Sequence record: NC_048054.1
Length of the DNA stretch: 64,000 nt
Direction: 5' to 3' (one strand)
The notes under the pieces were generated by a model. The model was not told where the DNA came from. It worked only from the letters and a program-made list of their open reading frames with translations, and did not search any database. Shown one piece after another: positions 1 through 64,000 of the stretch. A program made the position numbers and the translations under genes. Within the stretch, counting starts at the first letter, position 1. Each line of letters starts with the position of its first letter.

Positions 1-1
1 C

Positions 2-409
2 GCACTGCGTATGGGCCACTTGGTTATCATTGATACCGAGAGCGCCGAAGAGTACATGCGTAGCAGCAAACTGGCGCAGAAAGAAATGCGCAACCTGAAC
101 AAAATGAACGCGGCTATCTCGGCTGAGCTGGGCGAAGAAAGCGGTGAACTGCAAGCTATCGATCTGGGTGGCGGTGCTCGCAAGAAAGAAATCATCTTTG
201 AAGGCGGCGAAGAGTTCTCCAAAAACCAGTTCGTTAACGCATTCATCATGCGAGCGCAGGAAGACAGCGAAGAATCTGATGACAATCTGGAACGTGAATT
301 CCTGTCTCGCGGTCTCGGTCTGCCTGTATCTGAACTCAACATTCTGCGTGAGCACATCACTCGCCCAGCAATCGTTGAACTGATCGTTCAGGCTCTTGAC
401 GACGCGTAA
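2..409 (+). CDS. Hypothetical acidic protein, 5' end probably outside the window
   Basis: Frame is open from position 2 to stop at 409; followed by a terminator. Confidence 0.7.
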   Translation, partial: ALRMGHLVIIDTESAEEYMRSSKLAQKEMRNLNKMNAAISAELGEESGELQAIDLGGGARKKEIIFEGGEEFSKNQFVNAFIMRAQEDSEESDDNLEREFLSRGLGLPVSELNILREHITRPAIVELIVQALDDA

Positions 410-425
410 TCGACAAGCCATAGAC

Positions 426-464
426 AAAAAAAATGGGAGGCCCCGAAAGGAGTCTCCCATTTTT
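426..464. terminator. Bidirectional intrinsic terminator between convergent genes
   Basis: A-run, ATGGGAGGCCCC-GAAA-GGAGTCTCCCAT hairpin, T-run. Confidence 0.85.
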
Positions 465-465
465 A

Positions 466-645
466 TTACTGCTGCTGTTCTGTTTGCTTGCGTAAACGAT
501 CAAGAAGTCCTGACGATTCGCCTGGCTTAATCAAACGCGGTTCAACTTTGATGCGATTGATTAGGCGTTGCATACGACGAATGCTACGACTGCGTAATGC
601 TTCTACTGAGTGCTGCTTAAACTGCTTTCTGAATTTCAAAGCCAT
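466..645 (-). CDS. Small basic hypothetical protein (59 aa, MALKFRKQFKQHSVEALRSRS...)
   Basis: ATG immediately after the primase stop with AAGGAAAG upstream; below the ORF-track cutoff. Confidence 0.7.
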   Translation of the reverse strand: MALKFRKQFKQHSVEALRSRSIRRMQRLINRIKVEPRLIKPGESSGLLDRLRKQTEQQQ

Positions 646-646
646 T

Positions 647-1705
647 CTACTTTCCTTTCTTCTCTATTGCCTTAGGTCTATTCCATCCAAGTGCTTTAGC
701 TGGCATGATACACTTCTTACCGTGAATGTCACGTAGCGTCATGCGAACTTCTTTGATCAACTTGAATGGTGCGTTGTCTGGGTCGAGTTTAATCAGCTTA
801 CCATCTTCGTCAAACTCACGAGGCAGTTTAAAGTGTTTGACTGGTACTGGTGAGTTCTTCGCAAATTCATCCTTGATCTTGGTGCGCAACAACTTCCCGC
901 CGCCGTCGTTATCCGTCATGGTGTACACGACACTCACGCCAAGCATCTCAATCGTTCTGCGTTTTGTTTCACCGAACTGCTCTGCGCCAAGAACTGCCAA
1001 AGCAGGTATGCCATACGATAACAGTGCGAGCGCATCACGAGGACCTTCCACCAATACAACGTAACGCAGCTTGTATTTCTTCAAACACTCTTTGACTAAT
1101 GGGAGTGGGAACAGGCCTTTGTCTTTTGCCCAATCACCTTGCGAGTTCACATAGCTGGTGCCGTTCATTTGCTTACGCAGATATGCAGCGATACCGCCTA
1201 TGTATTTCGTTCCGTGTTTGCATGGGAAGAAACAAACGTTGGTTCCTGTGTGCTGTGCGTTAAGCAAACCACCAGCAGCACGAACAAGTGCTCCAGGATA
1301 ACCGCGCCACTCAACATCAAGCGGCCACTCCATGTAGCTCTTACGCCCAAGCGCTTTCATCAACAGGCCGACAGATGGATAAGTACCAATCTTTGAACCA
1401 ATCTGGTCATACGTTTTGAGCAACGCGCTGAGAGAGTTGGTGCCAGCGTCTTTTAATGCCCAGCCCTTAATCTCTTGCAGCTTCGCGTGTGCGGCGAGTT
1501 TGTTCCAGCCGCCCTTCTCACCGCATCCAAAGCAGTGAAAGAATCCAAGCGGTATCTCCATCCCTACAGATGTGTAAATACCACAACTAGGAGTCTTATC
1601 GCTGTGGAACGGACAGCACACCATAACAGTGTCACCGTTGTATTTCTTCTCGCCTGGCAGTTTGCCAATTTCTTCGAGAATTATCTGATGGACATCTTCT
1701 GCCAT
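647..1705 (-). CDS. dnaG: DNA primase (CHC2 zinc finger + TOPRIM)
   Basis: CCPFHSDKTPSC...HCFGC zinc finger; VLVEGPRDALAL and TDNDGGG TOPRIM motifs. Confidence 0.92.
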   Translation of the reverse strand: MAEDVHQIILEEIGKLPGEKKYNGDTVMVCCPFHSDKTPSCGIYTSVGMEIPLGFFHCFGCGEKGGWNKLAAHAKLQEIKGWALKDAGTNSLSALLKTYDQIGSKIGTYPSVGLLMKALGRKSYMEWPLDVEWRGYPGALVRAAGGLLNAQHTGTNVCFFPCKHGTKYIGGIAAYLRKQMNGTSYVNSQGDWAKDKGLFPLPLVKECLKKYKLRYVVLVEGPRDALALLSYGIPALAVLGAEQFGETKRRTIEMLGVSVVYTMTDNDGGGKLLRTKIKDEFAKNSPVPVKHFKLPREFDEDGKLIKLDPDNAPFKLIKEVRMTLRDIHGKKCIMPAKALGWNRPKAIEKKGK

Positions 1706-1744
1706 ACCATCCTCTATTCGTTTCGTAATTTACGCATATAAGCA

Positions 1745-1753
1745 TATTTACAG
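1745..1753 (-). promoter_or_regulatory. CTGTAAATA motif upstream of primase (candidate phage-sigma promoter)
   Basis: TATTTACAG on + strand in the 64-nt divergent intergenic region; recurs before other replication genes. Confidence 0.5.
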
Positions 1754-1769
1754 ATAAAGGACGTTAAGA

Positions 1770-2105
1770 ATGGGTAATCCACATCGCTACGTGCATTCTG
1801 CTGTTCGCCGCTTTTATGATCGGCACTGGCTACAGTTTTGTGATCTACTCAAAGTCGAACCTCAAACATTAGGCGCGTTCAACAATCAGGGTGATATGAT
1901 AGGCCTTTCTTTGCCTGCCGATTCTGATATTGAAGCAATGACCAAGAGTCTGCGTTTGATGTACTCCGTCAAGGAAGAAGGTGTTGAAGTACGCTGTTAC
2001 CTGTTTGGTACTCGCTACTACAAGTTCGTTTTCTTTGAACAAACAATTGCCGTAAGCGAGGATGACAATGAGAACGTTCGCAAACGTACCAGCGCGAGTC
2101 AATGA
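1770..2105 (+). CDS. Hypothetical protein
   Basis: 111-aa ORF with AAGGA upstream. Confidence 0.7.
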   Translation: MGNPHRYVHSAVRRFYDRHWLQFCDLLKVEPQTLGAFNNQGDMIGLSLPADSDIEAMTKSLRLMYSVKEEGVEVRCYLFGTRYYKFVFFEQTIAVSEDDNENVRKRTSASQ

Positions 2106-3153
2106 TACTCGCGTATTGTCGCGCATCGGAAAGATGATCGATGCTGCGCTCGACGTAAAGAATCAAGAGAAGCGCTGGCCCAAGAAACGCGTCAGCCCTT
2201 CAATGTTTCCTATCTGTGCGATTCAAGAAACGGCCAAGTTGATTTACCAGAAGCATAACAAGTGCATGACTGGTGAGTCTGGTACGTTGCTGAACATCTT
2301 TGCGAAAGCAGGGACAGGGATGCACGAATCGTTGCAGAATGCTCTGGGCCACAGTGGTCAGATGGTTGGCCACTGGAAGTGTACCAACGAGAAGTGCGTA
2401 GAGTACCCGAAGACCAAAGGCAAAGAGGTTGACGGTAAGTACAAGAAAGGAAAGTACACGCGAACTCGAAGCACGAACAACCGCTGCCCATCTTGCGATC
2501 AACCTATGGCTTATGCAGAACTGAAAGTCCTGTACAAGTCACTCAAAGGTTACGTCGATGGATTGATTGATAATCTTGATGGCACGTACAGCCTGATCGA
2601 TTTGAAATCAACTATGGTCACTAAGGCCGCAGACGGTTCGTTCTTTGTTAAGTACCATCGCTTTCAGATCGCAACCTACGCCTATCTTCTCAAAAAGCGT
2701 TATGGCTATAACATCGTGGACTATACTCTGGTATACGTACCGCGTGACAACCCTAAAAAGTTTGTCGAGAAGACCTTTGTGTTTGACGAGGCAGAGTCGA
2801 AACGCGCAAAAGATTTTATGATGGAGCAAATACGCGCATGGGATGCTGCGGTAAAATCGGCGCGCACTGGTGATCTGCTGCCAGCTATTAAACGTAAGCC
2901 GTGCAAGAGCGCTGAGTATTATTGGGACGAGTTCCATGGATATGACACATGCCCTTTTGTTGACTATTGCTTTATTCAATCACACATGATTGACTTCATG
3001 AAGAAGTTAGAGCAGCGAATCATGGCCAACCCCGACCTGACTTATATGGAAATCGTAAGTACGGGACGGAAAACTCAACAACAAGGTCTGCTGCCGGACA
3101 AGAAGCAGAAGTCTCAACGTCCGAAGCATATCGTAAAAACATTTGAGCTATGA
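2062..3153 (+). CDS. Cas4/RecB-like PD-(D/E)xK exonuclease, probable Fe-S and zinc-ribbon cysteines (start may be 2068)
   Basis: GTGMHE, GYVDGL, LIDLKS and QIATY nuclease motifs; one N-terminal Cys plus C-terminal C...CPFVDYC; inserted CTNEKC...CPSC. Confidence 0.8.
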   Translation: MTMRTFANVPARVNDTRVLSRIGKMIDAALDVKNQEKRWPKKRVSPSMFPICAIQETAKLIYQKHNKCMTGESGTLLNIFAKAGTGMHESLQNALGHSGQMVGHWKCTNEKCVEYPKTKGKEVDGKYKKGKYTRTRSTNNRCPSCDQPMAYAELKVLYKSLKGYVDGLIDNLDGTYSLIDLKSTMVTKAADGSFFVKYHRFQIATYAYLLKKRYGYNIVDYTLVYVPRDNPKKFVEKTFVFDEAESKRAKDFMMEQIRAWDAAVKSARTGDLLPAIKRKPCKSAEYYWDEFHGYDTCPFVDYCFIQSHMIDFMKKLEQRIMANPDLTYMEIVSTGRKTQQQGLLPDKKQKSQRPKHIVKTFEL

Positions 3154-3560
3154 GCATACAAAAAGATTATGAACGATCATTGCGCCGACTTAAGGAGTCT
3201 GTCTATCGCACTGAACAGCTAGGTTATGTAGTGCCTCGCTGCATCGACGTTATTCTTTCTAAGGTAAAGCCGCCTGATCAGGTGAAGTCACGTAAGTATC
3301 TGGTAATGCTGATGTTGGTCAGCCAGACCTGTGACAATCTGCGATCTGCCTTGGCCATGAGAGAACAACTGGTAGTCAAGATGGCTCTACTCAGTCGCAA
3401 ACACCCAACGCCAGAGATTCAACGTCGCATTAGACGTCTGGAAGAACTGGTCAATAATCAAGACAAGAACATCGAAGGCCAGAGATTGCTCTTGAACTAC
3501 AGAGCGGATATCTTGACTGATATTCTCGACGGCAAAGAACCCAACTCACGATACACTTGA
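3150..3560 (+). CDS. Hypothetical helical/coiled-coil protein
   Basis: 136-aa ORF coupled to the previous gene by ATGA overlap. Confidence 0.75.
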   Translation: MSIQKDYERSLRRLKESVYRTEQLGYVVPRCIDVILSKVKPPDQVKSRKYLVMLMLVSQTCDNLRSALAMREQLVVKMALLSRKHPTPEIQRRIRRLEELVNNQDKNIEGQRLLLNYRADILTDILDGKEPNSRYT

Positions 3561-3567
3561 GGTACTC

Positions 3568-4032
3568 ATGGAAATTTATGTAAGCCTGAGTCAGGACAGC
3601 ACGTACAAGAACCGCAGCCGCGTGTCTAGCCCTGAGTCTACTACTGGACGTGCGGACCTGTCCGACTATGCTTCATTGGAGAAGAAACTCCGTCTCACAG
3701 AAGAAGCCAAAGACAAAGAAAAACTAGCTCAAAAGGCTGGTGGCGGTGATTCTGTAAAGGGTAAGAAAGGCGCCAAGAAATCTGGTGAAACTAAACCCGA
3801 AGAAGACGATACTGACATTGATACCGATGGTGGTGACGATGAAACAGATGACGCTTCCGATGATACTGGAGACGACTCCGATGGAAAGTCTAAGGCTAAG
3901 AAAGGTGGAAAGAAATCTGACGCCGGTGGAGATGCTGACGCAGAAGACGCAGAAGACCCTGACGCGGATGAATCCGAAGGTGATGACGGGGATGCAGATG
4001 CTGAAAGCATTGATGACGAGGACCTCGAATAG
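3568..4032 (+). CDS. Low-complexity D/K-rich protein with N-terminal MEIYVSLS motif
   Basis: GAGG RBS; 154 aa; N-terminus shared with the 7797 ORF. Confidence 0.8.
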   Translation: MEIYVSLSQDSTYKNRSRVSSPESTTGRADLSDYASLEKKLRLTEEAKDKEKLAQKAGGGDSVKGKKGAKKSGETKPEEDDTDIDTDGGDDETDDASDDTGDDSDGKSKAKKGGKKSDAGGDADAEDAEDPDADESEGDDGDADAESIDDEDLE

Positions 4033-4525
4033 CGATCCCGTCGATGTGCCGAAAACGCATGATGCAATGATCGAAGTTCTGATCGCCATTCGTTATATGT
4101 GCATGAAGCGAATGGTTTATCCTGTCGTTGCCGCAACAATCGAGCAGAGCAATAACTATCTGGTGATGAACAAGGCTTGTCTCCAAATGAAGCCTACGAA
4201 AGTTTTCACCGCCCTGCAAGATCCAAACTGTGAAGTGAACTCGCGTTGGTTATTACGTGCGTTCACTCGCACAGCATTGCACTTCGACCTGTTGCCTGTG
4301 ATAGCAGACAGAAGCGGTGACTTCCAGCCGTTAATCACTCGCTATTTCACACAGGATGATCCTGACTTCGCGTATCGTCGTCAGTACGACATTCGGAACC
4401 TGACCCAGCTTACACAAATTCGTAAGCCGCGAATGTATCTGCTTAATGGAGTTAATTATGGCGTACAAATCACTCGCCAAGAAACCGAAGAAGTCGAAAG
4501 CCGCCAAAGAGGCCGAGACTCGTAA
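4013..4525 (+). CDS. Hypothetical protein (start 4013 or 4067)
   Basis: 3' part of ORF 3785..4525; the upstream part overlaps the 3568 gene. Confidence 0.65.
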   Translation: MTRTSNSDPVDVPKTHDAMIEVLIAIRYMCMKRMVYPVVAATIEQSNNYLVMNKACLQMKPTKVFTALQDPNCEVNSRWLLRAFTRTALHFDLLPVIADRSGDFQPLITRYFTQDDPDFAYRRQYDIRNLTQLTQIRKPRMYLLNGVNYGVQITRQETEEVESRQRGRDS

Positions 4526-5114
4526 CAAGGCGCACAAACAGGCTAAGCGTGGCAAGCTCGCGCAGGCAGTTAAAACTATCAGTGCTGCTACAGCCAAGTC
4601 TCGTCGCATGACAAAAGGTGAGAAACGCGCAATTCAATTGCAGCCATTCAAACCACAAGTTGTGCCTCAGCCACCGAAGACTCCTCTGATGGAAAAAGGT
4701 CTGTCGCTTACTGCACTGATGCGCTCGACACCTCGCCTGATGAAAGAGAACGCGATGGAGTGTTACGTTAACGGTGTGAAACGCGGTAAGACGAACAAAG
4801 GTCTGCCTGTCATCACTGCTAACGTGCGTCACAAAGATCCACTGCGCCCCAATAAAACAGTGCGCATTCACAAGCCGATGATCATCGGTCTGGATGACCC
4901 GTTCAAGCCTATTTCAAAACAAAAGCGTGTGCTGGTCAGTTGTCCATGTGAGAACTTTGTTTTCATGTGGGAGTATGCGAACGCCGAACACGGCTGTGCG
5001 CGAATTATTTACGGTAACGGCGAGCCGCCTGACTTCACTAACCCAGGACACGCACCTGGTTTGTGTAAGCACCTGATGGCTTTAGCCGATCAAGTCAAAC
5101 GCAACGGAGATTAA
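4458..5114 (+). CDS. SWIM zinc-finger protein with basic N-terminus
   Basis: VSCPCENF...GLCKHL (CxC...CxH); GGAG RBS before ATG 4458. Confidence 0.75.
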   Translation: MAYKSLAKKPKKSKAAKEAETRNKAHKQAKRGKLAQAVKTISAATAKSRRMTKGEKRAIQLQPFKPQVVPQPPKTPLMEKGLSLTALMRSTPRLMKENAMECYVNGVKRGKTNKGLPVITANVRHKDPLRPNKTVRIHKPMIIGLDDPFKPISKQKRVLVSCPCENFVFMWEYANAEHGCARIIYGNGEPPDFTNPGHAPGLCKHLMALADQVKRNGD

Positions 5115-5119
5115 TCTCG

Positions 5120-5401
5120 ATGTTCTTTAAAAATCCTGCGATGGGTGTTGTGCCCAGCCAGCCAATCATTCACTCGATTACAGAGATGCACCGCCGTGTT
5201 GCAGAACTGAACGGTGAACTGATCGCTGCTGGTTGTACTGTAGTTGAGAACTGCGGTGAGATGCTGATTGAAGTACCTGCTGGTGCATCTATCACTGTGG
5301 ATGAAATCGTGCAGCGTCATATGGACATGTTCAAAGGTCCACTCGTTAGTCGTCCTGCTCGTTTGCAAATCGGAGGCGAAGATGCAGAAGCAGAAATTTA
5401 A
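5120..5401 (+). CDS. Hypothetical protein
   Basis: 93-aa ORF in a tightly packed operon. Confidence 0.65.
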   Translation: MFFKNPAMGVVPSQPIIHSITEMHRRVAELNGELIAAGCTVVENCGEMLIEVPAGASITVDEIVQRHMDMFKGPLVSRPARLQIGGEDAEAEI

Positions 5402-5813
5402 TCCTGCAATCAATAGTGTGTCGTTACACTTTGGTCCGCACATCGTTCATGGTCATGCAGAAGAAAGCGCATTTGGTCAAGTGATGCAGAACATGTTGCT
5501 GCGCGAGATCAACAAAACATGTGGCGAGATGTTCGAGAAGCTGGCTGGTACCCCTGCCGCCGCTCCTACATCATTCGATTTTTCTGAGGTAGAAGCCAGC
5601 AGCATTCTTGCGTCGATCCAGCGTTGGCGTGAGATGCTTGACAAGCAAGAACCTGTCAAGGAATTCGAGCCGTGCTCCGTGCCTGACTGGATGCGCCCAG
5701 GTCTTCGTGCGAAAGGCATGACTGACGAACAGATTGATAAGATCATTATCACTGCCGTCGAGCCTTCGTTTGAAGACGTTCCTGGTATTGTGCTGAGAAC
5801 GGTGTCTGCCTAA
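5382..5813 (+). CDS. Hypothetical protein
   Basis: GGAGG RBS before ATG 5382 (MQKQKFNP). Confidence 0.7.
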   Translation: MQKQKFNPAINSVSLHFGPHIVHGHAEESAFGQVMQNMLLREINKTCGEMFEKLAGTPAAAPTSFDFSEVEASSILASIQRWREMLDKQEPVKEFEPCSVPDWMRPGLRAKGMTDEQIDKIIITAVEPSFEDVPGIVLRTVSA

Positions 5814-6028
5814 TGGCATGTTCAGGTTGCGGCCGTCGTAGCACACGCATTAGCTATCACGGCGCTTCTGCTCCTCAAGTCGAAGTTGAAGAGGACGATA
5901 CGTTAAGCGCTGCGCGTTTAACTCCAATGGGCTGGGTACGCACCTGCGTTAAGTGCGGGAAAGTGTCTGAGCCTTCACCCTTTGCAGAAAACATCAATAA
6001 GCCATGTGACTGCACTTTAGACGAGTGA
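5813..6028 (+). CDS. Small Cys-rich putative zinc-binding protein
   Basis: CSGC, CVKC and CDC motifs; TAATG coupling. Confidence 0.65.
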   Translation: MACSGCGRRSTRISYHGASAPQVEVEEDDTLSAARLTPMGWVRTCVKCGKVSEPSPFAENINKPCDCTLDE

Positions 6029-6759
6029 TCATGATGAACAATCTCGTTGGCCTTGTGGCCGCTCTGGACCATTGTCGCTTCTATGCGGAGAATATGGTTC
6101 ACATTCAATTCGGCAGTTCTCTCTGTGTTGTGCCTCCAGAGGCGCCATACAATCAACCAATCAATGAGCGTCGTCTGCACTCATTGGCGGAAAGCATCGA
6201 GCTGGCATTCGATAATGCAATCAGCCGCACCGATTTGGAATTTCCTATTCAAGGTATTCTCTATCGCTTCCGTTCTCTCTTTGGTCAGTACGCTGCGCAA
6301 TATCGTGAAGACCTGTCGCGTGGCAATCCGTACAAGGCCAAGCAAGAAACTCTGACGCCCGCAGTACCTGAGTGTCTGCCTGGTGAGCATGAGAAAGAGT
6401 TCGCATCACGTTTCCTCAAGTACACGGCAGACCAAGTTCAGGCATTTCTGACTATGGTGTATTTTGATCAGTACGCGCGTGAACAAACTGACTGCTGGCT
6501 GCCTGCTCCTGCTCCTGCGTTTGATCATCCCACGAACACCTTCAATGAAAGCCCATTAGCGTTTACGGCTACGCATAACGTTCTGGTCAATCATTTGATG
6601 GAAGCGATGCTGAAAACGTATAGCGATACGCTGGACATTCATGTGTCGTTGCGCGACTACGGCGTGTCTGTATTATTCCCACTGGTGGCTGAATGCCGTA
6701 ACGTGATTTACGCTGCATGGCCTATCCCGAACGCTAAAGGACAAAAAGCAAATGTCTGA
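6025..6759 (+). CDS. Hypothetical protein
   Basis: 244-aa ORF overlapping its neighbours. Confidence 0.75.
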   Translation: MIMMNNLVGLVAALDHCRFYAENMVHIQFGSSLCVVPPEAPYNQPINERRLHSLAESIELAFDNAISRTDLEFPIQGILYRFRSLFGQYAAQYREDLSRGNPYKAKQETLTPAVPECLPGEHEKEFASRFLKYTADQVQAFLTMVYFDQYAREQTDCWLPAPAPAFDHPTNTFNESPLAFTATHNVLVNHLMEAMLKTYSDTLDIHVSLRDYGVSVLFPLVAECRNVIYAAWPIPNAKGQKANV

Positions 6760-7285
6760 TTCTATTCAATTCGATAAACAAAATGAGTGGGAAGACTTCG
6801 GTAGCGCTGTCTACGAAGAATTTCGTCTGAACGTAATGACGGGAAGTAGCAGTGCCAGTCAGATCCCAACTGTCGCACCGTTCGAAGACGTGAAGCACCA
6901 ACTAAGCTATTCGAGCATTCTGCCTGAAGGTGAGCAGTCGCCTATCGTTGTGCTTGACATTCTTGTCATGGAAATCGATCTGGCTGAAGGTGAATCCAGC
7001 AGCTACAATGCAGACAGTCTGGACGAAGCTGTGCGTAAAGTTGTGACACTGTACCAGGCTCGCGCTCGCGATCTTGACTGCCACCTTACAGGCAACTTCA
7101 TCACAGCAGACCACAAAGTCAATGGTGCGCTGCTGCGTATCTATCGCAATCAGGACTTTGTGTGCAAAGGTCACCCTGAACTTCTGCATGGTAAACCGCT
7201 CGGTATGTTCCACTGCGACAAATGCGGCCAACTGCAACAGGCTGGCTGCTTCCACTTACCCAAAGAGGAAACTCAAAATGGTTAA
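6752..7285 (+). CDS. Hypothetical protein with C-terminal CxxC
   Basis: 177 aa; FHCDKCG...GCFH. Confidence 0.75.
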   Translation: MSDSIQFDKQNEWEDFGSAVYEEFRLNVMTGSSSASQIPTVAPFEDVKHQLSYSSILPEGEQSPIVVLDILVMEIDLAEGESSSYNADSLDEAVRKVVTLYQARARDLDCHLTGNFITADHKVNGALLRIYRNQDFVCKGHPELLHGKPLGMFHCDKCGQLQQAGCFHLPKEETQNG

Positions 7286-7745
7286 AGGTGGTCTGTGGCG
7301 AGTCTTCCCTGATTACGATTCAGAGGAGATGCTGCTGAAACTCGGTGCTGCTATCGGCATCGACCGTGATAGCGATGATGTGCCAGAAGAACTGCACGTC
7401 ACACTCGCCTATGACGAAACAAACCCTGACGTCAAAGCAGAGGTAAACGATGCTGGCGAGTTCTTCGCTACCGTCGCTTCTGCTGAACTGTTCGGCGAAG
7501 GTCAAGATAAGATTTTGGTGCTTGTGCTCGAATCGCCTGACCTACAACAGGAACACACTCGCATTCACGCATGTGGTGCAGCGGAGTTTTGGCACTCGCC
7601 GTATCGCCCGCACGTCACGTTGCTGAAACACGCGAAAGACAGTCAGGCTGAATATCTCAATCAGATCATTCAGCACCCAGGACGCCCTCCAATTACTCTG
7701 CGCTTTATTGATGAAGATCGCAAGGTGTTGGAGAAGCGTAGCTAA
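7278..7745 (+). CDS. 2H phosphoesterase, T4 gp57B/Acb1-like (candidate anti-CBASS)
   Basis: Two HxT motifs (LHVTLAY, RPHVTLL); LVLVLESPDL...H...GA...Y.PHVTL matches the recalled T4 57B pattern; GAGG RBS; 155 aa. Confidence 0.8.
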   Translation: MVKGGLWRVFPDYDSEEMLLKLGAAIGIDRDSDDVPEELHVTLAYDETNPDVKAEVNDAGEFFATVASAELFGEGQDKILVLVLESPDLQQEHTRIHACGAAEFWHSPYRPHVTLLKHAKDSQAEYLNQIIQHPGRPPITLRFIDEDRKVLEKRS

Positions 7746-7796
7746 AATCTAGCGGTGGCCTTGTGCTGCCGCTTTTGTCATTCTGGAGTAAATCCC

Positions 7797-8108
7797 ATGG
7801 AAATCTTTGTAAGCCTCGCACATGAGATTCGTGTTGATCGTCAGGACAAGCCAGAGAAATCTCAGCCTCTCGATGGTCAGCAACGCGCACTGGAGCAACA
7901 AGACCAGCAGCGCATCAAAGAGGAGTATGGCATTGATACGCCCAAGGAAGAGATTGAGCAGAAAGAGAAAGAGCGTATCGAGCGTGAGCAGGAACAGCGT
8001 GAAGAAAATAGCGTCAAGCCACCAGCAGATTTGGGCCAGCGCAAGCCTGATGCAGAGCTGACTGGTTCAGAGATTCAAGATCAACACGACAACCTCACGA
8101 AGATCTAG
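7797..8108 (+). CDS. Charged low-complexity protein with N-terminal MEIFVSLA motif
   Basis: GGAG RBS before ATG 7797; 103 aa. Confidence 0.75.
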   Translation: MEIFVSLAHEIRVDRQDKPEKSQPLDGQQRALEQQDQQRIKEEYGIDTPKEEIEQKEKERIEREQEQREENSVKPPADLGQRKPDAELTGSEIQDQHDNLTKI

Positions 8109-8112
8109 GAAT

Positions 8113-8121
8113 CTGTAAATA
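8113..8121 (+). promoter_or_regulatory. CTGTAAATA motif upstream of the sigma factor gene
   Basis: Intergenic exact copy. Confidence 0.5.
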
Positions 8122-8141
8122 AGAGTCAAAGCAACTAACAG

Positions 8142-9191
8142 GTGTATTTGACCATGAACAATAAGTCGAATCTCACAGGCGGTCAGATAGAAAGCGTCAT
8201 GGACACCATGCTTCACGACTGCCTCCGTGAGATTGTTGAGAACACGAACGTATTCGATGTGCAACTGACCTACCTGTTGAACATGATTACGTCTAATAAG
8301 AAGCGAAAGCCGTATAACGCCGAGACGCGTGACCGTGCGATTAGCCTTCTGATTAAGGCGCTCTCTGTGCCTCGTGATCAGAAAATGATTTATATCCAGG
8401 AACTGAAAATGGAGCGCAACTTCATCTACGTCTTCCTGGAAAATGTAATTAAGCGATACTACGCGACGTATGTTGATCTCTATCGCGGATTCATTTCGAC
8501 GCAAGACCCAATCAAGCGCGAAGCGTATTCGAAACGATTGAACGCATACGTGAAGATGTTTGGTGCAGAGTCTCGCTCCAAACTCTTTATCGCGTTGTGT
8601 CGCCTGAACGACCTTCTACCGCAGTTTATGGAATACTTCCACTCGGTAGTTGCTGACTTCTATAGACTATGCAGCAAGCAAACAAAATTCTACGTTGATA
8701 CGAACCGCGGTAAGCTGTATGACAGCAAAGACGTGCGCCAGAACTTCCTGCGTAACGTCATCGTGGCTATCAACAAGTATGACTCGTCGCGTGGTGCGAT
8801 TGTTAGTTATACGAAGTGGTGGATCTTGAACGCCCAGACCTGTAGTAGTAGCGAGCACGAATACGGCATCGCGTACACTATTCCCCAGACTCAACGTAAG
8901 AAACTGGCGACAGGTGAAGATACCACTTCTCTGAATTTCTCGGTAAGTCTCGATACTCCTGCGAATGAATCTGATGAAGGTGCGGACGCGTCCCTACATC
9001 AAAAAGTGAGTGACCATCATCACTTAGAAGATCACGTAGATAGTGAAAGACGTACCGAAAAATTGAGGCTGCTTATTAAGCGCGTAGACCCACTCGGCGT
9101 TGCTCGTCTAACGATGGACGTTGGTGAGGAGTTCGATAAATTCGAACTTGAGCAGATGCGCAAACATATGCAGGCTCAAGGGCTAGCCTAA
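8142..9191 (+). CDS. Phage RNA polymerase sigma70-family factor (regions 2-3; region 4.2 HTH not evident); start 8142 or 8154
   Basis: RL...K.Y...NRG...DVRQ...AINKYDSSRG..VSYTKWWILNA matches sigma70 region 2; VSLDTP resembles region 3.2. Confidence 0.8.
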   Translation: MYLTMNNKSNLTGGQIESVMDTMLHDCLREIVENTNVFDVQLTYLLNMITSNKKRKPYNAETRDRAISLLIKALSVPRDQKMIYIQELKMERNFIYVFLENVIKRYYATYVDLYRGFISTQDPIKREAYSKRLNAYVKMFGAESRSKLFIALCRLNDLLPQFMEYFHSVVADFYRLCSKQTKFYVDTNRGKLYDSKDVRQNFLRNVIVAINKYDSSRGAIVSYTKWWILNAQTCSSSEHEYGIAYTIPQTQRKKLATGEDTTSLNFSVSLDTPANESDEGADASLHQKVSDHHHLEDHVDSERRTEKLRLLIKRVDPLGVARLTMDVGEEFDKFELEQMRKHMQAQGLA

Positions 9192-9193
9192 AA

Positions 9194-9202
9194 CTGTAAA
9201 CA
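9194..9202 (+). promoter_or_regulatory. CTGTAAACA motif upstream of the SSB-like gene
   Basis: Intergenic copy 40 nt before ATG. Confidence 0.45.
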
Positions 9203-9241
9203 ATGCTCACACAAGAGCAAACTCAATATTGAGGAACAACA

Positions 9242-10516
9242 ATGGCACGTGGATTTGGTGACATTCAAGACAACAGCAAGCGCGATAGCTTGCGTGAGTC
9301 AGAGATCTTTGAAATCTTCCCTCTTTCGAAGAAAGCAAACGGCAACTGGGTATCAATTCGTCTGCTGGACCTTGACCTGCTTCCAATCAAGAAGCACTGG
9401 ATCAAGATCATGGGCGGCAAAGATAAAGACAAAGAGATCAAAATCCCGCGCATGTGCGTTAGCTTCGACCCGGACAATCAGAACAAACCTCTGAACGGTA
9501 TGAAGTGTCCGTACTGTGGTATCGCTCACGGTAACGATGAATCTGGTGCGCCAGCGCAGTACGACTATAAGTGGTACGCACAGGCAATCATTCGTGACGA
9601 GCAAGCTGCTGCGCCGCGTAAAATGCCGAAGCTCACTAAGAATGAGCAGAAGACCGGCAAGAAAGAAATGGGCAGCGAGTCTTGGACTCCTGTGCAGTGT
9701 ATTCCACTGTCTAACTCTCTGGCAGGCAAAATCCGCGAGCTGGGTGAACGTAACATTCACACGGTCAAAGATAAGAAGTCTGGCAAGAAGTCCAAGCAAG
9801 CGTTCCAGGTTAACCATCCGAAGTATGGCTGCGATATTGAAATCAAATACAATGCCAAAAAATCTCCGGCAGAGCGTTACACCATCGAGCGCGGTGATCA
9901 CACTCCGCTGACCGAAGAAGAAAAGGGTTACCTGACCTGGGACTTCGACAACTGGAACGAAATCTACGACATGCTCGGCCGTCTGAACGAAGAAGCTGCT
10001 ATGGCTGACTTCAAAAAGATGGACGTTGTCGGCGTTAACACCAACGATGATGGTGATGACGATGAAGACGATGACGACGACATGGCGCTGGGCCGCAAGA
10101 AGAAAGGCGGCAAGGCAGACAAGAAAAAGCGTCGCAACGATGACGATGATGACGACGAAGACGATGATGACGACGATGATGAAGATGATCGTCCGTCCAA
10201 GTCCAAGAAGTCAAAGCCGTCTAAGTCTCGTAAGCTGTTAGACGATGACGAAGATGACGACGACGAGGATGATGACGATGAAGACGATCGTCCATCCAAG
10301 AAAAAGAAATCTTCGAAGGAGAAAAAGTCCTCGAAGGTTAAGTCGAAGAAGTCTAAGAAGTCGGACGATGATGACGACGACGAAGACGAGTCACCTAAGA
10401 AGAAGAAAAAGAAATCTTCTGACAAGGTGAAATCATCCGATAAGAAGAAAAAGAAAAAGTCTTCTGATGACGATGACGACGACGCGCCGAAGAAGAAAAA
10501 GAAAAAGAAAAAGTAA
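9242..10516 (+). CDS. Putative single-stranded DNA-binding protein (gp32-like) with alternating poly-D/poly-K tail
   Basis: Globular N-domain with HW, MC...CPYC and CDIEIKY features; lies between sigma and recA; about 155-aa D/K tail. Confidence 0.6.
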   Translation: MARGFGDIQDNSKRDSLRESEIFEIFPLSKKANGNWVSIRLLDLDLLPIKKHWIKIMGGKDKDKEIKIPRMCVSFDPDNQNKPLNGMKCPYCGIAHGNDESGAPAQYDYKWYAQAIIRDEQAAAPRKMPKLTKNEQKTGKKEMGSESWTPVQCIPLSNSLAGKIRELGERNIHTVKDKKSGKKSKQAFQVNHPKYGCDIEIKYNAKKSPAERYTIERGDHTPLTEEEKGYLTWDFDNWNEIYDMLGRLNEEAAMADFKKMDVVGVNTNDDGDDDEDDDDDMALGRKKKGGKADKKKRRNDDDDDDEDDDDDDDEDDRPSKSKKSKPSKSRKLLDDDEDDDDEDDDDEDDRPSKKKKSSKEKKSSKVKSKKSKKSDDDDDDEDESPKKKKKKSSDKVKSSDKKKKKKSSDDDDDDAPKKKKKKKK

Positions 10517-10524
10517 TCGGTAAC

Positions 10525-10553
10525 GGGGTAGCTTAGGCTGCCCCTTCTTTTCT
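10525..10553 (+). terminator. Intrinsic terminator
   Basis: GGGGTAGC-TTAG-GCTGCCCC then TTCTTTTCT. Confidence 0.8.
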
Positions 10554-10573
10554 CAATCTGGACTATAGCACAT

Positions 10574-13099
10574 ATGTCTAAAGCGAATCGCATTAAGGCC
10601 GAACGTGAGGCCGAAGGTAAAACGAAGGGCAAAGCAAAGAAAGGTAAAGCAGTCGCTGCTGATGATGTTGGTGGCGTAGAAGTGCTTGGCTTTGACCTGG
10701 CTAGTTTGATGGACGATGTTCTTGACGGCATCGAAAAGAAAACGAAAGTAAGTTCGCAGGATGCAGCGCGCCACGCACCTCGCATCTCAACTGGTTGTCT
10801 CGCACTCGACATGTTCCTGTCTGGCGGTATTGTGCCTGGCGGATGGTATACGTTTAGCGGCGGTGAGCAGTCCTGTAAGTCAACAATGACCATGAGTATT
10901 ATGGCGAGCCTGATTCGTCTGCATTACTCTGGCATTAGCGTAGTGTTTGACTACGAAGGTTCAACCGATGCAGAGTACGTTGCTGGTCAGTTGAAAACGT
11001 TCGGCGTTCGCGTTGATCCGAAGACTATCTTTGGTGTGCGTGATGACGAAGACGGCAGCTGGATCGTTAAGCCTAAGATCCGTTACTATGCACCAGACAA
11101 CGGTGAGCGCTTCTTCGATTATATGTCGATGCTGCGTCGTCGTCTGCCTGACAAGATCGTTGAGAAAGACGGCTCCGCGTATTACATCTTTGAGAACAAC
11201 AAAGAGAACGCGAAGAAGCTGGCTGGTAAGTACGATAAGAAATGGTTTAGCCGTAACAACCAGTTCAAAGTACCTGCACCAGACGGTCACATGCAGGCGA
11301 TGGTTATCGTTGACTCCTATCCTGCAATGATGCCGGATCAAGTCGATGATGACGAAGGCTCGAAAGCAATGGCGCTACAAGCGCGTATGTTCTCTGACGG
11401 CATTAAACGTTTCCGTGGTGGTATGCGTCGTAAGATGATGACCATCGTTGGCGTTAACCAGTTACGTCAGAAGCCTGCTGTTATGTTCGGCTCACCTGAG
11501 TATGAGCCTGGCGGCGACGCGTTGAAGTTCTACTGCTTCGACCGCGATACTCAGATTCGTACTGATCACGGTGTGCTGACTGCGCCGCAGATCAAAGAGC
11601 TGATCGATGCAGGTACGGAAGTCATGGTCGAATCATTCGACGGCTTCCAGAAAATCAATGGTGCGTGGAAAGTAGATGACGCTCCGTTCCCGATCGAACT
11701 GAACGCTGGTGGCCATGCGTATATCGGTAGCGCCGAGCACCGTCAGTTCACCTTCATGTACGACACGACTGCTGATGGTATGGCGGTGCTGCGCCCTGAG
11801 TGGAACACACTCAACCAGCTTGCTCAATACCCAGAGCAGAAAGGCCAGTACGCAGGTCTGCGCGTACCGCCTGTGAAAGAACTGAAAGCGAACGTGCCTG
11901 ACGCGTTTGATGAAGCAAGCCAGCTCGTTCGTAACCTGCTCGGTAACGCTGACTTCAAGAGCGTACAATTGCCTCTGGCCGTTGCTGGCGATACCACGTT
12001 TGCTGCGAACGTACTGACTACCGATATGATTGGTGATCAGGACGATGTTCACACGTTCTCTCTGTGGGCACGTCACCTGCTGTCTATCGGTATCTATGCT
12101 TACGCAGACGAAAGCGGCCTGCATATTCCAGGTCTGAACTACCACGAGCTGGAAGCGGCTGTAGCGCAAGACGAACTCGGTGCGTTTGCTGGTATCAGCT
12201 TCGAGGCCACCAGCCGTCAACGTCAGACTCAGATGCTGACTGTGATCGCTGATGTGTTCCCTGAACTGACCCGCTATGTGCTGGACTATCAGTTGCAGAC
12301 TGGTCAGGATAAAATCTATCTGGCGCCAGAGCAGGACTTCGCACAGGCTCTCGACCTGATTCTGCATAAGCAGATTGAAGGCTACGATGACCAGTACGAT
12401 CTGCTGATGCAGCAACTGGCGTACATCGACGACTGGTACAACTTCGATAACTCTATCGTTCCTGTTCCGTTCACGCTGAAAGCTCTGGTCAATCCTGTGG
12501 AGTTCTGGGATGTGAACGTCGAAGAAACGTCTGTTGTGATCACTAACGGTTTCGTTAGTCACAACTCTGACGTTCGTGTTCGTCTGGCTTCTCGTGCTGT
12601 GCCTCAGGGCTGGCCGACAATGAAAGACGCACCAGGTATCGTTGGTGAGAAGTCTGTAACTGTTGAAGGTGGTACTGACCGCTATCGTTTCATTGCAGCC
12701 AAGACCATCAAGAACAAGATGGGTGGCATCCCGAACCAGCAGACTTGGTTACGTCTGTGGGAAGCTGACGGCAACGGTGAAGCGCGCGGCTTCGACCCAG
12801 TGTTCGATACATGGCATTACCTGAAAACTCTCGGCCTGATCAATGGTACTCGTAAGAGCTTCAAGATCAAAGCGCCGTGCCCGCTTGCATCTGATGTTAA
12901 GATGGATTGGGATGACTTCCGTACTCTTATCAACGGCAGCAAAGAACAAGTTGTCGGTGTGTGTAAGAAACTGAAAGTCAAACCTGCTGGCCTGCGTCTG
13001 TGGTGCTTCAAGTTCGTGCAGTCTGCAAAAGGCAACGAGATGTTGAAGAACGCTATCAGTAAGTCTGCGAAGACTTCTGATGACGATGACGACGAGTAA
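10574..13099 (+). CDS. recA: RecA/UvsX-like recombinase interrupted by an intein
   Basis: ISTGCLALD, Walker A variant GGEQSCKST, Walker B VIVDS, ALQARMFS, NQLR.K..VMFGSPE..PGG.ALKFY|SDVR. Confidence 0.93.
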   Translation: MSKANRIKAEREAEGKTKGKAKKGKAVAADDVGGVEVLGFDLASLMDDVLDGIEKKTKVSSQDAARHAPRISTGCLALDMFLSGGIVPGGWYTFSGGEQSCKSTMTMSIMASLIRLHYSGISVVFDYEGSTDAEYVAGQLKTFGVRVDPKTIFGVRDDEDGSWIVKPKIRYYAPDNGERFFDYMSMLRRRLPDKIVEKDGSAYYIFENNKENAKKLAGKYDKKWFSRNNQFKVPAPDGHMQAMVIVDSYPAMMPDQVDDDEGSKAMALQARMFSDGIKRFRGGMRRKMMTIVGVNQLRQKPAVMFGSPEYEPGGDALKFYCFDRDTQIRTDHGVLTAPQIKELIDAGTEVMVESFDGFQKINGAWKVDDAPFPIELNAGGHAYIGSAEHRQFTFMYDTTADGMAVLRPEWNTLNQLAQYPEQKGQYAGLRVPPVKELKANVPDAFDEASQLVRNLLGNADFKSVQLPLAVAGDTTFAANVLTTDMIGDQDDVHTFSLWARHLLSIGIYAYADESGLHIPGLNYHELEAAVAQDELGAFAGISFEATSRQRQTQMLTVIADVFPELTRYVLDYQLQTGQDKIYLAPEQDFAQALDLILHKQIEGYDDQYDLLMQQLAYIDDWYNFDNSIVPVPFTLKALVNPVEFWDVNVEETSVVITNGFVSHNSDVRVRLASRAVPQGWPTMKDAPGIVGEKSVTVEGGTDRYRFIAAKTIKNKMGGIPNQQTWLRLWEADGNGEARGFDPVFDTWHYLKTLGLINGTRKSFKIKAPCPLASDVKMDWDDFRTLINGSKEQVVGVCKKLKVKPAGLRLWCFKFVQSAKGNEMLKNAISKSAKTSDDDDDE
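11534..12565 (+). mobile_element. Intein (344 aa) in RecA, probably with a degenerate homing endonuclease
   Basis: Starts with Cys after ALKFY, ends VSHN before Ser; block B-like SAEH and block F-like FWDVNV; removal restores ALKFYSDVR. Confidence 0.9.
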
Positions 13100-13106
13100 T
13101 AAACGC

Positions 13107-13137
13107 GGGAGGGCTTCGGCTCTCCCTTCTTTTGTTT
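13107..13137 (+). terminator. Intrinsic terminator
   Basis: GGGAGGGC-TTCG-GCTCTCCC plus T-rich tail. Confidence 0.9.
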
Positions 13138-13148
13138 AAGGAGAACAA

Positions 13149-13568
13149 ATGCGTACTCAAATCTTTACCGCAGATATCGTTAATCTCGAAACGGTGGCGA
13201 TTGACGAAGAAGGTGTTGAAACCCGCACACCGACAATCGTGCCCAACGTCGAAGGTGAAATGACTGTTGGCGTTAACGAACTGATTGGTCTGTCGAACGG
13301 ACTGACTGAGCCTACTGACTCTGATTGCCGTCTTATCATTGTCGTGTCGCCTGATGCAGAAGGTGCTTTCCGCGCTGAAAGCATGGTCAACTACTTCGAC
13401 CCAATCGAGCGCGTAGCCGATATCGAAGCAGGTAACATCGGCACTTCATTGGGTATGCAGGTTGTTCGTGGCCTGCAGGGCGATCATCCTTATGTTGCTG
13501 TTGTCGAAGTGCGCGACGCAGACACCGTAGAGATCGTTCGCTACAATGCGTCTGTAGTAAAGCTGTAA
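13149..13568 (+). CDS. Hypothetical acidic protein
   Basis: AAGGAG RBS; 139 aa. Confidence 0.8.
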   Translation: MRTQIFTADIVNLETVAIDEEGVETRTPTIVPNVEGEMTVGVNELIGLSNGLTEPTDSDCRLIIVVSPDAEGAFRAESMVNYFDPIERVADIEAGNIGTSLGMQVVRGLQGDHPYVAVVEVRDADTVEIVRYNASVVKL

Positions 13569-13575
13569 ACCAATA

Positions 13576-13600
13576 GTGGGAGTCATACTCCCACATTTTC
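13576..13600 (+). terminator. Probable intrinsic terminator
   Basis: GTGGGAG-TCATA-CTCCCAC then ATTTTC. Confidence 0.65.
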
Positions 13601-13606
13601 TCGCTT

Positions 13607-13657
13607 GATAGGCAATGCGCCACAAGCAAACAACCTAACTCGATAGGCAATGCGCCA
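13607..13657. repeat. 16-bp perfect direct repeat GATAGGCAATGCGCCA x2, 19-bp spacer
   Basis: Copies at 13607-13622 and 13642-13657, just before the RBS of the 13668 gene. Confidence 0.85.
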
Positions 13658-13667
13658 GGAGTAATTT

Positions 13668-14369
13668 ATGAAAAAGATTCAAACTAACATCTTACCAACC
13701 GAAGCTCTGCATGGTCTTATTCACGGCTACGCGCGTCAGGCTAAACAACCAGACGCTGCAAGCAAGACGTTGTTCTACATTGACGTCACTGAGCGTGGTG
13801 CTAACGATGCACTGTACTCCATCCTTCGCCGTGATATTCCTTCAAACATCGTCGGTACTGCGTATGATTCTATTGTTAGTTTCCGTGGCCATACAGCGCC
13901 GCCACAACTTCCTATCGTACTGTCCGAAAGTTTATTCCACATAAGTTTAGAGAGACTCGCCAGTTCGCTGGCAGGCATCTTTGATGCGCTCGGTCGTACA
14001 GTACATACTAACGACACTCAAATCACTATCTACGGCGAACCAGCAATCGAGAAACTTCTGGCGATTGTTCGAGACACTCAGTTTAAGAACTTCTTGGAAG
14101 TGTGCAATCCTGAGCTTGCCTGCGGTGATTTCGATCTACAGTCCAACATCACTGTGGACAACTTTGTGTCTATGGCAATCGACCCTGATTTTGAAAAGCG
14201 TATTCCAGAGAGCCCTGGTACCACATACGCGTTTGGCCGAGACTTCATGTTCATGCACTATGAAGACCTGCACAAAGTCATTCAACTGTTGCGCAAATAT
14301 AAAAAGAATTGTACGCTGCATCCAGACTTAATGCGCTACTACTTCATGAACGTAATCTGTAAATATTGA
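13668..14369 (+). CDS. Hypothetical protein
   Basis: AGGAG RBS; 233 aa. Confidence 0.8.
   Translation: MKKIQTNILPTEALHGLIHGYARQAKQPDAASKTLFYIDVTERGANDALYSILRRDIPSNIVGTAYDSIVSFRGHTAPPQLPIVLSESLFHISLERLASSLAGIFDALGRTVHTNDTQITIYGEPAIEKLLAIVRDTQFKNFLEVCNPELACGDFDLQSNITVDNFVSMAIDPDFEKRIPESPGTTYAFGRDFMFMHYEDLHKVIQLLRKYKKNCTLHPDLMRYYFMNVICKY
14357..14365 (+). promoter_or_regulatory. CTGTAAATA motif at the 3' end of the 13668 gene
   Basis: Exact copy overlapping the last codons. Confidence 0.4.
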
Positions 14370-14417
14370 TCACCAACCGAACACAAATGCTGTGTGTAGT
14401 CTAGCCCGATTTGGGCA

Positions 14418-14450
14418 GGGGAGAGCCGGATGGCCTCCCCATTTTTTTTT
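14418..14450 (+). terminator. Intrinsic terminator
   Basis: GGGGAGAGCC-GGAT-GGCCTCCCC hairpin plus T9. Confidence 0.85.
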
Positions 14451-14473
14451 GTCTACGCCAGCAGGAGAATCGC

Positions 14474-15472
14474 ATGTCTAAATCAAAATCAACGCCACAG
14501 ACCTTCCTCGATCTATTCCTAAAGGACGTTAGAAAGTTTTTGCCTATGTTCGACAAAGGCTTAGATGCACACTTCTTAAAGTGCAAGGGAAAGCCAGGTA
14601 CTTCTGGTGTCTCATTACATCAATACCTGAAGTGGTTAAGTCCTATCGCTAAACCGCCAGAGAATGCAAGCAAACTCTCTATAGTTATCTCTGGCTACCT
14701 GCATTACTTCTGGCAGTTGTCTAAACCTAACTTCGTGTTTGAGCCTGTGCTCATGAATCACATGGCAGACTCAGATCTGCCTGAGAAAATACCTGCCGAA
14801 ATTCTGCAACGCTTACCGTACTGGTGTCAGTGGATAACATTGCCTATACATCTGGCGAGCGCTGCACAGACGATGCAGTTAGACTTTGATGGTGCGTTTG
14901 TTGGTTACACCGAAATCGACAGGCGGCCTGCGCTGATTCTTGTCGCGCCCTTTGTTGCCTCTGACGAAAGCATCAAGACAAACGGCTTCACACCTTCGGT
15001 GACGTCATATGTTTACCTTGACGAGCCTGTTGACCACCTATCATTCATGAAGAATAGTCATTTGCTGAATGTCAGTGACCGAATGCCTGACAGATTCTTT
15101 CAGGAGTTGATGTTCAGCGTATACCACTACGTGACCAAGATTGTTAATTGTGTCATGTATATCTGCTCGCAGCAACAAGCACTGTATCAAGAAGGTCATT
15201 CTCAGCCTAAGCCGCAGCGTTTAGGTAAGAGCTATCGCATCACGCCACCGAAAGATGATCGCATTATCACGGTCGGCGCCGAGATGACCAAGATTCTCAA
15301 AGACTTCGAAGCAGAAGTCGAAGCGTGTACTCGCGCTTTCAATGGGCGTAAGCCGCATATACGGAAAGCGCATTACCACCACTTCTGGACAGGACCGAAA
15401 GTAGGAGTTCGTGTTCTTGTCTGTAAGTGGTTGCCACCAAGTATTGTTCGCGGCACTATCGTAGAACAATAA
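14474..15472 (+). CDS. AcrVA2/FinQ-family-like protein
   Basis: C-terminal RKPHIRKAHYHHFWTG...KWLPP.IV and internal DLPEKIPAEILQRLPYWC match the recalled AcrVA2 pattern; 332 aa; AGGAG RBS. Confidence 0.7.
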   Translation: MSKSKSTPQTFLDLFLKDVRKFLPMFDKGLDAHFLKCKGKPGTSGVSLHQYLKWLSPIAKPPENASKLSIVISGYLHYFWQLSKPNFVFEPVLMNHMADSDLPEKIPAEILQRLPYWCQWITLPIHLASAAQTMQLDFDGAFVGYTEIDRRPALILVAPFVASDESIKTNGFTPSVTSYVYLDEPVDHLSFMKNSHLLNVSDRMPDRFFQELMFSVYHYVTKIVNCVMYICSQQQALYQEGHSQPKPQRLGKSYRITPPKDDRIITVGAEMTKILKDFEAEVEACTRAFNGRKPHIRKAHYHHFWTGPKVGVRVLVCKWLPPSIVRGTIVEQ

Positions 15473-15516
15473 CTTTATCTCAACTCCATGTATGGGCGTT
15501 ATGCCCGGAGGCTATT

Positions 15517-16284
15517 ATGAAATCTCGTGTACAACATGCGTATATCCCTGATATGGGATCGTTTGACCCTTACGTCCGCTCTCTGTGCCATATGGCGCGA
15601 GCACTGGAAAACAATGGCCTGAACTATGGCAAGTCAAAGCCTGTCGTAATCATCGGCACTTCGAAACGCGTAGTTGAAGCCTACGTTAAGCAGTTGCTCA
15701 ACACAAACAATCTACCGAACACCCTTATTTGCTTTGGCGTAGACGAGCCGCCTGTCAGCCATCGTGATTATACTTACGCTGGTGCCCATGTTGTGCTGAT
15801 GCACGACCTGACGTATGTTTGCAGCGACACAATGAACAAGGTTGCCACACGCGTTCTCGAAATCATCGACAGCCTCAAACAGAAAGAAGGTGACACTGAC
15901 CTCAAAAACAGTGAGCTGTCTTTGGTGTACTCGAACCCGCATTTGTGGTCTGCTATTCTTGACTACGGCGCCGCTTCTTTTATGAACATGGCTGGACGCA
16001 ACATTGAATACCGAAGCGGTTTGGTTTCATCTATCGGCCTCGACGCGTTAATGAAGTGCGAAAGCAACCAAGAGTACCATGAGCTTCGTGCCGAAACTAT
16101 TACGATCGGCCTGGAGTTCTTCTGTGTGCGTACGGACTACCTACTGTCTAAGGTACATAACTTGCTGTGGTCGCTCGCGTGTGATGACTGCAAGTTCAAA
16201 AAGAATCATCGCATCATCTTCCATGAAGACTTCCGTCGCCTATTCTTTGAAGAATACATCCTCAGGGACTTCAAGGGCTTTTAA
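15517..16284 (+). CDS. Hypothetical protein
   Basis: GGAGG RBS before ATG 15517. Confidence 0.75.
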   Translation: MKSRVQHAYIPDMGSFDPYVRSLCHMARALENNGLNYGKSKPVVIIGTSKRVVEAYVKQLLNTNNLPNTLICFGVDEPPVSHRDYTYAGAHVVLMHDLTYVCSDTMNKVATRVLEIIDSLKQKEGDTDLKNSELSLVYSNPHLWSAILDYGAASFMNMAGRNIEYRSGLVSSIGLDALMKCESNQEYHELRAETITIGLEFFCVRTDYLLSKVHNLLWSLACDDCKFKKNHRIIFHEDFRRLFFEEYILRDFKGF

Positions 16285-16358
16285 GAATATTCTTAGCCTG
16301 CTCTCTAATTTCTATATGTTGGCAAGTAGTGCTGACGTAGAGTTATTGGAGAAATAAC

Positions 16359-16619
16359 ATGTGCGGTCGTAGCCTTATCAGGTTGAAGTACAACGCACGG
16401 TCCTCGAACTGGTGCAATAATAAAGTAAACGCTTGTAGTAAGCGGAAGGCGACCAACGTACAATGCGAAGATTTTCTGGCAGCAACGAAAAACTGCCGCA
16501 GTGTGCAAGAGTCGTCCAGTGTTGTTTCTTTCTTTGATGGTCAAGAGCTGGTTGGTCAGGCTGTATGGCATGAGATAGAAGGCGACAATACACTTCAATT
16601 CCGGTTGCTACTTGCTTAA
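16359..16619 (+). CDS. Hypothetical protein
   Basis: GGAG RBS; followed by a terminator. Confidence 0.55.
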   Translation: MCGRSLIRLKYNARSSNWCNNKVNACSKRKATNVQCEDFLAATKNCRSVQESSSVVSFFDGQELVGQAVWHEIEGDNTLQFRLLLA

Positions 16620-16623
16620 CGAT

Positions 16624-16662
16624 AAAAGGGCTTTCAGATATTCTCTGATGGCCCTTTTCTTA
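16624..16662. terminator. Intrinsic terminator (possibly bidirectional)
   Basis: AAAAGGGC...TCAGA-TATTC-TCTGA...GCCCTTTT. Confidence 0.75.
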
Positions 16663-16717
16663 TTCTAACGCTAATTTTGACCTGTCAATACACACAAACC
16701 GAACTCGGGGTACTCAC

Positions 16718-18256
16718 ATGTCTTTGATTAAAATCGAAGGCGTTGCATCCACATCTGCTCCAACCAAAGCGCAGAAAGATGCCGCCGTATATCTGTTTGG
16801 CTCTAAGGGTCATTCAATTGTCGCAGTGCTCGACAAATTCAGTCGCGCCAAAGAACTGCGTACTGCTCACCTTGACGGTCTGCTCAAGCTGATGAAAGAA
16901 GGCGAAGATGATGATATCATCAAATTCGGCGCATCTGCTTTGGGCAAGAAAACCATCCAGAACGCCAAAGCGTTTGCTGTTGCGAAAACTCTGGCTGCCT
17001 CTATCAAGGCGCTGAAACTGATTCGCGTTCCGATGAAGTGGATCGATGGTCACTCCGATGTGGCTGCTGCTCGCGCACAGGAAACCAAAGAGATTCGCGC
17101 ACGTCGTACTGCGGGCAACAAACCTGAGAAGCCGATCAAGCTCGACAACCCAGGCGCACCTGAATCAAGTACGGTAGACAGCAAAGGCACAAAAGAACCT
17201 TCCGCTAAAGAAGCGAAAGCATTCGCTGAAAGCCTGACTAAATCTCTGGGTATGGACTTCAAGGTAGTTCGCGGTGACGCTATGGCGGAAGATCCGCTGC
17301 GCTACGAAGCAACAAATCCCGATGACCTGTCGGCCGTAGCCAGTTTTAGTATTACGCCTCCGTTCGACGGCCTCCCAGCAGATATGAAATCTAGCGACAA
17401 ACCTAAGTGGCGAATCGCAATGACGTATCGTGACGGCAAAGTTCGTATTGCAGTTCTCGGCACTACGTTCAATGCTGCGGCCGCCAAACGTGTCATCACT
17501 AAAGAGAATCAGGCGCGTGTTAAGGGTGCAACTAAAACCACGAAAGGCAAAACACCGGCACAGCTTGCTTCGCTTGTTGAGACTAAGACTGCTGCATCCC
17601 TGAGCAAGTTAGGTACCATTGATAAAAATGCCTTCCTCTCAGGTTTTGCTGAAACAGTAGGCAAGAAGCTGGGCAAAGGATATGTCGTTGGTGTAAGTGG
17701 CACTGGTCTTATTTTGCGTCTTGATGACGGCAATCGCGGTCCTCGTGTTTGGTTGAATCTGACCGATGGTGGCTGGACCTTTACTTCTGTTGAAGGTGGT
17801 GCAGGTGACAAACAGGAAGAGTCTTTTGGCAGTAAATTCAAGATCGCTGATCTTGTCAAACGCACCAAAGCATGGCTCAAGTCTCCGAAGTTGAAGGCCG
17901 CAGCTCCTGCCAAAGAAGCATACACACCGTCAGGCAAATCTGATGTGACGCTGGTGGATGAACTGGCAGAAGTGACTGCACGTAAGATCGCTGCGAAGCC
18001 ATTACAAGCGCGTGAGGAATATTTCAATGCGCTGCGTAATACTCTGCATTCTAACCTGCGTAACTCTGTGGTCAACACAACGTCCGACGGTGTTACCGTT
18101 GCGCTTGGCAGCAAGCTGTATACGATCCGCCTGTCAGATAACGCGTGGACTATTCAGACCGGCGCTACTGGCAAGCAGAAGAAAATCGGTGCAACGTTCG
18201 ATATCGTTGACCTGCTGGGTATGATGGACAAGAGCATTCTGCGTCCTATAGCATAA
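16718..18256 (+). CDS. Lys/Ala-rich protein with repeated C-terminal domains; possible virion/internal protein
   Basis: 512 aa; stand-alone unit between terminators; repeats ending ...W(T/R)(I/F)...G..F. Confidence 0.75.
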   Translation: MSLIKIEGVASTSAPTKAQKDAAVYLFGSKGHSIVAVLDKFSRAKELRTAHLDGLLKLMKEGEDDDIIKFGASALGKKTIQNAKAFAVAKTLAASIKALKLIRVPMKWIDGHSDVAAARAQETKEIRARRTAGNKPEKPIKLDNPGAPESSTVDSKGTKEPSAKEAKAFAESLTKSLGMDFKVVRGDAMAEDPLRYEATNPDDLSAVASFSITPPFDGLPADMKSSDKPKWRIAMTYRDGKVRIAVLGTTFNAAAAKRVITKENQARVKGATKTTKGKTPAQLASLVETKTAASLSKLGTIDKNAFLSGFAETVGKKLGKGYVVGVSGTGLILRLDDGNRGPRVWLNLTDGGWTFTSVEGGAGDKQEESFGSKFKIADLVKRTKAWLKSPKLKAAAPAKEAYTPSGKSDVTLVDELAEVTARKIAAKPLQAREEYFNALRNTLHSNLRNSVVNTTSDGVTVALGSKLYTIRLSDNAWTIQTGATGKQKKIGATFDIVDLLGMMDKSILRPIA

Positions 18257-18258
18257 TC

Positions 18259-18287
18259 AAAAGGGGTGGCTTCGGCTGCCCCTTTTT
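18259..18287 (+). terminator. Intrinsic terminator
   Basis: AAAAGGGGTGGC-TTCG-GCTGCCCCTTTTT. Confidence 0.9.
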
Positions 18288-18326
18288 GCGTCTATATGCC
18301 CTCAAATCTGCGAAGTCTGCAAATAA

Positions 18327-18371
18327 TAGGCTGAAATAGCTCTTTATACGCATACGCGCCTATGATACAAT
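18327..18371 (+). promoter_or_regulatory. Conserved promoter cassette copy 1
   Basis: TAGGCTGAAATAGC box; TGATACAAT extended -10 with hexamer 39 nt after box start; stem-loop at 18381-18397. Confidence 0.75.
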
Positions 18372-18426
18372 ATATGCAGACGCTACACGTCGTAGCGCAT
18401 ACAACACTCATGCTAAGGAGCATACA

Positions 18427-19131
18427 ATGAAAGCAGCAGATTTTGACAAAGCATTCAACGCGAAAGACGAAGCAACCTTAACCGCATACGCTGACAAGAT
18501 TGTTGCGGCACTTAACGCTCTCGGTCGCTATGACCTGAAACTTAAAATCATCTTCGGCACCGACCCGTACGGCGAGTGTCCTGATTTTGTGAACGACCCT
18601 AATGGTCTGCGCGTTATTCAGAATGGCGAAGAAATTTTTGATATCTACACGCCGACTGAAAAACAGGTTGAAGGCGATTCGTCAGATGTTTTCGTCTACG
18701 CTTCGATCACTGGCGTTGAGGCCGCGAAGTGGGGCAAAGATGTTTCAGACAATGACATTGCCGAACTTGCCGCTGACCTGAACGAAGAAATCGAACGTGT
18801 CGGCCGCGTGTTCGATGAATCTGATCGTCAGATGCTGCAAAAACTCGCCGACACTTTGAACGCTCGCATGGATCGTACAGATGCGCGGGTGATCGTAACG
18901 AACGGCGCCGAAGACGATCTGATTCTTATGGTTGTCGGCTATGATGTAGAAGAAGATGAAGTCAGTGACGAATACGGCTTCTTCTTATCGCTGCCGTATA
19001 CTGATGTAGAAGGTACCGACGAGAAATACAGTCTGCACTACGCTGGCTACCCTGGCGTGAACGACCACTCATACAGCTCTGCTGACCTCGACGAGATCTC
19101 AGAAGAAATCGAATCCCTCGACCTGATGTAA
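18427..19131 (+). CDS. Hypothetical acidic protein
   Basis: AAGGAG RBS; 234 aa. Confidence 0.85.
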   Translation: MKAADFDKAFNAKDEATLTAYADKIVAALNALGRYDLKLKIIFGTDPYGECPDFVNDPNGLRVIQNGEEIFDIYTPTEKQVEGDSSDVFVYASITGVEAAKWGKDVSDNDIAELAADLNEEIERVGRVFDESDRQMLQKLADTLNARMDRTDARVIVTNGAEDDLILMVVGYDVEEDEVSDEYGFFLSLPYTDVEGTDEKYSLHYAGYPGVNDHSYSSADLDEISEEIESLDLM

Positions 19132-19142
19132 TCTACACAAAA

Positions 19143-19187
19143 CTGGTCAAAAGCGCCATAGCAATGTGGCGCTCATTATCGTATGAT
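19143..19187 (+). promoter_or_regulatory. Conserved promoter cassette copy 2
   Basis: CTGGTCAAAA box; TATGAT at +39; stem-loop AGCGC-AATGAC-GCGCT downstream. Confidence 0.65.
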
Positions 19188-19235
19188 GTAATCTCTAGCG
19201 CAATGACGCGCTCAACACTGAAAGAGGCAATAACA

Positions 19236-19475
19236 ATGGCTGAGAAACAAGTAGTTCTTGATCTGATCGCAGACGTGGCATCACCTACAGAAGTTATCTT
19301 TGAAGATGGTCAATCGTCTAATGAGTGGCTGGCGCCATACGATCTGCGTCTGACCGTGTCGCAGAACGAAGGGCCGAACGGCTACCCCGAAGTGAACATC
19401 ATCGGCGATGAAGACAATCTGAAACGCTTCTTGTCTGAACAAGACCTTGAAGGTTCGGTCGAAGAAGTGAAGTAA
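19236..19475 (+). CDS. Small acidic hypothetical protein
   Basis: GAGG RBS; 79 aa. Confidence 0.8.
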   Translation: MAEKQVVLDLIADVASPTEVIFEDGQSSNEWLAPYDLRLTVSQNEGPNGYPEVNIIGDEDNLKRFLSEQDLEGSVEEVK

Positions 19476-19484
19476 AGTTGTTTG

Positions 19485-19512
19485 AGCGGGGCTTCGGCCT
19501 CGCTTCTTTTTA
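19485..19512 (+). terminator. Intrinsic terminator
   Basis: AGCGGGGC-TTCG-GCCTCGCT plus T-run. Confidence 0.85.
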
Positions 19513-19531
19513 TTCTGCCTGAGATAAAACG

Positions 19532-20035
19532 ATGAAAACATCATACCTGATTATTCGCCTCAACGCCAAAGATATGTATGACCGTGAATTTTTAATGCGC
19601 GGCTTTAACGCAAAACGCATTGAGAAAGTTATCGGCGTTATCGCTATTGTAGGTGAAGGCCTGCTGACCGATGATTCTAAGATGTACCACCTGTCGCGTG
19701 TCGATATCAACCTGCTTGAGTCAGATACTCAACAAAGCTGGGCGCGTTTTAACTGGTCATGTATTGACGACAACCTCATTGATTCTGGTATGCGCCGTTT
19801 GCCGACTGAGTTGCGCGATAGAATTACGGCGATGCGCACTAATCGCATTTATTGCGAAGTCGATACGGCTATACCAGAAGCGTTTCGTGATTGCCATACT
19901 AAGTTTGTGTATAAGTCACGCCCCGCACGTCTGTCGGTCAGTGACGAGAAAACAGGTACGCTCGACGAGTTCACTGTAGAAGAAATCGTAGCTAACCTGA
20001 AGACGCGCATTAAAGGCGTCACCATCGCTTTCTAA
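19532..20035 (+). CDS. Hypothetical protein
   Basis: 167-aa ORF. Confidence 0.75.
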   Translation: MKTSYLIIRLNAKDMYDREFLMRGFNAKRIEKVIGVIAIVGEGLLTDDSKMYHLSRVDINLLESDTQQSWARFNWSCIDDNLIDSGMRRLPTELRDRITAMRTNRIYCEVDTAIPEAFRDCHTKFVYKSRPARLSVSDEKTGTLDEFTVEEIVANLKTRIKGVTIAF

Positions 20036-20097
20036 TCATCGTTTGACTGTGGCGTTACGGCGCCACTTACTTCACAATCTAATCGAGAGAACATGCC

Positions 20098-20712
20098 ATG
20101 AATCTTATCAAAACTTTCTTCGCCAAACGCTCTTACGCTTCTCTGGCTGCTGGTAACTTCTCAATTGACGCCAAGCATGTACAGGAGCTGGTCGAATGTG
20201 AGTGCATGATCGTACACGTTGACACTGGCCATCGTAATGCGTTCGCGTTAAAGAACATCTCTATCACACCTATCGACGAGCACAACGTTCGCATTACGTT
20301 CGATCCGCTGACCGACGCACACGCAATGCCTGTGACTGTCATGCCGAAAGATTTGAAAGGCAGCATTGATGTGTACGACATGTACGTAGAAGACCTGAAA
20401 GACGTACCGCGTTTCAACGTATCAAGTGACGCGTCAGGCAACAACCCAAACATTCTGTCGCTTGACCTTGAGAGTCGCCAGCGTTTCGTTCAATACTTCG
20501 GTGGTATGTGTACGCTGACTGACCTGTGCCTGACGCTGCACGACAAAGGCATTCACGTTGTCGATATTCACCATAACGTGAAGCAGCACGATCACGGCGT
20601 TGGCGTTTTCACTCAGCGCTACCGCACGGCATTCGAACTGAACAAAGACAACGGCATCAAACGCCACAACGATGACTTCCCTGTTCTGGCGCGCATGACC
20701 GTATTAATGTAA
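20098..20712 (+). CDS. Hypothetical protein
   Basis: 204-aa ORF with GAGA RBS. Confidence 0.8.
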   Translation: MNLIKTFFAKRSYASLAAGNFSIDAKHVQELVECECMIVHVDTGHRNAFALKNISITPIDEHNVRITFDPLTDAHAMPVTVMPKDLKGSIDVYDMYVEDLKDVPRFNVSSDASGNNPNILSLDLESRQRFVQYFGGMCTLTDLCLTLHDKGIHVVDIHHNVKQHDHGVGVFTQRYRTAFELNKDNGIKRHNDDFPVLARMTVLM

Positions 20713-20721
20713 ACACACATT

Positions 20722-20746
20722 GCCTCGCATTGAGCGGGGCTTTTCT
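20722..20746 (+). terminator. Intrinsic terminator
   Basis: GCCTCGC-ATTGA-GCGGGGC-TTTTCT. Confidence 0.75.
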
Positions 20747-20760
20747 ATTTGGAGAATGCT

Positions 20761-21021
20761 ATGATTTACGAACGCGAAGAACTCGAAGACATGCCTCTCG
20801 ATGTGCTTTATCATCTGGCGAGCGCCAAAGGTCTTCTGGACGATCTGGACGATGATGACGATGCGCCTGATCGTGAAGTGCTGGTGGGCATGATTCTGGA
20901 CGCCCAGAATGAAGACGAACAGGCAGAGCAAGATGCTGCCGACAAACAACGCGCCGAAGATGATCGCGACCCACGTATCAATCGTCGTGATGGTCAAGAC
21001 GGCTCGGACGACTACTGCTAA
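20761..21021 (+). CDS. Small acidic protein with Rho-N/HeH-like module
   Basis: EELEDMPLDVLYHLASAKGL...REVLVGMILDAQ; GGAG RBS. Confidence 0.65.
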   Translation: MIYEREELEDMPLDVLYHLASAKGLLDDLDDDDDAPDREVLVGMILDAQNEDEQAEQDAADKQRAEDDRDPRINRRDGQDGSDDYC

Positions 21022-21024
21022 CAC

Positions 21025-21053
21025 AAGGGCTGCCATTGCTGGTGGCCCTTTTT
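21025..21053 (+). terminator. Intrinsic terminator
   Basis: AAGGGCTGCCA-TTGC-TGGTGGCCCTT plus TTT. Confidence 0.8.
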
Positions 21054-21058
21054 CATTT

Positions 21059-21067
21059 CTGTAAATA
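21059..21067 (+). promoter_or_regulatory. CTGTAAATA motif
   Basis: Directly after a terminator, 33 nt before ATG 21100. Confidence 0.55.
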
Positions 21068-21099
21068 TCTCGTACACAAACAACAATGCGAGATATACA

Positions 21100-21468
21100 A
21101 TGCGCCGCTTCGTTATCGTCTTCAACGTCAGTCAGGCAGAGCTTGATGACCGCCGCTTCTTTCAGTCTAAGTTCAATATCGTTTCGTCACTGCGCCGCGC
21201 TCGCTGCGTCTTCCTCGTCGTTCGTGAAACCAAACAGGTGCTGTGTGTTTCAGAACTGACCTATCAACCGAGCGTCGAGCCTGGCATTCGTCAGGTAGAC
21301 TTCGATGCGCCGCGTGACGTAACAGCATACGTGCTGCCTTTCGCAGAACTCACCACAGCGATGATCAATAACTCGCAAGACCCGAGCATTCGTTACTTCG
21401 GCCGCAGCCTTGATATGGATATGGACCAGGCCAAACGCTTTCACACTCAACTGGAGATTGTCCCATGA
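21100..21468 (+). CDS. Hypothetical protein
   Basis: 122-aa ORF. Confidence 0.75.
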   Translation: MRRFVIVFNVSQAELDDRRFFQSKFNIVSSLRRARCVFLVVRETKQVLCVSELTYQPSVEPGIRQVDFDAPRDVTAYVLPFAELTTAMINNSQDPSIRYFGRSLDMDMDQAKRFHTQLEIVP

Positions 21469-21710
21469 GTCAGACACTAGGCGCCTCGCTTGGCGCTCGC
21501 TTCGCTGTTACTTCTCAGGCCAACATTGAGAAGCGTAAGAAGCGCGATCCCAAAAACAGAACGCTGAGTTGTGCCGCTACCTCAGCGCAGCATGATGCTG
21601 TTGGTATACTGGCGAATAAACTCAACGTGTCTCGCTCTCGTGCAGTAGAGATCGCAGTTGAAGAACTGTTGGCTAAGCATGGCGTTAAGGTGCAGACCGA
21701 CAATGAGTGA
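21465..21710 (+). CDS. Ribbon-helix-helix (CopG-like) DNA-binding protein
   Basis: RTLSCA...HDAVGILANKLNVSRSRAVEIAVEELL. Confidence 0.7.
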   Translation: MSQTLGASLGARFAVTSQANIEKRKKRDPKNRTLSCAATSAQHDAVGILANKLNVSRSRAVEIAVEELLAKHGVKVQTDNE

Positions 21711-22065
21711 CACGCACATCTACTGCAAGCTGTATGGCGTCCAGCACCGCTTAAAGATCACGGCGTTCAACTTCATGAAGCAGCCGAACATGATCACGGT
21801 TGATTCGTCTGACGTGCTCAAGATGCTGCCGCTGATTAATGTCGGTGCAGCATACGATACGTACACGCCGTACAACGTACTCAAAGCTGGACGTGCTGAC
21901 TTCAAAATCAAATTGATCGAGCGCACTGATGCGAACGTCTGGCGCTATGAGTTCGAAGACTATCGTGGTCAACGCTTCGAAACGTACCTGATACGGAGAC
22001 ACTATGAAACGCCTCGGGATTGTAACGGTGTTGTCATTAAAGGACAAACAACCCAAATCATGTGA
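21703..22065 (+). CDS. Hypothetical protein
   Basis: ATG 21703 overlapping the previous stop. Confidence 0.7.
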   Translation: MSDTHIYCKLYGVQHRLKITAFNFMKQPNMITVDSSDVLKMLPLINVGAAYDTYTPYNVLKAGRADFKIKLIERTDANVWRYEFEDYRGQRFETYLIRRHYETPRDCNGVVIKGQTTQIM

Positions 22066-22639
22066 CCTCGATATCACGCCTGTATCGAAAGACGAAGAAT
22101 GGGGCTCGCTGAGTCCCTTTCATTTAGGTCCGTGCAGAACGCCAGATGGCGTCATGTTTCACAACATGGAAAACTTGTGGCAGTACAGCAAGGTCTATGA
22201 AGAACATCTCGTCAATTCGAACGATCTATTTCACGGCGAGATTGCTGCCGACTGGTGGGCGTGGCATTTGAAAGGCAGTATGACAAAACAGGCGCATCGC
22301 TATCCTATGGGAAAAGGCCAAAAGGCTCTGTTCTCTAAATGGGGCGACTTGCGCCTTTCTTACGTTGCCGCACGAAAACAGATCTATGTGCCTGAGTACG
22401 CAAAGCTGGTGGTGCAGCAAAAGATGTTCAAACGTTTACTCAAGGAGTATAAGAAAGGCGCTCACATAGTTTTGCGCGACTATGACACCTACGATATCCA
22501 GAAGGCATATCCAGACGCACGTAGTCCCTGGATATCTGCCATTCAAAACAACAATGCTAAATTCGGACATGCGTTCGTTATTGCATTGGCCTTGCTCTTC
22601 CACGAACGACCACTATGGTACAACCAATGGGTGATATGA
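22004..22639 (+). CDS. Divergent NADAR-like / DUF6939-like protein
   Basis: LSPFHLGP...DG..FHNMENLWQYSKV resembles the NADAR SNF...DG..F.T.EH..QA.K motif; GGAG RBS. Confidence 0.45.
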   Translation: MKRLGIVTVLSLKDKQPKSCDLDITPVSKDEEWGSLSPFHLGPCRTPDGVMFHNMENLWQYSKVYEEHLVNSNDLFHGEIAADWWAWHLKGSMTKQAHRYPMGKGQKALFSKWGDLRLSYVAARKQIYVPEYAKLVVQQKMFKRLLKEYKKGAHIVLRDYDTYDIQKAYPDARSPWISAIQNNNAKFGHAFVIALALLFHERPLWYNQWVI

Positions 22640-22944
22640 AATACGAAGCCTGCATTGATCTGTTCGAGCGTCAAGGTAACATGAACCTGCCTGTGCTTCC
22701 TAAATGCGAGCTACAGGCGACTCTATTTGATCGGTACACGAAGACGCGAATACCTGTTCGCTTCAACGCCACAAACGTGATCAAAGTTAAAGGCGTTACT
22801 TGTGGTAGTTTGCAGATCTTTGATAGCGTTAACCTTATTATCTGGTCATCGTTCGATATTGGTCGCTTTACTTTATATATCGAACGGGTACGCAAAACAG
22901 ACGAGCGCACAGAAGCCCTACAATCAGATGAACTCTGCAAATAA
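22636..22944 (+). CDS. Hypothetical protein
   Basis: ATGA coupling; 102 aa. Confidence 0.7.
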   Translation: MKYEACIDLFERQGNMNLPVLPKCELQATLFDRYTKTRIPVRFNATNVIKVKGVTCGSLQIFDSVNLIIWSSFDIGRFTLYIERVRKTDERTEALQSDELCK

Positions 22945-22989
22945 CTGGTCAAAATAGCCATTCTTTTTAGTACCAGTCTATGATATAAT
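22945..22989 (+). promoter_or_regulatory. Conserved promoter cassette copy 3
   Basis: CTGGTCAAAATAGC; TGATATAAT with hexamer at +39; GAGC-GCTATT-GCTC hairpin. Confidence 0.8.
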
Positions 22990-23036
22990 AAAAGCGAGCG
23001 CTATTGCTCAAAACAACACAAGCTGAGGAGCTTAAC

Positions 23037-23354
23037 ATGTCATCTTCTACTACTCTGACTTTCATCTTCCCAGAACTGACCTCTCTGGAAGTTTCTATCG
23101 GTAACGGCGTTGTCCCCCACTATCTGGGAATTGCCGAGAACATGGACAAGACGTTTAGCGATGTTAAGGCGCTGCGTTTGATGCAAGACTCGAACGTCGT
23201 AGGCGTTATGAGCCGCTTCGATCAGTCATTGCTTAATATGCTGATCGCTCGCCACGAAACGCACGAACATATTCGTTGTCGTGACGCCATTGAGAACGGC
23301 ACCGAGCATTTCCCATCTACCTGTCTCTACCTGAAGGTAGCGCACCACCGCTAA
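23037..23354 (+). CDS. Hypothetical protein
   Basis: GAGGAG RBS. Confidence 0.8.
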   Translation: MSSSTTLTFIFPELTSLEVSIGNGVVPHYLGIAENMDKTFSDVKALRLMQDSNVVGVMSRFDQSLLNMLIARHETHEHIRCRDAIENGTEHFPSTCLYLKVAHHR

Positions 23355-23418
23355 GATTTGTGAAGGGCCTTCGACGAGGGTCCTTTGAAAATCAAACCAT
23401 GTTCTGAGGAGAACAACA

Positions 23419-23772
23419 ATGCCAGCAACTGAATTGCCTATCGACGCTCGCGCTTTTGATGACCTGAGCAATAGCAACTTCCTGCAGGTCTGCAATGCAA
23501 TCTCTTTCTGTGTGTCTCGTGGTGACCTTGAGTTTCGTCATCATATCAAAGGCCGTCACATTGACGTTGCATACCGAGCTGGTGGCCATAACACTTTCGG
23601 TATTAGCACCATCCGCATCCTGATGCCGTCAGAAGTTCTGCGTGAAGATATCGTAGAAGACTTCGAAATCATTCACGGCGATGCAGTCATTCAGATTGAA
23701 CGCCAGAAAGATTCGTTCTCGACGTTGCAGCGTATCGCTGGCGCAGTCGAAGCGTGTATGCCTAAAAAGTGA
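23419..23772 (+). CDS. Hypothetical protein
   Basis: GAGGAG RBS; 117 aa. Confidence 0.8.
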   Translation: MPATELPIDARAFDDLSNSNFLQVCNAISFCVSRGDLEFRHHIKGRHIDVAYRAGGHNTFGISTIRILMPSEVLREDIVEDFEIIHGDAVIQIERQKDSFSTLQRIAGAVEACMPKK

Positions 23773-23837
23773 TTGTTGCTCGCAGGTTCTTACGAGAGCC
23801 TGCTGTCAACATAACCCCATAAGCTGAGGAGCTTAAC

Positions 23838-24242
23838 ATGAAACAATATCCACAACGTGGTCAAGTATACACGCTGAAAGAAATCGAGAACGACCTCGAA
23901 CTGCGTGACAGCCCGTTCCTGCGTTTCGTCCCGCAGAAAGTGCGTTACATCGGGATGCCTGCCGGTGTGCAGGTTATCCAGCAATCTCATATTGCTAACC
24001 TGTCTGAACTCGAAGGCTGGGCAGACACTAAGTGGTCCTTCGTTCGTGAGACCGACGAGTGGATTCCACTTTTCCGCGCTGTGGACGATGCTGAGATCGA
24101 AGCGCTGTGTGTCATTGAGCCTGACGTGTCCGAGTTCCGCTCTGACAACACGTTGTTCGTTTACCCTAAAGGTACTGAGTGCAAACAGTATGACGGGTAT
24201 GACGAAGAAATTCACGGTGAACTGCTGGAACGTGACGAATAG
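23838..24242 (+). CDS. Hypothetical protein
   Basis: GAGGAG RBS; 134 aa. Confidence 0.8.
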   Translation: MKQYPQRGQVYTLKEIENDLELRDSPFLRFVPQKVRYIGMPAGVQVIQQSHIANLSELEGWADTKWSFVRETDEWIPLFRAVDDAEIEALCVIEPDVSEFRSDNTLFVYPKGTECKQYDGYDEEIHGELLERDE

Positions 24243-24246
24243 TAAA

Positions 24247-24281
24247 CAAGGGATGCCCGCATTGGTGGGTGTCCCATTTTG
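24247..24281 (+). terminator. Probable intrinsic terminator
   Basis: GGGATGCCCGC-ATTG-GTGGGTGTCCC then ATTTT. Confidence 0.7.
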
Positions 24282-24299
24282 CATTCAAGGACTAATCCT

Positions 24300-24752
24300 A
24301 TGGAAATGTTTGATCGCTCAAACGTGATTAAAGCAATCATGCGTAACCTGAAAGATGCGCGGAGAATAGAAGACATACGCACGTTCGACGACAAGGTATA
24401 CTTCAAAGTTAACGGCGTAGGCTACTTTGTCACTGGTAACTATCCTAATCTGAAAGTTGTATCTCGCGGTCAGTATGACCAAGAGATGATGAACCAACTC
24501 AACTATGTTTATAGGCGCAAGAAGGGTGTAGAAGAAGATACGCCAATGCGCATAGCACGTACCACTCGCAATCTTACGCTTACGCAGATAGCAAAAGAGC
24601 TTGGTATGGACCCAGGCAATCTGAGTCGAATCGAACGAGGTATGCAGATACCTTCTATGGAACTGGCGGAACGTATCGCCGCGTATTTCGATAACACAAT
24701 AACAGCAATTCAAATTTGTCATCCGACTTATAAGGGGAATCCAAATGCTTGA
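24300..24752 (+). CDS. XRE-family HTH protein with an extra N-terminal domain
   Basis: MRIARTTRNLTLTQIAKELGMDPGNLSRIERGMQIPSMELAERIAAYF. Confidence 0.85.
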   Translation: MEMFDRSNVIKAIMRNLKDARRIEDIRTFDDKVYFKVNGVGYFVTGNYPNLKVVSRGQYDQEMMNQLNYVYRRKKGVEEDTPMRIARTTRNLTLTQIAKELGMDPGNLSRIERGMQIPSMELAERIAAYFDNTITAIQICHPTYKGNPNA

Positions 24753-25284
24753 CCAAATCACTCACATCGTCCAAGTGATGATGACCAGCCTGAAAGACGT
24801 TCGTGAAGTAGAGCAGGTTAACTTCATTGGCAATCAGGCAGTACGCTTCCGTGTCAAAGGCAAAGTCTTTGACGTGCGTGGCCACTACCCACTGTTTTCT
24901 GTTCATGAAATTGAAGGCGCTTGCATGTCTGGTTCGAAAGCTGCCTATGAAATCGAACGCCAGATGAATGGAGGCCCGATTGAAAGCCAGGACAGCGAAG
25001 ACTTCGCGCATGACTCGCACGAAGAAGCTGTGAACGACCTGCTGTGCAATCACGTTGATAGTATGTGTGAAGAACGTGTACGCGCATACAATGAAGAATG
25101 CGGCGGTCCTGATTTAGACCCAATCAATGCGCAACGCGTTTGGTTGAAAGCGCACTTCATTCATATCAGCGCGGAAATTCCAAGCATGTTGGAAACCGTA
25201 ATGTTTATGGAAGGCAAAGAGCGTTACGAGCAACTGCGTAAAGCAATCAAAGAGATTTACTCACCTAAACCAAAAGTAGCCTAA
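24745..25284 (+). CDS. Hypothetical protein sharing its N-terminal domain with the XRE protein
   Basis: LKD.R.(I/V)E...F...V.F.V.G....V.G.YP in both. Confidence 0.75.
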   Translation: MLDQITHIVQVMMTSLKDVREVEQVNFIGNQAVRFRVKGKVFDVRGHYPLFSVHEIEGACMSGSKAAYEIERQMNGGPIESQDSEDFAHDSHEEAVNDLLCNHVDSMCEERVRAYNEECGGPDLDPINAQRVWLKAHFIHISAEIPSMLETVMFMEGKERYEQLRKAIKEIYSPKPKVA

Positions 25285-25296
25285 GAGGAAATAGAA

Positions 25297-25737
25297 ATGA
25301 GCGAAATAGATATTCTGATCCGTGAGTTCGAACGGGCGTATCTCAAGTCACTGTCGTCGCCTTGGGGAAACGTTGCGTATCACGTTCACGACCTTCACCC
25401 TGAGATGAAGAACTTCCGAGTGTACTTGCGTTTTCGCACCCAGTTCCAGTGTCTCTGGAATCGCCCTGTGTTAGTGCTGTCAACTATCGACGTGACTAAC
25501 CCAGGCCAAGGCGAGTTCTCGAAGTTACTCGCACGTACCAAAGAGATGTGTCGGCAACGTGACTGGATTCTCCAGATCGAAAACGTTATAACGCCGAAGT
25601 TCAGAAAGTTTCTACAGCGTGGTGGATTCAAGCCGTTTGGTATTGACGCCGAAGTACCGTTCGGCAGTCTCTACTGGTTCCACGACGAAACAATCCCAAC
25701 GCAGTGTGCAATGTACCGACAGGAGCGTTCACTATGA
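25297..25737 (+). CDS. GNAT-like acetyltransferase
   Basis: LVLSTIDVTNPGQGEFSKLL (motif A-like) and IENV...FLQRGGF. Confidence 0.55.
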   Translation: MSEIDILIREFERAYLKSLSSPWGNVAYHVHDLHPEMKNFRVYLRFRTQFQCLWNRPVLVLSTIDVTNPGQGEFSKLLARTKEMCRQRDWILQIENVITPKFRKFLQRGGFKPFGIDAEVPFGSLYWFHDETIPTQCAMYRQERSL

Positions 25738-26177
25738 ATATCTGGTGGCCTTCAATCGCTATCGGCTTGTTGCCGCTCGCTACATGCTACGCCGTGTTCC
25801 CGTGGTTTCGTGCTGCCGTGAATCGCCGTCTGACATTCAAAGCGTTTGACTATGACGCGCTTGATGACATTCTCTCTGGCAATATGCCTGAGCGTTTGCG
25901 CATTAAATGTTTGCAGGCGAGCTACAGTTCGAACGATGGCGATCACACGCACGTGGACATTTATCCGTATAAAGAGAACACGGCCGTGATTCGCATTGCG
26001 ATGGATGATGACTTCCCCATCGCCAGAATGTTTCGTGATGTATTGATCAATAACATCACCGCACTGTGCCTGAAAGGTCGCAAGCTGCCTCTGATTACGA
26101 TCAATCAATCGACGTACCAAGTGCTGGGATATCAGCACGACAACTACTATCTCCATATTTACGTGGAGCATAAATAA
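25734..26177 (+). CDS. Hypothetical protein with N-terminal membrane anchor
   Basis: AGGAG RBS; hydrophobic N-terminus. Confidence 0.7.
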   Translation: MNIWWPSIAIGLLPLATCYAVFPWFRAAVNRRLTFKAFDYDALDDILSGNMPERLRIKCLQASYSSNDGDHTHVDIYPYKENTAVIRIAMDDDFPIARMFRDVLINNITALCLKGRKLPLITINQSTYQVLGYQHDNYYLHIYVEHK

Positions 26178-26186
26178 GGGACTATC

Positions 26187-26486
26187 ATGGTCACCCAACA
26201 ACAACTCAAAGAGTTTTCTGCATTGCCCTCTTTAGACAGGAAAGTGTTTCTGCGTAGTATGCAAGTAGAGATGTTGGGTGCTCTCCCTGAGGTCGAAGCG
26301 ATTGTGCGCGAGATGTTGTGTCGCGCCATCGTGGTAGACGTATCCCAAGCGGAGATGGCACTCCTTGCAGCACGTCAAATGTGTGAGAACAAGGACGTAA
26401 AGAAAGCCATTGACGATTTACTTTTATTCGCGGCTCGTATTCATGATGCCGCTGACGATACCTTATTTCTTGGAGATATAGCATGA
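26187..26486 (+). CDS. Hypothetical protein
   Basis: 99-aa ORF, AAGG RBS. Confidence 0.7.
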   Translation: MVTQQQLKEFSALPSLDRKVFLRSMQVEMLGALPEVEAIVREMLCRAIVVDVSQAEMALLAARQMCENKDVKKAIDDLLLFAARIHDAADDTLFLGDIA

Positions 26487-27538
26487 ACACAATTTCTGGT
26501 TCCGTAATTGATGAAGATGTTCTGGACTGGCTTGATAACTTTAGCTCGCACGACCAGCGTAAGATTGCTGACACGATCAACGCGATTGCTTATGCGCACC
26601 GTACCGAGCTGTCTATTCCAAACATGCTGCATGACGAAGACATTGCTGCACTGTCTCATGCCGACCTGTTCACCATTCTGTCGCTCGCTGCGCCGAATGC
26701 GAAGTACGACCTCACGTTGTCTAACGTGCAACTGCTTGGTCTGGCTATGAGCGCCCTGGGCGTCATCGACTACAACCTGCCTGAGTTGAACAGCCCTATC
26801 ATGATCAAACGTACCTTTGCCGACGAGCGCCGCAAAAATATGCTCGGTGGAGATAGCTCTCGTGGTGATGTGATTAAAGCACTCAATCAGTGGATATGCG
26901 GTATGCGCGATATCGACCTGACTCACGCAGGCACTGATTATGCGCCTGATATCCCAGGCATGTATTTGTGTCTCGACGAGCATGAACAGATTCGCTATGG
27001 CCGTCTGTTCCGTAACAGCAGCGATGGTTGGACATTCTGTGAATCGCACGAGAATAATGGCGCTACTGTTTGGTATGATCGTCAGACAACGCACCTCAAG
27101 GAAGATGACCTGCCGATGACTTTGCTTAGTCATTGGGTGCTGGTGGCTGAGTGGTATAGCCCGAACGAACGTGCTGCACAAAAAGCAATCCCGATCGGTA
27201 TCGTAAGCGACACACATCGTATCTTTATGTTTCTGCGTAGTCTCAGCCCGCATGTGAAAGCAGAGCTGGTAGCTCACTTCAAAGGTGTGCTTGACCATAA
27301 AGAGCCAACGTCTGTTGACGGTATTGGTCGCCTGACTGAACACGACTGGCGAACGGCAGCAATCGCAGTTGCCGATGACGCTAAAATGCCTGAGGGTGTT
27401 AAGAGCTGGTCAGAAGTAAACGCGTGGGTGTGCTTCGTTGCTGTTGCAGAAGCGCTTGGCTTTAACTTTGAAACTCGTCAGTTTGACCCGCAGTTTGACT
27501 ATCAGGCAAATGACGATGCACTGGAAGAAGATGAATGA
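26483..27538 (+). CDS. Hypothetical protein
   Basis: 351-aa ORF, GGAG RBS. Confidence 0.85.
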   Translation: MNTISGSVIDEDVLDWLDNFSSHDQRKIADTINAIAYAHRTELSIPNMLHDEDIAALSHADLFTILSLAAPNAKYDLTLSNVQLLGLAMSALGVIDYNLPELNSPIMIKRTFADERRKNMLGGDSSRGDVIKALNQWICGMRDIDLTHAGTDYAPDIPGMYLCLDEHEQIRYGRLFRNSSDGWTFCESHENNGATVWYDRQTTHLKEDDLPMTLLSHWVLVAEWYSPNERAAQKAIPIGIVSDTHRIFMFLRSLSPHVKAELVAHFKGVLDHKEPTSVDGIGRLTEHDWRTAAIAVADDAKMPEGVKSWSEVNAWVCFVAVAEALGFNFETRQFDPQFDYQANDDALEEDE

Positions 27539-27744
27539 ATAGAAAGATGATTGCCTGGGCAGCTTTGGTGATCTTCTGCGTGGTGGGCGTGGTAGCTTCC
27601 ACTGTCGCACTCAATCACTACAACTTCCTGTTGAGCACGTTGCTCACAATCGTATTTGGCGTTGGCCTCGTTATCTGCGTGAAGTGCTTAGACGCGGCCA
27701 CATGGGATTACTGCGTTAAGAAAGGAAAAGAAAAGAATGGCTAA
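27535..27744 (+). CDS. Small two-TM membrane protein
   Basis: Two hydrophobic segments and a basic C-terminus. Confidence 0.7.
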   Translation: MNRKMIAWAALVIFCVVGVVASTVALNHYNFLLSTLLTIVFGVGLVICVKCLDAATWDYCVKKGKEKNG

Positions 27745-28270
27745 ATCACTTGGCGTTTACCTGACGTATATCTTGCGTCATAAGCCACAAGATATCGGCA
27801 TCGCAATGGACACTCAGGGTTGGGTGTCTGTGCATGAGCTGCTTGAGAAAGCGCGTTATGTAAAACCAGTCACTCTGGAAACACTGACCGCCGAAGTGGA
27901 GTCAGACAACAAAGGTCGATTCGAGTTCAACAAAAACAAAACGCGCATACGTTGTGTTCAGGGTCACTCGGTTGAGCATGTGCTTTTGAACATGCAGGAG
28001 TGGACAGACTGGTCGCCGTTGTATCATGGTACGGCAGAAAAGAACATCTCGTCTATTCAGCATGACGGCATTCTAAAACGCAAACGCAAGCACGTCCATC
28101 TGAGCAACGATCTCGAAACTGCTCGACGTGTTGGTCAACGTCATGGCGTACCTGTTGTGTTCCAGATTGATACACTGTCCATGATTACTCACGGCTATAA
28201 GTTTTACCGTGCGGAGAACGGAGTCATCCTGACCGAGTACGTTCCTTCCCGCTACATCCGACTGGTGTAG
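27737..28270 (+). CDS. kptA: RNA 2'-phosphotransferase (Tpt1/KptA)
   Basis: YILRH...GW, KGRF, IRCVQGHS, LYHGT, R.HVHLS, NGVILT..VP. Confidence 0.93.
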   Translation: MAKSLGVYLTYILRHKPQDIGIAMDTQGWVSVHELLEKARYVKPVTLETLTAEVESDNKGRFEFNKNKTRIRCVQGHSVEHVLLNMQEWTDWSPLYHGTAEKNISSIQHDGILKRKRKHVHLSNDLETARRVGQRHGVPVVFQIDTLSMITHGYKFYRAENGVILTEYVPSRYIRLV

Positions 28271-28272
28271 TT

Positions 28273-28686
28273 ATGGAGAAGACGTACATGACACACTGGG
28301 GATCGCGCTATGTGAGATCTCCCACAGGCAAGTGGTACTCGGTTCATGGGCGTGAGGGTGCATGGGTAACGAATCGCTACGGCACCTCATTCTATCGTAG
28401 CGGCTCCGAAGTATGGCGAGACATATCTCCTGCCTCTTGTAGGAATCTGGAGCGTGAGTTACTCAAACGAACTCGCAGTGACTTCAAGGATAGTAAGAAC
28501 AAGTACAATCAGTGGGGCAAGGTAGTGCTGACGATTGCTCGTCAGTCAGAAGAAGAAAAGAATCCCCACACGTCAGAGCTTGCTGAGATGCTCGAAGCGC
28601 TTAGACAGACTTTCTACGGACAGAAGGTACAGCAACTAAGCACAATTCTGGACGAAATAGGTCTTACAAGCAGATATCGTTCGTGA
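28273..28686 (+). CDS. Hypothetical protein
   Basis: 137-aa ORF. Confidence 0.7.
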   Translation: MEKTYMTHWGSRYVRSPTGKWYSVHGREGAWVTNRYGTSFYRSGSEVWRDISPASCRNLERELLKRTRSDFKDSKNKYNQWGKVVLTIARQSEEEKNPHTSELAEMLEALRQTFYGQKVQQLSTILDEIGLTSRYRS

Positions 28687-28692
28687 TATAAT
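28648..28692 (+). promoter_or_regulatory. Conserved promoter cassette copy 4 (inside the 3' end of the upstream ORF)
   Basis: CTGGACGAAATAG; TGATATAAT with hexamer at +39; GCTAGA-CACTCG-TTTAGC hairpin. Confidence 0.75.
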
Positions 28693-28741
28693 AGAGATGA
28701 ACGCTAGACACTCGTTTAGCTACTTACATGAGGATATGTAT

Positions 28742-30229
28742 ATGAAAAAGATTAAACACGCTTTCCGTCTGACTGACCTGGTTAATATCGAAAAAGTCGA
28801 TACCGTTGATTATTCCCAATTACACCACGGTAAACGTGCTATCATTGTTGGTCGTGAGTCTGACTGCCAGATGTATGACCTGCATATCGAAGGTGTTGGC
28901 GTCCACCACATGCAGTACCCAGAAGAATGTCTGTCGCTTATTAAGCGCAATCAGGGTGAGATGCTCGACAAGTGGGAAGCTGGTAAGTACGGCAAGAAGA
29001 AAAAGGTTGAACGCAAGATTCCTGACGTGCTGCGTAACTTCACTGCTATCCTGCCTGTGACCTGCAACGCCGATTGTTCATTCTGTCCTGAGAAAGAGAT
29101 GGAGAACAAAGCGTCGCAGAAAGAGTGGCTGGACAAACTGATCGCTGCGATTAAGACTCACGGTCATCGCGTTGATCACGTATCTATCTCTGGTGGCGAA
29201 CCTACACTGCGTATGAAGTACCTGTTCGAAACGATCGACCAGATTCAGACCAAAGCACATATGTATAAAGTTGGTCTGACGTCGAATGGTCAGTTCCTTG
29301 AGAAACCTAATCAGTTGCTGACATTCCTTGACCTGAACACCAACGAGATGTTGGAAAGCAAACTGTCGCATCTGAATATCAGTATGCACTCGTTCGACCG
29401 TGAGAAAGCAAACAAGATCATGGGCGTTAATTATACGTGGACTCTCGAAGACTTAGCCCGCTTCCGTCGTCAGTTAGGCCGCAAGCTGAGTTTCCACATC
29501 AACTTCGTTATCAACGAACAAAACATTGATAACATCGAGTGGGAGTTCCGTCAAGCCAACGAGTTCATGAAAGAGAACCAGTGGATTGACGTTGTGTTCC
29601 GTGTTGACTACAACAACAAGAAGCTGAACAAAGAACTGCGTAAGTACGGTCTGGCGGTACAGGCTGCGCGTGAAGCAAAACGACCACGCGATAAGAGCAT
29701 CAAGTACACGCCTCCGAAAGTTAAAGAGCCTGCGCTGATCAGGCTGTTTAACTCGATCTTCGACGGTAGCTTCTACGATGACTTGACCGAAGAGACTATG
29801 CCTGGCATTGGTGATACGTTCACAACTGCATGTCCGTCCTGCTTCACTCACCGAAGCACTGACTTGGGTAATAGCTTCGCCTACCTGAAAGCGTCTTCAT
29901 ACGAACCGAACGAAGACGAAGAAGAATACACCGAGATGGTGTTCCACATGGACGGCGGCCTGTACTTCGACTGGTCACGCAAAGAGCCTGTACCTGAAAT
30001 GAAGGCGAAGACTAAAAAGTCGAAGCGCTTCGACTTCGAACAAAAGGCAGAGCATGATGAACCTAATGGTGCTGCGCTTAAACTTGAACACGGTAAGAAA
30101 GCCAAACCTGTTCGCGTTAAGAAAGTCAAGAAGACTGAACCACAAGGCTACCCAGATAGCTGCAACTATCCTTCTCCGTGCAGTTACTCGCGTGGTTCGT
30201 CTTGCAGTTTCGGCAGCGGCATGTGCTAA
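28742..30229 (+). CDS. Radical SAM protein with Cys/Ser-rich C-terminal tail
   Basis: CNADCSFC (CxxxCxxC), SGGEPTL, LTSNG, NISMHS; GAGGA RBS. Confidence 0.9.
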   Translation: MKKIKHAFRLTDLVNIEKVDTVDYSQLHHGKRAIIVGRESDCQMYDLHIEGVGVHHMQYPEECLSLIKRNQGEMLDKWEAGKYGKKKKVERKIPDVLRNFTAILPVTCNADCSFCPEKEMENKASQKEWLDKLIAAIKTHGHRVDHVSISGGEPTLRMKYLFETIDQIQTKAHMYKVGLTSNGQFLEKPNQLLTFLDLNTNEMLESKLSHLNISMHSFDREKANKIMGVNYTWTLEDLARFRRQLGRKLSFHINFVINEQNIDNIEWEFRQANEFMKENQWIDVVFRVDYNNKKLNKELRKYGLAVQAAREAKRPRDKSIKYTPPKVKEPALIRLFNSIFDGSFYDDLTEETMPGIGDTFTTACPSCFTHRSTDLGNSFAYLKASSYEPNEDEEEYTEMVFHMDGGLYFDWSRKEPVPEMKAKTKKSKRFDFEQKAEHDEPNGAALKLEHGKKAKPVRVKKVKKTEPQGYPDSCNYPSPCSYSRGSSCSFGSGMC

Positions 30230-30243
30230 TAAGGAAAACTAAA

Positions 30244-30861
30244 ATGGCTACTCAAAAAGAAGTAAACGATTTTCTGATCGAGTTCGAAAAGAACTATGGT
30301 CTCTCTATCCCTATCACGGACGAAGACGAGTTTGGCCTTAACGTCCTTGAGCAAACCAATCGTGGCTCCTTCATCGCCTATCTCGATGAAGATGTGTTTG
30401 ACATGTACGACCAGGAAGGTGAGTTTGACGAAGACGAGGATGACGATGTTATCGACGGCGAGGATGAAGAAGCCGTGCTTGATCGCATTGATGCGCAGCT
30501 TGATCGCTCGCACGTCTTCCGCGTCCTGTACCTGGCGCTGAAAGACTGGCAAGGCACTATCAAAGAACTTGAGATGGTGATGTTCGACGTTATGGAAGAG
30601 ATGGATATTCTCGAAGAACACCCAGAGGTTATCACGGAGCCTTTGGCCACCATCGTCGTTTCACAAGATGACCTGAAAGCTCTGGCAGACATTGTGCGTG
30701 AATACACAGGGCCAGAAACGCATCGTCTGTACGGCATGTTGACTGTGCGTAAGTTGCAACGTCTTGCTGCCGGCCGACCGTTCCCTGAGAAGTTTGCTCG
30801 ACTCACTATTACGAGTAGTGCGTTTGAACTTACCGAAGCGCTGACCGAGCTTGGAGAATAA
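30244..30861 (+). CDS. Acidic hypothetical protein
   Basis: AAGGA RBS; D/E tract. Confidence 0.8.
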   Translation: MATQKEVNDFLIEFEKNYGLSIPITDEDEFGLNVLEQTNRGSFIAYLDEDVFDMYDQEGEFDEDEDDDVIDGEDEEAVLDRIDAQLDRSHVFRVLYLALKDWQGTIKELEMVMFDVMEEMDILEEHPEVITEPLATIVVSQDDLKALADIVREYTGPETHRLYGMLTVRKLQRLAAGRPFPEKFARLTITSSAFELTEALTELGE

Positions 30862-30862
30862 C

Positions 30863-31219
30863 ATGCGTTGTAACTATTACTATGACAGCCCGTTTTTCTA
30901 TGGGCTTATCGTGTGGCGTAGACGCCTTGCTGTTGTTGGCGCAATGCTGATTGCTATTCTGATTATGCACGGTCGCTCCGCGCCTGCTGTCGAAGACATG
31001 TGGTTCTGGACTGGCATCATCTTTGGCATCGTTGGTGGTGTGTGCTATATTCGTATGTGGTCCTATGAGTGCTACCTGCTTGCTGCAATGGGTCCGCTAG
31101 ATAACAGTACCGTTATCGGTTCGTTGAACTTCGATAAGATCGAACGACGCCACGCTGTCTGGTACGAAAAGAAGTTCGGTCGCAAGCCACCTAAAACTAA
31201 CACATGGAGTATCGACTAA
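30863..31219 (+). CDS. Two-TM membrane protein
   Basis: GGAG RBS; two hydrophobic helices. Confidence 0.75.
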   Translation: MRCNYYYDSPFFYGLIVWRRRLAVVGAMLIAILIMHGRSAPAVEDMWFWTGIIFGIVGGVCYIRMWSYECYLLAAMGPLDNSTVIGSLNFDKIERRHAVWYEKKFGRKPPKTNTWSID

Positions 31220-31698
31220 TGCCACGCATGTTCACTGAGACTCACCGCAATAAGCATTTCCGTGATCGCAACCATCCTGAGTATCACGGTGATGTGTGCG
31301 AGCGCATTCATCTTGAAGGTATGGAAACGCTGAAAGATCTGAAATACTATCAGGCTGCAATTGCGTTGAAGCGCCGTAGCTCCCCGCATCGTGTGCGTCG
31401 TACTGTTGAATCCCAAACATGGGATCAACTGTGTCAGTCCAGAGGAGAACGACACGATATCTCCTATCTGCGCTCTATGGTCAAAGCAACGGCCGCGCGT
31501 ATGAAGGCAATTCGTGTCGCATACACCGAAGAGCATTCAAAGCGGCACAATCAACCACTGCGTTTTGAAGTGAAAGACGCAGATGGTAATCGCGTTGATT
31601 TGTTCGTGACATACGATGCTGCCAACCACTGTAAACTACGCTCAGGGCTTGGTGCCACACTCAATCGCTACGAGGAAAAAGAAATAAAATGGCTGTAG
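31219..31698 (+). CDS. Hypothetical basic protein
   Basis: TAATG coupling. Confidence 0.7.
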   Translation: MPRMFTETHRNKHFRDRNHPEYHGDVCERIHLEGMETLKDLKYYQAAIALKRRSSPHRVRRTVESQTWDQLCQSRGERHDISYLRSMVKATAARMKAIRVAYTEEHSKRHNQPLRFEVKDADGNRVDLFVTYDAANHCKLRSGLGATLNRYEEKEIKWL

Positions 31699-31952
31699 GT
31701 TTTGTCAAAGACGATGGTGTGAACGATACCATCGAAACAAACGTGCTGAACGAGATTGACCGCGCTCGTTCAGAACTTCAAGGCGTAGGCTCCGACTACT
31801 GCATCAACCCTGATTGTGGTGAAAAGATTCCTGTGATGCGCAAACTCGCCATGCCGAATGCGCGTTACTGCATTAACTGTCAAGCAGCGCACGACGGCAC
31901 TGCTAACGTCGGCTACAATCGCCGTGGTTCAAAAGATTCCCAGCTGAGGTAA
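31689..31952 (+). CDS. TraR/DksA C4-type zinc-finger protein
   Basis: CINPDCGEKIP..RKLAMP.ARYCINCQ; N-terminal coiled segment. Confidence 0.88.
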   Translation: MAVGFVKDDGVNDTIETNVLNEIDRARSELQGVGSDYCINPDCGEKIPVMRKLAMPNARYCINCQAAHDGTANVGYNRRGSKDSQLR

Positions 31953-31954
31953 TT

Positions 31955-32383
31955 ATGGAAACTAAAGTAACGCAGACTGCTACTGAATGGCGCGTTAAGG
32001 TAACGCAGAAAGATCAGCCAAGCAACACGTTCACTGATGTGTATCGCTCCGAAGAGGAGTATCAAAAGTGGATGGACTTGCATAAGAACGAATACACCGT
32101 AGAAGTGAACGTTGTTCAAACGCTGACTATCGAAGTGAAGAAAGGCACCTACCCTGACGTTCAGCCTGTAATTGATCCGAACGTGACGTATTCACTTGAA
32201 GCGTTCGTTAAGACCGCCAATGACTGGGTGGTTATTCGCAGTGGTATCGCAACACCAGAAGAAGTTACTGGTCTGGTTGACCGTCTTAACCTCAAGTACA
32301 ACAAGCCAGAGTCTGCTACTCATTTCCGTGTTGTGCGTGTTGTGCGTAGCGAAGTAGAAGAATTGTGGGGAGAGATGTGGTGA
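31955..32383 (+). CDS. Hypothetical protein
   Basis: GAGG RBS; 142 aa. Confidence 0.8.
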   Translation: METKVTQTATEWRVKVTQKDQPSNTFTDVYRSEEEYQKWMDLHKNEYTVEVNVVQTLTIEVKKGTYPDVQPVIDPNVTYSLEAFVKTANDWVVIRSGIATPEEVTGLVDRLNLKYNKPESATHFRVVRVVRSEVEELWGEMW

Positions 32384-32565
32384 ACGAAGAAGAACATAAA
32401 CAGTTCCTCGAACGCTTAGGTAAGCGTAGCGAAGAACTTGCTGAACCATACTCACGCTGTGAAGACTGCCGTACACCTCTCAAAGAAGGTGAAGTGTATG
32501 GCGAGTGGGATGACCTGTGTGAGAACTGCTGTGCTGACCGCGAAGACGAAGGGGAGCCGACATAA
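32380..32565 (+). CDS. Small CxxC...CxxC zinc-binding protein
   Basis: CEDC...CENC; GTGA coupling. Confidence 0.6.
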   Translation: MNEEEHKQFLERLGKRSEELAEPYSRCEDCRTPLKEGEVYGEWDDLCENCCADREDEGEPT

Positions 32566-32882
32566 TGCTACGTAAACTTTGGATAGCTATGGGATTCATA
32601 TTCCCTACTGTTGCTGATGCTATGCGTAAACGTCAGGCATGTACGCGCATTGGCTACACCAGTTACTGCGTTATGAACCGCGCAGGATTTGCTGAGGCAT
32701 TCACGCATCACTTGCATGAGTATCGAAACGCCAGCGACTCTCTGGCTGTGCTTAACAAAAACAAGCATGAGGCTGTAACGGCAAAAGCACAGCGTATGGA
32801 ATATCCGTGTGTTGTCGTCTTTGTGGAAGATGACTTCTCAACGATTGCAATTGATGCGCCTACCATGGAGCGCCACGTATGA
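32565..32882 (+). CDS. Hypothetical protein
   Basis: TAATG coupling. Confidence 0.7.
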   Translation: MLRKLWIAMGFIFPTVADAMRKRQACTRIGYTSYCVMNRAGFAEAFTHHLHEYRNASDSLAVLNKNKHEAVTAKAQRMEYPCVVVFVEDDFSTIAIDAPTMERHV

Positions 32883-33076
32883 CTCATGGAAAACTGACAG
32901 AGGCGGAACTTGCAAGCCTACGCTTCAAACTTAAAGTGCGTGAGGAGCAACGCCCTCTACCTGATACACACGCGATGCCTGACCCTAAGTTCGACACGCA
33001 TCGTATCGACCCGCGCACCGACATGATCGTTGGCGATATCAAACACCACTTTCCACCAAAAGGTAAAGCGCAATGA
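32879..33076 (+). CDS. Hypothetical protein
   Basis: ATGA coupling. Confidence 0.65.
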   Translation: MTHGKLTEAELASLRFKLKVREEQRPLPDTHAMPDPKFDTHRIDPRTDMIVGDIKHHFPPKGKAQ

Positions 33077-33426
33077 AACTGACAAAACTGCCGCGTTACT
33101 TATGGCTTACTGGTAAGCAGGTGCAATACTTCTTTAAGTTGCTTAAGGCGAATCGTGACCTAGCGAATATGGAGCATGAAGCAGATGTGCTCAAAGCGCT
33201 GCATGATCTCACCGAGCGTGATATGAAGAATGGCACTAACATTTGCATAGAGGTGCTTTCATTCTTTCAGGAGTTGAAGCGCCCGCGTGGTGTAAAACAC
33301 AATCTACCCTACTTGTGGCCGAAGCGTGATCTAATTCGTCTGCTCAACAAGAACGGCGTTGCAGTAGGTCCCGTGCCGAATTACTTTGTAGCACTCCATC
33401 AACTTGTAGACAAAGGGTTTAAGTGA
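33073..33426 (+). CDS. Hypothetical protein
   Basis: ATGA coupling. Confidence 0.7.
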   Translation: MKLTKLPRYLWLTGKQVQYFFKLLKANRDLANMEHEADVLKALHDLTERDMKNGTNICIEVLSFFQELKRPRGVKHNLPYLWPKRDLIRLLNKNGVAVGPVPNYFVALHQLVDKGFK

Positions 33427-34145
33427 TGAACCACCATGAACATTTGGACGCAATCAAACAAATCACTGTTGACCAAATTCAAGCGTTCTCTGGCATCGCC
33501 CAAGTGATGCACGAACGGGCTCGCATTCAACCTGAATTATTTACCGAAGTGTGGCAGCGTACTGTGTGCGACCAGCTTGGTCTGAACTATGACTACTGGC
33601 TCTACTATAACGAGCTGTCCAACTTCATGGAGCTCGGCATGGTACCATACATGCCTGTGTTGCAAATCGCAGTGACTGCTTTTGTCGGCGCTGATGTGCG
33701 CGAGACAGTAGATCGCTTTTCTCGATACGATAAAGAGTTGGTTGTGTCTGCCTATGAAGTAGGCAACGAGTGGGTGCTCGACAATCATCGTCTGATTTGT
33801 ACGTGTCGTGCTATCGACTCTCTGATAAGCCTCTACGCTACGCACATGCTGGAGATTGACGAGCAAGAGGTGAATCGTTGCATCGCGTACCCAACAATGC
33901 CGAACATGCCGCATCAATTTGTTGAGATGTACAAGCTGATTGATGAAGCACGTATGGTTGTTGATGGCAAATGGCGCTCACCTCTGCGTTATTTCCATTC
34001 CAGAGAGCGGGATTATCTTTGGAACTATCCGCCTAATATGTCAGACTTCCAGAACGTCATCATTAAGACTGACTCTGGTACAGTCTATCTTACTGGCGCA
34101 CCTAAGCGTGGCGACACTAACGCAAACCATTTACGTTCAGTCTAA
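33423..34145 (+). CDS. Hypothetical protein
   Basis: 240-aa ORF. Confidence 0.8.
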   Translation: MMNHHEHLDAIKQITVDQIQAFSGIAQVMHERARIQPELFTEVWQRTVCDQLGLNYDYWLYYNELSNFMELGMVPYMPVLQIAVTAFVGADVRETVDRFSRYDKELVVSAYEVGNEWVLDNHRLICTCRAIDSLISLYATHMLEIDEQEVNRCIAYPTMPNMPHQFVEMYKLIDEARMVVDGKWRSPLRYFHSRERDYLWNYPPNMSDFQNVIIKTDSGTVYLTGAPKRGDTNANHLRSV

Positions 34146-34154
34146 GAGGCAACT

Positions 34155-34784
34155 ATGAATACGACAATTCAATTTCTCATGGATGAGAACGAGATAGAAG
34201 ATGCACTCACCTCGTATCACACTGACCCTACCGATGAAAACAAACGTCGTGTGATTGAAACGATTTTGAGTGAAGCGAAAAACGCACCCAAACCAAACGT
34301 AGCACCTGAGCCACACAGAATTATATTCGTGCCGTCTTTGTCTACACTCAGAAGCGAACCTGCTCTCAAGCCATTCGCTACTTTCAGCGGAGAGTTTGAT
34401 AAGACCCTTATGGCCACTGCTAAATTGGCCAAGCGTGTTGTAGACAGAATACACGAAGCAGGTAGTTCTGCCGTGTATGTTCGATTCGATCCAGAAGAAT
34501 GGTACTCGTACCGTATTCCTATTCTCTGGGGATTCTATGATTTGGCATTAGAATCCAAAACGCTGGACGGCATTGATTCGTCCATGCGTGACCTTATGCG
34601 TAAGGTTGGTAATCTACCTTTGGACGAAGATGTTGAAGTCTTCTACAAAATGATTAATCGTTATGTGATTGAGGGTGAGCACGAAGGTTGTCTGCGCTCC
34701 ATCACTCAAATGGTGGACACTCAGTTCACGCGCAACCTGCCTCAAACCAAAACTGAAATTGAAGAAGAGGGTGAAGAAGAATGA
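34155..34784 (+). CDS. Hypothetical protein
   Basis: GAGG RBS; 209 aa. Confidence 0.8.
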   Translation: MNTTIQFLMDENEIEDALTSYHTDPTDENKRRVIETILSEAKNAPKPNVAPEPHRIIFVPSLSTLRSEPALKPFATFSGEFDKTLMATAKLAKRVVDRIHEAGSSAVYVRFDPEEWYSYRIPILWGFYDLALESKTLDGIDSSMRDLMRKVGNLPLDEDVEVFYKMINRYVIEGEHEGCLRSITQMVDTQFTRNLPQTKTEIEEEGEEE

Positions 34785-35152
34785 TCAGACAAATGCCATT
34801 GCAGCTTTTAAGCAAAGATCCAGATGTAACAGCACAATCGACCGCAGCGCGTCTCGGCCTCACTAACTATACGATAATCGTTCGTGGTGATTGGCAACTG
34901 ATTTGCGGCAATGGTGCAGATCGTAAACCTCGCATCGCACTTATCGGTCCTTATAAAATCAATCCTGATTTGACCGGTGTGCATATTCTGACTCATGCTG
35001 GCTTCTCTGATATTGACGCACTGCTGGCTCTCGGTCTGCATCGCAATGACTTCCGCAGTATGCAGAAAGAACACCGTGCCCGCGTCAAAGCTGTAAAAGA
35101 ACAGAAACGCATGGGCAACACTACCGCACTCGACGATATCAAGGGGAAGTAA
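34781..35152 (+). CDS. Hypothetical protein
   Basis: ATGA coupling. Confidence 0.75.
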   Translation: MIRQMPLQLLSKDPDVTAQSTAARLGLTNYTIIVRGDWQLICGNGADRKPRIALIGPYKINPDLTGVHILTHAGFSDIDALLALGLHRNDFRSMQKEHRARVKAVKEQKRMGNTTALDDIKGK

Positions 35153-35153
35153 G

Positions 35154-35912
35154 ATGAAACAGTTATTCGTAGGCAGCCATCCAAACACCGTTCGCTTTTC
35201 TGATCTCGACAGCCGTGACCGCATCTGTGAGATTCGCGCGATGATCGCCGACGCGTATCGCATGTTGCGTGATTCAATTGGCGAGCAAGCCAAGAACGAA
35301 ACGAATACCTTCCACGGTCCGTGGCTTGTGTTTCGTAATCTCATGAACGATCACCCTGCCGCTTGTCTGGAAGAGTTCCGCCATGCGTCTATCTACTTCG
35401 ATGCAGATACAGAAGGCAAGGTAACTGAGATTGCTGACCTGATTGAACAGCACATCGAACTTTCGCGTGAAGCCCTGAGCCTGAAAGGTGTGCACCAACA
35501 TCAAGCTGACGCGATGATCAGTGTTCAACCTGATACGGCTACGCGTGAAGTAACGTTGCGTGTTGGTCTCGGCAAAACGCGCAGCAATAACCCGCATCTC
35601 ATTTTGGCTGATAGCGTTCGTCACTACATCGATCTGGCTTCCACTGCTGCATCGACGTTCGAGTTCTGCGTCCTGCTGACCAAGAAACTGGACTCTGACG
35701 CTCACGATAACTACGGCGAGATGACGCACGACGAGATGGTAGATTGCGTACATGACCTGATTCTCGGCTCGTCCAAGAGCGTGAAGTGCATCCGTGAGCT
35801 GATCATGAGCAGTATTAACGAATTGTCTATGCCGTATTCTCAATTCGTTTCTGGTCCTAAGTTCGATGACGAACAGGCGGCTGACGATGAAAACTTTGCG
35901 TTGCGTGGCTAA
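35154..35912 (+). CDS. Hypothetical protein
   Basis: 252-aa ORF. Confidence 0.8.
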   Translation: MKQLFVGSHPNTVRFSDLDSRDRICEIRAMIADAYRMLRDSIGEQAKNETNTFHGPWLVFRNLMNDHPAACLEEFRHASIYFDADTEGKVTEIADLIEQHIELSREALSLKGVHQHQADAMISVQPDTATREVTLRVGLGKTRSNNPHLILADSVRHYIDLASTAASTFEFCVLLTKKLDSDAHDNYGEMTHDEMVDCVHDLILGSSKSVKCIRELIMSSINELSMPYSQFVSGPKFDDEQAADDENFALRG

Positions 35913-36090
35913 ACGTTATTGGCGCGAGGCGATGATACTGATTGTGTTGGTTGTCATCGCTTTCGCTTTACCTTACTTCGAAGTACGCAACCCTACGCTG
36001 ACTATGCTGGTGGCTGTTATCGTGGCTGTGTACTTCCTCGCTACTTGGGCATGTAAGCCTAGTTACGGAAAAGACAATGAGAAAGAATGA
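35887..36090 (+). CDS. Small two-TM membrane protein
   Basis: Two hydrophobic segments. Confidence 0.65.
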   Translation: MKTLRCVAKRYWREAMILIVLVVIAFALPYFEVRNPTLTMLVAVIVAVYFLATWACKPSYGKDNEKE

Positions 36091-36628
36091 AATCGTACTG
36101 AGCGCCGAAGAGATTGCAGACGGCATTGAGAAGATCAATCACGCACTGCTGCAAGTTGGTCTGCGTTGTAACGAAGGTGATGTTGGTTACGAAACTGTGT
36201 ACACCGATGATCGTGGTGAAACGCAGGGCGGCTGGTACGCCGAGTTCGATAAGAAGTCCCGCGACAAACTGCGTGAATCAAAGAAAGTGTCATGGCGTAA
36301 CTGCGGCATGATTAGCGGCGACACGCTTGATAGCATTCTGCGTACTGCGGCCAGTCTGAAATTCCGTAACTACGGCAAAGAGCCTAGTCCTACTCAGATT
36401 AAGAAGGTGGTGCACATGATGACCAAAGAAGGTGCAACTCAGAGAGCGCTTGAGATCTACAACTCAGCTCGGCCTTTGTCTGACGATGACCTCAAGCTGT
36501 GTATCGAACACTTCCGCACTCTGGAAAACTTAATCAAAGTTGACCCGATGTTGAAGCTGGCGCAGCCTTATGTTGTAAACAACCTGTATCAACTCGAAAA
36601 CTATTTGCAAGCACGTAAGAGCAAGTAA
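36077..36628 (+). CDS. Hypothetical protein
   Basis: 183-aa ORF. Confidence 0.8.
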   Translation: MRKNEIVLSAEEIADGIEKINHALLQVGLRCNEGDVGYETVYTDDRGETQGGWYAEFDKKSRDKLRESKKVSWRNCGMISGDTLDSILRTAASLKFRNYGKEPSPTQIKKVVHMMTKEGATQRALEIYNSARPLSDDDLKLCIEHFRTLENLIKVDPMLKLAQPYVVNNLYQLENYLQARKSK

Positions 36629-36633
36629 CAATC

Positions 36634-36662
36634 ATGGGAGGCCCTTAACGGGGTTTCCCATT
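36634..36662 (+). terminator. Stem-loop, possible terminator
   Basis: ATGGGAGGCCC-TTAA-CGGGGTTTCCCAT; weak T tail. Confidence 0.5.
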
Positions 36663-36686
36663 AGTCATTTCTGGAGCAAATTTCGC

Positions 36687-37667
36687 ATGAGATTCGGATT
36701 CGCCTGTAAGCTGCTTGACGCAAACGACAAACAACCATACACCAACAAGAGCCTTAGCTATAAACACTTCTCGGCGCTGTCTGCACCTGACCAGCACGAT
36801 AAACTTATTGCTGTTGTCACGCACAATCTGACTTCGCTACTTAACATGATCAAACACGTTGGTCGTCTGCGTACCGATCTGCGTATGTTCCGAATCACAA
36901 GTGAGTTACTTCCTTTGTACACTCACCCAAAAGTGTTCCACATGTACATGCGCCATGACGTCGCAGCCCTAACCGAAAAGATGTTAGCACTCTGTGGTGC
37001 GGCGGCTCGTCGTCTTGACGTTCGCCTCTCTTTTCACCCAGGTCAATTCACTGTGCTCGCGTCTGATCGTCCTGACGTTGTGGAAAATTCAATTCGTGAA
37101 CTTGAGTACCATGCGTATTGTGCCTACCACATGGGATACGGTCGACGCTTTCAGGACTTCAAGATCAACATTCACCTCAGTGGTAGACTTGGTGCAAAAG
37201 GCTTTCGTGCATCACATTCGAAACTTTCTGACCACTGCCGTAAGATGTTAACCGTAGAGAACGACGAGATCACTTCCAGTCTCGAAGATTGTTTAGAGCT
37301 GGCAGACATATGCCCGATCGTCCTCGACATTCATCATCACTGGGTTATGACAAACGAATACATACAGCCGACCGATGATCGTGTTAAGCGTGTCATTGAC
37401 TCTTGGCGAGGTGTTCGCCCAACTGCTCACTACTCTGTGTCTAAGCCAGAGTTCGTGCCGTCTCGTGGTCTGCCTGATCAGAATAAGCTGACCGCTAATC
37501 GTATGCAGCTACGCGCACACTCTGATTACTACCACAACGACGACGTAAACGACTGGGCCCTCAGCTTCACTGATTTTGACCTGATGTGCGAGTCAAAAGC
37601 GAAGAATAGAGCGCGAGTCAAATTGGCGTGTTTTAACGTCAACTCTGCAAATAAATGGACAAAATGA
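36687..37667 (+). CDS. uvsE: UV-damage endonuclease (UVDE)
   Basis: GFACK, FRITSELLP, RLSFHPGQF, ENDE, LDIHHH, AHSD, MCESKAKN. Confidence 0.93.
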   Translation: MRFGFACKLLDANDKQPYTNKSLSYKHFSALSAPDQHDKLIAVVTHNLTSLLNMIKHVGRLRTDLRMFRITSELLPLYTHPKVFHMYMRHDVAALTEKMLALCGAAARRLDVRLSFHPGQFTVLASDRPDVVENSIRELEYHAYCAYHMGYGRRFQDFKINIHLSGRLGAKGFRASHSKLSDHCRKMLTVENDEITSSLEDCLELADICPIVLDIHHHWVMTNEYIQPTDDRVKRVIDSWRGVRPTAHYSVSKPEFVPSRGLPDQNKLTANRMQLRAHSDYYHNDDVNDWALSFTDFDLMCESKAKNRARVKLACFNVNSANKWTK

Positions 37668-37700
37668 GGCTTGTTTGCGATATTCGACCTGTGATACACT
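37655..37700 (+). promoter_or_regulatory. Conserved promoter cassette copy 5
   Basis: ATGGACAAAATGAGG; TGATACACT with hexamer at +40; GAGC-ACTTTC-GCTC hairpin. Confidence 0.7.
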
Positions 37701-37755
37701 GTTTATGAGCACTTTCGCTCGTTTTTCTCATATAACTAGACAGAGGAAATAAGAC

Positions 37756-38058
37756 ATGTTCACAACAACTACTCTCGCAACCAAAGCACCTGTTGTTCAG
37801 TCCGCCAACCATTCATTCGGTATTACAGGTATCACACCTACCAACCGTATCTCCTGCATTTGGCCTGGCGCTCTGGAAGTTCCTGCGAATATTAAACGTT
37901 GGTGCCGTGTTAACGAAATCACCAACGACCTTGATGCTTACATGCGTGTTCGCTTTAAAGGTCGCCGCGCAGATATTCTGAACCTGGTGACTAAACACCT
38001 CGCTCCGAATAATCCTGAACTGGCGGTTCGTATTCTCGCAACTATTACTGAGGCGTAA
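37756..38058 (+). CDS. Hypothetical protein
   Basis: GAGGA RBS. Confidence 0.8.
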   Translation: MFTTTTLATKAPVVQSANHSFGITGITPTNRISCIWPGALEVPANIKRWCRVNEITNDLDAYMRVRFKGRRADILNLVTKHLAPNNPELAVRILATITEA

Positions 38059-38059
38059 A

Positions 38060-38323
38060 ATGAAAGTCCAATGTTTGGAAGCCGTATACGGTACTACGAA
38101 TACCAATACTCCGTTTGTGGAGAAACGTGGCTTCCGTCCTGTCGAATCAAAATATCTCGATGGTACGGAGGTTAGATTACAACGGTTATCACACGATATA
38201 CATGAACGTGTGATTGTGGGTTATGACCGCTTTGGTCGTGCTGTGTATGGAACACAAGTACCACAATCGACGTTCGAAGTGCGTGACAGCAAGGAAAGCG
38301 AACCGAATAAAACGGCGCCCTAG
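38060..38323 (+). CDS. Hypothetical protein
   Basis: GAGG RBS. Confidence 0.7.
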   Translation: MKVQCLEAVYGTTNTNTPFVEKRGFRPVESKYLDGTEVRLQRLSHDIHERVIVGYDRFGRAVYGTQVPQSTFEVRDSKESEPNKTAP

Positions 38324-38396
38324 CAAGCTCACAACCAGAAGCCATAGAATAACCAACAATAAATTCATGTGCTGACCTATCGTGGGGTGTCTTAAA

Positions 38397-38774
38397 ATGA
38401 TCGTCATTTGTAACAGTTCAAAACAGTTTTGTGCTGATCGTCTGGCACACGGGGATGCTTTTGTTTTTGGTAAAACTCGCATGTTGTTACGTGCGGACTT
38501 TATCGTCCTGACCGACAAAAACAATTGCTTCTATGTAGTACGCAAATCTGATGTTGTTTGGGCTCCCGAGCTTACGGGTGCGACGCATGTGATTAAGATC
38601 CGGGCGTTCGCCCAGATTAAGCCATTTGAACTCAACGCAGCATGTCCACAGTTCAATAGTCGCGTATTCGGAACAATCGCTTTCCGCAATCCGCACTTCG
38701 AACACAGACTGAATAGTCTGAAATATGTCGAGACAAACTTCGGAGGTTTACATGGCACGGTATCATGTGTTTAG
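38397..38774 (+). CDS. Hypothetical protein
   Basis: ORF with ATG 38397. Confidence 0.6.
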   Translation: MIVICNSSKQFCADRLAHGDAFVFGKTRMLLRADFIVLTDKNNCFYVVRKSDVVWAPELTGATHVIKIRAFAQIKPFELNAACPQFNSRVFGTIAFRNPHFEHRLNSLKYVETNFGGLHGTVSCV

Positions 38775-39003
38775 CGCGACCCATAGATATTACGGCGAAG
38801 CATACGAAGGTACGTGGCTGAAAGAGATTACACTCAACGGCCATCAAGTTACCTCAGCCGAGTTTAAAGACTTCGAGAGCGCAAAGGAATGCGCGGACAA
38901 GCTGCATGAGGTTTGCGATATAGGGTGGATCGTATACAACGCCTTCTCTGAAAGAGCGATGTACGATACCCGCACAGAGCAAGGCGAGTCTGTAAATACA
39001 TAG
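38752..39003 (+). CDS. Hypothetical protein
   Basis: GGAGG RBS before ATG 38752. Confidence 0.75.
   Translation: MARYHVFSATHRYYGEAYEGTWLKEITLNGHQVTSAEFKDFESAKECADKLHEVCDIGWIVYNAFSERAMYDTRTEQGESVNT
38990..38998 (+). promoter_or_regulatory. CTGTAAATA motif
   Basis: At the 3' end of the ORF, 80 nt before the exported-protein gene. Confidence 0.4.
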
Positions 39004-39077
39004 CAGCCTCGCCTGCACCTATTCTTAATGTGGCGCTTACGGGCAACACACAAATTCACTATCTAATGAGGTTCAGA

Positions 39078-39590
39078 ATGAAATTCACTTCCATCGCTAT
39101 CGCACTGGTTATGGCCGCTTCTTCCGCTAACGCTGCAAACTACAAAGCTCCTGCTCCAGCTGCGGGCATGGAGTCTTCTGGTATGTCTATCTCTGACAAG
39201 CTGGACGACTCCTGCCAAACCAAGCTGGCTCAGGCCATTGACCTGCGTGGTGCCGTTGTTGACTTTGCCGTGTCGCGTGACGCTATCGACACTGTGCCGC
39301 TCTGGCCTCTGGTCTGTGCGCCGACTGTTGAAACCAAATCAATCAACGTTGAGCGTACAGGCGCTGACCTGACGATCACCTACACCAACAACGATGTGAA
39401 GATGCCAAAACTTACTTTGGTGTTGCAGCGCGTTAAGTCTGAGAATGACGATGATGCACCTGCGTATCAGATCGTTCAGGTCGGAGATATGAATGCGATG
39501 GGCTACGAAGAACAGTCCGCCGTTAAAGATTGGCTGCTTGATTGCTATGCTGCCACTATTCAAGATGACATGGTGGCGGTGCTGAACTAA
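39078..39590 (+). CDS. Exported protein with Sec signal peptide
   Basis: MKFTSIAIALVMAASSANA-A; GAGG RBS. Confidence 0.8.
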   Translation: MKFTSIAIALVMAASSANAANYKAPAPAAGMESSGMSISDKLDDSCQTKLAQAIDLRGAVVDFAVSRDAIDTVPLWPLVCAPTVETKSINVERTGADLTITYTNNDVKMPKLTLVLQRVKSENDDDAPAYQIVQVGDMNAMGYEEQSAVKDWLLDCYAATIQDDMVAVLN

Positions 39591-39877
39591 TGAAAGGAAA
39601 GAAGTTAGACGTATTCCTGCAACAACGCACGGCGATAAACAAGGTAGCTTCCAGTCCGCAAGACTGGCAGACCTATAAAGAAATGCTGTTGAACATACGG
39701 CTCGCCGTTGCTGTTGAACCACGACCCGATGCTGCGGTACGGCACTTAGCTCGTACTTGGCACGCGGAAAAGAAATATGCGCTCCCTGTCTGTCAGGCTA
39801 CGCTTCTTAAACTCATGACGTTGAAGAAAGCGAACCAAACGCTTGAAGAAATGATCGCGCTCTACATTGGACCTTGA
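39590..39877 (+). CDS. Hypothetical protein
   Basis: TAATG coupling. Confidence 0.7.
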   Translation: MKGKKLDVFLQQRTAINKVASSPQDWQTYKEMLLNIRLAVAVEPRPDAAVRHLARTWHAEKKYALPVCQATLLKLMTLKKANQTLEEMIALYIGP

Positions 39878-39892
39878 GGAAGGACAGAAACA

Positions 39893-41065
39893 ATGAACGA
39901 TATCGCCAGTATTGCCCGCAGCATTTTCGAACGTGGTACTATCGAGCAACGTGATGCGTTACGCGCAGTTGCGAATACCGTACTCGTGCCTTCCATGCGA
40001 CTCTCCTATGAAGTCGCCGAACCTACGGTTGAAGAAACGTATCGCCTCCTTGAAGGCATCGCGTTCACAGGCGACGGCAAGATGATGCTGCCTGGTGACG
40101 AGATCTATGCGCTCGATTCTCTTTTGAACAAAGAGTGGAAGAAGACTTTCTTCGAAGCTGTTGCGAACATGACGCTTACCATGTATTGCACAGACCCGCA
40201 TACCGCAGGCAAAGGCTTCTGGCCTAAGAGCAACAATGATTGTTGCGAGTTTATTACGCGGGCCTTTATCTGGATGCTCACTCAGCACGGTCTGACCAAT
40301 ATTCTGGTGCGTGATACGAGCGTCGTAAGTCATACGCGTCTGCCGCAGTTTATCATTGCGTTGCAGACAGAAGGTAAAGATGATGGCTATGCGCGTCATT
40401 TCAGTTTGTATGATCCGTATTCTGATTCAGGCAATATCACTGTTTCTAACTTGTGGTCTGAGGAATACAAAGCTGCCAGAGTGAGTGAGACTCTTGCAGG
40501 CCGTCCGCCTGAATACGATGCGGTTCGCCATATGAATTTCGATGATCTTGCAGATCTGTGTGAGCGACTGGAACTCATTGCAGTGAAGTCTGACTCGAAT
40601 TGCGATTGTGACGACGATGACTGCGAATGCGACGAGCTGGTAACTCGCCATGACCTCGACCGCGACCCAGATGATCTGCGTGAAATCTTCTACGCCAAGT
40701 ATGGCGACCCTGACGACGAAGGCGTTGTCGATGAAGAAGACTGGATCACAGGCGCTTCACTCATGGAAGTTGAAATCAATCTGCCGATTGTCACTCTGCA
40801 CAAGCCCGTGCCTAAAACGAATATGCCAAGATCTGGGCATATGAAAATGAAAAAGCCGATGGCGAAATCGACTAACAAGAGTCGCGTCGTTTTGAACCAC
40901 GACCAGCAGATTTGGCATGAGCTGGATGAAAAGCAAGAGTTCGGTGATCGCCGTTTTGCTATTACTCTCGTATCACGTCATACGTGCGGCATCAATCGCC
41001 CTGTCGCAACGAACAACGAAGCGCTGGCTATCGCATACGCCCTGTTAGCGTTAGACAGCAAATAA
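39893..41065 (+). CDS. Hypothetical protein with acidic Cys/Asp tract
   Basis: 390 aa; GAGGAAGGA RBS. Confidence 0.85.
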   Translation: MNDIASIARSIFERGTIEQRDALRAVANTVLVPSMRLSYEVAEPTVEETYRLLEGIAFTGDGKMMLPGDEIYALDSLLNKEWKKTFFEAVANMTLTMYCTDPHTAGKGFWPKSNNDCCEFITRAFIWMLTQHGLTNILVRDTSVVSHTRLPQFIIALQTEGKDDGYARHFSLYDPYSDSGNITVSNLWSEEYKAARVSETLAGRPPEYDAVRHMNFDDLADLCERLELIAVKSDSNCDCDDDDCECDELVTRHDLDRDPDDLREIFYAKYGDPDDEGVVDEEDWITGASLMEVEINLPIVTLHKPVPKTNMPRSGHMKMKKPMAKSTNKSRVVLNHDQQIWHELDEKQEFGDRRFAITLVSRHTCGINRPVATNNEALAIAYALLALDSK

Positions 41066-41110
41066 CTGGTCAAACTAGCGCTTCAATTCGAGGCGCTTTT
41101 CTGCTATAAT
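41066..41110 (+). promoter_or_regulatory. Conserved promoter cassette copy 6
   Basis: CTGGTCAAACTAGC; TGCTATAAT with hexamer at +39; GAGC-AATATC-GCTC hairpin. Confidence 0.8.
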
Positions 41111-41177
41111 CATAGCTAGAGCAATATCGCTCTCAACGTCATTTTTAACCATACGTTTATAACGGGAATTGTCATTT

Positions 41178-41480
41178 ATGTCACGCACTATTTCACGCAA
41201 GAAAGCAGTTAACCTCATGTCCACCACTTACAACGCGAAACACCCTGAGTACCTGCCGCGCCTGTTGGCCGAAGATATGGACTCGACTCACCTGTTTGAG
41301 TTTCGTGAAATGGTAATCGCCAAGATCCAATCTGGCGAAGACCCAACTAAAGTGGTCGATGATATGATCGATACTGCAATCCGCGTCACTCAGGTTCGTC
41401 GTCGCACCAGCAATGATTATAATCCTAAGATCGCTGACGTGCTGACTGATGAAATGCGTGAGATGCTCCGTAACCTTTAA
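41178..41480 (+). CDS. Hypothetical protein
   Basis: ORF after promoter cassette. Confidence 0.75.
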   Translation: MSRTISRKKAVNLMSTTYNAKHPEYLPRLLAEDMDSTHLFEFREMVIAKIQSGEDPTKVVDDMIDTAIRVTQVRRRTSNDYNPKIADVLTDEMREMLRNL

Positions 41481-41488
41481 GGATTAAA

Positions 41489-42043
41489 ATGAAAAGCTAC
41501 GGTTACTTCTTCATTCTGAATCACATCGCTATGGCCGTAGATGCACCCGACAAGGACGTCGGGTTTAAAGCTCTGGTTGAACTGGATATGCTCAATCGCG
41601 CATCTATCTTTACGCGCCCTGACGCCGAGCCTCGCGCTGCAAAACTTGTACGCGATTTAACTCAGGCTATCTATCCACCTGCATCCGATATCCATCCGAC
41701 TGTTGCGCAGCGTATGATGTTGGTGAAAGCGCTGCACGACGAAGAACTCGAATCTATCGTCGGCGGTATTCGATTCTTCGTGCCGTTTGCGTACACGAAA
41801 GAACAACTGACCGAGCAGTTCGGTTTCTTTGATAGTGGTGAGGCTCTTAACGTGCCCTACTATCTGCGACACATGCTCATGGACGATCAAGCCGTCTTCC
41901 TTGACGGTAAGCTGACCAGCTTCGCGCATTCGTGTGCATATGGAGAAGTGACGCAGACAGCCAGAACCTACGGTCTGCTTCCTGCTCAGGCTTATGGCAA
42001 GAACGATATCCCTGAGCAATTCAAACATCTGCCTCTGTTTTAG
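41489..42043 (+). CDS. Hypothetical protein
   Basis: AAGGA RBS; 184 aa. Confidence 0.8.
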   Translation: MKSYGYFFILNHIAMAVDAPDKDVGFKALVELDMLNRASIFTRPDAEPRAAKLVRDLTQAIYPPASDIHPTVAQRMMLVKALHDEELESIVGGIRFFVPFAYTKEQLTEQFGFFDSGEALNVPYYLRHMLMDDQAVFLDGKLTSFAHSCAYGEVTQTARTYGLLPAQAYGKNDIPEQFKHLPLF

Positions 42044-42055
42044 GAGACAACGCTC

Positions 42056-42514
42056 ATGGGAGTTGTTAAAGGCATAACCGCTACCACGTTCCCTTCTCGG
42101 GGACGTGACGAGGGCCAGAAGATTGCTCTCAAGACTCGCTGGGGAATTTATCCAGCGGTCATTGTGCGACAAGATAACGACCAGCCGTACAATGAGATAT
42201 GGAAGATCGATGCAAAGAATCTTCCTCGTCGTTATTTCACCGAGAACGACGACCTGTTCGTGTCACGTCACTACATTGAGAACTACGCAAAGCATTCACC
42301 TATCTGTCCGAAGGGTGAGCATGAAGACCAGTTCGTTGATGTTGTGTTTGACTACGACACACAAAATAAATGCGAAGGCGTCGTTGTGACGCATCGTGAT
42401 CTGCTTTTGGTAATTCTGATTACCACAGGCCCACATTCAGGTCGCTACGTTACTGGCAAAGAATGTCAGTATGCACCACGACCTCGCTCCACCAAAGAAC
42501 TTATCGACAACTAA
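42056..42514 (+). CDS. Hypothetical protein (possibly two SH3-like repeats)
   Basis: GGAG RBS; GIYPAVIVRQD and KCEGVVVTHRD segments look parallel. Confidence 0.75.
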   Translation: MGVVKGITATTFPSRGRDEGQKIALKTRWGIYPAVIVRQDNDQPYNEIWKIDAKNLPRRYFTENDDLFVSRHYIENYAKHSPICPKGEHEDQFVDVVFDYDTQNKCEGVVVTHRDLLLVILITTGPHSGRYVTGKECQYAPRPRSTKELIDN

Positions 42515-42524
42515 GGATATAAGA

Positions 42525-43094
42525 ATGCAATTCAAAGTAATGCCAGACCTCGAACGTTTCCCTGACTTCATTATGCCTAAACGTGCTACTGCACATTCGG
42601 CTGGGTTTGACCTGTTTGCACAGGAAGATATGATCATCACCGAGCAAACAACTTTGTTTGAGTTGGGCTTTAAAGCAGCCGTACCTCGCGACTTTACTGG
42701 CGCTAACGATCAGGTTCCGAAAGAGTATGTAGGGATCATCTTCCCACGAAGTGGCCTGGGTGCTAAGTTCAACTGTCAATTGTCAAACACGCTCGGTGTT
42801 ATTGATTGTGACTACCGTGGACAATGGATGGCCGCTATGCACCTAGGCGGTAAAGGCACTAAGAGTGGTGCGCTCGAAAAAGTACGCGCACTTCTTCAAC
42901 GTGTTGCACCTTCTGTTGCCGCTCTGGTCACGGGGCCTGATACGCAACTCGCGCTTCACATCAAGCGTGGCGAAGCATTTGCACAAGTGCTGTTCTTCGA
43001 AGTACCTCTGATGGACATTGCGCAAGTCACCGAGCTGGACGACACTGAACGCGGTGAGGGTGGTTTCGGTTCCACCACACCTGCTCGTGGATAA
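42525..43094 (+). CDS. dut: Trimeric dUTPase
   Basis: SAGFDL, PRSGLG, GVIDCDYRG, FAQVLF, TERGEGGFGST. Confidence 0.95.
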   Translation: MQFKVMPDLERFPDFIMPKRATAHSAGFDLFAQEDMIITEQTTLFELGFKAAVPRDFTGANDQVPKEYVGIIFPRSGLGAKFNCQLSNTLGVIDCDYRGQWMAAMHLGGKGTKSGALEKVRALLQRVAPSVAALVTGPDTQLALHIKRGEAFAQVLFFEVPLMDIAQVTELDDTERGEGGFGSTTPARG

Positions 43095-43302
43095 TCTGCT
43101 GATAGTGATTATCGCCTACTATATTGTGGGCGTTATCATATTCATTCGCGATCTATGCGAAGTCGCAGAAGACACGGTGCTCCGCAAACAGTTCAATGCG
43201 GAACTCGAACAGATCTCTAACACAGGTCTTGCGATTGAACTTATCCGTGTTGTGCTATTCGTTGTGTTTATCCACATTCCTTGCTGGATATTCCGCGTAT
43301 AG
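43087..43302 (+). CDS. Small two-TM membrane protein
   Basis: GTG overlapping the dut stop; two hydrophobic segments. Confidence 0.55.
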   Translation: MDNLLIVIIAYYIVGVIIFIRDLCEVAEDTVLRKQFNAELEQISNTGLAIELIRVVLFVVFIHIPCWIFRV

Positions 43303-43360
43303 TGACGCTACTCACACGAGGAGCCTTACGTGGGTTCCTCATTATCGTAATATAAACACT

Positions 43361-43675
43361 ATGGCAAAGAAAACTTATCTGCTACCTCGTGAGCGCCCAA
43401 GCCCGTTGCCTAATCTACGAGCCTATCTCGCGTTTCTCGCCCGGAAGCCTAATGCTAATCGCGCAGTATTAGAATCGTATTGCAAAGCAAGTCTGGCACA
43501 AATGGCGCGCGGCCGTTTCTTTGTAGGTAAGCTCTTTGGCTACAAGGTGTATACGAAATCGAACAAGCTCGCATACACGGTTGTGTGGATTGACCCATAC
43601 AACTACGATTGTCTTGTTCTAAACCATCAAAGGAGAGAAGTAGAGTTTAAAAACCTTTATGGCCTGCTTTTATAG
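43361..43675 (+). CDS. Hypothetical basic protein
   Basis: ATG 43361 (MAKKTYLL). Confidence 0.65.
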   Translation: MAKKTYLLPRERPSPLPNLRAYLAFLARKPNANRAVLESYCKASLAQMARGRFFVGKLFGYKVYTKSNKLAYTVVWIDPYNYDCLVLNHQRREVEFKNLYGLLL

Positions 43676-43712
43676 TTAGGTCCTAGCGCCTTCACACTAG
43701 GGGAATCTTCCG

Positions 43713-44390
43713 ATGATAACTGTTCTTAACAATCGTACCGACGAGGTAATTAAACGCCTGAACGTAGCAGTATGGGTATGTGTCGCAATCATGTTTGCTG
43801 TCTTCATCGCAATCGTGAGTAACGCAAACGCCAGTATGTCTACAGGCCCTGACAACGCCATTGATCTTTCATCTTCCGTGTCACTCGATCCCTCCAATCG
43901 TGTGGCAACCAAATACAAGGAGATAGAAAAGGCAGTAGCCGCAAAAGAAGAACGAAGGCCCAAACGTTATGTAACGAGAGAGCGCCTCCGACAACTCTAT
44001 GCGCACTTGCCGCATCCGTCTGACTTAGGCAAGCAGATTGATTTGGCCGCAGAGAAGTACAACGTAGATGCAAAATTGCTTCTATCGATCTGCGTGTCCG
44101 AGTCGCATCTTCGTGCAAAGGTCAGGAACAAGTCCGGAGCTACAGGCCTGTGTCAAATCATGCCTAAAATGCACGGACGTTCTGTACGGGAACTCATGGA
44201 CTACCGAATCAATGTTGATCAGGCAGCCCAGATTGTTGCGTTACTAAACAAGCAGTGTAGAGGCAGACGCGCCTGCGTCATCCAAAGTTACAACACTGGT
44301 TGGGGAGCATATTTGAGAGGGGTACGTGCCCCACAATATTTAGCGAAAGTACAGACTGAGTATCGCCGCAAGCATACTCCATCTTCCTAA
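43713..44390 (+). CDS. Lytic transglycosylase (SLT domain) with N-terminal signal/TM
   Basis: LLLSICVSES, GATGLCQIMP, NVDQAAQI, SYNTG; hydrophobic helix ending ANA-S. Confidence 0.9.
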   Translation: MITVLNNRTDEVIKRLNVAVWVCVAIMFAVFIAIVSNANASMSTGPDNAIDLSSSVSLDPSNRVATKYKEIEKAVAAKEERRPKRYVTRERLRQLYAHLPHPSDLGKQIDLAAEKYNVDAKLLLSICVSESHLRAKVRNKSGATGLCQIMPKMHGRSVRELMDYRINVDQAAQIVALLNKQCRGRRACVIQSYNTGWGAYLRGVRAPQYLAKVQTEYRRKHTPSS

Positions 44391-44405
44391 TAAGAGGACA
44401 TAATA

Positions 44406-45092
44406 ATGAACATCAATATCACCACGCTGTACAAAATGCAATTCCAGTTACTGAAACCTCTGTCACCTCGTCAGGAGTATGCGCTTGTTGTGCTGCTCTG
44501 CGACAACGTGCAGGACGGTGATGTGGCTGCACTGGCACAAGTAATCGTTCGTGACTATCCGCACGTTGCGCGTCTGTATGATGCGTTCGCTGCTGCCAAC
44601 CAATACGAAAACGCTGTGCCGTTTATCGTGCCTGTGTTGAACTCCGAAGAAGTCACCGAAGAGATCTTCTGCATTCGTAATCACGCTCTGGTTGTTGCAC
44701 CTGGCCTGCGCGATTCTCTGTATCAGGCTCTGACTCGCGTTGTAATGATGCGTGAAACTCCTGATGAATTGCTGATGCGTGAAGGCGCTGAATTGATTCT
44801 GGTCCATGACGCTCTGCCGTTCTTACTTGGCCAGTTCGTTGACAGTATGCTCGACGCGTACAACTGTGGTGTGCTGCCTATGGTTATTCGTCCTACGAAA
44901 GACCAGCAGGCTATGCGTGATGATCGCCTGTTGTCGTTTGAGATGTTGCGCGACAACAATATGTTCTCTGGGAGTCTGGACTTCACTAAAGCTCTACAGC
45001 CGAGCGAGAAAGCAAAAGCAATTGCTGCCCAGCTTATCTCTCGTCTGCGTGGTGTCAAGCCTGCACACGGCTTCGATGCAGTAGCACAATAA
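44406..45092 (+). CDS. Hypothetical protein
   Basis: GAGGA RBS; 228 aa. Confidence 0.85.
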   Translation: MNINITTLYKMQFQLLKPLSPRQEYALVVLLCDNVQDGDVAALAQVIVRDYPHVARLYDAFAAANQYENAVPFIVPVLNSEEVTEEIFCIRNHALVVAPGLRDSLYQALTRVVMMRETPDELLMREGAELILVHDALPFLLGQFVDSMLDAYNCGVLPMVIRPTKDQQAMRDDRLLSFEMLRDNNMFSGSLDFTKALQPSEKAKAIAAQLISRLRGVKPAHGFDAVAQ

Positions 45093-45097
45093 AACAC

Positions 45098-45128
45098 AAC
45101 GGGAGACCTTAACTGGTTTCCCGTTTTT
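45098..45128 (+). terminator. Intrinsic terminator
   Basis: AACGGGAGACC-TTAACT-GGTTTCCCGTT plus TTT. Confidence 0.85.
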
Positions 45129-45160
45129 CATTTCTGCGCAAATTTTTTGAGACTACGACA

Positions 45161-46102
45161 ATGACTAAAATGGCTGCTCTGCCTTTCGCTGATTCTGCCC
45201 AGCGTAACCGCTATTTCGCTGAGAGCATTCGCGCTCTTAAACTTAACTCTGTTTGGGACTATGTTGTGTCAAACAATAACCCAAACTGGAAAGGCGATCC
45301 GTTGCTGCGCCATATGCACTATCACTCCACTGAGCACATGAAGCAGGTCACAGCTCTGGCTCTTTGGTTGTTGTACAGAGAATCGCAGCATACGTGGCAG
45401 TATGATGCAGGCGCATTGCCTTTGGCCGTTGCCTGCATGTTTCACGACATGGACCATTCACTCGGACGCCTCAATGATGAAGCTAATATTCGTCAGGCGC
45501 AGGATGCTTTTAGGAAGTATCTGACAGTGTGCGATGACGACCGCATCAAAGACCACGCGGAAATCATTCTCGACTTGATAGACATTACGCGGTTCCCTTA
45601 CATGAAGAACCGTCAGCCGAAAAATCTGATCGAACGTTGCATTCGTGACGCCGATATTCTATATGGCATGCAGGACGATGCTCTGGATATCGTGATGTTC
45701 TCGCTGCGCCGAGAAGTGAATCGCAATGTAAATGAAAACGTTTACTTCCAGGCAGACGTGTGGGCACAAGGCCGCGTTGACTTCCTTCGCAGTGTTGAAA
45801 TCTACTGCCCTACTGCTGATGCAATTATGGAGTGGCTGCTGTCAGAGGACAACGACCACAATCATCAAGATCGAATCGACGACTGGATGGCACACGAAGT
45901 TAGTTTCCGTGATACGTTTGCACAGAAACTCGAAGTCAATGACGTGCTGTTCATCGACACTGAGGAAGACAGTACGCCTAAGCGCCGACTGATCAAACAG
46001 ATTGAAGACATTGGTGAAGGCTTCAACGTCGTATTCGACGGTGATGAAGGTGTCTATCTGCGCAATGGTGAGGGTTGTGTGATCGTCGAAAGACGCAAAT
46101 AA
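45161..46102 (+). CDS. HD-domain metal-dependent phosphohydrolase
   Basis: YHSTEH, ACMFHDMDH, IRDAD. Confidence 0.8.
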   Translation: MTKMAALPFADSAQRNRYFAESIRALKLNSVWDYVVSNNNPNWKGDPLLRHMHYHSTEHMKQVTALALWLLYRESQHTWQYDAGALPLAVACMFHDMDHSLGRLNDEANIRQAQDAFRKYLTVCDDDRIKDHAEIILDLIDITRFPYMKNRQPKNLIERCIRDADILYGMQDDALDIVMFSLRREVNRNVNENVYFQADVWAQGRVDFLRSVEIYCPTADAIMEWLLSEDNDHNHQDRIDDWMAHEVSFRDTFAQKLEVNDVLFIDTEEDSTPKRRLIKQIEDIGEGFNVVFDGDEGVYLRNGEGCVIVERRK

Positions 46103-46147
46103 TAGGCTGAAATAGCCATACTGTCTAAAGTGCACCTGTGATAAAAT
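46103..46147 (+). promoter_or_regulatory. Conserved promoter cassette copy 7
   Basis: TAGGCTGAAATAGC (identical to copy 1); TGATAAAAT with hexamer at +39. Confidence 0.75.
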
Positions 46148-46179
46148 ACGCGTAGACGCACTAACAAAGAGAAAACGAT

Positions 46180-46884
46180 ATGAAGCCGCTAAAACGAATC
46201 CCTCTGAGTTCGGACACAAACCTGTTTGCTATTAACGCCATAGTGCATATGACCGCATTCCTATATCTGGACGTTACTGTGCATTCCGAACACTTCGGAG
46301 ACAAAGAGATAATGTTACCAGTGCGTGTTAATCACAATGTGTCGCCGCACGAACGTCTGGCTGGTGTACAATATGCCGCGTATATACCTGTGCTGGCGTG
46401 TCATCCAACCTCGGACACAGAGTTTTATACAGAGCTTGGTTATACGGAAGTGAATGTCAAACACTTCACCATGGACTGCGCCAAATGTAGCCATTGGGCA
46501 TATATAGGACTTTTGCCTGACGTGGCTGAGTCTGATATTAGAGATAAGCGTTACGTTGCTCCTCTGCGTGTGCATACAGTCCCGCATGAAAGAGGTATGC
46601 CTGAGGTATACAGACGTAACATCGTTCACGGCGCAGCGATACGCACTGACTACTTGCGTACTTCGGCTTTGGATAGTATTGATGACGAAACCTGGGAACA
46701 GCTACGGGCACGTCCAGATCACGGCACGTCGTGGTCGCAGTTCCTGGATTCTATCACTAATGGCCGATTGACTCCTAAGGACAATCTGTCCGAGTGTCTC
46801 GAAGACATTGACCAAGAGTTCATGCCTGAGCGTGTAGTTAAACGCCTGCGTCTGGCTCAAGCTGAAAGACGCATGAGAGGTTAA
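46180..46884 (+). CDS. Hypothetical protein
   Basis: 234-aa ORF. Confidence 0.75.
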   Translation: MKPLKRIPLSSDTNLFAINAIVHMTAFLYLDVTVHSEHFGDKEIMLPVRVNHNVSPHERLAGVQYAAYIPVLACHPTSDTEFYTELGYTEVNVKHFTMDCAKCSHWAYIGLLPDVAESDIRDKRYVAPLRVHTVPHERGMPEVYRRNIVHGAAIRTDYLRTSALDSIDDETWEQLRARPDHGTSWSQFLDSITNGRLTPKDNLSECLEDIDQEFMPERVVKRLRLAQAERRMRG

Positions 46885-46889
46885 TCATT

Positions 46890-47117
46890 ATGCACGATAT
46901 ATACAAGGTGAGTGCTGTCCTGTTCTACCTGCTTGGCGCTATGGCTTTCCTTGCACATATCGTTGGCTTCGTGAAGAACTGGATGAAGATAAAAGAGATG
47001 CGGCAGAAAGCACAGGCGAAGATTGCCAAAGTGAAAACGCCGCACGAACTGATTAGACGCCGTTTGCGTAAAGCAGAAGAACGCGCACGGCATCGACCAC
47101 GTAAACTGAGAGATTGA
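46890..47117 (+). CDS. Small membrane protein with basic tail
   Basis: One TM segment plus K/R-rich C-terminus; GAGG RBS. Confidence 0.7.
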   Translation: MHDIYKVSAVLFYLLGAMAFLAHIVGFVKNWMKIKEMRQKAQAKIAKVKTPHELIRRRLRKAEERARHRPRKLRD

Positions 47118-47119
47118 TT

Positions 47120-47428
47120 ATGGCTGAGATAACTATCGAACCTAAATTGACAAACAAAGTACGCAAGGCTCTTGAGACTTGCTGGAATGAAACAACCAAT
47201 AGAAACGAAGGCCCGATAGCATTCTCGTTTCTCGCCTCATCTTTTGCCAAAGATGGTAAGCGCCTGTTCGAAGGTGAGTTGCGCCTGATCAATGCGATTC
47301 TGCGCGAAGCCATAAACATCAACCTGTATGGCTGGTACGTAGCAACTGTCCATAACAGTAAAAAGGGTGACATGCTGATATTCCAGCCTGTTGCTGACCT
47401 CGAAGATATCGTTGAACTGGAGCTCTAA
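47120..47428 (+). CDS. Hypothetical protein
   Basis: ATG 47120. Confidence 0.7.
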   Translation: MAEITIEPKLTNKVRKALETCWNETTNRNEGPIAFSFLASSFAKDGKRLFEGELRLINAILREAININLYGWYVATVHNSKKGDMLIFQPVADLEDIVELEL

Positions 47429-48003
47429 TGGAACAGATTGATATGTTTGATACTCAGGGTGCGCATGAAATCTCCGAGTACACCGAACTTGATTCAGATC
47501 GTTTGCATCCATCTGTGGTTACGCGCAATGACCGTCGCGTGATTGCTGCGTTCGGCCAGCCTGTACTTAGTGATGAATATCTTGCTAAGTACCCAAGTAT
47601 GCGTCCCGGTAAATTGAAGTTTCGCAAGAAGCTGGTTGTGATTCATGAGTTCGTGCTCGTCACGCACGATAAACTGAAAGCCAGTTTATTGAAAAAGCAG
47701 GGCGACGTGCGCCGTATGAGTAACGCCGATCCGCAGTACCTGATCAATGTGTACAACCACACAGAGAAGGTAGCGCTGTTCCTGCGAGACTTTGAAGACT
47801 TCATGAGTCACTTCATGAATGCCCTTCACCTGTTTACCGTGGCAACTGTGTATGATGGCAGACTGCTGGTGTTTGCAGAGAACGGCGATCCGCTTGTTAC
47901 CTCAGAAGAAACGCTGGCGATGCTCACCGAGATTGAGCACTTCATCAACAAAAGCAAAGTGTATCGCGTATACTCACAACACGCCATCTACCGTACAATC
48001 TAA
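47428..48003 (+). CDS. Hypothetical protein
   Basis: TAATG coupling. Confidence 0.75.
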   Translation: MEQIDMFDTQGAHEISEYTELDSDRLHPSVVTRNDRRVIAAFGQPVLSDEYLAKYPSMRPGKLKFRKKLVVIHEFVLVTHDKLKASLLKKQGDVRRMSNADPQYLINVYNHTEKVALFLRDFEDFMSHFMNALHLFTVATVYDGRLLVFAENGDPLVTSEETLAMLTEIEHFINKSKVYRVYSQHAIYRTI

Positions 48004-48055
48004 TCTAATCTATCAATCACTGCGGCGCTTACGGGTGTCGCATAGGAGAAACATT

Positions 48056-49657
48056 ATGTCATTCGATATGCGTCAAAACGTACTCATGGTTCGCTCTCTG
48101 ATTCACGGCCAACCGTTCTACAATTTCTATAACGCCGAAGGTCTGGACTTCACCCTGCCTGGTTATCAACTCAAAGAGATCTATGATCGTCACTTCGAAG
48201 GTCGTATGTCAGGCGTCACCACTTACTGGGGATTCTCGAACAAGTCGAACTGTGAGTCTTTCGAGTTTGCAGAGAACGGTGATCTGTTGTGGCATGTTTC
48301 TCTGAATGCGACCTGTCATACGCTGCTTCCTCTTGAGATGGTTATAGGCCACGAAGGATTTAACGTTATCAACGGTTTTGAGATCAGCGATCATAAACGT
48401 ACCGTGATGAAGATTCACCAGAAAGCTGTTGGTCGCACTGTAGAGAACCTGACGTGGTTCCGCGACCTGTCTGAAAACCATATGCGCGAACTGCTGTGTT
48501 CACTTGGTCACGGCCCGCTGCGCATCGCAAAAGCAGACCGCGAAGAACTGATTAAGATTCATCGTGACTGGCAGCGTAAGCATGACGAAGAATTTAAATA
48601 CACGCACAATGCTTGCGGTATTGACCCTGACGATAAACTGCCTGCTGACCTGTATGACGATCACGGCAAGTGGTTGCGTCAACGTCACATGGCGAAAGGC
48701 AAAACGCTTGAGATGATGGCCAGCGAGCTTGCTAATCTCGTTCGCATCTTCGATTTGTACATCGGTGATGACGACTTCGATCATATGAATCCTGATTGGG
48801 ATGAAGGTCTGCTTCGTGTTGCACAGGCTTATATCTACGGACCGAACGCCAAAGAGCGTTTCGATGCAGTGAAGTATGATCCGCAGTTCATTGTCAATGG
48901 CATCTATGCGCTGGCGAAAGACATGAACTGGATTCATGTTAACGAAGAATCTCAGGACTATCAAGAGTCGCTGCTTCGTCGCCTGATGCAGGAATTGAAA
49001 AACGAAGTTGAGCGCCCTGACGGTGTGTTCGTTGTTGAAGACGGTCGGGTTCTGCTTAAGGCTGTGTCTGCTACTGCCGATACTGACGTGGTGGATGAGG
49101 TAGAAGAAGATGAAGACGCCGCCGCGGGAGAGGAAGCCGCAGAAGTGCGCACCTTCCTTGAAGGTTTAAGCGATAGCAAGTTGCGCCACTACGCGAAGTT
49201 GTTCAAGTTAGCGAGCAAAATAAAGCTCCTGAAAATGGATCATGCAGCGCTGGTTGACCTGTGCGCTGATTACTGCGGGTCTAACTGGCCAGAAGATCTG
49301 GAAGAAGACGAAGCTGAGGCCGAGCCTGAGAAAGAACGCGAGCCTCGTAAATTCCCTGCAACTAGATCGGCCGATACGTATGACTATGTACGTATTCGTA
49401 AAGTTCTCGTTTGGCTGAAATTGCTTACTGGTAGTATGTCAAGCCGTGACGCAGACTGCTCCCGTGAAGATGTGGAGCTGAACCGCAAGAAAGCTGTAAG
49501 CGTTTTACGCAATGCAGTCAAAGACGGAAAACTGGACACACTGAAAGAGATTCATCTTAAATCTCTCGCATACGCTCTGACAAAGATGAAAGATGGTGAT
49601 CGCTATCCGCGTGATACAGATTACCTGAAAGAGCTAATTAAACACGCACTGCGTTAA
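48056..49657 (+). CDS. Multidomain protein with several HeH/Rho-N-like modules
   Basis: AGGAG RBS; DLSENHMRELL..LG...DREELI; GLSDSKLRHYAK...HAALV; LKEIHLKSLA...LKELI. Confidence 0.8.
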   Translation: MSFDMRQNVLMVRSLIHGQPFYNFYNAEGLDFTLPGYQLKEIYDRHFEGRMSGVTTYWGFSNKSNCESFEFAENGDLLWHVSLNATCHTLLPLEMVIGHEGFNVINGFEISDHKRTVMKIHQKAVGRTVENLTWFRDLSENHMRELLCSLGHGPLRIAKADREELIKIHRDWQRKHDEEFKYTHNACGIDPDDKLPADLYDDHGKWLRQRHMAKGKTLEMMASELANLVRIFDLYIGDDDFDHMNPDWDEGLLRVAQAYIYGPNAKERFDAVKYDPQFIVNGIYALAKDMNWIHVNEESQDYQESLLRRLMQELKNEVERPDGVFVVEDGRVLLKAVSATADTDVVDEVEEDEDAAAGEEAAEVRTFLEGLSDSKLRHYAKLFKLASKIKLLKMDHAALVDLCADYCGSNWPEDLEEDEAEAEPEKEREPRKFPATRSADTYDYVRIRKVLVWLKLLTGSMSSRDADCSREDVELNRKKAVSVLRNAVKDGKLDTLKEIHLKSLAYALTKMKDGDRYPRDTDYLKELIKHALR

Positions 49658-49692
49658 TTGTCCAACCATACCTAACATTGTAGGGAACAAAA

Positions 49693-50127
49693 ATGAAATT
49701 CGAACAAAACATTCTGGTAGTAAATCGTATTCAACTGGCTATGAACGACGAGCTGGTCAAGAAGCTGACTGATGCTGCGCGTGATGATCGTGGCGCCTCG
49801 GCTATGACACTGGGTTATGCGACTGCAATCGTCATGGCCAAACTCCAGCACAAGATCACCTTTGCGTTGGCTGAGGAGAATCCTGAGGCCTGTGTTCGTG
49901 CTGAACTGCTCTGGACCGATCATGGCTCAGTCACCACAAGTGCGCTATTCCTCATAGCGTCCGCAGCCGACGAAGAAGTATTAAACCACGTCGAAGACCA
50001 TGACTACCTGAACCATCTGCACACAATCAAACGTGTTGCAGAGGCGAACGGGTTTAAGCTCCATGTCTTCCCTGTGGCTGCTAACTTCCCGTTCAAGCGT
50101 ACTGAAATCCCGGCTGATATGCAGTGA
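49693..50127 (+). CDS. Hypothetical protein
   Basis: 144-aa ORF. Confidence 0.8.
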   Translation: MKFEQNILVVNRIQLAMNDELVKKLTDAARDDRGASAMTLGYATAIVMAKLQHKITFALAEENPEACVRAELLWTDHGSVTTSALFLIASAADEEVLNHVEDHDYLNHLHTIKRVAEANGFKLHVFPVAANFPFKRTEIPADMQ

Positions 50128-50135
50128 GGTGATCT

Positions 50136-50435
50136 ATGGCTGATAAACTGACGTTGGTACCGAATGTCGCTATCGTCCTAAAGATGAACGAGCGCCGTTC
50201 CTTCTTGGGGCCGAAAGAAGATGGGTTTGTCTATCTGGCGAGCAAGGAAGCGCTCGATAAATTCGAGGCGCATATCCTGCGTTACCGCAGCCGCGAAGAA
50301 TACTCCGAGATAGACGAGCGTGAATTACGCGCTCTGACAGACGACGGTGTTCGGGCTTTGAGTCATGCAGTCAAAGAAGACCCAGAACGCCCATGGCTGT
50401 GGACAAAGACAGACTTCCGCAAGAAGCTCTGGTAA
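50136..50435 (+). CDS. Hypothetical protein
   Basis: GAGGTG RBS. Confidence 0.8.
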   Translation: MADKLTLVPNVAIVLKMNERRSFLGPKEDGFVYLASKEALDKFEAHILRYRSREEYSEIDERELRALTDDGVRALSHAVKEDPERPWLWTKTDFRKKLW

Positions 50436-50443
50436 GCATAAAA

Positions 50444-50488
50444 CTGGACAAAACAGCGGTAGTATCTGAAAGCGTCCTATGATACAAT
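50444..50488 (+). promoter_or_regulatory. Conserved promoter cassette copy 8
   Basis: CTGGACAAAACAGC; TGATACAAT with hexamer at +39; AGCGTAGC-TTGT-GCTGCGCT hairpin. Confidence 0.8.
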
Positions 50489-50541
50489 AGAAGCGTAGCT
50501 TGTGCTGCGCTTTTATAACATATGTCTGAGGAGACAACGAA

Positions 50542-51006
50542 ATGATGAACGAAACTCAAGCAACCCCATCTGATATCGAATTGCAGGACCGCATGATGGA
50601 CGCCGCTGTCCAGAAAGTTATTGAACTGACCCCAGAGTGGATTGACGTGGCAGCCGCAGGCCTTCGCCTGTACCTGACCGTGTGTGACCAGCTCGGTGGC
50701 CCAATTCCTGAAATGCGTTTTGTACACAACAACCGTCCGTGCAAACTTCAATTCACTTTGAACGAAGTCGCCGAAGGTTCTGAGTTTGTTGCGAACGATA
50801 TCGATCACGAAAAGCAGATGGAAATCTGTGAAGCGATTCTCGCTACAGCCGAAGCGAACGAAAATGGTCACTCGCTGATGGACCTTGCGATTTGTTCTGG
50901 CCGCCTGTTTATGATCGGCTACGATGGTCTTGCTGGCACGGTTAGCAAAGTTTGCTTCCGCTTCGCCAAAAAGAACTACGTTATGAATCTGGTTGAGGCT
51001 AAATAA
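50542..51006 (+). CDS. Hypothetical acidic protein
   Basis: GAGGAG RBS. Confidence 0.85.
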   Translation: MMNETQATPSDIELQDRMMDAAVQKVIELTPEWIDVAAAGLRLYLTVCDQLGGPIPEMRFVHNNRPCKLQFTLNEVAEGSEFVANDIDHEKQMEICEAILATAEANENGHSLMDLAICSGRLFMIGYDGLAGTVSKVCFRFAKKNYVMNLVEAK

Positions 51007-51007
51007 C

Positions 51008-51703
51008 ATGAAACTCTCACCGTTTATGTTGAAACGCAGTAAGCTGGCTCCAGACGTGTTTGCGCTTGTTCGTGAAAACGAAGTGCTTGCCTCATTCAAA
51101 CCCAGAAAGTTTCTGGAAGCTCTCCAGACTGTTGTAAAAGAGAACGGTCTGAAAGAAGTTGATGTTGTGTGGCGTGACGGCTCTCGCACTGTAGAGCATT
51201 TAGTTGTCGGACATATCCGTGAGCTAGTATCAACCGACACTATCATGAACCGATACAACATGTGTCTGATGCTTCGCTCGCAGGGCATTGCGGCCAGTCT
51301 TGCTGTGCCTGTCGATATTCGCACGATGTATGATGGACACGGTCCGATGATCAGTGAGATTCACATTGACCCTGAAATCGCTGACAAGCTGGCTGTAGCA
51401 CTCGCACCAAAACATCCCCTGTACGAGGATGCGCATAACGGGTATGAGGATGAGGATGACGCCATCGACGACGAGGACGACTTTAACGACGATGAATGTA
51501 TCGACGACGAAGAAGACTTCGACATGGAAGATACTAACCCTGAAATCGAGCGTATGATGATTTGCAGTTGGGGCTATCGTGCCGAAGACTGGGCAATCAC
51601 CCTGAACGAAGATCAGGTTCAGGAAGTACATAGCCTTGAAGTTGGCGTTGACCCTGACATTGAACTGCCACTCGCACCTGATGCGAAGGACAAATACTTC
51701 TAA
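51008..51703 (+). CDS. Hypothetical protein with acidic tract
   Basis: GAGG RBS before ATG 51008. Confidence 0.8.
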   Translation: MKLSPFMLKRSKLAPDVFALVRENEVLASFKPRKFLEALQTVVKENGLKEVDVVWRDGSRTVEHLVVGHIRELVSTDTIMNRYNMCLMLRSQGIAASLAVPVDIRTMYDGHGPMISEIHIDPEIADKLAVALAPKHPLYEDAHNGYEDEDDAIDDEDDFNDDECIDDEEDFDMEDTNPEIERMMICSWGYRAEDWAITLNEDQVQEVHSLEVGVDPDIELPLAPDAKDKYF

Positions 51704-51894
51704 TGAAAACCACTAACGAAATGATCAAAGAGTTGCGACAACGCGGCGAGCTTGTTATTGAAGAACGCCAGAAAGACGCAGTGCCAGACTTAACGTTCAC
51801 GCTTGATTGTCTGTGCCTCACATACAAGAAGCGGGAAGTGGAAACAACCAAGCGCGGCCGCGTTATCACAATCAAGTTGACGAACATGCACTAA
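51703..51894 (+). CDS. Small hypothetical protein
   Basis: TAATG coupling. Confidence 0.6.
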   Translation: MKTTNEMIKELRQRGELVIEERQKDAVPDLTFTLDCLCLTYKKREVETTKRGRVITIKLTNMH

Positions 51895-52034
51895 CAATCA
51901 GTTTGGCTCGCCCGTCCAGAAATGCTCACCCCCAATGAGGCGCCCTTCGCAGAGGCGTGACGACGCGGGTCCTTTTTGAAGCGTACTGAGTAGTGCGCTG
52001 CATAAAGTACCTAAAACCAAACAGGAGGCTGTTA

Positions 52035-52517
52035 ATGAAGTTCAACGAAGCAAGTAAAGACGCACAGGTCATTCTCATGGGTGGCGCACTTGCAGGTGTG
52101 ATTGAAGTCTTCGGACGCGACGAAGAAGACGAAGGCAAAAAGCTGATCGAAACGGCATTGCACCAGATAGGTCTGACGTTCGACGAGTTCCGTGTGCTGA
52201 TGACCGATATGGTGCCTGAGGTCGAAGCAGAAGTTGAAGCGATTCTCGGCGAGCATAAAGCTGTACGTGCTGCTGACCCTGACGATGACTTTGAAGATCC
52301 AGAAGATCTTGGTGTCTGCGTCGAATGCGATCATCCTGTCGAGGATTGTGTGTGCGAGCACGATGATGAAGACCTCGACACTGCGGAAGAACGTCCAGGC
52401 AATCTCAACGACGACGGCCGCACCGACGAAAACGGTTGGCAGAACCTCGACGAGGGTGAAGATGAAGTTTGCTTCGCCTGCCACAAAGAGCACTGCGAAT
52501 GTAATCGTGTGGGGTAA
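52035..52517 (+). CDS. Acidic protein with two CxxC(H)...CxC motifs
   Basis: AGGAGG RBS; CVECDH..EDCVC and CFACHKEHCEC. Confidence 0.8.
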   Translation: MKFNEASKDAQVILMGGALAGVIEVFGRDEEDEGKKLIETALHQIGLTFDEFRVLMTDMVPEVEAEVEAILGEHKAVRAADPDDDFEDPEDLGVCVECDHPVEDCVCEHDDEDLDTAEERPGNLNDDGRTDENGWQNLDEGEDEVCFACHKEHCECNRVG

Positions 52518-52521
52518 TCAA

Positions 52522-52737
52522 ATGAGCCGACGTCCTACACAAGATGAAGTGAACGGCCAGATAGCTGCCGCCGAAGAACAGCGCTACAATGAGCGTGAAG
52601 CGCGTTATGCTGATATGTCAGATGACGATCTACGCGATGCTCTGTTGGAGCAGGGTCTCGTTTTTGTCGAAGGCGACGACGTAGACGACTACAGCCGACA
52701 AGACTGTATCAGACTGCTTATGGCGAGCGGCTACTGA
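52522..52737 (+). CDS. Small acidic protein with HeH-like C-terminus
   Basis: DMSDDDLRDALLEQG...SRQDCIRLL. Confidence 0.65.
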   Translation: MSRRPTQDEVNGQIAAAEEQRYNEREARYADMSDDDLRDALLEQGLVFVEGDDVDDYSRQDCIRLLMASGY

Positions 52738-52745
52738 GCATAAAT

Positions 52746-52790
52746 CTGGACAAAATGAGGATTGTCTCAAAACAGCGTCCGTGATACAAT
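52746..52790 (+). promoter_or_regulatory. Conserved promoter cassette copy 9
   Basis: CTGGACAAAATGAGG; TGATACAAT with hexamer at +39. Confidence 0.8.
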
Positions 52791-52796
52791 ATAGAG

Positions 52797-52975
52797 ACAG
52801 CGAGACATGTTCTCTCTGTGATGTGCCTATAACGTTTTGACCGTGTGTTTATCTTTTCCCGGGCACACGGTCCTTTTAAAGCCGCTTCCTGTGAGGCTGT
52901 TTTAAAAAGGGTTCGATACCCTTTGAGCGCGTCGGGCTTTACGCGGTTTCCGCCTGCCGTGCTCTCATGCTAAAC
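52797..52975 (+). ncRNA. Candidate structured RNA or long structured 5' leader
   Basis: Four consecutive hairpins in a non-coding stretch after a promoter. Confidence 0.4.
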
Positions 52976-52991
52976 CGCAAAGGAAATAGAT

Positions 52992-53723
52992 ATGCCTACT
53001 ACTTCACGCCCTAAGACAGAAGACAAATTCTCCCGCGCTCGCGCCGCTAAGAACTCGCCAAAGCGCGTTAAAGGCAAAAAGCAGTCTGATCGTCCAGAGA
53101 ATCTGAGCGAGAAGAAACGACCAACACCACGCGGGCCATCTTCCGCTAAACCTCGTCAACTGCCTCCGGGATATGGCTTCAAGTCTAAGGCTACAGGTGA
53201 ACGTGCGCCTGACCCGTCACGCAAAGAGTTCGCTGCCAAAAATAAAGTGCGCGATGAAGAACGCGTGTTCAATTTGGTTCACGCAATTCTTTCTGCGTGG
53301 AAAGCAGATGTGGGGAACGCCGAGCACACGGCAGCCTCAGCTGGCATCATCAAAGTGTCACGTCGTAAGATTGAAGGCGCCTTGCGTGACCTCAAGAATA
53401 CGCGCTTCACTAAGATCCCGACGCTCATTAATGACGTCCTCGTGTATAACGAAGTCTGCAATGAGTTCGGTCAGTGGGTGTACGTCGAGCATGATTCTCC
53501 TGATTGGATTTTCGTTCGACTGCCTGAAAACAGTACGCAAGTGATTCGTGCTGATATCAGTTCCGACCGTAGTGGCGAAACGTCTGCTGCCGTGACGACT
53601 TCTGTTGAGGTACTGCTGGATAATACTTACCTCGAAGACGATGAAGAGGAGATTCCTGAGAACGTCGAATATGACGACGAAGATGAATCTGACGCCAACG
53701 AAGAAGAGGATGAGGAAGAATAA
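52992..53723 (+). CDS. Protein with basic disordered N-terminus and acidic C-tail
   Basis: AAGGA RBS; 243 aa. Confidence 0.85.
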   Translation: MPTTSRPKTEDKFSRARAAKNSPKRVKGKKQSDRPENLSEKKRPTPRGPSSAKPRQLPPGYGFKSKATGERAPDPSRKEFAAKNKVRDEERVFNLVHAILSAWKADVGNAEHTAASAGIIKVSRRKIEGALRDLKNTRFTKIPTLINDVLVYNEVCNEFGQWVYVEHDSPDWIFVRLPENSTQVIRADISSDRSGETSAAVTTSVEVLLDNTYLEDDEEEIPENVEYDDEDESDANEEEDEEE

Positions 53724-54172
53724 TGACCACTTCTATTCGATCAGCCTCAGAAACAGCCGCAATGATCATTGAAAACGTTTCTCTGTATTCGCAAGAGAAG
53801 GCGCATGAGCACACGCTGCCGCGTTTTAAAATGTCAGATACGGCGATACGTCGAATCTCTGGACATGTTCGCTTCCTGCCTGAAAGCTATATCGAGCAAC
53901 TCACCTTCGAGTTGCGGCAACTTGATTGGCTGATGGCTAGATATGACTCTGGCATGTTTATCTTCATGGGGTATGCAGTTGCAAAGAACTGGACGACACT
54001 GACGGCAAAACGAGTAGTGCCGAACGACGACCTCACTCTTGAGTACGATACTTGGACGCTGCCTGAGTTACAGGGTTTCGCCCAACGTAACGACTTTTTG
54101 CAGCCTGGTGAAGAAGGTTTCCATAACAGAGATGCACTGATTCGCGCCATCATTAAGGGCGAGACTCACTGA
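53723..54172 (+). CDS. Hypothetical protein with C-terminal Rho-N/HeH-like module
   Basis: TWTLPELQGFAQ...NRDALIRAII. Confidence 0.75.
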   Translation: MTTSIRSASETAAMIIENVSLYSQEKAHEHTLPRFKMSDTAIRRISGHVRFLPESYIEQLTFELRQLDWLMARYDSGMFIFMGYAVAKNWTTLTAKRVVPNDDLTLEYDTWTLPELQGFAQRNDFLQPGEEGFHNRDALIRAIIKGETH

Positions 54173-54189
54173 CTCTGAGGAGTAATCGA

Positions 54190-54342
54190 ATGAAACGACC
54201 TACTAAGCGTGTTGAAGTAGAAGACCCAGACATTGCTAAGATGCGCAAGCGCCTGGTGTCTGCGAAAATCATCAAGCCAGAAGCTGCTGCAAAGCTGTCT
54301 AGCAATGATGTAGTGAAGCTGTTCACGTATTACAGCGCATAA
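54190..54342 (+). CDS. Small basic protein (50 aa, MKRPTKRVEVEDPDIAKMRKRLVSAKII...)
   Basis: GAGGAG RBS; below the ORF-track cutoff. Confidence 0.7.
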   Translation: MKRPTKRVEVEDPDIAKMRKRLVSAKIIKPEAAAKLSSNDVVKLFTYYSA

Positions 54343-54351
54343 GCAATAACG

Positions 54352-54381
54352 AGCAGGGCAGTGAAATATAGCTGCCCTGCT
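54352..54381. terminator. Strong stem-loop after the 54190 ORF
   Basis: AGCAGGGCAG...CTGCCCTGCT 10-bp stem; no clear T-run. Confidence 0.5.
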
Positions 54382-54402
54382 ATCTGCGAAGTATGCAGAA
54401 AA

Positions 54403-54448
54403 CTGGACAAAATCGTGGTTGTTATCTGACGGCCACCTATGCTATAAT
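54403..54448 (+). promoter_or_regulatory. Conserved promoter cassette copy 10
   Basis: CTGGACAAAAT; TGCTATAAT with hexamer at +40; GACGC-AATAGT-GCGTC hairpin. Confidence 0.8.
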
Positions 54449-54504
54449 AGATTCAGACGCAATAGTGCGTCACACACAAAAACACATACTGAGGAGTATT
54501 AATC

Positions 54505-56136
54505 ATGGCACGTATCGAAACTAGCACTAACCTGGTTGGCAAAACTATCGTCCTGCTGAACGGCACCAAATCTAAAATCGAAGATGCAATCGCGTCTGGT
54601 TATAAAGTGAAGGGCCTGACCAAGCGTATCGCCACCCGCTGCATCATCAAAGAAGGCTCTCACTTCCGCGAAATCGAGCGCATGAACATGAGCCAGCTGG
54701 AAGATACAGGCGAAGGTTATGTTAAGCTGAAAGATGCGAAAGCGTCTGGCAAGAAAACTGCCAAGAAAGAAACAGCCGCGCCGAAAGCGTCTGGTAAGAA
54801 AGCTGGCACCAAGAAAACTTCTGGCAAGAAAGATGCCAAGCCGTCGAAAGACAAAGAGCCGAAAGTTCGCCGTAAATCTTCCGAAGAGCAATCCGAAGAT
54901 TACCAGAATCTGGCACACGCTATCATCAAAGGCGGCAAAGCCAAGCCTGCTGTTGAGATCGAAGCTGTAGACGAAGCGCTGACCGATAGCGTAGCGAAAC
55001 GCCTCGCCGACTACGTGCTTAACTCAGACGTTGCGCGTGTTTGTGCTGACAACAAAACGCCGATCGCTAACGCACTGGACGTTACTTACGGTGCCGAGTA
55101 TGCGCCTGAAGGCAACGTGCTCCAGATTACTCTGAACCTGCAATATGCGGCGCCTGTTAAAACTGTTGCTGCTGCGCCTGAGCTGGACGAAGCTGTTGCG
55201 AAACGTGCTGCCAAGCTCGCTGCTAAGAAAATTGGCAAAGTGTTGGCGAAAGCAATCAAAGCTGCGTTCGACCTCGAAGATGCGAACGACCTGCTGCCAG
55301 GCACCGTGCTGACTAACGACGGTACTGAGTTCGTGTTCGTCGGTGAGTCTGCGAAACATGCAGGCAAAGCGCTGATGTATAGCGCCGATACTGACGGCTT
55401 CAAATCATTCGGTGCCGACAAACTGGCCGACTTCGAAATCGTCGCTGATGAAAGCGAAGAAGAGGAAGACGAAGATGAAATTGAAGACGAAGATGAAATC
55501 GAGGAGGAAGAAGAAGAGGAAGAATCCTCCGAAGACGAAGAAGACGGTGAAGAAGACGATGGCGAAGAAGAAGACGGCGAATCGCAAGATGCCGAATACG
55601 AGTTCGTCGCAGTCGATGCCGATCAACTTGAACTGGTTAATAAGAAAGTAACCGCTAAGTATCACGCCGCTCTGGCTGAACGCTTCGGTGTTGATGAAGA
55701 GGCGCTGGCCCCTGGCCTGATGCTGACTGATGGCGAAACTACTTTCGCTTACCTCGGCTGCGATAGCAAAGGTGGTCTGCTGGTTATCGACCTGTCTGAC
55801 GATGCAGACGAAGATGATAACGTGCTGGTGTATAGCAAAGCCGATATCAAAACTCTGACCGACTTTAGCCCTGTGATCGATAGCGGTGAAGCTGACGATT
55901 CAGAAGAAGAAGACGGTGAGGAAGAAGACGGCGAAGAAGAAGACTTCGAAGAAGATGGCGAAGAGGAAGATGACGAAGAAGAGGAAGACGACTTCGAGTT
56001 CAACGACCTGCCGTCCGAAGATCTGGAAGACCTGTCTGATGACGAACTGCGTGACCGCGTAGTTGAAGCCGGCCTGACCACTGTGCGCAAAGCTGAAAAC
56101 ATGACTGCTGCACAACTGCGCAAGCTGCTGAAATAA
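54505..56136 (+). CDS. Modular protein: conserved N-domain, K-rich linker, two repeated domains, poly-E/D tracts, C-terminal HeH
   Basis: GAGGAG RBS; LLPGTVLT..GTEFVFVG and LAPGLMLT.GETTFAYLG repeats. Confidence 0.85.
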   Translation: MARIETSTNLVGKTIVLLNGTKSKIEDAIASGYKVKGLTKRIATRCIIKEGSHFREIERMNMSQLEDTGEGYVKLKDAKASGKKTAKKETAAPKASGKKAGTKKTSGKKDAKPSKDKEPKVRRKSSEEQSEDYQNLAHAIIKGGKAKPAVEIEAVDEALTDSVAKRLADYVLNSDVARVCADNKTPIANALDVTYGAEYAPEGNVLQITLNLQYAAPVKTVAAAPELDEAVAKRAAKLAAKKIGKVLAKAIKAAFDLEDANDLLPGTVLTNDGTEFVFVGESAKHAGKALMYSADTDGFKSFGADKLADFEIVADESEEEEDEDEIEDEDEIEEEEEEEESSEDEEDGEEDDGEEEDGESQDAEYEFVAVDADQLELVNKKVTAKYHAALAERFGVDEEALAPGLMLTDGETTFAYLGCDSKGGLLVIDLSDDADEDDNVLVYSKADIKTLTDFSPVIDSGEADDSEEEDGEEEDGEEEDFEEDGEEEDDEEEEDDFEFNDLPSEDLEDLSDDELRDRVVEAGLTTVRKAENMTAAQLRKLLK

Positions 56137-56224
56137 GATCGACCTGTAATACGAAAACTTGAAGTAAGATGCGGTTCAGACAGAGCCGCATCTCTGACAA
56201 CTAAGCTGATTGAGGAATCACACT

Positions 56225-57457
56225 ATGTCAAACGCAAATGCAAACCTGTTGAATGCCCGTGTACGTCGTCTGGATGGCACCACCACTTTCATCAACAAAG
56301 TAAACGCTAACGGTTATAGCACCGACGCGAAAGGTCCGCAGATTCCGGTGAAGCGTATCGTGCTTGCTGGTAAAACTCTGAAAGAGATCGAACAGCCGTA
56401 TGCGAAAGCCGAGCACGTTCTGATTGACGGCATCACCGTTAAGCTGAACAAGCGCCAGCAGAAAGATCTGCGCAACGACGAAATCGACGTTGACACTATC
56501 AAGCCTGACTTCGGCAATCTGGTCTACATCGACCCTGAGACAGGCAAGCCTGCTGTGAAAACTGCGAAAGTGAAAGGCGGCGTGAAAGCTACCCGCGAAC
56601 GTAACAAAGACAAGCGCACCAAGAAAGAGCGTAAAGCAGAAGTCGCCGCATCGAAAGACGAAATCGACGTACTGCCGTCTGATAAAGTTGATCGTAAAAC
56701 TGAACTGGCTGGCATCATCGACGCAACCATCGCCGACGCGAATACGAAAGACCGTCGCAAGATGTTGAGCGAAGCGTTTGACATGGACTGGAAAGATGTG
56801 AAGAAACACGGCGGTGCTGGTGTTATCAAACACATGGGCCGCAAAGCTGCACAGACCGCAGTGAATCGCCTGAACGCCAGCGTAACGCAAGACACGTTCA
56901 TCAAGCAGATGCCTGTCGCGTTGAAACGTCTGATTCAAGACGGCGCCCTGACGTTGAATCGTTCGCAGATTGAGCGCGTACTTAGTGCGCTTGACCTCGA
57001 CGTGAAATTCTACGATGTTGCCATTCAAACTCTGATGGGCAACCTCAAGCTGACTCTCGATAAGTCCATCGAGAACCCGAAAGTGAAATCAAAGAAGGCA
57101 AAGCATAAACTCGCCGTGCCTACTTACGCGTCTGAAAAGGAAATCAGCAAACGCATCCGCAAGATGACAATCAAGCTGATTAAGCCGAGCAAGAAAGATA
57201 TGCCCGCGCTGAAAGAGCACTCGAAAGCATCGAAAGCGGTTATCGCTAAAAAGCTGGGTATCAAATCTTCTGACGTGAAGCGCGGCCTGATCGTGTACAA
57301 GCCGAACGGCGTTGAGTTGATGTTCCTGACTTGCGATATGACGGGTCCTGTCTTCATCGACAAAGACGGTGCCGAGAGTGTGATGGCCCATGCTAATGTG
57401 GACAGCACTTTCAATCTGACCCTGGGCAAAACTTCTGAACTGGACGCCAGCGTATGA
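56225..57457 (+). CDS. Basic paralog of the 54505 protein
   Basis: GAGGA RBS; shared NL...L.GT...I...GY...I..G...EIE N-domain and a related C-terminal domain. Confidence 0.85.
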   Translation: MSNANANLLNARVRRLDGTTTFINKVNANGYSTDAKGPQIPVKRIVLAGKTLKEIEQPYAKAEHVLIDGITVKLNKRQQKDLRNDEIDVDTIKPDFGNLVYIDPETGKPAVKTAKVKGGVKATRERNKDKRTKKERKAEVAASKDEIDVLPSDKVDRKTELAGIIDATIADANTKDRRKMLSEAFDMDWKDVKKHGGAGVIKHMGRKAAQTAVNRLNASVTQDTFIKQMPVALKRLIQDGALTLNRSQIERVLSALDLDVKFYDVAIQTLMGNLKLTLDKSIENPKVKSKKAKHKLAVPTYASEKEISKRIRKMTIKLIKPSKKDMPALKEHSKASKAVIAKKLGIKSSDVKRGLIVYKPNGVELMFLTCDMTGPVFIDKDGAESVMAHANVDSTFNLTLGKTSELDASV

Positions 57458-57834
57458 CAAACAACGAAATCGTTTTGTCTGGTGTGTTTGCGCAAATCTA
57501 TTCGCGGCTGACAACGGCCGCGATACTGAAAACCTACGTGTATTACTCTGACCTGTCGCCTGCTGTGTTCGGTCTCCAGCTCAATGTGAGCACTGCACAA
57601 TACCACGCGCTGTGGGAATTTGTTGTAAAGACCATGCGACTTGATATAGCTAACGGCCGCCCACCGTTAGCTGCGCTCTACGTATCACGGGCAAACGACG
57701 AGAAGGCTCCTGCGAAGAAGTTCTTCTCTGAATACTACAAGCTCACTGGGAAGCGCCTGACACTTGATGAATGGCAAGCACTCGTTGAACATGTGTGGAA
57801 ATCATATGAGCCAGATCTTCGGGAGCCATCATGA
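57454..57834 (+). CDS. Hypothetical protein
   Basis: ATGA coupling; GRPPLAALYVS...PAKKFF motif. Confidence 0.75.
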   Translation: MTNNEIVLSGVFAQIYSRLTTAAILKTYVYYSDLSPAVFGLQLNVSTAQYHALWEFVVKTMRLDIANGRPPLAALYVSRANDEKAPAKKFFSEYYKLTGKRLTLDEWQALVEHVWKSYEPDLREPS

Positions 57835-58292
57835 AAAAGTCGAAAGTTGTAATTAGTCGTGGCGGCTACAGGCCGTCTTCACCAGAAGAAGCTCAGAAGC
57901 TGGTAGCTGAGTTTATTCTGGGTACTATCGGTGTTAACCCTACTGTTATCAGCCAGCAAATGTTGTTGAACATTGCGAACTACAATTACCTGACGTCTAT
58001 CGCTGACACAGGTAAGGCTAATCAAGCGAACCAGAGCGCATTGCATAAAACTGTAAAAGAACTTAATGCGTTCTGTAGATTGCACAAGATTCCACTGGGA
58101 TTACTAATTATGCCGCATACGTCGGACAGTGATTATGCTGGTGACGAGGTTGTAGCGATTCCTTGGGAGCATGTGCGCACAAACGCATTGAGCCAGTCTG
58201 CCATCGAATCTCTGTTTGAAGTAGTTGTAGCCGATGGTTATCCGCAGTTTGTGACTGATGCGAAAACAGTAGAGGGATACAATGTTTTATGA
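57831..58292 (+). CDS. Hypothetical protein
   Basis: GGAG RBS; ATGA coupling. Confidence 0.75.
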   Translation: MKKSKVVISRGGYRPSSPEEAQKLVAEFILGTIGVNPTVISQQMLLNIANYNYLTSIADTGKANQANQSALHKTVKELNAFCRLHKIPLGLLIMPHTSDSDYAGDEVVAIPWEHVRTNALSQSAIESLFEVVVADGYPQFVTDAKTVEGYNVL

Positions 58293-59562
58293 CCACGTAT
58301 TCAACCACGACCAGAGACAGTTGCTCTTGTCGGTGGCTGAATCTAAATATCTGGTGCGGCTCGACTGCCCCGACTATTTGAAAAAGTCGAAACATGCAAT
58401 TGAAGTTCGGCACACAGTAACCAACCGCGGCGAACAGCGTCGTAGCGGTACAATCACAACTGCATTCGTACCTCGCATTCATTCCGCAACCGTTCAGCGG
58501 CTTGTTCGTGAGGTGCGTGATACCCAGAGCAAAAGCGCATCGTCCAGTCTGGCCGCGCTATTTGAGCTGGGGCTTGGTGTACCGAAGCAACATGACATTG
58601 CGGTGTACCTTAAAGACTACTGCCAGGAAAACGATAAGAAGGGTGTGGGTATCAAGTATATCCGCAAACTGATTAACGAATACCACCGCAAGCATCGTCA
58701 TAGCTTCGCGGGAAGTCGCTGGTTGATGCCTGCCGCATATACGGCGAACATGCTCAACATGCAGTCTTTCATTCATCTGAAAGAAGACGGCTATGCGAAC
58801 AAGGTTAAAGTGCCTGACGGTATTCCTGTCGTGTTCATCTACCAGAACACGAATCATGAGCAAGCCACATTTACTTTGTGTGACGCATTCACGATAAGCC
58901 CGCTTGGTTATCCAATGCCGTTCGCACAGATAGCGTTACGACCTGAGTTCAAAGCTGCACCGAAAGAGTTCAAGTCGAAAGCGTTGCGTGGTAAGAGCAT
59001 GTATGCAATGGTCATGGGCATGGTTTACTGGACAGAAGGCGATTCTGTTTCTAACTTCCGTGAACTGCAAGATATCGACGACGACCCGTACCTGACGCTG
59101 CTGTCAAATGACAAGTACGCTGATCGCCGTAGCCCTGAATATCAGGCGCTGCTGGATGAACGTGTTGCGTTGAACGAGCAAGCACCGAAGTGGAACGCAG
59201 TGATTGCCAAGTACGGTAACACGACTCGAACGCTCAAGCCAGAGCAAGCCGAGAAACTCCAGAAAGCTAACGACTTCTTCCAGAGGCGTAAAGAGTTCAT
59301 GGATGCTTTCGACAAGTTCGAGAAGAAAGAGAACCACCACGCCGCGAAGAAGTTCGCTGCTGCCCGTGCTCTGTTTGCTGCCGTAGATTGTGGTACTATC
59401 ATGGACCGCAGTACGTACATGTCGGTATCGTCTGGTCTTGACGATGTGAATAAAATTCTCACTCGGTGGGGATTCACTACAGTCAACACTGTTAATAGTA
59501 GTTTGAAGAAGTCTATCCTTACTTACGACCGCAAAGGCGCAAGTCGCGTCTGGTCGCTGTAG
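58282..59562 (+). CDS. Hypothetical basic protein
   Basis: 426-aa ORF. Confidence 0.85.
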   Translation: MFYDHVFNHDQRQLLLSVAESKYLVRLDCPDYLKKSKHAIEVRHTVTNRGEQRRSGTITTAFVPRIHSATVQRLVREVRDTQSKSASSSLAALFELGLGVPKQHDIAVYLKDYCQENDKKGVGIKYIRKLINEYHRKHRHSFAGSRWLMPAAYTANMLNMQSFIHLKEDGYANKVKVPDGIPVVFIYQNTNHEQATFTLCDAFTISPLGYPMPFAQIALRPEFKAAPKEFKSKALRGKSMYAMVMGMVYWTEGDSVSNFRELQDIDDDPYLTLLSNDKYADRRSPEYQALLDERVALNEQAPKWNAVIAKYGNTTRTLKPEQAEKLQKANDFFQRRKEFMDAFDKFEKKENHHAAKKFAAARALFAAVDCGTIMDRSTYMSVSSGLDDVNKILTRWGFTTVNTVNSSLKKSILTYDRKGASRVWSL

Positions 59563-59589
59563 ACAACCTTATCTGAGGAGATAACACAA

Positions 59590-62500
59590 ATGTCTAATAA
59601 TAACCTGGGCGCTGCTGCAACATTCGGCACTGAGACTCAACGCCAGATTGCTGACGAACAACGTCGTGCTAATTCGTCTGAGTCCGGCCACATCAACAAA
59701 TGTACCATCGTCGTTCTGACTTCGCTTAACGCACACGGCCGCTTCTCTTACATGAGCGCCAGCGAGCAACTGCATGAACGTCCGATCGAAGGCAAAGTGA
59801 TGGATCGTCTGCCGAGCCTGATCGAACGCGCATCGGGTCCTTCGACCGACCAAAACAGCGCGTACTACATTCTGCATCCGAACAATGGTGTGCCTACTCG
59901 TATTGACGAGCGCATCAAAGTGGGTGAAGGTGATGCAGTCATCGTTTCGTATACTGTAAATAAAGCAGTGTCAGAGATGCACGGTAGTCTGTCGCTTGCT
60001 CTGTTCAGTGCTGGCGAAACAGATCTCGCAGACCTCGCAGCCGAGTTTGGTGTTCACTCAATCTCGATTGTCGAAGAAAGCAAAGCTGGTCCGTACATTC
60101 GCGCACTGGCTACGCAGGTGGAAAATCTGCAAACTGTAAATATCACGAGCATTGATGAAACTGACGGCGCTTTCGATAAAGCAGTAATCGACTACAGCGC
60201 GTTGCCGGCCAATCCTGTTACTGTGCTGTCCGGCGCTGTGCGTACTTTCATCATGCAAACCATTAGCGGCGAGATCGTTGCTGCAATTCCAAATAACGGA
60301 GAACTGAACGTGAAACAACCTACCAACGCAACGCCTGTTAACCTGAACGAAGACTTCGACGCAGAAGACGAAGTTGTTGATCAGCAGGAAGACGGCGAAG
60401 AAGAAGTTGCGGCCGGCACGGATCTGTTTGGCTACAAAGCGGAAACGCTGTCTGTTGAACAAATGTCCGAAGCGCTTGAAGCTATCGGCTATACCCTGGA
60501 CGCGATGAACGAAGACGGCATCCGTGAATCGTTCGAAACTGAACAGGCCATCTGGCTTGAAAAAGGCGAAAGCGCCGAAGACGACGAAGAAGAAGTTGAC
60601 GGCGAAGCTGATGATGACGCCGAAGACGAAGAAGAAGCGGACGAAGAAGTAGAAGAAGACTTCGACGCTGTTCAATTCCTCGCTTCTGTGCTGGTGGCCG
60701 AAGAGCTGGACCGCGCCGGTCTGAAAGTTCTGGTTCGCACTCAGGATATCACGGTGATGAAGAAAGACACCGTTGAAACTCTGACTGCGAAGTTGCTGGA
60801 AGTTGTTGAAGGTGCGACTGAGCAGGAGATGATTGAACTGCTGAACACCTTCGTCGGCGCTCTGCAAGAGCACGAAATCGCCTGCCCTAACATGCTGGCC
60901 GCTCTGTCTTCTGATGAAGAAGACGAAGAAGATCTGGACGAAGAAGAATCCGATGAAGAAGAATCGGAAGACGACGAGTCCGAAGACGGCGAAGAAGAAG
61001 ACGAAGATGAAGTGCAGCACCAGATTGACGCTGTTACCGATCCTCTCGACTACTTCCAGTTTGCTGGTGGTATGCTGACTGCCGAACAACGCGCCGCTGC
61101 TGTTACTGCTATGGGCGAAGACGCATCAACGATGACCATCGTTCAGGTAATGAAAGCGTTCACCCGCATTCAGGGTCAGGCCAACGAAGAAGTTGAAGCC
61201 GAAGAAGTTGAAACCTCTAACGCCGAGCAAGTTGTTGAACTGCTGCGCCAGTACGACGACGCTACCATTCAGCACGTAGCTGAAAGCCTGGGCATTCTGG
61301 TCGATGAATGCGAAACCGCTGACGAAATGATCGAAGCGATCATTAACGGCGGTAGCGAAGATGACTTCGCTGCTGTTGAAGAAATCGCAACCAACTACGG
61401 TGTTGACCTGTCAGAGATTGCTGATGAAGACGGTCTGTCGTTTGTTGACGCGCTGCTGGCAGTGCTGCCTGAGTTCCTGGCTGATGACGAATCTGCTGAT
61501 CAGGAAGACGAAGGCGAAAGCGAAAGCGACGAAGATGAAGAAGCCGACTTCGTGGAAGAAGAAGACGAAGAAGAAGACAGCGCCGAGCAGTCTGCTGAGT
61601 CTGAAACTAACGATCATCTGAAATTCGTTAAAGACGTTGACACTACCAACTCTGTCGGCCCGATGCTGTCTGTCGATATGGACCAGACGCTGATCATCAA
61701 CTTCACTCTGACTGACGGCAACACCTACGGTCCGATTGAAAGCGAACTGTCCGACGTGAACGGCTTCAACTATCGCTACCCGTTCAATCTGGGTAAACCG
61801 GGTAAAGCGCCTGGTTCAATGCACCTGCCAGCCCAGTCTATTCTGGATATTCTGGAGCGCGTTGGTACTACTCGCTTCCTCGCTAACCCGAAAACGTTTG
61901 ACATTGAAACGTGGGCAGAAAGTCTGGAGCAGACTATCAAGCAGGACCTCGATGCTAACCTGTACGCTGGCCGCATCGAAGACGGCATGGACCCTACCGA
62001 AGCGGGTCTGATTGTTGGTGACTTCATCGACGAAGAAGAAATGGCTCAGGCTGCTGAGATGGGCTATCTCGACGAAGACGGTCTGGACGAAATGCAGGGT
62101 GATCATCTGCCGCTGGCTAGCCTGTACAGTGCTAAGTCTCGCGTTCGTCCTGTTCAGGTTGACACCGCACACGTTGCGCTGCACACCACTGTGATGAACG
62201 TAGCTGTCCCAGGCTTCTGGGGTGACTCCGAAGTTTCGCGTCTGGTGCAGGCCGCTGTTAACCGCGTTATCTCTCTGGCTGAAACAGTCGAAGGTATCAA
62301 AGTGTACGCTGGCTTCACTATGGAGTCCGCTGCTCTGCTGAACAACGACCGCCTGTTCGAAGCGCTGACCGCACTGCGCGCCATGGAAAACGTACAGTCC
62401 TACTCTGCTGCTGACGCTGCAAACTTCGACGATGCCGAAGACGTGATCGAAGTAGCAAGTGCGCTGGACTCTCGTGACCTGCCTCTGGCTGTGCTGTCTG

Positions 62501-62613
62501 GTGGTCTGGCCGCTGCAACGTTCGACAACGGCGGTGACCTGACCGTGCTGGTGCTGTGTTCTCCTGAGGACGAAGACGACGAGTCCGCAGAAGACGAAGG
62601 CGACGACGAGTAA
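59590..62613 (+). CDS. Very large acidic protein (1007 aa) with repeated short helical modules and poly-E/D linkers
   Basis: GAGGAG RBS; followed by a terminator. Confidence 0.9.
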   Translation: MSNNNLGAAATFGTETQRQIADEQRRANSSESGHINKCTIVVLTSLNAHGRFSYMSASEQLHERPIEGKVMDRLPSLIERASGPSTDQNSAYYILHPNNGVPTRIDERIKVGEGDAVIVSYTVNKAVSEMHGSLSLALFSAGETDLADLAAEFGVHSISIVEESKAGPYIRALATQVENLQTVNITSIDETDGAFDKAVIDYSALPANPVTVLSGAVRTFIMQTISGEIVAAIPNNGELNVKQPTNATPVNLNEDFDAEDEVVDQQEDGEEEVAAGTDLFGYKAETLSVEQMSEALEAIGYTLDAMNEDGIRESFETEQAIWLEKGESAEDDEEEVDGEADDDAEDEEEADEEVEEDFDAVQFLASVLVAEELDRAGLKVLVRTQDITVMKKDTVETLTAKLLEVVEGATEQEMIELLNTFVGALQEHEIACPNMLAALSSDEEDEEDLDEEESDEEESEDDESEDGEEEDEDEVQHQIDAVTDPLDYFQFAGGMLTAEQRAAAVTAMGEDASTMTIVQVMKAFTRIQGQANEEVEAEEVETSNAEQVVELLRQYDDATIQHVAESLGILVDECETADEMIEAIINGGSEDDFAAVEEIATNYGVDLSEIADEDGLSFVDALLAVLPEFLADDESADQEDEGESESDEDEEADFVEEEDEEEDSAEQSAESETNDHLKFVKDVDTTNSVGPMLSVDMDQTLIINFTLTDGNTYGPIESELSDVNGFNYRYPFNLGKPGKAPGSMHLPAQSILDILERVGTTRFLANPKTFDIETWAESLEQTIKQDLDANLYAGRIEDGMDPTEAGLIVGDFIDEEEMAQAAEMGYLDEDGLDEMQGDHLPLASLYSAKSRVRPVQVDTAHVALHTTVMNVAVPGFWGDSEVSRLVQAAVNRVISLAETVEGIKVYAGFTMESAALLNNDRLFEALTALRAMENVQSYSAADAANFDDAEDVIEVASALDSRDLPLAVLSGGLAAATFDNGGDLTVLVLCSPEDEDDESAEDEGDDE

Positions 62614-62626
62614 TATCGTCTGATTG

Positions 62627-62655
62627 AGCGGCTCGAAAGGGCCGCTTACTTTTCT
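62627..62655 (+). terminator. Intrinsic terminator
   Basis: AGCGGCTC-GAAA-GGGCCGCT then TACTTTTCT. Confidence 0.8.
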
Positions 62656-62670
62656 CGGGGATCTGTAAAC

Positions 62671-63501
62671 ATGACACAAGAAGTAGATCACGAAGCTAAC
62701 ATCATTCAGATGCTTAGTAGCCGTGACGATAAAATCCGTGAACTGACCAACGAGCTTGAAGAAGCTGTTGGTGATAAGAAAGATGTGGAGAACGTCTTAG
62801 AGGACACAGTGCGCGGCAATACTGTGCTGCGTGTCGCACTCAGACGTAAAGTACGTCAACACGCCGTTGAAATCTCACTGCGCGATGAACGCATTCGTGA
62901 AATCACTGGATTCTGCAACGAGCAGACCGAAGAAGTTCGCACACTGAAAGCTGAACTCGAATCTGTAAAGAGTAAACAGAAGCAAGCGAATCCTCTGCCG
63001 TTTGCCCTGCATATGATAATGTGTGCTGGTATTAGCCACTACCATAATGTCGTACAGCAACTCGCACACGGATCTGTAAACCGTGAAACGAACAAAGTGG
63101 CCAGAGCGCTTGCTGATTTGAACCGCACCGACGTGGTAGTCAAACAGCCTTCACTGTATCGCTCTGTCGCAATGTATTGTTCTGCTGTTGGTGCCGACGC
63201 TCCTGCAAGCGCTGCTCTACTTGCCGAACTCAATAACTACATTCGAGCGAACATCGACCTGTTCCTCAAAGATACCCAGTACGAACAGTCACGTAAAATG
63301 TTACACTGGGTGTGGGAGGCGAAGAACAACTCTGCTCATATGGGCTTCGCCGCACGTAACATCTGTCAGGCCTTCGACTGGTTGCCTATCGCATTTGAGA
63401 GCGATGCTATTGACCATCTCGAAGATGACGATGATTACGAAGAATTGTTCTGTGAAACACTTCTGAAAATTTGTACGCATCTGATTCGTGATAGCTTTTA
63501 A
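62671..63501 (+). CDS. Hypothetical protein with N-terminal coiled coil
   Basis: 276-aa ORF. Confidence 0.8.
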   Translation: MTQEVDHEANIIQMLSSRDDKIRELTNELEEAVGDKKDVENVLEDTVRGNTVLRVALRRKVRQHAVEISLRDERIREITGFCNEQTEEVRTLKAELESVKSKQKQANPLPFALHMIMCAGISHYHNVVQQLAHGSVNRETNKVARALADLNRTDVVVKQPSLYRSVAMYCSAVGADAPASAALLAELNNYIRANIDLFLKDTQYEQSRKMLHWVWEAKNNSAHMGFAARNICQAFDWLPIAFESDAIDHLEDDDDYEELFCETLLKICTHLIRDSF

Positions 63502-63530
63502 TAATCTGTAAAAGTTACCTGCAATCGAAA

Positions 63531-63539
63531 CTGTAAACA
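63531..63539 (+). promoter_or_regulatory. CTGTAAACA motif (near copy CTGTAAAAG at 63506)
   Basis: Intergenic, upstream of ATG 63602. Confidence 0.45.
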
Positions 63540-63601
63540 CTAATTGAAGTTCGAACCGAGCAACAAGCTCACACTTTATAAAATCCCGGAGCATTAAACA
63601 A

Positions 63602-64000
63602 ATGGCTAAAGTAACTAAAGGCACTTCACTGGCACCTACCCTGGCATCTCGCATCGCTAAAAAATCTGGTTCCATTAGCACCTCTAAAGTGAAGCCTGCT
63701 GAACTGCCGCACGACATTCTGATCGAAACAGTTCAGGCTGTTGAGCTGATTGGTTTCATTACCGACCGCACCGATAACAGCGTGACCATTCGTCATAAAA
63801 AAGGCCACGGCTCTTCTGCGCAGATCATCTCAACCTTCGGTCCGAACCAAATCCTGTCTATCCTGGGCGATGCTGGCCAGCACGGTAGCGTTACTGCTCT
63901 GGTTAACGCGCCGGTTCGTGAGTACAAAGGCTTCACCGTCAAATACGTCGGCGCCATGATTCACGCAACCTCTGTTGAAACTGGCGAAGTGATTCACATC
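63602..64000 (+). CDS. Hypothetical protein, runs off the window end (MAKVTKGTSLAPTLASRIAKK...)
   Basis: GGAG RBS; open frame to the window end. Confidence 0.8.
   Translation, partial: MAKVTKGTSLAPTLASRIAKKSGSISTSKVKPAELPHDILIETVQAVELIGFITDRTDNSVTIRHKKGHGSSAQIISTFGPNQILSILGDAGQHGSVTALVNAPVREYKGFTVKYVGAMIHATSVETGEVIHI

Follow-up and report, generated by a model that had tools for sequence, protein, structure and literature searches.

Background

The Acb1 protein of phage T4 (gp57B) has a catalytic tetrad composed of H44, T46, H113 and T115, and its ligand is held by Y12, W74, F107 and W147, which stack on the bases, and by E141, which reads the N6 of adenine; the ligand is covered by a C-terminal lid made up of residues 145-152 (Hobbs et al., PMC9117128). 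All of these contact and tetrad residues occur at the same numbers in the translation of T4 gene 57B. Cleavage of 3'3'-cGAMP and cAAA has been shown for T4 Acb1 as well as for nine homologues (PMC9117128). The phage 2H phosphodiesterases of Doherty et al. (bioRxiv 10.1101/2025.08.21.671373), 75 in number, include a relative from Escherichia jumbo phage EJP2; according to the same authors, small differences in the core alter specificity within structural group 3, of which PDE-9 of the Burkholderia jumbo phage BCSR5 avoids 2'3'-c-di-AMP, but the group 3 enzymes assayed to date are broad and all cleave 3'3'-cGAMP. PDE-9 deprived of its lid still cleaves 3'3'-cGAMP, specificity residing in the core, and Panoptes is no longer triggered when the lid of T4 Acb1 is deleted (bioRxiv 10.1101/2025.08.21.671373).

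Of the 227 Erwinia phage genomes in a DefenseFinder survey published in 2026, 61 carried acb1, and CBASS type I was detected in some genomes of E. amylovora (PMC13480210). CBASS is also described in the literature as present and induced in a Pectobacterium host. A review of the same year gives Tad1 as the sole anti-defence protein described in jumbo phages (PMC13282480). The jumbo phage considered here, Dickeya phage vB_DsoM_AD1 (MH460463.1 / NC_048054.1; 261,658 bp, genus Alexandravirus), which infects Dickeya solani MK10, is not mentioned in the text or the searched supplements of the Hobbs and Doherty papers, and its gene AD1_235 is not discussed in the original AD1 paper.

The AD1_235 gene and its surroundings

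AD1_235 (AXG67279.1) was analysed within a window of 64,000 nucleotides that begins at base 186,001 of the phage AD1 record and is 100% identical to it; positions are those of the window unless stated otherwise. The coding sequence occupies 7278-7745 (+), encodes 155 amino acids followed by a stop codon, and is identical to the GenBank CDS at 193278-193745 of NC_048054.1. The start at 7278, which the original prediction had favoured on account of a ribosome binding site, is borne out by several observations: a Shine-Dalgarno-like AAGAGGA (7263-7269, +) lies 8 nt 5' of the ATG, the ATG overlaps the stop codon of the preceding gene (ATGGTTAA), the GenBank CDS has this start too, and homologues that were called independently, at 74-93% identity, all start with MVKGG, MSNKGG or similar. 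A longer frame from a TTG at 7074 was rejected as merely an open frame inside the upstream gene (6752-7285), given that the homologues and the GenBank entry start at MVKGG.

AD1_235 is the last in a run of small genes that lie on one strand and have no known function, with genes for primase and exonuclease upstream of the run and genes for a sigma-like factor, SSB and an intein-bearing RecA downstream of AD1_235. The original prediction placed the gene in the core replication cluster, a description that is only approximately right, AD1_235 being one of the small unknown genes between these flanks. Six nucleotides past the stop codon, a terminator-like hairpin of 9 pairs, 6 of them G-C (7751-7773, +), leads into TTTTGT (the whole element being 7751-7779), and this hairpin and T tract directly past the stop codon suggest that the gene closes a transcription unit. 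The consensus scan that detected the element returned 11 sites against 3.8 expected, of which this is the longest; its fold of -16.9 kcal/mol has a z-score of only -1.46, which is weak evidence.

The next gene, AD1_236 (7797-8108, +), begins MEIFVSLA, and an open reading frame at 3568-4032 (+) begins MEIYVSLS. T4 acb1 (57B) adjoins ipI, which encodes a packaged anti-restriction protein; the parallel between the T4 acb1-ipI and AD1_235-AD1_236 neighbourhoods is suggestive only.

Family assignment and structure

AD1_235 is labelled 'putative cyclic phosphodiesterase' in GenBank and 'RNA ligase' in RefSeq. The latter label is also attached by RefSeq to T4 57B, the founding Acb1 (NC_000866.4 73952-74410, -), and likewise to relatives in dozens of phages. 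Because phrog_755, named 'RNA ligase', includes T4 57B, the RefSeq label on AD1_235 is an inherited misnomer and is no evidence for a ligase. UniRef names the 83%-identical homologue of an Erwinia phage and the protein of Erwinia phage Yoloswag 'Anti-CBASS protein Acb1'; since databases already give this name to close homologues, the Acb1 assignment is not new.

The reading frame contains exactly the two HxT motifs noticed in the original prediction, LHVTLAY (H40/T42) and RPHVTLL (H112/T114), and the segment ILVLVLESPDLQQEHTRIHACGA...YRPHVTL that had been likened to a string of T4 gp57B is found in the AD1_235 translation. The T4 string is correct, NC_000866 translating to STLVLVLDSEYLRCRH..GA..YTPHITL, and pairwise BLASTP aligns the two proteins at 33% identity over 80 aa that span both motifs (E 2e-7). 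In the family alignments, H40-V41-T42 (7395-7403, +) corresponds to T4 H44/T46 and H112-V113-T114 (7611-7619, +) to T4 H113/T115, so that the AD1_235 residues H40, T42, H112 and T114 align with the complete T4 tetrad. H40, T42 and H112 are invariant among 74 family members, and position 114 is T or S; with this invariance and the Pfam E value given below, the resemblance exceeds what chance would give.

AD1_235 is a member of the Acb1 family and falls in the same structural group as the Acb1 proteins of T4 and Erwinia phage FBB1 and PDE-9 of BCSR5. The Pfam Acb1 model (PF23474) matches AD1_235 with 47.2 bits against a cut-off of 27 (E 2.4e-12), along profile positions 31-120 of 144, and gave 46.7 bits in a six-frame search of phage AD1; it is also present in all 78 proteins retrieved by a profile search for AD1_235 relatives. 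The Pfam superfamily model 2_5_RNA_ligase2 scores 28.2 (cut-off 27), but LigT_PEase (PF02834) fails at 21.6 (cut-off 23.3), as does the NCBIfam equivalog for ThpR/LigT, TIGR02258, at 26.3 bits (cut-off 65.7). In PHROGs, phrog_755 scores 105 bits on AD1_235, 228 bits on T4 57B and 74 bits on BCSR5 PDE-9. Three PDB entries match the sequence with E <0.1, all of the Acb1 type: 7T26 (FBB1 Acb1, also representing 7T27; E 1.2e-3) and the PDE-9 structures 9Q2G and 9Q2Y. The structure model (pLDDT 89.2) has a compact 2H fold that is nearest to solved Acb1 structures, and Foldseek, in the comparison with Acb1 that had been proposed as a check, ranked 9Q2Y and 9Q2G best (TM 0.77), followed by 7T26 and 7T27. 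The assignment as an Acb1-like 2H phosphoesterase therefore holds at the level of the family: PF23474 passes its cut-off, the LigT models do not pass theirs, and the structure agrees.

AD1_235 is 21-22% identical to the Acb1 proteins of T4 (gp57B) and FBB1 (7T26/7T27) and 22-23% identical to PDE-9 (9Q2G/9Q2Y; Doherty et al. 2025). Its core fold resembles that of PDE-9 in including a helix (residues 121-131) inserted before the last strand; this helix and the HPGRPP loop that also precedes the strand in AD1_235 (together residues 121-138) are absent from T4 Acb1. Unlike PDE-9, which has a 15-residue N-terminal lid, AD1_235 has only 3-4 residues before strand beta1 and hence no N-terminal lid of the PDE-9 type: residues 1-3 of the model align to PDE-9 residues 14-16, leaving PDE-9 residues 1-13/15 unmatched. 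The LigT/ThpR RNA 2',3'-cyclic phosphodiesterases (TIGR02258; 5LDM, 1IUH) are larger (170-185 aa), with approximately 15% identity to AD1_235. The cGAMP phosphodiesterase of penguinpox virus (9BKQ/9CIW) belongs to a eukaryotic virus, carries an N-terminal lid and acts on 2'3'-cGAMP, and its structure is far more distant from AD1_235.

The base-binding pocket and the lid

Residues were mapped from T4 Acb1 to AD1_235 by two alignments, one of them family-wide, rather than by coordinates. Besides the tetrad, the mapping shows two of the base-contacting positions to be occupied by residues with counterparts in other Acb1-type enzymes: T4 W74 corresponds to F72, which retains an aromatic residue and is also F in FBB1, and T4 F107 corresponds to H106, which is also H in PDE-9. 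The family-conserved glutamate E138 of T4 is retained as E146. In contrast, three of the five base-contact residues of T4 Acb1 are replaced in the AD1 subclade: Y12 by L6, E141 by K149, and the lid tryptophan W147 by S155, the final residue of the AD1 protein. According to this mapping, the base-stacking aromatic set Y12/W74/F107/W147 is not retained as a whole in AD1_235.

Strand beta1 (G4-P11; DSSP assigns strand to residues 4-11 of the model) together with Y13 is encoded by 7287-7316 (+), and the placement of L6 in the column of T4 Y12 rests on the sequence alignment and on the periodicity of this strand. W7 was considered as the Y12 equivalent (GGLW versus GLY) and rejected, because the family alignment and the strand periodicity give L6, with W7 on the core face. 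PDE-9 retains Y at this position, unlike AD1_235. L6, R8, F10 and Y13 are invariant in all 14 sequences of the AD1 subclade, down to 74% identity, and K149 is found in 13 of the 14. The invariance of R8, F10 and Y13 is limited to this subclade; the residues in the equivalent columns of T4-type proteins are Y, A, K and E, and the sister clade of Erwinia phage Yoloswag and its relatives retains Y and E at the columns of Y12 and E141.

The C-terminal tail E146-S155 (EDRKVLEKRS; 7713-7742, +) aligns at the position of the T4 lid. It extends 9 residues past the conserved glutamate, compared with 14 in T4, and contains no tryptophan. As the PF23474 match covers only profile positions 31-120, the T4 lid region is unmatched in AD1_235. 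In the model, the tail aligns spatially with the closed 7T27 chain up to residue 154, at low model confidence (59 for residues 151-155). Taken as a set, the residue changes of the AD1 subclade look like a pocket rebuilt under selection rather than one in decay, and a rebuilt base-binding pocket may confer a substrate range different from that of T4 Acb1.

Phylogeny and distribution

A quick maximum-likelihood tree, the root of which is arbitrary, places AD1 in a nested clade (SH-aLRT 99) within a clade of 28 members that lack the lid tryptophan (SH-aLRT 99). In this tree the 28-member clade is separate from the T4 group and loosely associated with PDE-9. The 46 phage records that contain this region, which are those of Erwinia and Dickeya jumbo phages, all have the gene, with proteins at least 76% identical to AD1_235. 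Beyond these records, remoter relatives were seen in further phages of Dickeya and Erwinia and in phages of Pectobacterium, Yersinia, Salmonella, Klebsiella, Aeromonas, Vibrio and Pseudomonas, many of them jumbo phages. The AD1 clade is essentially confined to phages: a search with two clade motifs against 185,579 bacterial and archaeal species genomes returned a single relative, on contig JAVWLC010000206.1 (L009:156-614, +), with 63% identity. This contig of 4.8 kb is assigned to an actinobacterial gut metagenome-assembled genome, 'Raoultibacter sp.', and is probably a misbinned phage contig.

Elsewhere in the family, a well-supported Acb1 subgroup of seven proteins (P0037, P0038 from Pantoea phage Phynn, P0041, P0047, P0051, P0053 and P0058) has lysine in place of the lid tryptophan (LDLDK), a long acidic C-terminal tail and an N-terminal extension of 14-21 residues, which may represent another variant of the lid. 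Pectobacterium phage vB_PcaM_CBB encodes an Acb1-family protein, CBB_118 (KU574722.1 59615-60061, +; PF23474 58.1 bits, 27% identical to AD1_235), that is labelled 'structural protein' and has among its gene neighbours a nicotinamide phosphoribosyltransferase and a Sir2-like gene. CBB_118 was detected by ESI-MS/MS in CsCl-purified virions (7 unique peptides, coverage 60.4%; PMC5259590, Table 4), and its presence there raises the possibility that an Acb1-like phosphodiesterase may be packaged and delivered with the DNA.

Proposed function and alternatives

Family membership, the fold, an intact conserved tetrad, restriction to phages and a kept position in 46 jumbo-phage records are directly supported for AD1_235. 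From these we infer that cyclic di- and trinucleotide signals are most likely its substrates and that an anti-CBASS role, as in the original prediction, is the most likely one: as a metal-independent 2H phosphodiesterase of the Acb1 family, AD1_235 probably degrades cyclic oligonucleotide immune signals. By analogy with T4/FBB1 Acb1 and PDE-9, H40/T42 and H112/T114 would serve as acid-base catalysts. Within a cyclic di- or trinucleotide, a ribose 2'-OH would attack the adjacent 3'-5' phosphodiester, and ring opening via a 2',3'-cyclic phosphate intermediate would give a linear product that can no longer activate the effector. Produced in the infected cell, the enzyme would clear CBASS-type messengers, 3'3'-cGAMP among them, in time to forestall killing by the host effector. 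This reading draws further support from the activities published for T4 Acb1, its homologues and PDE-9, and from the occurrence of CBASS in Erwinia amylovora and Pectobacterium. Counting against an Acb1-like role are the apparent replacement of the equivalents of Y12, E141 and W147, a PF23474 match that does not extend into the lid region, the failure of lid-deleted T4 Acb1 to trigger Panoptes, and an identity of only 21-23% to the assayed enzymes.

The replaced residues also bear on whether AD1_235, with the same family membership and chemistry, acts on another set of targets, its pocket (L6, R8, F10, Y13, K149, no lid tryptophan) having shifted the substrate range from that of T4 Acb1. Adenine might no longer be needed, signals of the cA3 or c-di-UMP type might be preferred, or the Panoptes decoy 2'3'-c-di-AMP might be spared, as it is by PDE-9. 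The conservation of the replacements at Y12, E141 and W147 across the 14 subclade sequences (K149 in 13 of them), the strong support for the subclade as a nested group in the quick tree, and the precedent of group 3, in which core differences change specificity, all point in this direction, but the residues that line the pocket are placed by alignment and not by coordinates, the assayed group 3 enzymes are broad with 3'3'-cGAMP as a common substrate, and the sequence changes may be neutral compensation; on balance such a shift is a real possibility but rather unlikely. An active enzyme that degrades immune signals is also to be preferred over a catalytically dead relic or a non-cleaving binder that sequesters the signal. 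Loss of the lid tryptophan and of the E141 equivalent would fit the latter, yet neither HxT motif is damaged, both are conserved throughout the clade, and the invariance of subclade-specific residues is the pattern expected under selection, making a dead or merely binding protein very improbable.

The public labels 'putative cyclic phosphodiesterase' and 'RNA ligase' suggest instead a general RNA 2',3'-cyclic phosphodiesterase of the LigT/ThpR or CPDase type, whose task would be to heal RNA ends, such as those left in tRNA by host anticodon nucleases, or to remove 2',3'-cyclic nucleotides. AD1_235 falls below the cut-offs of TIGR02258 and LigT_PEase, Acb1-type structures score 4 Z units higher, and 'RNA ligase' is merely the PHROG label that T4 Acb1 bears too. 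Neither RtcB nor a second 2H gene was found in phage AD1, nor was a convincing RNA ligase, the only match to RNA_ligase (PF09414) being a sub-threshold one of 20 bits at 114211-114645 (-) of the phage genome, outside the window; a search of phage AD1 for Rnl1 gave no match, but its positive control was silent too. The PF09414 match lies in a 653-aa open reading frame that is probably a DNA ligase. With the family models below their cut-offs, the structures in favour of Acb1 and the partners for RNA repair not found in phage AD1, LigT-type activity or RNA repair was rejected as the main reading of AD1_235, and we regard it as improbable.

Conclusions

The discovery is a modest one, as the Acb1 family, its chemistry and its spread among phages were already known. 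What is added here is the description of the AD1 subclade, with its replaced base contacts, its missing N-terminal lid and its own invariant R8, F10 and Y13. The gene's public labels, 'RNA ligase' and 'putative cyclic phosphodiesterase', are both misleading and are corrected here. At least 46 Erwinia and Dickeya jumbo-phage records have the gene, and some of these phages are biocontrol candidates against plant pathogens. In addition, a likely counter-defence enzyme is placed in a group of phages with very few described anti-defence proteins.

The rebuilt pocket of the AD1 clade makes it a cheap and informative addition to studies of substrate specificity among viral 2H phosphodiesterases. It is conceivable, though we hold the idea only tentatively, that the Alexandravirus subclade represents a distinct functional variant of Acb1, without the lid tryptophan, without an N-terminal lid and with a more basic pocket (L6, R8, F10, Y13, K149). 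If so, the variant pocket could alter which immune nucleotides are destroyed, either by dropping the requirement for adenine or by sparing decoys of the 2'3'-c-di-AMP type, and a phage that spared such decoys would escape both CBASS and Panoptes-type traps.
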